A stretch of DNA of 64,000 nucleotides from Tubiluchus corallicola. Taxonomy: Eukaryota > Animalia > Priapulida. The DNA is taken from assembly GCA_030141605.1 (NCBI GenBank), contig JAQGDQ010000322.1, positions 124,001-188,000 of the forward strand, given 5' to 3'. A model generated the notes under the pieces. That model saw only the letters and a program-made list of their open reading frames with translations. It did not search any database and was not told the DNA's origin. The first letter of the stretch is position 1, and each line of letters opens with the position of its first letter. Below, in pieces: positions 1 to 64,000 of this stretch. A program made the position numbers and the translations under genes.

Positions 1-667
1 TTTATTATCACAAAAAAAATAAAATCAGTGCTTATTCAGATATATTTGACTCAACATGCAGGCCATACCATGACTACAGTTATTGTAACAAAGTAAAAGT
101 ATGTAATTTTTGTTTCAACACGAACATTATCAGCAGAGTTTTTTCATTATTATTTTACTGTACAATTAAAGTATAAATTACCAGATAAGTAGTTTATAAT
201 CTGAATCCACGTAGTAGTGCATAAAATAATTTTTTATTTCAGCATCCATGCAACTTATTATAAAAATACTGTACGTGTATATATTATTCTACAAAATCGT
301 CTGGTATAGTGAAAAAGGCATTGGTAATGATGACGAAAATAAAAACTGTAATACTAAAACAGTAATAACAATATGTTAACTGACATACTAGAAAACGGTG
401 TATTCTGGAATAAACTCAAGCTAATGGTTATTCTCGCCTTTCTAATATTACGCAAGAGTTGTGCTATATAATTATATAAAATTAAATAATATTTGTTCTC
501 ATAATTATGTACTAGGCAATGGATACACAACCCATTTTGTTTTTTAAATTCACACTCTCCACAACTTACAATCTACGCAAAATTCTACCTGCGGCAAATT
601 AAATCATTCATGAATCCTACACAAATTACTATACATGGTTAATGAATTTTGAGAATTTTACTCCTTG

Positions 668-1846
668 TCATTTTAGCTCTTTGTGGATTAGTTGTTTAGG
701 ACGAAGTCGTTTAGGATAGTGTCGAGTTTGGGTTGCTATACCAAGCTTTTTAACAAGTTTAGAGGGCATTTGAAATTTGAAAGCTTCCAAATAAAACCTA
801 TTTAAAAGAATAGTAGGCAAATGTAAGTCTACAACTAGTTGCTGTAGTTTAGAGGCAGATGTATCATCAAAGCTAATTTTCTTTGCCAGTTCTCTAACAC
901 ACAGTTGCTGCAAGTCACTAGTAGCATAACCATACAGTTTTCCAACTAGATTTTGGATATCCGCACAGATTCTAAACTCTGGAAAGTACTTTAATTGTTC
1001 CTTAAGTTCATTTTCAATGCTTGTATCGCCAAAGAAACCATTGTCTACTAGTGAAGATAAGTGATTATATTTCTCCTTGTATTTCTGATTTTGCCTCTTT
1101 GCCCGACGTCCTTGCCCGATGAGGAAGAACATGAGAGGAGAAAATTCAATCCCTAACCCCATCCTTCTGCTTTGATAAGTTGCTCTCATTCCTGTCTTTG
1201 CACCATAGTGGATCAATACTCTTGCTGTTGTAAAATCTCCGTGACACATGCTTAAATGCAGAGGACAACAATAGCTTACAACAGGAGGTGAACACCGTAA
1301 AGGTAAAATTACCTGGTGTTTTACATTGACGTCTGCACCCGCTTCACATAGTAACCGCAACAGCGTTGTCTCACATGGAGTTTTATCTACAAGAGCGTGA
1401 ATAACAGTGTTACCTCTACAAGTTGCATTGACATCGGCCCCATAGCTGATGAAGAGCCGAATGAGCGTTTCTGTTTGTTCTTTATATATTTCTGCTTGGT
1501 GAATTTGTTGCCAGTCTAATCCAATAATGGGAATTGAATAATCAACATGATACATCTTCCAACTTAGATATAAGAAAAGCAGCCTCTGGAATGGAGTATC
1601 AGGGAGTCTGTCAAGTTGCAGGTTTGAGTTTGCTCCATGTTCAACTAAACTCTTTGCCAAAGGAAGATGAATTATCTCTTCATGACCACCTCCAAGAACC
1701 ATGTGAAGTGGGGAGTAGTGGTCTGGTCCTTCGTTCAAGTATTCCTCATTTCTGTGAGCGCTAATTTCCTTCATTGCTTTATTATAATCACCATCTGCAA
1801 TGGCTTTTGTAAGCTCTGTTTCACAGCAAGTTCTGTGTTCTAGCAT
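668..1846 (-). CDS. Intronless ankyrin-repeat protein with C-terminal SOCS-box-like motif (ASB-like), 392 aa
   Basis: Ankyrin motifs (YSPLHMVL..LVEHGANSN, FISYGADVNA..GNTVIHALV, LCEAGADVNV, PLHLSM..LIHYGA). The C-terminal SDLQQLCVREL...LHLPTILL resembles the BC-box plus cullin-box of a SOCS box. Single uninterrupted ORF. Confidence 0.8.
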   Translation of the reverse strand: MLEHRTCCETELTKAIADGDYNKAMKEISAHRNEEYLNEGPDHYSPLHMVLGGGHEEIIHLPLAKSLVEHGANSNLQLDRLPDTPFQRLLFLYLSWKMYHVDYSIPIIGLDWQQIHQAEIYKEQTETLIRLFISYGADVNATCRGNTVIHALVDKTPCETTLLRLLCEAGADVNVKHQVILPLRCSPPVVSYCCPLHLSMCHGDFTTARVLIHYGAKTGMRATYQSRRMGLGIEFSPLMFFLIGQGRRAKRQNQKYKEKYNHLSSLVDNGFFGDTSIENELKEQLKYFPEFRICADIQNLVGKLYGYATSDLQQLCVRELAKKISFDDTSASKLQQLVVDLHLPTILLNRFYLEAFKFQMPSKLVKKLGIATQTRHYPKRLRPKQLIHKELK

Positions 1847-2525
1847 TTAGACACGATTATACATGATGACACTGTCTTGCTAAGAGTAATATTATTTACT
1901 TATTCAACTATATGTTAGGAAATGTGTTCTGCTTGGTAACAGATCAAACTCTTGAAGACGTGTATTCACCCTAAGCTATCTGTGATAACATGTTGACGAA
2001 ATGACTCTTTTATAACATAGCAAGGTGAAGAGTCAATGTATTTATGGCATGTTTTTCATCGTAATGTTTATCAAAGATAAGAGTTGGCCAGAATGAGAAA
2101 GGAACATTTATTTTATGACAAAGACAGGTAAGTCTTACGACAATGTACAGTAGTTTATTATAGGGTCAAAGCATTATTTGTTTTGTTGTACTAGACAACA
2201 TTAATTCGTCATTTACGTTTACAAAAATAAAATTTATGTGGGCTAAACGTTCAGCATGAGCTGATCCAACATAAAACGTTCGCACATCTCTTTTCAATTA
2301 ACGTTTAAAACAAACAATATGATACAATAGGGCTTTGTTGTTTGTTCTGTATTGTTTGATTGTTTCTAACATTGAAGAGAAGCTACAACAAAGCATAGAG
2401 AGGTTCCAGAGTAGACGCCTACAATAGAAATTGAACCAAAAATAGCCAAAACATGCCCGATTATTCAGTTTTGCCGAGCATGCCAATTGGATTTCGTGTC
2501 TAAAACCGAACTGCACATGCGCAGT

Positions 2526-2850
2526 CAGGGCTGTCTTGACAGCATTATAGATCCCCTTGGCAAAGCAGTGCGCTGTGACCTATAACTACGCAACCAGTCA
2601 ATGTAAATGGTCAATAAAATTAAACATAATTTATTGTATCGGTACTTGCCACAAAATCAGTGTTTAAACACTAAAAAACATGCTGCACAACAAAGAATAA
2701 TCAACTTAAACGTTTGAACAACATAACATCAGCCTTGAAAAACACAAATATTTCAACACAGACATTTAGTCACATATTGACATGCATAGATAGGTATGGG
2801 GCCCCTATAATAAGCAACTGCCCGTGTGCCTATGCATTAAGACGACCCTG
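2526..2850. mobile_element. Probable MITE with CAGGG-type terminal inverted repeats
   Basis: Begins cagggctgtctt and ends aagacgaccctg (imperfect inverted repeat). No clear TSD. Confidence 0.4.
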
Positions 2851-3082
2851 TATACAATTTCTAACGACTGTTACATAAATTTGGAAAAATGTCTATCAAT
2901 AGCTTGCTGATTGAAAGTTAGTGAATGAGAGAAAGAGAAATAACATGTTACAACGTTATAAATTATACAGGCGTAACTCTACATAAAGTCCAAAAATAAG
3001 AGGCCTATTTGATTTCAGGCGCCGGTATCAAGTTTACAGTCAGCAAGTGATATATGTAAACGTATTATAAATTAATTAATTG

Positions 3083-3820
3083 ATAGCAAAGGCCCGAAAA
3101 AAATTGCGTATAAATACAGTTATAATCAAAAATGCGTGAACATTCTACCTAGTGTCCGTTTGTTTATCTAACGCAAAGCCAGCAGCAGCAGCTTTTACTG
3201 AATTAAAGTTATAAGACTATAGACAGAGTATAATGGATGACGTCATAACAATGGCTTTGCGTCAGCAGTTATCCAAGCGAAAATTGCCGAAAAGAGAACA
3301 TCTACTTAACTCGTCAGTACTCCTTTTGTTGGACGTGTCCTAAAATATAGCCCACATCACCGTGTAGTCCTGTTCTTCCTCTTTCTAAAGAGTTATATAT
3401 CTCCTCTCGAGAGTCCCACCAGGAGACGCTAGAACGTTTTTTCTGCATGCTGTTTGACCAAAATTTCGAAAAAATCGCGAGTTGGGTCCGGGAAAACGTC
3501 TCGCAAATTCTAAGCACGCCTATGACACCCACCGCTAGAACGGACTATCTATCGATGGCCAGCACCGCCCCCGGCCCATTCCAGTTCTTCAGAAATAAGA
3601 GGTATAAGTTTTGCAAAAAACCATTTTTGACCATTTTTGGAGGTTTTTCGCCCTCCCGTTCTTCCAGACGGGCCCGATTCGAAAAATACACCCCCCAATG
3701 GCACGACACTAGATTGAGACCTTTCGTTTGATGTATAGATCGCCGCAAATGGTGCCGTCATCGGAGCTGTAGCCTTGAATCTTATATATATATATATATA
3801 CCTGTAGAATTAATATGTGA
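3083..3820 (-). mobile_element. Non-autonomous Helitron, degenerate tandem copy
   Basis: Colinear with 3821-4667, same (TA)n near the 5' end, 3' end degenerate (gggcctttgCTAT). Confidence 0.65.
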
Positions 3821-4667
3821 CTAGCAAAGGCCCCGCAAAAGATTTTGCGTAAAAAACCACGTATAAGCAATAACACGCGAAGATCCTACACAGTCCTCAT
3901 TTATAACACAAAGCCCGTAAAGTCCGTAACATCCTGCCTACTTACCTAACGCAAAGCCAGCAGCGTTTACTCCTGCCTACTGTATGTTGCAAAGCAGCTT
4001 TTTGCTGAATTAAAGTTATAGACACAATGGATGACGTCAGCACAATGGAATGCGTCTGCCTTTGCGTCAGCAATTTTCTAAGGCGAAAATTGTCGATAAT
4101 AGAACATCTTATTAACTCGTTGATACCCCTCTCAGTGGACCTGCACTAAAGTATAACCTACATCATCGTGTAGCCCTGTCCTTCCTCTTTGTAAAGAGCC
4201 GTATATCTCCTTCCGAGAGTCCCACCGGGCGACGCTAGAACGTTTTTTCTGCAGGCTGTTTGGTCAAAATTTCGAAAAAATCGCGAGTTGGGTCCGGGAA
4301 AACGCCCGTTGCGGGGCGCCCTGGCCCTCTCGCGAATTCTAAATATGCCTACTACACCCACCGCTGAACCGGCTATCTATCCATACCCAGGACCACCCTC
4401 GGCCCATTCCCGTTCTCTACATCTCAGCCGTATAACTTTTGCAATTTTTTGCAAAAAACGGTCGAAAAAGGGGCATTTTTGGAGGTTTTTCGCCTCCCCC
4501 TCCTCCCGGTGGGCCCGATTCGAAAAATAAACCATCAATGGCACGACACTAGATCGAGACCTTTCGTTTGATATATAGATCGCCGCAAATGGTGCTCTCG
4601 TCGAAGCTGTAGCCTCGAATCTTATATATATATATATATACCAAGAATATTAATATAAGAGTATAGA
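3821..4667 (-). mobile_element. Non-autonomous Helitron
   Basis: On the minus strand it starts A|TCTATACTC and ends with hairpin cgcaaaatcttttgcg about 10 nt before CTAG|T. These are canonical Helitron termini at an AT target. Confidence 0.75.
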
Positions 4668-4747
4668 TAAACTTTCAAAACAAAATGCAACATTTCATAA
4701 TTAAAGAACAATGCGGTCTGCAGTCAACTAAGAACTACGTAACCAAC

Positions 4748-28136
<23,389 letters not shown>

Positions 28137-28499
28137 GCTGTCAATGCAATGCTAGTAGAGATTCCGCTAGCGAAGACGCACTAATTAATCAGTTCTTGAC
28201 AGAGAACTTAAGTAGAAAAGTCCCATCAGTTAATAAAATATTTACAGTATATTATCTTCCCAGGCACGGTGGTTTTAATCATATCTCATAATACCAGTAG
28301 TATGTATATCTCATTGCTAAAAATGAAATATCTGAGACCGTGAATGCAGGCATGGTGGATTAGATGAATGTAGGTAGAAACAGCACAGGAAAAAATGCCA
28401 CAACTGGACAGGTAGGTAAAGTAGCAAAGGAGAAATTTTGCACACTTCGTAAAACATGTGTTATAGGTTAAGGTTACAATGGCGGATAATTATTTTAGT

Positions 28500-28828
28500 T
28501 ATTTTTGTCTCTGGCAAGGAAGCTATCTTCAACACACTTTGTGTGTTTGATTGTTGTGACTGCTAAGACAGTAAGCCTATTACGCAAAAACTACTAAACG
28601 GGTTTCCAAGTAACTTTGTGAAGAAAGGCGGGTATAGGGTTCCAAAATGGGAAGTTTTTTGCAAAACTGACTTAACACCACGTGCAAAAAACATTCGCGA
28701 AGCACTTGGTGTATAGATGTCTCAGAGAGAGTGTTTAGTATTTCTTTCTTGTTATCTCCACCTAGACAAACAACTACGAGTTAGCTCCAGTTGGCAGAAA
28801 TATGATTTCTACTGAGTACATTCTAGTT
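28500..28828 (+). mobile_element. Degenerate Helitron/Helentron-type short element
   Basis: Starts ..ctctggcaaggaagctat.., has a GT-rich tract, and ends ttggcagaaatatgatttctactgagtacattCTAGT. Confidence 0.4.
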
Positions 28829-30759
28829 TTATTATACAAATCAATTACATTAAAATAAAATATGTGCAATTTCACCTACTTTTCCACTTGTGCCATTTTT
28901 ACCTACTTTGCATTTGTGTCAAAATATGTGCCATTTATGGACTTTTCCATTAGTGCCATTTTTACCACACATTGGATTAGACAATATTAGAAGTTTTCGG
29001 TAAAAAAGTTCCACATTAGTTATTGTTCTGTTAAAGTGCCGAACAAGCACTTTGCAAAAAATTGCAGTAACTGGACAATTAACTATAACCAAACATACGT
29101 TATATGACGTAAACTCAATAATGTGTTTCAACGTGTATAAACTTGCTATGGAAAATAATGTCACGCTAGATGTATTTAGAAATCTTCAGGTACTATTCCG
29201 TAAAAAGTTACTTAGCAAATTGTTCAAGTTGTACAGAAAACAGAATTTTAGTTTTTTTATCAAAGAATCAACTGAGAAAAAGATTAGAATGTGGTGTCTT
29301 TTTAAATTAATTGCTTTGTCTTCTTGTATGTAAATAATATCCGTACTTGTTTTTGTTTTGTTGTTGTTGTCAGTGTTTAACATTTATACTTTGCTAAAAA
29401 CTATTTATACTTACAGTGTCTAATATTTATATTTTGCTATTCAGTGTTTAACTTTTTTACTACTAGTTTGCTATTTTTTTTAAATTTAACCGCTTATGTA
29501 ATATAACTGTATATGTAATACGGTAACTTAACTGTATATGTAAATTCGAAAATAAATCATGTTACTAATACGTAGTTATACCATTTATACGTGGTAAGAC
29601 AAGTTTATTGTTTTAATAGCAAGAAGTAAACTAAACAATGATTAAAATGAGTTGACCAGCATCATGAAAATCTCATGGCACATGTACACTAACCACACAC
29701 ACTGTGAACAACAACCTTGCACAGTTTTCTTACACAACTTTTCAATAAACCAAACAGCTGTACGAGATACTTAATTGCAAAAAAACATCAGATTATGTTA
29801 GTCTTTCTCAACGTTTGTTATTTTGACCAGAGCTACAAGTTTACAAGTTTCTCTATGCCAGCTATAAAAACCAAAAAAAAAATTTTGCCACTTTTTCAGT
29901 TTTAACATACGTAACATACATCATCTAAACATAATGAACTCAAAATCGGTCTCAAACTTTCAGACTTCAACATTCATTCTCATCACATTTCTTGTAAAGA
30001 CACAAACAAAATCATCAAAATACAATTAGTTCTGAACATTCACACAAACAAAGTTAGGCAATGGATACCATTGAAAAAATATTCTGCAAATGCATAACCA
30101 GTATAATTATTATATATTATTGTTAGCATTATCTAAAATACATTACATTAATAATTTACCTGCATATTTACAAGCATAAAATACTGAATTGAATACAGCA
30201 TTTTAATAACACGTTTAATAATAAGTTTTTCGTATTTTTATTTGAACTTTCAAAATTTTACAGAGAAAAACACAGACTATTGAAACTCTAAATCGAATCG
30301 ACACACTTAGAAATGCCATAAAAGTTTTGGTCAATGTTTCACAAGCTACGAAGAAGCAAATGTTGTTTTTTACAATTTCCTAAATAGTTTTGTTAAAGTA
30401 CACGATGCATCGTTTACGTACAATCCCTACAACAGCAAACACCAGATCCTGCATTGTCGGTAAGGACACAAGTACTTTTGACTAGCAAACAGAACAAAGT
30501 ACAAAAGATGAAGTGGATTACACACGATATACATTTACTCCATCATGTAACTTGGCAACGTATTGCACAAAATAATAAAGAAGCTGGACCCTATAACGCA
30601 AAATTTGACTCCTAAAATGTTTTGAAATGTAGCACAACTGAAAATATTTTACTAAAAAAAACATCTAACAATAAATTTACAACAAATTGTCTGTATTTAC
30701 TGTATTGTTAACAAACAAAGCACACTTAGTGTACGTAACACAACTACACAAATGTGAAT

Positions 30760-33700
30760 TTATTTCTTGTCAGCTATAGCTTGTTGTACACCGTTCACAG
30801 TTTTAGACTTGAGTACGCCATCTTCAAGTACCGTCACTGTTTCAACACCATTGTCTATCACTCTGGAAAAGAATGGTACAGTATTGAACGTCAAAACAAT
30901 GAAAAGACAATGCACATTAAAACAATGTGCAGTATAATTGGTGCAGTAGTGATCATTACAACAATGTACAGTACAATCCACATTAAAACAATGCGCACTA
31001 TAACTGGTATAGTATGATCATTAAAACAATGTACAGTACAATCCACATTAAACAAATGTACAGTAGAATCCACATTAAAACAATGTGCAGTACAATCAAG
31101 TACTCAACGACCTCACTTACTTATCATGTTGCTGATTGTGGCAGAACCGGGATCTAATTAATTTATCAAGAACACAGAGCTGGCAGATGTGTCTTACCAT
31201 TAGACTTATACACATTCTCCTCCCAATGAGATAAATACTGTAAGCAGTATGGCGGATAAAACTGCCTAAGTGATTTTTCTGGTAGACACCCATGCATTTA
31301 CCAGCCAGGCTCAGCACTGCTTTATTTCCGTTTACTAAGCAGCACATGATGAGTACTCCACCTATATTTCCCATCTTACAATGTCTTATTAATGCCACAA
31401 AACAACATATACCGTATACCATGAAATGAATCTGTGCTGGAAATATGAAATTACACTAGTAATGAAGCCACTCAGCGGCTTCTTAGAGCAGAATGTTAGA
31501 TAATACGAGCACTAATTAGTGCCAGCGCATGTTAGTAATCAGCAAATGAAAGGCGCCGCCTATAGTTGTCGCTTCCTATGCCTTATTCAGACAGTCTTGT
31601 TTTCATTACAATTGATTGCTGCTGACTCTGGCATACTAGTGAAGGCTGAAGATTGTTCAAACACTTTCTCGCGTGTTTTTTTTACTTTTTACATGCTTTT
31701 TTACTCTTTTTGTTGTACTTCTGAGGGAAATAAATACCGTATTTTCCCGTGTATAAGAGACCCTTTTTTGCTCAGAATTTTCACTTTAAAAATAGCGGGT
31801 CTCTTATACATGGGAGTAAGACATTTCAATAAGATGCATAAATTGTGACACTAATGATTTTAAAGAAATAAGTGCTCTACAACTGTTTTATTTCGAATAA
31901 TTATAGTTTCCTTTCAATAAATCTTCTCCATGGCTAAATTCTAATGATAAAATTAATGTACCGGGTAAGTTATTATTTTTTTAAACGTCTCTGGTATTGG
32001 AGAGAAATCGATTGTTCTGCAGCCAATCAACGCATCTGCATAAGCTCTCTGCATGCCCGTCGAGGTCATTGATACGTCGGCAGAGGTCAACGAGATGAGT
32101 CAGCCTAAGCAAGGCGTGTCGCGTTCGACTATGAAGCGGTTGTAAGCAATACAAGCATCGTGACACAGGCATTATCTCCTCGTTTTCCTGTTACAGGTTT
32201 GCAGGTACGCACTTTAATATATACCAGTACTCTTTTTCTACAACACATTAACTGGTTTTATTGTGTTTTCAGTACCGCACTGAGTCGAAAAAAGTTGTAC
32301 TCTACCCTCTAAAAATGTCCGTCTGAAAAAACTTTTTTCCAGAATTTTTGCCTAAAAATTGAAGGGGTCTCTTATACACGGGAAAATACGGTAATATAAT
32401 GTATAATTACAAAATTTAGCTATTCAGGTCATAATCAAAAAGAGTAAGCATTCTCTAACAGAAAGCGAATTTTAAATGAATTGAGTTTCTGGTTTTCAAA
32501 CTGAAACCAAAGCGAATTTCAACAGTTTCGAATACGAATCAAATGCAAATTCAGCTTCAAAAATTTCCGAATAAGTTTTCGAATCGCTAAAATAAGAGCA
32601 CTCTCACAATGATCGTGCATAGTACTTGATTTAGTTCTGCAGTAAAAACACTAATAATTTGTTTGTAAACCGTACACAGAAATCACAGCTAAATTGTTCT
32701 GACTGCATTGTTCTGAAGCAATCTGTCTTTCAAAGAATAAAACACAAATATAACATACCTAGACTTACTCAACGATCCACAGTAACAATGAACAATTTCA
32801 ACCATGGCAGTAACTACAGTGCACATTTTTCACACCATTTATTCATAAACAGTAACATTCCAAAATCAAGTTCTATTTCAGCAGTAGTGGATTTACGTGC
32901 CAAGCAAAAATACATTCATTTCACATCACAGCTCTGATAAATATCTGCCGACTCAGTGTCTCATCTTAGATGGTGTTCAGATATACGATAAAAAACAATT
33001 TCAGCTTTTGTCTTATCAAAGCTGCAGAATTTGCAAAGATCAAAACAAAATATAATGGTAGCTGCTGAACACATGACAGCTCATACAGGAAAAAATATCT
33101 TCACCCATGAATTCTGCTCATAGCAACTTTCATGCACTTTGGAGATTTTGGTAAAACACTAAGACTCTTAAAACGGTAACACCGTGTTTCAAGATAATGT
33201 AAACTTACTTTTTTGTTACTAATTTCTTTCCGTTAATAAACTTTGTGGACGTGGAGGTTTTGCGTACTTTCATTCCTGCTGTTGAGTCTCCTCCCGTGGG
33301 CCGCATACTACTTGAGCTACTGAAGAATGAGGTGAAACCGCTGTAAAATGAAAAACAAACTGCTTGAGTTACTGAAGAATGAGGTGAAACTACTGTAAAA
33401 TGAAAAACAAACTGCTTGAGCAACTGAAGAATGAGGTGAAACTACTGTAAAATGAAAAACAAACTGCTTGAGCAACTGAAGAATGAGGTGAAACTGCTGT
33501 AAAATGAAAAACAAACTGCATTCAGCTACTGAAGAATGAGGTGAAACCGCTGTAAAATGAAAAACAAACTGCATTCAGCTACTGAAGAATGAGGTGAAAC
33601 CGCTGTAAAATGAAAAACAAACTGCTTGAGCTACTGAAGAATGAGGTGAAACCGCTGTAAAATGAAAAACAAACTGCTTGAGCTACTGAAGAATGAGGTG

Positions 33701-36700
33701 AAACCGCTGTAAAATGAAAAACAAACTGCATTCAGCTACTGAAGAATGAGGCGAAACTGCTGTAAAATGAAAAACAAACTGCTTGAACTACTGAAGAATG
33801 AGGCGAAACCGCTGTAAAATGAAAAACAAACTGCTTGAGCTACTGAAGAATGAGGTGAAACCGCCGTAAAATGAAAAACAAACTGCATTCAGCTACTGAA
33901 GAATGAGGTGAAACCGCTGTAAAATGAAAAACAAACTGCTTGAGCTACTGAAGAATGAGGTGAAACCGCTGTAAAATGAAAAACAAACTGTTTGAGCCAC
34001 TGAAGAATGAGGTGAAACCGCTGTAAAATGAAAAACAAACTGCTTGAGCTACTGAAGAATGAGGTGAAACCGCTGTAAAATGAAAAACAAACTGCATTCA
34101 ACTACTGAAGAATGAGGTGAAACCGCTGTAAAATGAAAAACAAACTGCTTGAGCTACTGAAGAATGAGGCGAAACTGCTGTAAAATGAAAAACAAACTGC
34201 TTGAGCTACTGAAGAATGAGGCGAAACCGCTGTAAAATGAAAAACAAACTGCTTGAGCTACTGAAGAATGAGGCGAAACCGCTGTAAAATGAAAAACAAA
34301 CTGCATGAGCTACTGAAGAATGAGGTGAAACCGCTGTAAAATGAAAAACAAACTGCTTGAGCTACTGAAGAATGAGGTGAAACCGCTGTAAAATGAAAAA
34401 CAAACTGCTTGAGCTACTGAAGAATGAGGTGAAACCGCTGTAAAATGAAAAACAAACTGCATTCAGCTACTGAAGAATGAGGTGAAACCGCTGTAAAATG
34501 AAAAACAAACTGCTTGAGCTACTGAAGAATGAGGTGAAACCGCTGTAAAATGAAAAACAAACTGCTTGAGCTACTGAAGAATGAGGCAAAAGTGCTGTAA
34601 AATGAAAAACAAACTGCTTGAGCTACTGAAGAATGAGGTGAAACCGCTGTAAAATGAAAAACAAACTGTTTGAGCTACTGAAGAATGAGGTGAAACCACT
34701 GTAAAATGAAAAACAAACTGCTTGAGCTACTGAAGAATGAGGTGAAACCGCTGTAAAATGAAAAACAAACTGCTTGAGCTACTGAAGAATGAGGTGAAAC
34801 CGCTGTAAAATGAAAAACAAACTGCTTGAGCTACTGAAGAATGACCTAAATGAAAAACAAACTGCATTCAGCTACTGAAGAATGAGGTGAAACTGCTGTA
34901 AAATGAAAAACAAACTGTTTGAGCTACTGAAGAATGAGGTGAAACCGCTGTAAAATGAAAAACAAACTGCTTGAGCTACTGAAGAATGAGGTGAAACCGC
35001 TGTAAAATGAAAAACAAACTGCATTCAGCTACTGAAGAATGAGGTGAAACCGCTGTAAAATGAAAAACAAACTGCTTGAGCTACTGAAGAATGACCTAAA
35101 TGAAAAACAAACTGCATTCAGCTACTGAAGAATGAGGTGAAACTGCTGTAAAATGAAAAACAAACTGCTTGAGCTACTGAAGAATGAGGTGAAACCGCTG
35201 TAAAATGAAAAACAAACTGCTTGAACTACTGAAGAATGAGGCGAAACTGCTGTAAAATGAAAAACAAACTGCATTCAGCTACTGAAGAATGAGGTGAAAC
35301 CGCTGTAAAATGAAAAACAAACTGTTTGAGCTACTGAAGAATGAGGTGAAACCGCTGTAAAATGAAAAACAAACTGCTTGAGCTACTGAAGAATGAGGTG
35401 AAACCGCTGTAAAATGAAAAACAAACTGCATTCAGCTACTGAAGAATGAGGTGAAACCGCTGTAAAATGAAAAACAAACTGCATTCAGCTACTGAAGAAT
35501 GAGGTGAAACCGCTGTAAAATGAAAAACAAACTGCTTGAGCTACTGAAGAATGACCTAAATGAAAAACAAACTGCATTCAGTTACTGAAGAATCAGGTGA
35601 AACCGCTGTAAAATGAAAAACAAACTGCATTCAGCTACTGAAGAATGAGGTGAAACCGCTGTAAAATGAAAAACAAACTGCTTGAGCTACTGAAGAATGA
35701 CCTAAATGAAAAACAAACTGCATTCAGCTACTGAAGAATGAGGTGAAACTGCTGTAAAATGAAAAACAAACTGTTTGAGCTACTGAAGAATGAGGTGAAA
35801 CCGCTGTAAAATGAAAAACCAACTGCTTGAGCTACTGAAGAATGAGGTGAAACTGCTGTAAAATGAAAAACAAACTGCTTGAGCTACTGAAGAATGAGGT
35901 GAAACCGCTGTAAAATGAAAAACAAACTTCTTGAGCTACTGAAGAATGAGGTGAAACCGCTGTAAAATGAAAAAGAAACTGCATTCAGCTACTGAAGAAT
36001 GAGGTGAAACCGCTGTAAAATGAAAAACAAACTGCATTCAGCTACTGAAGAATGAGGTGAAACCGCTGTAAAATGAAAAACAAACTGCTTGAGCTACTGA
36101 AGAATGACCTAAATGAAAAACAAACTGCATTCAGCTACTGAAGAATGAGGTGAAACTGCTGTAAAATGAAAAACAAACTGTTTGAGCTACTGAAGAATGA
36201 GGTGAAACCGCTGTAAAATGAAAAACCAACTGCTTGAGCTACTGAAGAATGAGGTGAAACTGCTGTAAAATGAAAAACAAACTGTTTGAGCTACTGAAGA
36301 ATGAGGTGAAACTGCTGTAAAATGAAAAACAAACTGCTTGAGCTACTGAAGAATGAGGTGAAACCGCTGTAAAATGAAAAACAAACTGCTTGAGCTACTG
36401 AAGAATGAGGTGAAACCGCTGTAAAATGAAAAAGAAACTGCATTCAGCTACTGAAGAATGAGGTGAAACCGCTGTAAAATGAAAAACAAACTGCTTGAGC
36501 TACTGAAGAATGAGGCGAAACTGCTGTAAAATGAAAAACAAACTGCATTCAGCTACTGAAGAATGAGGTGAAACCGCTGTAAAATGAAAAACAAACTGCT
36601 TGAGCTACTCTTTAATGAGGCGAAACTGCTGTAAAATGAAAAACAAACTGCTTGAGCTACTGAAGAATGAGGCGAAACTGCTGTAAAATGAAAAACAAGC

Positions 36701-39700
36701 TGCTTGAGCTACTGAAGAATGAGGTGAAACCGCTGTAAAATGAAAAACAAACTGCTTGAGCTACTGAAGAATGACCTAAATGAAAAACAAACTGCATTCA
36801 GCTACTGAAGAATGAGGTGAAACCGCTGTAAAATGAAAAACAAACTGCTTGAGCTACTGAAGAATGAGGTGAAACTGCTGTAAAATGAAAAACAAACTGT
36901 CTGAGCTACTGAAGAATGAGGTGAAACCGCTGTAAAATGAAAAACAAACTGCTTGAGCTACTGAAGAATGAGGTGAAACTGCTGTAAAATGAAAAACAAA
37001 CTGCTTGAGTTACTGAAGAATGAGGAGAAACTGCTGTAAAATGAAAAACAAACTGTTTGAGCTACTGAAGAATGAGGTGAAACCACTGTAAAATGAAAAA
37101 CAAACTGCTTGAGCTACTGAAGAATGAGGTGAAACCGCTGTAAAATGAAAAACAAACTGTTTGAGCTACTGAAAAATGAGGTGAAACCGCTGTAAAATGA
37201 AAAACAAACTGCTTGAGCTACTGAAGAATGAGGCGAAACCGCTGTAAAATGAAAAACAAACTGCTTGAGCTACTGAAGAATGAGGTGAAACCGCTGTAAA
37301 ATGAAAAACAAACTGCTTGAACTACTGAAGAAAAAACATTTGCTCATTCTTCATTAGTGAATGCAGTATGTTTTTTTTGGTTTTTGTGTTGGTTTGTTTT
37401 TTTTTGGTTTGTCAAACTGCTTGAACTACTGAAGAATGATGTAAATGAAAAACATACTGCATTCAGCTAATGAAGACTGAGGTGAAACTGCTGTAAAAGG
37501 AAGAGCAAATGTTTACAACAAGTGAGACGATTTTTTTCTACAAAACTTACCCAGAGCTTGCGATGGCGTCGTTTCCAAAACCGCCAAATCCGAAACTTGG
37601 ACTAGGAAATCCGAAAAAACCGGTTGTATATCGCTGGCCTGTCAATCCCACCTGATTACGATTTTGCCGACTCCGGGACGGTCGACCTGCAAACGAACGA
37701 GTTTTAAATTACAAGCATCACAACTTTCTAAAGTTCTTTTAAGCTGCTGAAATGTGAAAACGAACGGTGTTAATATAGTAAAGAGACTTAGGAATAAAAA
37801 ACTTAAAGAACAAGGCAGTATTTTGAACAAAAGGCAGAAAACAAACGGAAACAAAAAGGTAAATATCACTGTGTAACGTTCACCTTAATCACCTTCTCCA
37901 GAAAAGGACTGCTTCCTTTTCTTCTTCCAGAGAGAGTTAAAAAGAGACTAGTTATCAAACAGTGTAAACGGTACTCTGTTAATTAAACATGCACAAAATA
38001 ACGGCCATGCAAAGCAAAATTCCCGTAAGGGAAAACTTCCTGACGTGGGTAAAACTTTCGCAAACCTCTGATCATCATAACTCTGGGGAATACCAAAAAA
38101 GAGGAGAAACACAACTCATGCAAAAACTATAAATACGATTCCTTAATGTTAAAAACTTAGGAATTACTGAACTAAAGTGTTAGCAGGAACAACCACACAC
38201 TATTGTTAATATGAAATAAGCTGTAGGCAAGAATGTATAAGACCAAAAGACATTTCCGTATCTTGTTCAGTGGCGGTTGTACCTGCGTAATAATTTACGT
38301 TACGTAATAAAATAGTTAAACCACCTTGTCCATACGGATGGAACCTATCGGCGATATCCAAGTCAAAATCTGAGCCAGCTGAAATAAGCAAACACATGCT
38401 CGTTTACAAGACGGTCGCTAACGAAGCATAAATAATTGGGAAGTGGATCACAGCTGCAGGTACCGCACAACATAGGAACACGAAGGAGATGAGAAGGCGA
38501 GACGAATGAATGACTCAACAAGACGGTCGCTAACGAAGCGTAAATAATTGGGAAGTGGATCACAGCTGCAGGTACCGCACAACATAGGAACACGAAGGAG
38601 ATGAGAAAGCGAGACGAATGAATGACTCAACAAGACAAGAAAGAACTTTAATCAGTCGGATACAGCACACAATAAACAAGCCAAAAACATTCGAAGCAAA
38701 TAAAACCAGCAGTTTATTAGTTTGGGACATTCAACTGATGAAGAATAAAACTGAACAGCACAGAGTTTGCAGTCACTGCTACCACAATGCATAACCACAT
38801 CAAAATAGTAAGCATGAGGCAAACAAAAACCCAAGAATAACAGATAAGAATACAAGTAGCATGGTAAGTAAACTTGCCTGCATCCTATCAACTAGTAACG
38901 TACGATTAACATTAATAATGCAAGAATGGAAGTGCAACAATTAATGAATGTTAAAGCAGAAGATATCAGACAAGAACAAACAAACAAGCACTAAAAGAAA
39001 GACACACAATGGCATAGCAAGTGTTTGCGGCACCCAGGGGCAAAACAACTTCTGTCACGCTAACCTTTTGATGTTGATCATTTGGTTCGTGTGTGAAACC
39101 AAAAATTGTTCACACTTTCTGCATCTGTGAGCCAAACTTTTCTTTTTTGACATGATGGGACAAAGTTTAACGAATTTTTTCTGAGAATCTCCCCGAGTTT
39201 GATTTGTGGTACTGCAGCAGAGTAACTCTTTTCTATGCATTAGTTACGCATAACACGACAGTCACTAAACATTCAGCTCCAGCATTAAAACATGCAAAGA
39301 TTATGAAAGATACAGAACACTACAGGTTTTCATAATAATACAATCAGCATTTAGAGAAACGTCACTGTTTCTTCCAAAATTATCAATCTGCTAAACCACG
39401 TGACACCCTCAACACGCCGTTAAGTAACAACATGAATCTTTTTTCTTTTGTTGAAGTTTGAAAACTTTTGTTAATGCTGCATCTGTCATTAAGAATTAAC
39501 AGTCAATGAGAACTCCAGAAGAATTTACGCCCTCTCACCATTAACCCGGGTGCGATCGCCCCTCTCGTGCCCACCTTGCTACCCCTCTGACGACACAACA
39601 AAAACAACAGAACACGACTGTTGCAACGCAATGAAACGCAAGAATGAGACAAACCGTTTCCACAAGCAAATCTAATGCATAAGAACATAGAAAAGCTGAC

Positions 39701-42700
39701 AACACTGTGATCATAAGAATTACGATCGGGTGAAAGCGGGCTGCATGGAAAAATCCCACAAACAACAAAACAGGCAACATTTAAAACTTCAAGTTTAAGA
39801 TGTATAAACACTACATAATATAAGGCATTTCAATGATAAAAGCTAATGAAATGATCCGATGAAATCATGCTAAAAGCATGCTGTTAATATTCATTATATA
39901 AAATTATTAATAAAACTTCCACTCATGTAAAAATGTGACAAATTCAAAAACAGCAGCAACAACAACAACAGCAAAAACATCACATTTCTTTAAATTACAG
40001 TCTAGCCTCGTTATGCCGCCACCCTCGCCACGTCATGCTAGGATGAGTGCTTATGTAAACTATATTCGTTATGTCGCCAAACAGACAAACTCAGAGGTGA
40101 ATCGATCAATACATATACTGCGTGTCGATCAATATAACCGCGGTATGTAGACAATGCTGCTGTACTTGGTTAATGCGTAGAGAAACTAAAGTGCCAAAGC
40201 TGCGTTTAAGTTTGAGTTCCCACAAAGTGTGAGCAAATTTACATGATGTCTCTGAAGCGAAAACTGTTTTGTCTTAATCCTGAACAAAAAAAAAGGAAAT
40301 TTGTATTTATCATACGAATAATTCTTCAAAGACACAGCAGGAAATTGCTACTGTATTTAGTGCGAAATTTGGTGACACTGTTAGCCGGAGAACTGTAGGA
40401 GATATAATAGCGAGTAAAGAAAAATGGATGCAAAGTCATGGTCACAGTGGCTCAACGAAATTGCGACGTGGACAGCATTCCAATCTGGACATGGCACTTC
40501 AGCTATGGTTCACGACTGCACGATCGCAAAATGTCGTCATCACTCATTCTAAGATTATTTTTATGACATTTTTTCATTTCTGATTTAATGTTGATTGGTA
40601 TCGTAATGCGGAATATATTTTATATGTACATAGAGGAACACTATGTTAATCAACTATTATGTACAGTATGTATATACATATAGACTAACTTCGTTATGTT
40701 CCCATTATCTCGCCATACTCGCCTCTCGCCAAAAATTTGCCCTAGACGGACAGTGGCGAGATAACGAGGTTAGACTGTAAGTATGAAAACACGTTACACT
40801 TACAGCAGTCAAAGGTGAAAAATGCAACACACCACACGAAACTTACTAATATCGGCAAAGAAGTCTGCAAATGGGTCTCGCCCGCCGAAAAATTCCCTAA
40901 AAACTTCTTCCGGATCTCTGAACGTGAAACCTCCGTGGAAAGTACCAAAATGGAAGCCAGCAAGATCATCGAATGCCGAACTGGTAGTTCCAGCTCCGTT
41001 GATTAGTCCCTCCTTGCCGTACCTGTCGTATATTTTACGCTTCTCTTCTATATAACACAAATACATAAAACTTAAAGCAAAACCGGACCCAATTCTAAAC
41101 TGGAGGTTAAAACAATTTACCTTGTAAAATATTGAAAGGAAACGCAGTATTTTTTTAAAGAATGACTGGTGTGAATATGAATTATTACCACACGAAAGTA
41201 ATTTCGTGTTCCTGCGGCTAGGTCTTTACCATTTTCGTCATTCGTTAGTTAGATGGGTATTAGTGCCCGCATTTCGGAACATGATGGATGAAAAACGGGT
41301 GCTGTACCTTTCACTACAGACGTGTTCTTTTGTGACATAATACACACATGCATGGGCACAGGAGTAAATTTAAAATTTCAGTTTTTATCTCAGAACTTGT
41401 GGAATTTTTGTACATTACACTGAATGTTACACGTTAGCACTGTACTTCAATATTTGCCTTTGCAAACACATGCAACACGTTCGTGGAATGTTTGTGCTGT
41501 TTAAAAATTATGTTCATTCATGATGTCATCAACAGCTGGACTCACTCGCTGATAATAAAGTTTTTAACCTATCATTTCATCATCAGAAATGCTTTGCAAT
41601 TACTACATGTGCTAACATGTACACATTTTACCCAATTTACCAAACTCAAAAATGGGGTAGGACATGAAAATCATACTCAAAAATGGCGTAGGACATGAAA
41701 ATCATACTCAAAAATGGTGTAGGACATGAAAATCATACTCAAAAATGGGGTAGGACATGAAAATCATACTCAAAAATGGTGTAGGACATGAAAATCATAC
41801 TCAAAAATGGGGTAGGACATGAAAATCATACTCAAAAATGGGGTAGGACATGAAAAATCATACTCAGAAATGGGGTAGGACATGAAAAATCATACTCAAG
41901 AATGGGGTAGGACATGAAAATCATACTCAAAAATGGGGTAGGACATGAAAAATCATACTCAAAAATGGGGTAGGACATGAAAATCATACTCAAAAATGGG
42001 GTAGGACATGAAAATCATACTCAAAAATGGTGTAGGACATGAAAATCATACTCAAAAATGGGGTAGGACATGAAAAATCATACTCAAAAATGGGGTAGGA
42101 CATGAAAATCATACTCAAAAATGGGGTAGGACATGAAAAATCATACTCAAAAATGGGGTAGGACATGAAAATCATACTCAAAAATGGGGTAGGACATGAA
42201 AATCATACTCAAAAATGGGGTAGGACATGAAAATCATACTCAAAAATGGGGTAGGACATGAAACTCATACTCAAAAATGGGGTAGGACATGAAAATCATA
42301 CTCAAAAATGGGTATGATTGAGTCTGTATACTCATACACATACTCATACTCTGTAAATTTTAGCCATTTTAGGTATTTAACACACCAAGACGTAGCAATA
42401 TTTCAGCAGAACTTAGACGTTCCAGTATTATTGAAATAACTATTGCATCACTTTGCCTACAACATTTTACTTTTAAAAACCTAGTTTGCTGTTCTGTTAT
42501 CAACTTTGATCTTCACAAACTTTGCTGTGAATTCGTTTATTTTAAGTAAATACAATTTCATCTTACTGTCTGAAAGGACTTCGTAAGCTTCAGATATCTG
42601 TTTAAATTTTCTCTCAGCTTCTTCTTTCTTTGTGGGATTTTTATCTGGGTGCCACTTTAGTGCGAGCTTGCGATACCTAGAAAAAAAATCAATATTCATG

Positions 42701-43497
42701 TTAACAAAACCCCGAGCAAACTGGCAAAAATCAACTTCCCGTTCAACAAGCAACGTAAGAAGAATCTTAATGTCATTATCCGGAAAGCCAATGCAAAATT
42801 TGTAGAAAACTTCCACTGGTGATAGATTTACAGACCTGGAAGCTTCCAGATTTTTCAATTTGTAAACATTTCAACTAAGACTATAAAAACGTCACACTCG
42901 AAGTTCCGCGGTATAGCCAACATCATAAATTTACCTTCTATTTAAAAACTTATGTAGTTTTAAGCAATAAGAAACTGCTGGCAGTCTGAAACCAATGAAA
43001 CAGAACATAGACAGGCATCTGATTATTTTCATACCTTGAAGGGCAAGCAAAAGTTAAAAATTTCGCAGCTTTGAAACACCAAGTAAAAACTGCAAAACTT
43101 GACTGCCAATTAATGAAGAAGCCAGTTGCTAACAGCACGGATTTAACGCTCGTGTTTTCAAATAGTTCTTGTAAAGCAACAAACCATTTGTTACAATTTG
43201 TTGAGTCTGAACCGTGCTTTTAGATCAAACAAGTAACAAATACACCACGAGTTAGACAACGTGCACAAAAAGGAGCTGAAAAATACGCTTTTTTACCGCT
43301 TGCTCGGTGGCATCTCTCTTCACCTCCAAGATGTCGTAATAATTGCTCAATGTCACTGCTTACTGCATTGCCTTATCCACTGTGCTACGAACACTTGTAT
43401 ACTTACTAATAATTAAGAATACTTACGCTTTTTTTATTTCTTGCTCGGTGGCGTCTCTCTTCACCTCCAAGACGTCGTAATAATCGGTCATTGTCAT
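30760..43497 (-). CDS. DNAJB6: DnaJ homolog subfamily B member 6-like (class B J-protein), about 268 aa, 7 coding exons
   Basis: Exons 43497-43427, 42676-42567, 41047-40847, 38378-38325 (least certain), 37686-37551, 33340-33209, 30862-30760 give 807 nt with consistent phases. J-domain [34 protein letters not shown] region [22 protein letters not shown] region, C-terminus [38 protein letters not shown]. Confidence 0.93.
30890..31097. repeat. Degenerate tandem repeat (cacattaaaacaatgtacagtacaatc) just upstream of the last DNAJB6 exon
   Basis: About 6 diverged units. Confidence 0.7.
31737..32391. mobile_element. Tc1/mariner-pogo-type MITE with TA TSD
   Basis: ta|ccgtattttcccgtgtataagagaccc ... 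gggtctcttatacacgggaaaatacgg|ta perfect TIRs. Confidence 0.88.
33311..37331 (-). repeat. 52-bp tandem array (about 77 copies, 4 kb) containing the DNAJB6 exon-6 3' splice site
   Basis: Minus-strand unit cagtttgtttttcattttacAG|cggtttcacctcattcttcagtagctcaag; the last copy runs into exon [14 protein letters not shown]. Confidence 0.96.
38407..38636. repeat. 112-bp tandem duplication
   Basis: caagacggtcgctaacgaagc... occurs at 38407 and 38519. Confidence 0.85.
39007..39589 (+). mobile_element. MITE family B (hAT-like)
   Basis: caatggcatagcaag ... cttgctacccctctg. Flanks aagacaca/acgacaca form a 7/8 TSD. Confidence 0.7.
39998..40777 (+). mobile_element. Internally deleted pogo/Tigger DNA transposon
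   Basis: ta|cagtctagcctcgttat ... ataacgaggttagactg|ta. The region about 40246-40545 encodes a frameshifted CENP-B-type HTH remnant ([33 protein letters not shown]). Confidence 0.85.
41072..41640 (+). mobile_element. MITE family C copy whose 3' end runs into a minisatellite
   Basis: ttaaagcaaaaccggacccaat start, colinear with 24605-25150. Confidence 0.7.
41645..42313. repeat. 31/32-bp minisatellite aaaaatggggtaggacatgaaaatcatactc, about 21 copies
   Basis: Visible tandem units. Confidence 0.93.
43287..43370 (-). pseudogene. Diverged duplicate of DNAJB6 coding exon 1 inside the following intron
   Basis: Reads [22 protein letters not shown] versus [23 protein letters not shown]. Both ATGs are mutated and there is one fewer A before the donor. 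Confidence 0.8.
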
Positions 43498-43779
43498 TGC
43501 TTACTGATTTCCTGTAAAAACAAAAGAACATACATACAGTTAATGACGACTCACAGCTTGTAAAATTCCACAAATTAAAAAACTAAAAAACAGAAGACCA
43601 TAAGAGGTGAAATATGAAAGGTAAGTAAAAAAAAACATTTAAAACTTTGACAGATTCATTAAAGTGCAAACAGTTCACATAGTGTTTGCTTAATATCCCT
43701 TTAATGATGGCAACAACCACTTGTGCAGAGGAGCTACATATTGGTGAAACCTCCTCTGTTAATAACGTTTACCGTTCTT

Positions 43780-44170
43780 CACCATCATTACAGCTGCCAC
43801 CGCCATCAGCAGCCAAATCATCGCCACCAAGGACGACAACAACAGTAACTCCACTAGCACCACCACCACCAACAACAACACCATCATCAACAATAACTCT
43901 ACTAATACCACCATCGCTACGACCACCACCAAAAGTGTCACCAACAAAAACAATAAATCACCAACATCAACGCCACCACCACCACCAACAACAACACCAT
44001 CATCAACAATAACTCTACTAATAGTATACCACCACTAGCACCACCGCTACCACCACCACCAAAAGTATCACCCACAAAAACAATAAATCACCAATATCAA
44101 CACCAACGCCACCACCACCACCACCAACGACAACAGCAACAATACCTGCATCAGCACCAACAATAACTCC
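43780..44170. repeat. CAC/CAA low-complexity tract with internal duplication
   Basis: ccaccacc/caacaac runs; accaaaagt.tcacc..caaaaacaataaatcacc occurs twice. Confidence 0.8.
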
Positions 44171-46703
44171 TATAACAGAGTAACGTTTTTTCAGTTACTA
44201 GTTCATATACTCTGGACATAATTATCGGCAATAATTCACCAAGCATCTAAGCACCAATGAGAAAATCAGCTGCCGTTTGGTAATTAACATTAATGATTAA
44301 TCACATGACCATCAATTACTTAATTACACTGATTCATCGAGCCTTGCAAGGGAGATTCCTAGTCACGGATTACTCAGTTGTTAGTTTTAAAACTTCTTCA
44401 TACCATCCCGCCAGCTTGCTGATTAAACGAACATGTTTCCACGTGGCGCGAACTTTTACTAAAAATAAGTGAACGTCTCTTTACGCTGTTCTTAATCAAT
44501 TTCCTGGGGCATTGATCTACTTAAATTGGACCTCGTCAAAACCAAATCAGACTCTGTTTAAAAAAATCCCCAGCGTTTGACAAAGAAACTAGCCTGGCTT
44601 TTAAACAGTTTCTAACAATTTCACGGACTTAAAAAGGCCACTACAAGTAGGGTTGCCACCACTCCTGACTTGGTCAGCAGTCTCCCGAAATTCAGACATA
44701 CACCCCGTAGTTCGGTCAGGTTTTTGAAAAATTATGAAATCTCTTGATTTTGATCATCATTTTAAAGTTCTGTCATTCATACTGGGGTTTTTAAGAAGTG
44801 GGAGCTTATTGTTTTTGAAAGGAGAATTAATATTGCTGATATATTTATAGAGAAACAGGAGAGTTTGATAATCTCTGTGGGTTTCTAATATCGGGATTTT
44901 CATGGAGTTTCTTAAAGAGGTGGCTGTACATTAGACACGGTGAAGTTGCAGTTCGTAATACGTGTGCAAATCACGTGGATTAATCAGAATAAATCATCAT
45001 CATCATCACTTAGCACCAATGTACGGCTGTCAACACGAAATCGTGCGATCAAAGGACTGAAAGGAATTACGTCATTTTCCTATTTCCGGCATTGAGCGGC
45101 TAGAACCGATTGTGGCTTTCACGGAAACGTCAAACTATCAACGTTTTCTCTTCATTCATCAAAATCTTTCGTACGCCATTTTCGTTGCGTAGCAATGATT
45201 AAAAGCCAATAAGTGTTAGACTGAAATGTGGGCTGGTGGTGCATTGAAGTGTCAAAATCACAAATGCGTATATCAGCTGAAAACTCATAACGTTGCAGAA
45301 TCAATTGCTGAGGGACAAATTTTCCTGCCAGCAACTTCATAATGAAATTTACGTCATCATACTAAAGTTCAACAAGACAATCAACGTCATGCGGTCATGG
45401 CAAAAAGTACCTGGTTCAAATCCGGGAAAGTCAGCAATTTTTCAACATTCGTTTCTTTTGGTCAAATAAGTTTTATAAATCTAATAATTACTGTGGTTCG
45501 TTATATCACTGTCATAAAGCAAATGGACAAAGAAAGGCACATACAGCACAAGCCAAGTTTCTGACAAACCAAGTACCTTTGTTAAGAACCAAATACGTGA
45601 TCTGTAACACAAGTACTTATTTTGTACTACGGTTAACATCGGCGAATGAATACTAAAACCATAGATACACCATGGCTAGAAACTTACACATATCGCGGTG
45701 CTAAAAAAGAAGAACTGAATTAGATTACGGACGGACGGATGAGATGCAATCTCATACAACGCTGATCATTGCACGACTCCCGCCTCAGGTGTTACAGTAA
45801 CCGTACTGTCAGTAGAAACGTGGGTCAGGCCTAGATTTAACGCTCTCAGACGAGCTGTGCACAATATCGTTGCTGTTTTAATACAAGGACATATTAACCC
45901 TGACATCAGCTGTTACTCAAAAACCTCTTTATTCACCGTCACTCAAAATTCTACACCCATAAAGCCGCATGCAGTTAAAACCTTGTATGTAAAACTGTGA
46001 AAGATTGAACGTGGGACAGGTATGGAAAAGTTGCACAAACTTGAGAACCTGCTGTCATGTGAAAACAATCCTTCCAATGCTTTGAAAATCAAAACCCCGA
46101 ATCCCTAATGTTTTGCATGAGCAAAAGTGATCAGCTATTCAATTTCCAATTCAATTCAATTTCATAGTGTTACAATGAAACATGATTAATAAAAGAATCT
46201 CTAATAAGTTTTGAAGAATGGTTAAAATGTATAGATAGATCTAGAACTAGAGAAAGGATAGCAAAAAGACTATAAAGTCACCTAGTCTGCTGTCCTTTAC
46301 CGAATATAGATAAAAAGATTTTTTAGACACTGGTGGGCATTAATGTTATCAGTTTAATTCAGGAAACATTAGTAATTTTTAAAATTATGACATTTTCGAT
46401 ATAATCCAGAGAAAAGAATATAAATGTAGTTTAATTAGCGGGCAACACAATAAGTAATTTACAACTATATATGTATATTCACATATTCATATAAACATAT
46501 ATTATATATATATATATGAGGTGGCACAAAAAGGTCTCTTATTCCAGTATGAGTTTTGGAAGGAAGCGAGCAAAAACTTCGCTTGTTAAAATATTGCAAT
46601 TTTAACGTATATTACATTGCTACCATACTTCAACGATCCCTCCCAAGTTTTGTTAAATTGTTGTTATAATACAATTAAATTTATTGTATTTTTAATGTAA
46701 CTA

Positions 46704-47180
46704 ATGTAGTTTTTATCCAACGTAAACCCATGTATTTTAATTTTGCTACTTCACACAATGTAGGCTGGCCTAAGAGCTAACATGGCCTGCCAGTCTCATG
46801 TTTTATAAAATAATGTATATTTTTACAAAAGTTCTTAATAAATAAATAAATAAATAAATAATCAATGTAGTTTTTATCCAACGTAAACCGATGCATTTTA
46901 ATTTTGCTACTTCACACAATGTAGGCTGGCCTAAGAGCTAACATGGCCTGCCAGTCTCATGTTTTATAAAATAATGTATATTTTTACAAAAGTTCTTAAT
47001 AAATAAATAAATAAATAAATAATCAATGTAGTTTTTATCCAACGTAAACCGATGCATTTTAATTTTGCTACTTCACACAATGTAGGCTGGCCTAAGAGCT
47101 AACATGGCCTGTCAGTGTCATATTTTATAAAATAATGTACATTTTTACAAAAGTTCTTAATAAATAAATAAATAATCAAT
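46704..47180 (+). repeat. About 160-bp tandem triplication, each unit ending in (AAAT)n; possible LINE/SINE 3' end
   Basis: aatgtagtttttatccaacg at 46704, 46864 and 47025. Confidence 0.85.
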
Positions 47181-48869
47181 CTATGACATCTAGATGACGA
47201 TAAAAAGCGCGAACAACAGAAGAAAAACTAGAACAGCTAAAAACAAACAAAAACGGCAGTGAAACGAAAAAGTATCCCCCTATGTTGGAATGGACTAATC
47301 CAGATTAGACTAGGGTATAAAACAGCACAGAGACTCTTACTCCCCCCCCCATGTTGGAATCTACTAATCCAGATTAGACTAGGTTATTAAACAGCACAGA
47401 GACTCTTACACACCAACACCCTGAGGCAAACTCGTAAATACAGCAAACTTGGCATAGTGATAAGCCAAACCAACTCACACAAACTCAGTTACTGGATCAA
47501 ACAGTGAATGATACAATTGTTATTACAAAAACTCAAACAGTTATATAAAGAAAACTAAAACCTACCCGCCCACGACTTAAAAAGTTGTACCGAAAAACTC
47601 AGACATTTGAAGAACTCCAATAACTGATGTACTTGATACCTCTAAGCGAAATTAGTGTTGAATATATTAACACCCACAGCGCCGTCTGCAGGCAATACGG
47701 AAAAACAATGGTATAGTTTCAGTGAAGTTCACATTTATTAAACCAGAAAGATAATGACACGTCTAAGCGAAATTAGTGTTGAATATATTAACACCCAACA
47801 ACCACAGCGCCGTCTGCAGGCAATACGGAAAAACAATGGTATAGTTTGAGTGAAGTTCGCATTCATTAAACCAGGAAGATGAACCAGCTGAAAAGTTTAA
47901 TCCACTAGATGATTATTTTCACAATTCAATCTGCCCGCTGGCAAACGATAAAATAAGCCAGCCAGTGATGGATTACGTTTGTTTTTGCCCGTGAGCTTGT
48001 TGCTGTCATACCGGAAGCGGGTTCGAAACCGGAAGTACAACAAACTTTGCCACTATTTCACCAACCAGTCGTGTTTGAACAAGATACAGTGAACAGCATT
48101 TAGTTTTATTTTTTACCTCATTGTGTCAATGACAGAAATCTTTCCAGTACTGTATTCAAACAGACGTTTTTTCACAATCATCACAACCTAACGACGGTAG
48201 TAGAGTGTACAGCATGTAATTTTATTTTTACCTCATTGTGTCAATGACAGAAATCTTTTCAGTGCTGCATTTAAATCATCACAACCTAACGACGGTAGTA
48301 AGTTATAAGCAACAACAATGCAGTGTCTTAAACAACTTTATCAACCTTTTTACGCAGAATTCGTAAGAGGAAACTTCAATAAAAACACTGTTTTTTATAT
48401 TTAATATAAAATAAAACCAAAACTATGTTAGCTTAAATGCATTTCTAGCACAGCAATTAAAAATAAATAAAATGTCTATCATTTAATCAAGATAAATGTG
48501 AAATCTTGAGAGAGAAAGAGTGAGATATTGATAACTCTACAGTTTTCTTTGGCATTATTGCAAAGATTCATGGTAACTGCTTGTCACGCAATGGCTTCAT
48601 TCATCAAATACATCATTTCAATTGCGTATGCATTAACCAGCAAATGAAAATCAATATTTAACTTCGTGCTTGAGCTAAAATTTCGTTACTCCTACAGTGT
48701 AAGCTAACACTTTTAGACAGAAAGATTAAAAGCGCTAACTCGTTTATCAGAAACAAACGAATTTCCATCATTCATGTTGTTTAACACTACTGTACTTTTA
48801 GGGAAAGTCAGCAAGTGTAAAAACTGCTAAAAAGAACAAAATCAAAAATATAAAAACCTTTAGCAGGTT

Positions 48870-49350
48870 TGGCTTTAGTTTTACACCATAAAGTGAGTAT
48901 ACAGCACGGCTATGTGAGTATACAGCATGACTATTCAATGAAATCAGTTGCGAAACTTGGCTTTAGTCTTACACCATAAAGTGAATATATAGCACGACTA
49001 TTCAATGAAATCAGTTGCGAAACTTGCCTTTAGTCTTACACCATAAAGTGAGTACACAGCACGACTATTCAATGAAATTAGTTATGAAACTTGCCTTTAG
49101 TCTTACGCCATAAAGTGAATATATAGCACGACTATTCAATGAAATCAGTTGCGAAACTTAGCTTTAGTCTTACACCATAAAGTGAATATATAGCACGACT
49201 ATTCAATGAAATCAGTTGTGAAACTTGGCTTTAGTCTTACACTATAAAGTGAGTAATCAGCACGACTATTCAATGAAATTAGTTATGAAACTTGCCTTTA
49301 GTCTTACACCTTAAAGTGAATATATAGCACGACTATTCAATGAAATCAGC
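48870..49350. repeat. 67-bp tandem repeat, about 7 copies
   Basis: ctttagtcttacaccataaagtga..gcacgactattcaatgaaatcagttg units. Confidence 0.9.
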
Positions 49351-51539
49351 TGTAAAGGGAATTAACTGTGACGTCTTTTAACAAAGCGCTACGTGATTTT
49401 GCTCTAAGACGCTTGAGCTGTTAATAAGATAAGTAGCAAAGAGATAAACTGGAGACGTGACCTAGAAACGCGTTGATCACATTATGCTTTGTTATTTTAC
49501 AGTGTGTGCACAGCATTGAAGTCTTAGCATTGAATGTTTACTAGAGAACACGAGGTAGGACGAAAGTCAAGCGATCAGTCAACATAAACGCAACACACGA
49601 GTTAGAAAAGCAAATATGGATCACATAAACAATACAAAAGCCCTGTACACAAGTAAACAAAGTGAAAAAAAAATCAATAAATGGGACAGACTGGTGACCA
49701 CCACTCCCTGCATTCAGTTTGCCAAGCTTATTTGCAAACGATCCTTTGTTCAAACAAACTAGCTACTGTTCACGGCAAAAATAGGATAACAGCGGACACT
49801 TGTTGACCTTTAAACTCGCCATTCCGTAAAATTCACGCCGCAAATAAATAACCCAAGTCATTTCTGGGTCTCTCTACACACGTATGCATAACTGAACAGG
49901 GCTTAATAGCCCCACATTCAACACGAGCTAATAGAACGAAATAGAAACGCAGATCTCTGAGTACATATAACATAACACGTGACTTGATTATAGATGCATT
50001 GTGGTCAGACGTATCCACAGATCACGAGAGACTTGAAGGAATTGATGTTATTGATCGTTCACGTGACTAGTGACTAACCATCTGCTTTATAGTCAAACCC
50101 TTCAACAAAGCTTTACACAATCTTATACGACGACTTGTCGATTTCAAACTGGTTACAGTATCTTAAAAGTGAAAGGAGAATTCTATTAAAGCTCTGTCAA
50201 ACAACTGTGTCGCTGCGGTCGCAATAACACACTTCACAACGAAAGTCCCACCCACACAACATACATCACAACGAAAGTCCCACCCGCATAACTTGATAAA
50301 CATACGAAAATGCATTCATCAAAGCAAATGGTTAATATGTTCATTGTCTTGTAAGAATTCGGCTCTCTTGGACTGAAGAAATCAACTAAATCTTCTCTGA
50401 ACAATTCGGAACAAACAGACCCAAGTTACAGTAATCATTCATCATGTAAACGACTTGACTTGGAAAAGAACCGGTCTATTTTTTAACCATCAATAAAATC
50501 GGGTTCACTCAACGCAGCAACTCACCCCGTGGCTTTACAGTATTACACTGAAACTTCTAAACGTACAAACACGGAAACAGCAAATAATAGAACGCCAGTT
50601 ACCAGCTGGGAATATACGGAGACCGGTAATACAGCCACAGGAATAAGCTATGGAAAAGACACATTTTTGACTAGGAAGAAAGTCAATTTCGGCTAGGGTT
50701 AGGGTTATTTCTTTTTCCCCGTGGATTCATTTTATACTACTGTATCAAAGCTAACAGGCTGCACACTAAATTAAAACCATTCTACGTGAAAAATATCAAC
50801 TAATGCCATAAAGTATTAAAGAATTCTAGTTGTGGCAGCACGCAAGTGAAAAAGTAGAAAGTAGGTTGCGACTCATCTGTTGGTGGTCTGAACACAATCT
50901 CCTCTTGTCTGTTAACTAGTTTATGAGTTAGCGAAAGTTTCTACGTACAGAGTAGAGTGACCACAAAACTGTGTTACGGAATACAAATTTTCTTTCATAG
51001 GCTCTTTTACGACGCGCTAAACACGTATGATAGAATAAAAGACACAGAGAGTCCAGACAGTGTAACAAGTTTCAGCTACTTGGTCTAATCTGTAAATAGC
51101 CTGAGACAGAAGTTAAGTAAACGATTGCTCAGATCGCTTTTCACAAAATAAAAACAGCGGGGTATTCTGTGTGTGCGTGTGAACTAATTCCCACTCCATG
51201 CACCAATTCGACCTAGTGCAGACGGCTGGCGTGTGTGAGTGAGTGCATGCGTGCGTGCGTGGGTACGCGTGTGTGTGTGAACCAATTCCCACTCCATGCA
51301 CCAATTCGACCTAGTGCAGACGGCTTATAATACATGAATATATCTCAATCTTAACTTCTTAAATTTGAATTATGAATTTATTCCACAGCAACTCAAACAT
51401 ACCTACAAGTTGATATTACACTGAAAAAAAAATAAACTACGCGAGTTACTGTGAGGAGGAAGGAGCATTAAGCTTTCGAGTCCTCCTCCAGATAAGTGAA
51501 ACAATTGACAATTAATATTACATTTTCATCAGTTATAGC

Positions 51540-51930
51540 ATACATTAGAACAAAATAAGTTTTGTTAGTAACATAAGATCAGGATGAGTAAAATTGTGAG
51601 TTAATTATACCGTTGTAGTTAATAATTCTTTGATGCTTTTTTAAACTAATAAAGACTAAGAGTTTTAATTTCACATGGAATTGATGACCATATTTTAATA
51701 GCATTATATTTTGATAGTTTTCGACTGAATATCTTGTGTAATGATCATGTTGATTTGAAACTGGACTAAAGTATGACTGAAAAGCTGGTGGAAGTAGTGA
51801 ATTATGATACTGATACATGAAATGAAGACAATACATGCCAACCAAGGTATGACTTTGCTAGCAGTTTCAAATACTGAGTGAATCAATCGCATCTCACTGT
51901 TTTGAACTATACAATTTATTGGCATTGGAA
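51540..51930 (-). mobile_element. L2/Crack-like LINE 3' remnant
   Basis: Translation FMYQYHNSLLPPAFQSYF..HDHYTR resembles the post-RT C-terminus of L2-clade ORF2. Confidence 0.6.
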
Positions 51931-52239
51931 GTACTCGACGGCTTTATTAACAGTAGAAGGGCTACACACTTATCACATTCCACATAAACTAATTTAATTT
52001 GCTAAGCACCATATCCGACTAAACTTTTGATCGCGTACTATAACGAATCCATTTAAAATGTTAAAGGTAAAAAGTCAGGAAAAATCAGAAGAAGAAGGCA
52101 GAAGGCACAGGAAAAGAAATAATTCAAATAACCCTAACTCTAGCCAAAATTAATCGTGACTTTTTTCCTGTGACTTTGTTACCAGCTACCGCTATAACAC
52201 ACCTGTACACTACAGTAGACTAAGCAAAATTTGCTACAC

Positions 52240-52470
52240 GTATGTACTGTATGAACTGTATGTATGTATATGTATTTACAACACCTATATGTAGGTACTG
52301 TACATACTGTACTGTACGGTATGTACATGTATTTACAACACCTATATGTAGGTACTGTACATACTGTACTGTACGGTATGTACATGTATTTACAACACCT
52401 ACATGTATGTACTGTACATACTGTACTGTACGGTATGTACATGTATTTACAACACCTATATGTATGTACA
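52240..52470. repeat. 57-bp tandem repeat, 3-4 copies
   Basis: atgtatttacaacacctatatgtaggtactgtacatactgtactgtacggt units. Confidence 0.85.
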
Positions 52471-53016
52471 GAGTTGATACAGCACCAAAATACTTCACAC
52501 TGTACAAACGAATATTTTACATGTCAACATGGCTTACGACATTTTAGTATAAAGTTTCGCAAATACGTGACATCTACAGCTGTGCATAGAAGGAAGCCAT
52601 CAAAATAATTATGATATCGACTGCATCCGATAACTTGAACACGCTACACAACCGCTGAGTGACATTAAATGCGTGAACCTGTCGGAAATGCGCAGTCACA
52701 TGAACCACATTTAAATAACTCGATCGCATTCAAATATTAAGTTTGGCCAAGGGCAAGTCCCAAGACCCTGTTATGCGTCTCGATTTGAGACGAGCCAACG
52801 CACGGAGAATGCAAAATGCCCGCTAACCAAATAGATTTCTCGTTCAATTTGCACCTACAAAGCTAAATTATTTTCATTTCAAACAACTGCGGGCAAAAGC
52901 AAACAATCTCTAGATGTTTCTGACGCAGCCTCCGAAATAGAAAAGCTGCTCTCAGCCGTATAAATTTGGCATGAAATAAAAGATGACTGTCTACACATCA
53001 AAAGTTAAAGAATTGT

Positions 53017-53664
53017 CAGTACATGACATGGACATGGCAGACTCTACTAGCTATCCTGACAGTGCATGACATGGCAGACTCCACTAGCTATCCAGACAGT
53101 ACAGGACATGGACATGACAGACTCTACTTGCTATCTAGACAGTACATGACATGGACATGGCAGATTCCACTAGCTATCCAGACAGTACATGACATGGACA
53201 TGACAGACTCTACTTGCTATCTAGACAGTACATGACATGGACATGGCAGATTCCACTAGCTATCCAGACAGTACATGACATGGACATGGCAGACTGTAGC
53301 AGCTATCCAGACAGTACATGACATGGACATGGCAGACTCTACTAGCTATCTAGTCAGTACATGACATGGACATGGCAGACTGTAGCAGCTATCCAGACAG
53401 TACATGACGTGGACATGGCAGATTATACTAGCTATCCAGGCAGTACATGACATGGACATCGCAGACTCTACTAGCTATCTAGTCAGTACATGACATGGAC
53501 ATGGCAGACTGTAGCAGCTATCCAGGCAGTACATGACATGGACATGGCAGACTATACTAGCTATCCAGGCAGTACATGACATGGACATCGCAGACTCTAC
53601 TAGCTATCTAGTCAGTACATGACATGAACATGGCAGACTGTAGCAGCTATCCAGGCAGTACATG
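53017..53664. repeat. 43-bp tandem repeat, about 15 copies
   Basis: cagtacatgacatggacatggcagactctactagctatccaga variants. Confidence 0.92.
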
Positions 53665-56600
53665 GTATGGAAATCGTAAACTCAACTTGTTGTCATATAG
53701 ACAATCTACAAGCACATATAAATTTGTACATTGTGTATGCCTTTGTACAGCAAGTACAGAGATAAGGACTTACAGTTTATGCCTTTGTACATTAAGTACA
53801 GAGATAAGGACTTACAGTTTATGCCTTTGTACAGCAAGTACAGCAGTAAATTATGTGTTATAACCCATCAAGTTAAAGAGACACACTTGTATATTATGTG
53901 ATTGGAGACTAATTAAAGAATTATACAGGTGTAGATCATGAACATAGTACTGAGTTATATTCTTGCTAACTAAAGAGTATATGAACCTGTAGTTTGTTGT
54001 TTACATTATATTGTTTACTTTTGGTTATCTAATTGTGCCCTAAGTCCTGAGGTATATTCACCAAGTAATTAATTATTATCTTGCAGCTTATTGGGTTGTA
54101 GATTTTGTACTTGTACACTAAGTACAGAGTATATGCTTATTTATTATGCACTTGAACACGAAGTATTGAAGTACACGAATGCTTGTTTAGTATGTACTTT
54201 TACTGAGTAATATACTTGTATATAAGCACTTGTGCAGTAAGTACTGAATTTTATGCTGGTAGCTACTAGTAAACTAAGTACCGGGTTTTACTTGCAAAGT
54301 AACTAGTGATATATCGGGTAGTATATTGTGTACTTGTACACTAAGTCGAGTATATGCTTATTTATTATGAATTTGTACACTAAGTACTTAGTTACATGCT
54401 TGGCTGTACTTGTACTTGTACTGTATTTGTACACAAAGTATCATCTTGCCAAAGTTTTCAAGTACCTACAAATGTCAAGCATCTAAAAGCTCAACTTTGC
54501 CCAAAGTATTGGTTTCTTTCAATGTAAAAGCAACAAGTTTATTTGGGTATAACGACACCGACATGTGGCCTCTATTAGCGCAGCAAGGGATCGTAGCACG
54601 AAGCCCACCACCAAGCAGACGGAATCAGCAAGCAGTAATGCGGTAGACTCATGAAGCCACGCAGGCTGTGAACCAATCAATGACCTTGCTGGCTCCCTCG
54701 GAAACAAAAAAATGGCAAAGATATCTAAGACACGCTGCATAGTCAATATCAACTTTAGTGCAATGGCTCACTCACAGCTTGGTGACCAGACTACCTACCA
54801 AAATCAATTTCTCGATGTCGCCATCATCAACTGCACATTCCCAACAACTTCCAGTCATCTGTAGTCAACTGCTTACATACTCATTCGCCCACTCGACCCA
54901 CTTTTCCGAATCAACGTCCCACACCCGTCAACACCCCCGACTCGGATCTGGCTTCAGCATACTAGAAAGTAAACATTTTCTCCAGCTCCGCATAAATGCA
55001 TAACACTATCGAGATGCTAACAGATGCTAAGAAAATACGTGCAACCCTTACACGCAGTCGTGAGGGTCAATGCACACAGGCAGGAATACAAACAAACACT
55101 CCCTGATATTCCAACATCATTAGTAAGTGAAAAAACACGGTTTATCAACCCCAAACTTCACGTGTTTGTAAATTCATTGTTAGTTAAGCAATCCTCAATC
55201 ATTTTAACATGAACATTATCAAACGCCGAGTTTATTAGGATCACTAAAGATTAGGCAATCAGGACCACTAACAGTTTTCAATGATATGCGATAAGCAGGG
55301 CATTTATGACAAGGAAGGCAACACTTGTTTGATCATGACAGTAGCAAACAAGGTTTGTAACTGGATGGATGACCAACAGGAAAATTGTTTCGTCAGCTGA
55401 ATTGAAGCCCGTTCATTGATTGAAGGACGACTGAAAGCAGCACTTGCTTGATCATGACAGTACCAAACAAGGTTTGTAACTGGACGGATGACCATCAGGA
55501 AAATTGTTTCGCCAGTTGTAATACAGCCAGTTCATTGATTGAAGGACGACTAAGGATGTATACAAGGTTTACACCCCCAAACACGAGTAAGACACTATGT
55601 GGAAAGTTTGCATATCATTGATTATTAGTATTATCATTAATAGTCATGGATAGGCCAGTGGTAAGGTACCATCTTGGGTTGACAGTGTAAATTACCAGTA
55701 ACAAAATAACGGCCACAAACATGAGAACTGATCCATTGATACACATCCTCAAACCACCAATAGCAAAACTCCACAAAATCAGTCTCGAAGAATCCACTGG
55801 AAACTAGACGACTGACCACCACTAGGAAATGAAGCATTGCACACATAACACACCAAAAACAACTTTAAAAGTTTGTTTTAAGTTTTTCAGGGTTTTAAAA
55901 ACAGAGATTTTAAACATGATATCTGACCAAATGGTCCATTCATTGACCGATCAGCAATGGATGTTTCCTGCATCAACAATGCAGCGTATTCATTTTCATT
56001 TCAAAATATGAAGATTTCAGTTGCCATTAGAGGTTAGTTAAGTCTAGTTGTGACACTCGCGCAAATCTCCCCAAGATGGTGGATCTATACACCATTCTAA
56101 GTGGCTGGCACAATTGTCTTGGTACCAATATTCAGTAAATGGTACGCGAAGTACTTACATATTATTGCTTAAATGTAAAACACAAAACAAGTTCTACTAA
56201 TTTAGAAAAATAAGTCTTTAGAAAAAGCTCCTCCCACACCTTCTACGTCAAAGAACCATCCTCCATATTCAGTCAGTTTTTTAACGATTCACCATTAATG
56301 TACGACCAGCATAAGCTGCAATTTGTGCAAATACACGCTGTGATACAGGTTTTACATGTCAAATGTAGACCTGCGTTAACTCAAATGTAGATTTAGGTAA
56401 TTCAAACGTGTCTTGGTAACTCAAATGTAGAGTTAGGTAGTTCAAATGTGTTAACAATGGTTTTCAACAAATCTTGAGCGCTTTTGGTAAGTCAAATGTA
56501 GACACATGTCAAGTCAAATGTGACATTGGTATCTCAAATGTGGATAGGTGGTAAAGTTTAAGGATGTTAAATTTAATCTTCTTTAATTTCAATTTAATAA

Positions 56601-57563
56601 TTGCTCCTAAGTTAAAATAACAACGTTATAGGCCTACTAATAGATGCACTATCTTTGGTTTATCTTTTTCTAATTTGCACTTAAATAACTTAATTACCGA
56701 TTAATTCAAAGTATTGCATCTACATTTGACTTACCTAAGTCACATTTAAACTTTCCTGTGTATACATTTGAGGTGTAAAATCTATACAACTTATCATAAC
56801 CTCTACAACTTACGTGAGAGCCCAGCTAGGCTTAGAACAATCCAAGCTAAACGAATAGGTAAAAACGACTCTATAGTGGAACAGACGTTGAATCCAAAGC
56901 ACGTGTATGATCCACTGCACCAGGAGACAACAGAGAAAGCAAGGAGCAAGGTAACCGATGCACACCAACGTATGACAAGGGTTCCCACAAATTCCGAACT
57001 CAGCTAGTATGCGATTCAGTTCAGCACATAACATCACACTCCTGTTAACTTTGCGTTGGAATCCATGAGAAAAACCCGCTAGACGACTGCACGCACGGCT
57101 CGGGCCAGGATGCTGCCGGGAGTTTTAGTAGAAGCCAAGCGTAGTGACGTCAGTAGCGACGAAACAGAGGTTTCCAAGTTGCACGGTTTCTAGGGAGAAG
57201 AAGCTAACGCTGCGTAAGTGAATACCGTTCCCGCGGAGTCTGGTAGTGAGACTCCATAAAAACCATTTTCATAAAACTTCAGTAACTGCCTCAAGTGTCT
57301 CTTCCTGGACGAAAGGAACGCGTATAAAATTACACAATTCTCCTTACAGATGAGAACGTACGCAAAATCTTCGAAAGCGAGCCAACAGGCGTATGTATAC
57401 ACAGAATTTTATTACCTACATAAATAATTTATAAAAGTTTCTATGCCACCTGCCATCCCAACAGTTTAATCTTCCTCAAAAGGTTTCAATCGTTACAATT
57501 AAACACAGTTATTAATATTTTGAAACCAAACTTCTCCAAATGAAAGAAAATGTGAAAAACACA

Positions 57564-57638
57564 GGACAGAACTTGGATTTGAACCAGAGACTTTGCGTTT
57601 ACAAAGCAAACACCATGACTACTAGACTACTCTGCCCC
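57564..57638 (-). pseudogene. tRNA-derived sequence (tRNA pseudogene or SINE head)
   Basis: Pairable acceptor stem ggcagag/ttctgtc, A-box-like tagtctagtagt, B-box ggttcaaatcc. D and anticodon arms are imperfect. Confidence 0.5.
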
Positions 57639-58420
57639 AATTCTCATTAAATCCCTACAACTCATCAACCAATTGAACATTTCCAACGGTTAGTTTACTG
57701 TACTTACACTAGAGTAAAGCTAATTAATTTCTTTGTAATTCATATGACTTTTATTAAATAAGTTGCGTCTGTCTGTCTGTCTGTTCCGCCTGTTACAATA
57801 ATCACCAAACTTGGTGCAGGTGTAGGCCTATTAAAGAACTGGGAATCAATCGGTTAAAAAAAGTCAAAGTTCAAGGTCACGAGATGGAATCAATCGGTTA
57901 AAAAAGTCAAAGTTCAAGGTCACGGGATCAAAAAACATCAAAATAAATTTCTGAATGTAGTGACTTCGTGTCGGGTGAGAGTTTACGTGTCTATAATAGC
58001 TCTCACTCTATTTTTAATCCGTAAATACCAGCTGACTGGAACTGGATTGCAAAAAAAAGGCCATTCCAACTCAAAAATTAAACTAGTACCAACGTGACTC
58101 CAACGAAGCGTCTGCACGATCTTACTGGCAGCCATTATAACAATAATTAAAGAATACAGATGAAACCAGCAAGCTTAAAAACCTCAATTAGGAGAAAGTT
58201 TGATAATGGTTTATTGTAATAATTCAAATCTTATGCTCTTGAAACTTGAAGTCTTCTACTTAAAAAAGTCTTCGACACACTAGAAGTTTGAAGTGCGCAT
58301 GATTAGTATAATCTCTGACAAAACAACTTGCTAGTTTGTGATGACATTGGAGGTTATGATTAGAGGTGAAACAAGAGGAAATCAAACATTATGCACGTGC
58401 ACGCTAAAAACATGGTTAGA

Positions 58421-59125
58421 TTTACAGACAGGTAAGGTGTTGTGGCAACCCCATGATGCTGAGGTAAAATAAACACACAGCACAATGGTTACATAATATT
58501 GCCACAAATTTACAGACAGGTGAGGTGTTGTGGCAACCTCATGTTGTTGAGATACAATAAACACACAGCACAATGGTTACATATTAATGCCACAAATTTA
58601 TAGACAGGTAAGGTGTTGTGGCAACCTCATGATGCTGAGATACAATAAACACTCAGCACAATAGTTACATATTAATGCCACAAGTTTACAGACAGGTAAG
58701 GTGTTGTGGCAACCTCATGATGCAGAGGTACAATAAACACACAGCACAATAGTTACATATTAATGCCACAAATTTACAGACAGGTAAGGTGCTGTGGCAA
58801 CCTCATGATGCTGAGGTACAATAAACACACAGCACAATTGTTACATATTAATGCCACACGTTTACAGACAGGTAAGATGTTGTGGCAACCCCATGATGCT
58901 GAGGTAAAATAAACACACAGCACAATGGTTACATATTAATGCCACAAATTTTCAGACAGGTAAGGTGTTGTGGCAACCTCATGATGCTGAGGTACAATAA
59001 ACACACAGCACAATAGTTACATAATAATGCCACAAATTTACAAACAGGTAAGGTGTTGTGGCAACTGCATGATGCTGAGGTACAATAAACACTCAGCACA
59101 ATGGTTACATATTAATGCCTCAAAT
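58421..59125 (+). repeat. 88-bp tandem repeat, 8 copies, each with CAG|GTAAG
   Basis: caggtaag/caggtgag at 58429, 58517, 58605 and so on to 59045. Confidence 0.9.
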
Positions 59126-61749
59126 TTCAAAGTTTCAAATGCTACAGTTCTGTCACAACAAAGAAAAATAAATGTATCAAAACGGCACGCCAGGTGGCAG
59201 GCAATGTCACTGAATGTACGGCAGGTCCAGCATTACTGTTTATGTTCAGAACAATGTTTCCTAAAAACTGCATTTAAAAGTTTTATAAAACAAGAGAGAA
59301 GTGATTTGATTCACTGTAATGAGATAGAAGATTTTCAGCCAAAAATGAGTTTATAATAAAATATAAGAAGTGGCAACAGCTGACGTGGGATTCGAAAAGA
59401 AAATTCCGCATTGAGAGAAATGCGGGCAGCTTGTAAAAAGAGACGTGACCAACATTGATTATTTTTAGCCACATTATTAGCCACAGCGCAATTATTAACC
59501 CTAGTAAAAATGTGAGCTTCAATCAATGCATTTTATAAGTTCCAATCATTATACATATAAACTCATAAAACTACTACCATTCTTTTAGTTCAAATTGTTT
59601 TTTGATAACTTTCTCGTAGCCAAACCAGCAAATTATAACTATATAGTTTCTGAACACAATGAACCATATTTTAAAGGAATTCAATGTTGTTAAGTCAAGT
59701 AGTAATACTAAATTGCATACATATGCAACTAAAAACTGGATAAAACTATATAGACGCAGCAAAGCAGCTTGTAATCCAGTTTTTCCTTCGGATCTCTTAT
59801 CTATGGAAGTCTCTAGCAGAAAACGATTAACATGTACCTCCCATTACTAGCAAATAAGTTAAAGCTGTAATTCTACTTTTAGACATATCTTAACCTTTTT
59901 ATTAAAACTCCTTACTTTGAGTGACCAATGTCCACTGGCCTTTTTAGGGTGATTTGCGCAGATTGGAAAACAGAATGGAAGTCATTTACCCACATACACT
60001 GCAGTCACTACAGGATTAGCATGAAGTTGTTCAAAAAATATTATAACAATTAGGGAATTATACATAATATAATCTCTGAATCAGACACGTTCACTCTACA
60101 CTGACTACACACAAAAGCGTGAAAACAGTCATTCAACACATGAACAAAATTTAAACGAAAAAGCTTAACAGTTCTAAGTGTTAATCAAACGGTTAATCAA
60201 TTTCTGGCTTGATTTTTTTATTTCATAAAAATCGCGGACTTTAACTCTAAAGTCTTCCCGGGTGACAAAAAAAGAGCTTAACACAAGACAGGATAGATAA
60301 GCCAAATGATCATATATTAAATGATTTCAAGATTTCACCCAATTCGTTTGTCACCTGATAAGATATCTTCATAACTTAGATTATGATTCACGATTTTAAT
60401 GATTTCAACTAATTCGTTTGTCACCTGAGAACTCTTTAGCACGAACGTCGAGACAAAATGTCTTAAATTATTCATATAAATTCTGGCTGCAATACGTTAG
60501 TTCTAAACATCCAATAGATAAAAAGGTAATCGCAGAGTAGCTAACAAATCCTTTAAAAGTAACGCGACCAAGGCAACATGAAGAAAATCGGTTTTGACAG
60601 TTGGGATTAGGAAAATGACTCGAGGCAAAGCTTAAATAGTAAACAGCTAAGAGTAAGAAGTACAGCTCACATTTTCAACACAAACGTTGCAGTAGGTGTC
60701 AAGGATGATGTCCGCTGGGTTTACGTAGAAACCAAATGTTGTGATGCTGGAATGTGACTTCATTTTTTCCTTTTACACAGTTTTACAGGAATAATTTGAG
60801 ATTAATTAAAAATAACACAATTTCTTTTTAAATACTATTCCATTTTACAAGCTCATTTGAGCTTTTTGCTAATTTTTCTTTGCAAAATGTACATCCTTTA
60901 ATTTGGAAGAATTGGAATTTATTATACATGAAATCCAACCAGTAATTCCACAGCAGGTGTTTTCTCCAAACTCGCTCAACCCATTCTTTTAAATCTTGCC
61001 TAAGCACAAACTAGTAAAAAGAACTAGGAGCACACTTCACTGAGTTCTGTATTCTAGGAGTTGTACAGTGCTATTGTAGGAGGAAGAACAAAACTACAAG
61101 GTACTTTGTTTACTTTTTAAAAACATCTCTACCTTGACAACCGAGAACAGTAATTCCAAGTAATGTTTCGAGAACTTTTTCCTGGGAAAACTAGAAAACA
61201 CATTAGGGATACCATCCACTATTCTCAACAGTGGAACTATTCATTGGTCTAGCTTTTAAATTATTACGAACCAGTGTTGTAGTCAAGTCTTTCAGTTCAA
61301 GTCCAAATCTTGGACTATTAATATTGTTGATAGGAATGATTTACGTGAAATGTCTGCACATTAGGCTTGCTGATACTGGAACTAAAGTATTCCTCGAAAT
61401 ATAGGTATGTTGGTACTAAGCAGCTCGCATGCATCCATTTTCTTTCTGTACTTCTAACAAAATTATCAATGGAAACATGTGAATGATTGCATTATATGAA
61501 TTTGATATCAATGTGCCAGTTTGATGTGCACCAACAATATGGCTTTTAGCCATCGATGATTTATTACTCTTTGTCACAAGATTTGCAAGATCATTCAAGT
61601 TTGTAGTACTGAAGAAACATAATTTCGATTTTCACTTTATTTCCTTATGTCCAGGTTTGTTTATTTCCTTAGAATGGGCACCGTCTCTAAATTACGCTTA
61701 GGTTGGAGAATTACAGCCTAGACTAGAACATGTTTTAATCCTTTCATAA

Positions 61750-62050
61750 TAATTTTGACTTCTTAAAGCACGACTATCATGAAGCCCTCGATTTCTCCTT
61801 ACAAAGGTTTAAATTTGGTGCACTAACCACTCTTTCTGGCAAACTATTCCATTTGTTCACTACGCAGTGTGAAAAAAATGAACTTTTACAAATGGTTCTT
61901 GCATACCGTTTATACAATTTCTTAGAATAACCCCTAATGGACAGCAGAGGTGCAGCCTTAAATAGTGTATCACAACTAACAAGGTTGTCTCCATTTATGT
62001 TCTTGAATACCTCATACAAATCAGCTATTTCTCTTCTCAGGACGCAAAAC
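61750..62050 (-). mobile_element. CR1-type LINE 3' remnant
   Basis: RREIADLYEVFKNING..RGYSKKLYK..FFSHCVVNKWNSLPERVVSAPNLNL matches the typical CR1 ORF2 C-terminus. Confidence 0.8.
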
Positions 62051-62774
62051 AGCTGCATAACATAATCGCAGGCACCTGTCTTGAACTTTCTACAATCCCT
62101 TGATGTCAAATTATAACGATGGTGACCATACTACACTAGATTATTCTACCAAATCCTCAGGCTTTTATTCGTTTCCTCTTTACTTTTTTGATGGTGCATC
62201 ACAGGACCACAAAAATTCATTAACGCTTAATAAAAGCAACGTTTCTAAATAAAAAGTAATTAAACAATATACTGTAACTATACATACCATTGAATTTTTC
62301 TTCAGCATCAAAATTACACACGCTCACACATTTCCCCACGAACCATTTGTGTGACGTCAATGGATAATTTGGATTTTGGAAAAGTGCAGGGAACAAAAAC
62401 GATTACTGCGCCATCTGTGATGAATTTTAGTAATAAACTAATACGAATGTAATAGAACGACAAGCATTGGTCTGTGCTGATATCAATATAAAAAACAACG
62501 AACTGTACAAATAAAAGTATTTCTAACAAATACAAAGCACCTAAAAAGGCGATATATAAGTTTTTCTATGAATCCTGAAGTTAGTGAGCTCCTTTATTAT
62601 AAATGCCATGATAAAGAATTTTAACTCAAATTTTGATGTCACAATCAATCACATAGAAAAAATATCTTTTGTCACAATCATTTTTATCATTTTTAAAAGT
62701 CAGTATTAGAGACACTTTCATGCAAGCACATTTTCATGTAACAAGCAAAAGCAATATAGAAGCTTACTACCAAA

Positions 62775-63326
62775 ATGGATATTCAACTGAGTGATGCGGT
62801 CCACTACAGTCCAGAGGTTGATCCGCGGGAGTCACAGGAGCAAACAAACTTAATAGAAGCACAACAGCAGCAGCCAAATCCTCGAGTCCTTCAAATGTTT
62901 GTTCCAGATTGTCCCATGTGTCAGCAAGAGTGCGAGACACTAGCAAGTTTGCCACAGTCATTGGAGTCCTGCGACGAATCGAGTGGAACAACGATATCAA
63001 CACCGCCATCTTATGAGCAATCCTTCAATGATGAAAATTCTGGTACATATATGTATGGACTTGCACAGCCTCAAATGACAGGCTATGCAAATCAACAGCA
63101 GGCAGTTAGTCTCTCCCAAAACCCATCAATTTATGTTACATCTTCGGGAATAATCGCCCTGTACTTCAACAGCAATATTGTAATTGAAATAACACTAGAC
63201 AACGTTATCAGAGTCATAAATAACAATAACGGATCGCTATGTGCCGTAAATCGGAATGCGCACCGTAGTGTTATTTGGCACCCAGGAGGAAAAATAGTGC
63301 AAGATGGTGTTAGGGTAGAAACAGAG
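62775..63326 (+). CDS. Probable first coding exon of an uncharacterised protein (low-complexity N-terminus plus beta-rich domain)
   Basis: aaaATGG start, 184 open codons, likely donor GAG|gtttgt at 63326. The C-terminal part GIIALYFNSNIVIEITLDNVIRV..VIWHPGGKIVQDG looks globular. Confidence 0.65.
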
Positions 63327-64000
63327 GTTTGTGCATGTTTTATAAGTACTTTTTATGTTTGCTTGTAACTTAACTCTTCGTATTTTGGAAGTGTTTCGCT
63401 ACTGAAAAACTTCTGATGAAGTAAAGCACTGATTCAAGTCAAAAATTGATTCTTGAAATGTACAACCTATTACGGTCAAATTATGCTCAAGTTGGAGAAA
63501 TAAAATGAAATAAAATTTCGAAGTTAAATAAATCTCAAGTAATAAAAATACCAGAGACATAACATGGCAATATTTTCTACAATTTAATATACTGCAAGCC
63601 AGAATTCAACAATTGTTTGTGGCAAGACTAAAGCCTGGTTCATTATCAAAGACAAAGCCTCTAAAATCAGATACTAAACCGGCAGAAGTGTCTCGAATGT
63701 ACGAGATAAACAGACAGGATCAGCACGGTAACAAAACCGTTCTGAACCAGTATGCAGCCCAGCAGTCTCGCACCACTATCATGGCGCACGTGCACATAAC
63801 CACTCGGCCATGTAATATCCATTGATATCAATGAATTTTTGATCAGCACTTGACCTTGATATTTGCAATTGCTTACACACTTGGCAAGAATTGTAAAACC
63901 AAAACCATACATTCCACTATGCTGTATAATACAATTCTACAAACTATTATCCACAAATCAAGCCAGTAATAATGTACAAAATTATGGCATATGAACGTTT

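Follow-up and report, generated by a model that had tools for sequence, protein, structure and literature searches.

A DNAJB6 intron filled by a minisatellite that duplicates its own 3' splice site

The DNAJB6 gene and the array in its fourth intron

The window, which is the whole 64,000-nucleotide stretch of DNA that was analysed, carries a DNAJB6 gene on the reverse strand. In the gene model, coding exons 1, 2, 3 and 4 lie at 43427..43497, 42567..42676, 40847..41047 and 37551..37686 (136 nt), respectively. They are followed by a GT-AG intron of 4,210 nt in phase 2 at 33341..37550, by coding exon 5 at 33209..33340 (132 nt; gene model and P0001), which holds the start of a Ser-rich segment and ends in a strong donor, and by the last coding exon with the stop at 30760..30862. 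The coordinates of the two exons that flank this intron are as in the initial annotation. The six-exon model codes for 250 aa, of which 247 are identical to P0001 (three differ), and P0001 is a 250-aa protein from a Logan contig of 1,866 nt in which all six exons are joined. That the gene is a DNAJB6 orthologue, as had been annotated, was borne out by PF00226, by homologues named DNAJB6 and by a PDB match, the best one being human DNAJB6 (6u3r, E 4e-57, in two stretches). The product has an N-terminal J domain with HPD, a G/F region, the Ser-rich segment and a C-terminal beta domain, and it is thus a class B J-protein.

The intron between exons 4 and 5 contains a minisatellite. TRF gave a period of 52, 78.4 copies, 91% matches and a score of 6694 for 33307-37332, and parsing of the array on the reverse strand (33311..37315), read from 37315 to 33311, resolved 78 regular units, namely, 51 of 52 nt, 21 of 53 nt and six of 40 nt, the last unit being the real boundary. 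A unit consists of the last 22 nt of the intron and about the first 30 nt of exon 5, the boundary within it being fixed by P0001. Unit parsing and the gene model together confirmed the initial annotation in that the array duplicates the intron's own 3' splice site, and the estimate that about 95% of the intron is repeat also holds because the array fills 94-95% of the 4,210 nt. The unit that had been quoted is the commonest type but only 18 of the 78 units match it. There are 31 distinct unit sequences arranged in ordered patterns, and the 52-nt units (n = 51) have a mean identity of 97.6% to their own consensus. The motif TTTTACAG is present in 71 of the 78 units, so that many of them, but not all, have a duplicate splice signal. 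Counting the real one, the intron from 37550 to 33341 has 72 TTTTACAG acceptor motifs, and a 23-mer of the real acceptor is common to 45 sites. The six 40-nt units, found within 34825..36794 on the reverse strand, are simple 12-nt deletion variants in which the TTTTACAG acceptor is missing and TTTAG is followed by GTCATT. The mixed unit lengths, these six acceptor-less units and a higher-order duplicate of 407 nt within the array argue for a turnover that is blind to the reading frame.

Acceptor use and the fate of decoy products

The junction in P0001 joins the upstream donor (37551) to the last acceptor (33340), and the peptide at this junction is given by the last acceptor only. Thus, in this one contig, the regular product uses the exon-proximal copy of the acceptor, which agrees with the earlier statement that about 70 decoys are bypassed to make it. 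The evidence on splicing is one protein from one contig, whose donor may be a different individual, or even belong to a sister species, and may carry another form of the array; moreover, assembled contigs drop minor isoforms and NMD would hide a leak too.

Twenty sites outscore the real acceptor with splice matrices that are crude, having been built from 18 donors and 18 acceptors of the window, and the top-scoring acceptor is that of the first copy, which adjoins the donor. RNA accessibility does not single the real acceptor out either, its unpaired fraction being 0.43 as against 0.56-0.63. Since the copies are not distinguishable by their local sequence, it is likely that the spliceosome chooses the acceptor by position. 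Across the whole intron the donor motif GTRAG occurs just once, at the real donor. The unique last 102 nt of exon 5 have a purine share of 0.64 compared to 0.34 behind the decoys, and six GAR triplets lie behind the real acceptor compared to at most one behind the decoys. Exons that start at the next three decoys would be 184, 236 and 288 nt long, and since these are ordinary sizes exon definition alone may not exclude these three sites. In predicted translations, all 77 decoy acceptors lead to a premature stop, always over 55 nt upstream of the final junction. The earlier suggestion that decoy use would give NMD targets is therefore supported as a prediction.

Relation to known arrays and a proposed explanation

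The DNAJB6 array is a 'mirage' minisatellite, a published class, and is unusual mainly in its size. Mirages have been described in amphioxus in Adh3, troponin C, the globins BflGb6 and BflGb9, and PGBD5 (PMC3087553, PMC3902484). In these papers the mirages are built, like the DNAJB6 array, of units repeated head-to-tail that include an intron/exon boundary and with it a copy of the splice site; in both, some units lack the splice signal and the edge copies differ. According to the same papers, BflGb6 has the layout found here, the 3' end of an intron followed by the 5' start of an exon, and the range of Adh3 units, 10-72 bp, includes the DNAJB6 unit length of 52. Normal mRNA is reported there for the amphioxus mirages, and the DNAJB6 product from the one contig is likewise the normal one made with the last acceptor. 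The copy number, on the other hand, is 78 units as against the 3-6 given for BflGb6, and the host of the DNAJB6 array is not a Branchiostoma (OPLAH identity 69%). In a quick OPLAH tree, which included no named lophotrochozoans, the window fell next to Branchiostoma, but on a long branch and with weak support (82).

Both the published mirages and human F7 are reportedly spliced at the exon-proximal copy (PMC3087553, PMC3902484, PMC1557585). Intron 7 of F7 has a 37-bp VNTR with tandem identical splice sites of which only the exon-proximal one is used, as in the DNAJB6 product, and mutagenesis indicated that the pseudo-sites are silent through position and not sequence (PMC1557585). This VNTR is on the donor side, with 5-9 copies, and the DNAJB6 array mirrors it on the side of the acceptor. 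Human segmental-duplication repeats at exon-intron boundaries (PMC2812944) also show minisatellite expansion that lengthens introns; those repeats, about 30 bp x 4, are often associated with alternative transcripts or new introns, whereas DNAJB6 has neither a new intron nor a viable alternative product. No report of this DNAJB6 array was found in a literature search from which subscription journals were mostly missing.

TRF and parsing revealed two more mirages in the window, both on the reverse strand in OPLAH (5-oxoprolinase). One, 79 bp x 15 at 10885..12072, is on the donor side at an exon end, and is the direct counterpart of the F7 VNTR; the other, 44 bp x 15 at 5391..6050, is on the acceptor side, with 30 nt of intron and 14 nt of exon in each unit. 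Tandem repeats make up 22% of the window. Among the arrays in DNAJB6 and OPLAH, three of 14 span a splice site (P = 0.047), but when the DNAJB6 array, through which the locus was ascertained, is left out this is two of 13 as against 0.78 expected (P = 0.18); the test used 45 boundaries of the two genes, some of them approximate. Of the 138 ORFs listed beyond DNAJB6 and OPLAH, 128 were searched with Pfam and one scored above the cut-off, an ankyrin ORF at 671-1846, and the arrays beyond 44 kb are therefore not tied to exons.

The explanation that we favour, and that we consider quite probable, is that the array is the DNAJB6 intron-4/exon-5 boundary duplicated in tandem to 78 units, that the product found uses the last acceptor only, and that minisatellite turnover probably left the array as a tolerated by-product rather than a control element. 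The array would have begun as a seed of 52 nt that straddled the end of an intron then only ~60 nt long; this seed would first have been duplicated, and slippage or unequal exchange would have amplified it further, as presumably happened with other arrays of this repeat-rich genome. The position of the acceptor could be read by pairing across the exon with the only strong donor, which is 132 nt downstream, while the purine-rich unique part of the exon would help to mark the real acceptor and a private TAAC at -29 may assist it. Any transcripts that leak to the decoys would run into a premature stop, and NMD would remove them, so that the cost would stay low. The biology would then be ordinary, the array being a large case of a repeat class already in the literature. 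Nevertheless, about 70 near-identical acceptors before one essential-type exon make a natural test bench in which the parts that position (exon definition), the identity of the branch point and clean-up by NMD play in 3' splice-site choice can be separated, on the side opposite to that of the F7 donor experiments. The array also suggests one route by which an intron of about 60 nt can reach 4.2 kb. For gene prediction and short-read junction mapping it is a trap.

Edge features and alternative explanations

The TAAC is a branch-point-like variant of the penultimate unit at 33368..33371 on the reverse strand, and its putative branch A lies at -29 relative to the real acceptor. The variant occurs in three of the 78 units, and a TRAY motif at -18..-45 precedes two of the 72 acceptors, the real one among them. 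The contig over 33340-33400 from run X2, which is likely the source sample, carries the TAAC with 0 differences. The first, diverged copy (37458..37490, reverse strand) has an acceptor at 37491, 60 nt from the donor, and a weak donor at 37457. This acceptor is the best-scoring one and has no AG in -45..-3, and the copy would form a stop-containing pseudo-exon of 33 nt. An inverted partial copy of the unit at 37334..37375 on the forward strand is predicted to pair in the pre-mRNA with 37448-37481 in a ~32-bp stem (z = -4.3) that covers the weak donor, for which the predicted unpaired probability is 0.0. The AG at the TAG position is lost in six units, and three of these are the three that adjoin the real copy.

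Two of these features, the TAAC variant and the inverted copy, may be signs that the array has been under selection. A tentative addition to our explanation, not a replacement of it, and one to which we give perhaps a minor share of belief, is that the array was neutral in origin and was made safe by local compensation, namely, a new branch point at -29, the disappearance of one AG from each of the three nearest units, and concealment by the inverted copy of the one pseudo-exon that has a donor of its own. A new branch point is proposed because after the duplication the sequence upstream of the real acceptor is exon-derived. The scarcity of TRAY among the acceptors, the clustering of the AG-losing units and the predicted stem over the weak donor all fit this proposal. 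The two AGs between the TAAC and the acceptor are 5 and 8 nt past the branch A, and AGs that near a branch point can be bypassed (Gooding 2006). However, all these features were noticed post hoc. Array edges escape homogenisation and gather private variants anyway, as reported for the amphioxus mirages (PMC3087553, PMC3902484). An inverted copy will by its nature pair with the sequence it came from, and so the z-score is uninformative on function. In addition, the OPLAH 44-mer has TGAC in 14 of 15 units, and the real site there has no private branch point. Run X4 gave no TAAC contig and no contig over the unique part of exon 5, and run X5 gave one array contig.

It is improbable that selection went further, rebuilding acceptor identity within the repeat after its 78-fold amplification, through a single base change that created the branch point at -29 in exon-derived sequence and through the inverted copy that hides the pseudo-exon. 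On this view about 70 decoys, all ending in a stop, would still draw some leak, which scales with allele length and sets the chaperone dose via NMD. Slightly more doubtful still is a simple copy-number dial, in which longer alleles divert pre-mRNA to decoys and NMD and thereby tune the dose of DNAJB6. The premature stop behind every decoy and the presence of the array in three samples would suit such a dial, and the human ABCA7 intronic VNTR is reported to affect splicing. But unrelated OPLAH introns carry similar arrays at a rate near chance, and mirages reportedly yield no aberrant mRNA (PMC3087553, PMC3902484). Among the runs recorded as RNA none contained the gene, and run X6, guessed to be RNA, had only a 42-nt piece, which maps to the downstream intron, to a part that is present in multiple copies.

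It is very unlikely that the intron is removed stepwise by recursive splicing, with the AG and the directly adjoining GT of each of the six 40-nt units serving as an intermediate site. The six TTTAG-GTCATT sites are spread through the array as such a process would have them, but their acceptor score is 5.7 compared to 8.7-12.1 for full units (crude matrix), their GT is absent from the internal donors that score above 3, and they are plain 12-nt deletion variants. An intron of 4 kb needs no recursive steps.

The array is real and not an assembly artefact. The idea that it is one, or is much inflated, has in its favour that none of the contigs listed from the runs examined spans the whole array, and even so it has next to no probability. 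In X2 the contig with 31-mers present 42.5x in the window shows 36.9x single-copy depth, and the depth ratios of 36.9, 2.8, 2.0 and 1.1 fit the window 31-mer counts of 42.5, 1.5, 2.0 and 1.7; this comparison of runs used two stretches of the array, about 1.7 and 2.9 units. The 31 unit sequences in ordered patterns also argue against an artefact, as do array contigs in X4 and X5, which are from other samples and other studies. The array contigs are thus seen in three samples, S1, S2 and S3, with contig depth giving no allele length.

That the decoys yield longer in-frame Ser/Phe-rich isoforms of DNAJB6, as the initial annotation had suggested, is refuted to near certainty for this allele and for the consensus unit. 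The unit does encode the start of the Ser-rich segment and 24 of the 72 acceptor sites are at offset 0 mod 3 from the real one, but all 77 decoy products are truncated, at 176-233 aa, and none reaches the C-terminal domain or keeps frame to the C-terminus. The rule that every third copy restores the frame is arithmetic only, holding for the nearest site, at +156, and broken by the 53- and 40-nt units; even the +156 acceptor gives a truncated product of 190 aa in predicted translation. The unit has TAG in one frame; its 52 nt do not divide evenly by 3, and reading through the consensus array therefore leads to this stop in all three starting frames.

The DNAJB6 array and the junction used

The tandem array runs from 37315 to 33311 on the minus strand, scores 6694 in TRF with 78.4 copies of period 52, and makes up 94-95% of the 4,210-nt GT-AG intron of the gene, so that the initial annotation was right in describing the intron as nearly all array. 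Of the 78 regular units obtained by parsing, 51 are 52 nt long, 21 are 53 nt, and six are 40 nt; TTTTACAG is retained in 71 of the 78. The unit that had been quoted as the building block is indeed the most frequent one but accounts for 18 of the 78. Since an exact 200-mer recurs at offset 407 within the array, block duplications are superimposed on the unit.

The observation of the array is confirmed and the array is not an artefact of assembly. In the public run X2, a possible source sample in which a unique 662-nt contig (depth 153.8) was used as the reference, the array contig, whose 31-mers occur 42.5x in the window, has 36.9x the reference depth. Three X2 edge contigs gave ratios of 2.8, 2.0, and 1.1 against the expected 1.5, 2.0, and 1.7; because contig depth is not copy number, this agreement is a consistency check. 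Array contigs are also present in runs X4 (sample S2) and X5 (sample S3), which are from separate studies, and in X4 there is also an 82-nt edge contig with one difference, along with unique intron pieces that differ at 0-2 positions. None of the run contigs compared spans the array. The array has the structural features of mirages, minisatellites published from amphioxus whose units span an exon-intron boundary and duplicate a splice site; it is a mirage that stands out by its size, and no earlier report of it was found in the literature searched.

Those homologues of the gene product that have a name are DNAJB6, as is its top PDB hit, in agreement with the initial annotation. Using exon 3 as the query, P0001, a near-identical 250-aa protein encoded on a 1,866-nt public Logan contig, was found; the product of the six-exon model with canonical boundaries also has 250 aa, all but three of them identical to P0001. 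Because P0001 joins exons scattered across 12.7 kb, we infer that its contig came from a spliced transcript. Its junction residues can be obtained only from donor 37551 and the last acceptor (33340), and thus the decoys, the extra acceptor copies, are bypassed to make the product as had been claimed, the junction evidence being one contig of unspecified individual origin. The S/T-rich region, which had been tied to anti-aggregation activity, matters for this activity in human DNAJB6 according to a passage of bioRxiv 10.1101/2022.08.23.504914.

Decoy use and the choice of the last acceptor

When 77 decoys (71 TTTTACAG sites and six sites in the 40-nt units) were translated through the gene, every one met an early stop, giving products of 176-233 aa, and none reached the C-terminal domain. 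The copy at +156, which was supposed to restore the frame, leads to a stop at 190 aa, and the consensus array presents a TAG from each of the three starting frames. The S/F-rich extended isoforms that had been suggested are therefore excluded and NMD-type products are the sole alternative. In the 55-nt rule for NMD it is the distance to the last junction that counts, and all 77 stops lie >55 nt upstream of it; thus, assuming that NMD operates in this animal, decoy use is predicted to yield NMD-type transcripts only, and the earlier suggestion of NMD targets stands as a prediction. A regulatory role of the array is unproven.

The real acceptor is distinguished by downstream and not by local sequence. 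Its 23-mer is present at 45 sites, and 20 sites outscore it with a matrix built from 18 acceptors of the window. GTRAG occurs once in the intron, as its own donor, and the last copy is therefore the only one with a strong donor 132 nt behind it; from the next copies this donor is 184, 236, and 288 nt away. The 102 unique exon bases are rich in purine (0.64 against a mean of 0.34). Exon definition is well established, and through it the downstream strong donor and the purine-rich unique exon would favor the last acceptor. It is likely that the last site wins by position, which would be consistent with exon definition and with the rule for F7, the human donor-side case of tandem splice sites. 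There, according to a passage of PMC1557585, the pseudo-donors were shown to obey a rule of position.

The unit preceding the real acceptor has TAAC instead of TAGC, which gives a branch-point-like A at -29; TAAC occurs in 3/78 units and a TRAY motif within -18 to -45 at 2/72 acceptors. The AGs at -24 and -21 would be bypassable because they fall within the first 12-15 nt, a distance given as bypassable in a passage of PMC1431707. The first, diverged copy, which lies 60 nt from the donor and has a clean AG-free zone and the top acceptor score, looks like the end of an ancestral short intron, and a weak donor 33 nt after its acceptor would create a stop-containing pseudo-exon. An inverted partial unit (37334-37375) is predicted to pair with this copy (z=-4.3). 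The TAAC variant and the inverted copy may be selected features; however, both were spotted post hoc, private variants accumulate at array edges (stated in part of PMC3087553), the pairing of an inverted copy with its source is given by construction, and an acceptor array in the adjoining gene, OPLAH (5-oxoprolinase), has a TGAC motif in 14/15 units.

Other repeats and genes in the window

Tandem repeats make up 22% of the window. Among the 14 arrays within DNAJB6 and OPLAH with a TRF score of at least 100, three span a splice site: the DNAJB6 array and two OPLAH arrays on the minus strand. The donor-side mirage (10885-12072; 79-bp x 15) has 15 near-identical copies of 52 nt of exon end and 27 nt of intron start and is the direct counterpart of the F7 VNTR. 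The acceptor-side mirage (5391-6050; 44-bp x 15) has 15 copies of 30 nt of intron end and 14 nt of exon, with TGAC, a pyrimidine tract, and YAG in nearly all units. A seed-placement null expects 0.85 spanning arrays (P=0.047), and without the ascertained array 0.78 against 2/13 seen (P=0.18); thus, the boundary arrays look like ordinary minisatellites whose seed happened to cross a splice site. Four others (8800-9051, 30874-31097, 18141-18260, and 13245-14059) have an end within 2, 12, 34, and 55 nt of a splice site, three of them at acceptors, and none spans it. An 88-bp x 8 array at 58420-59127 (+) has a unit with TTTACAG and then ACAG and GTAAGG, acceptor- and donor-like motifs 4 nt apart; no host exon was identified for it.

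OPLAH is 69% identical to Branchiostoma and, nearly equally, 70% to Ptychodera, and the host is therefore not a Branchiostoma; the OPLAH match stops near residue 772 of about 1,310 and later exons were not found in the window. Downstream of the mapped OPLAH exons is a 392-codon open frame with ankyrin repeats (671-1846, minus), and at 62760-63365 (+) there is a 202-codon Gln/Pro/Ser-rich open frame with a CxxC pair and no Pfam match. A diverged second DNAJB6 coding exon 1 (43286-43373, minus), about 144 nt downstream, has lost both ATGs and has a degraded donor. The last DNAJB6 intron contains high-copy dispersed repeats at 31716-32410 and 32563-32716, whose contig depth is thousands of times single copy in X4 and in another run, X1, and which are likely transposon pieces.
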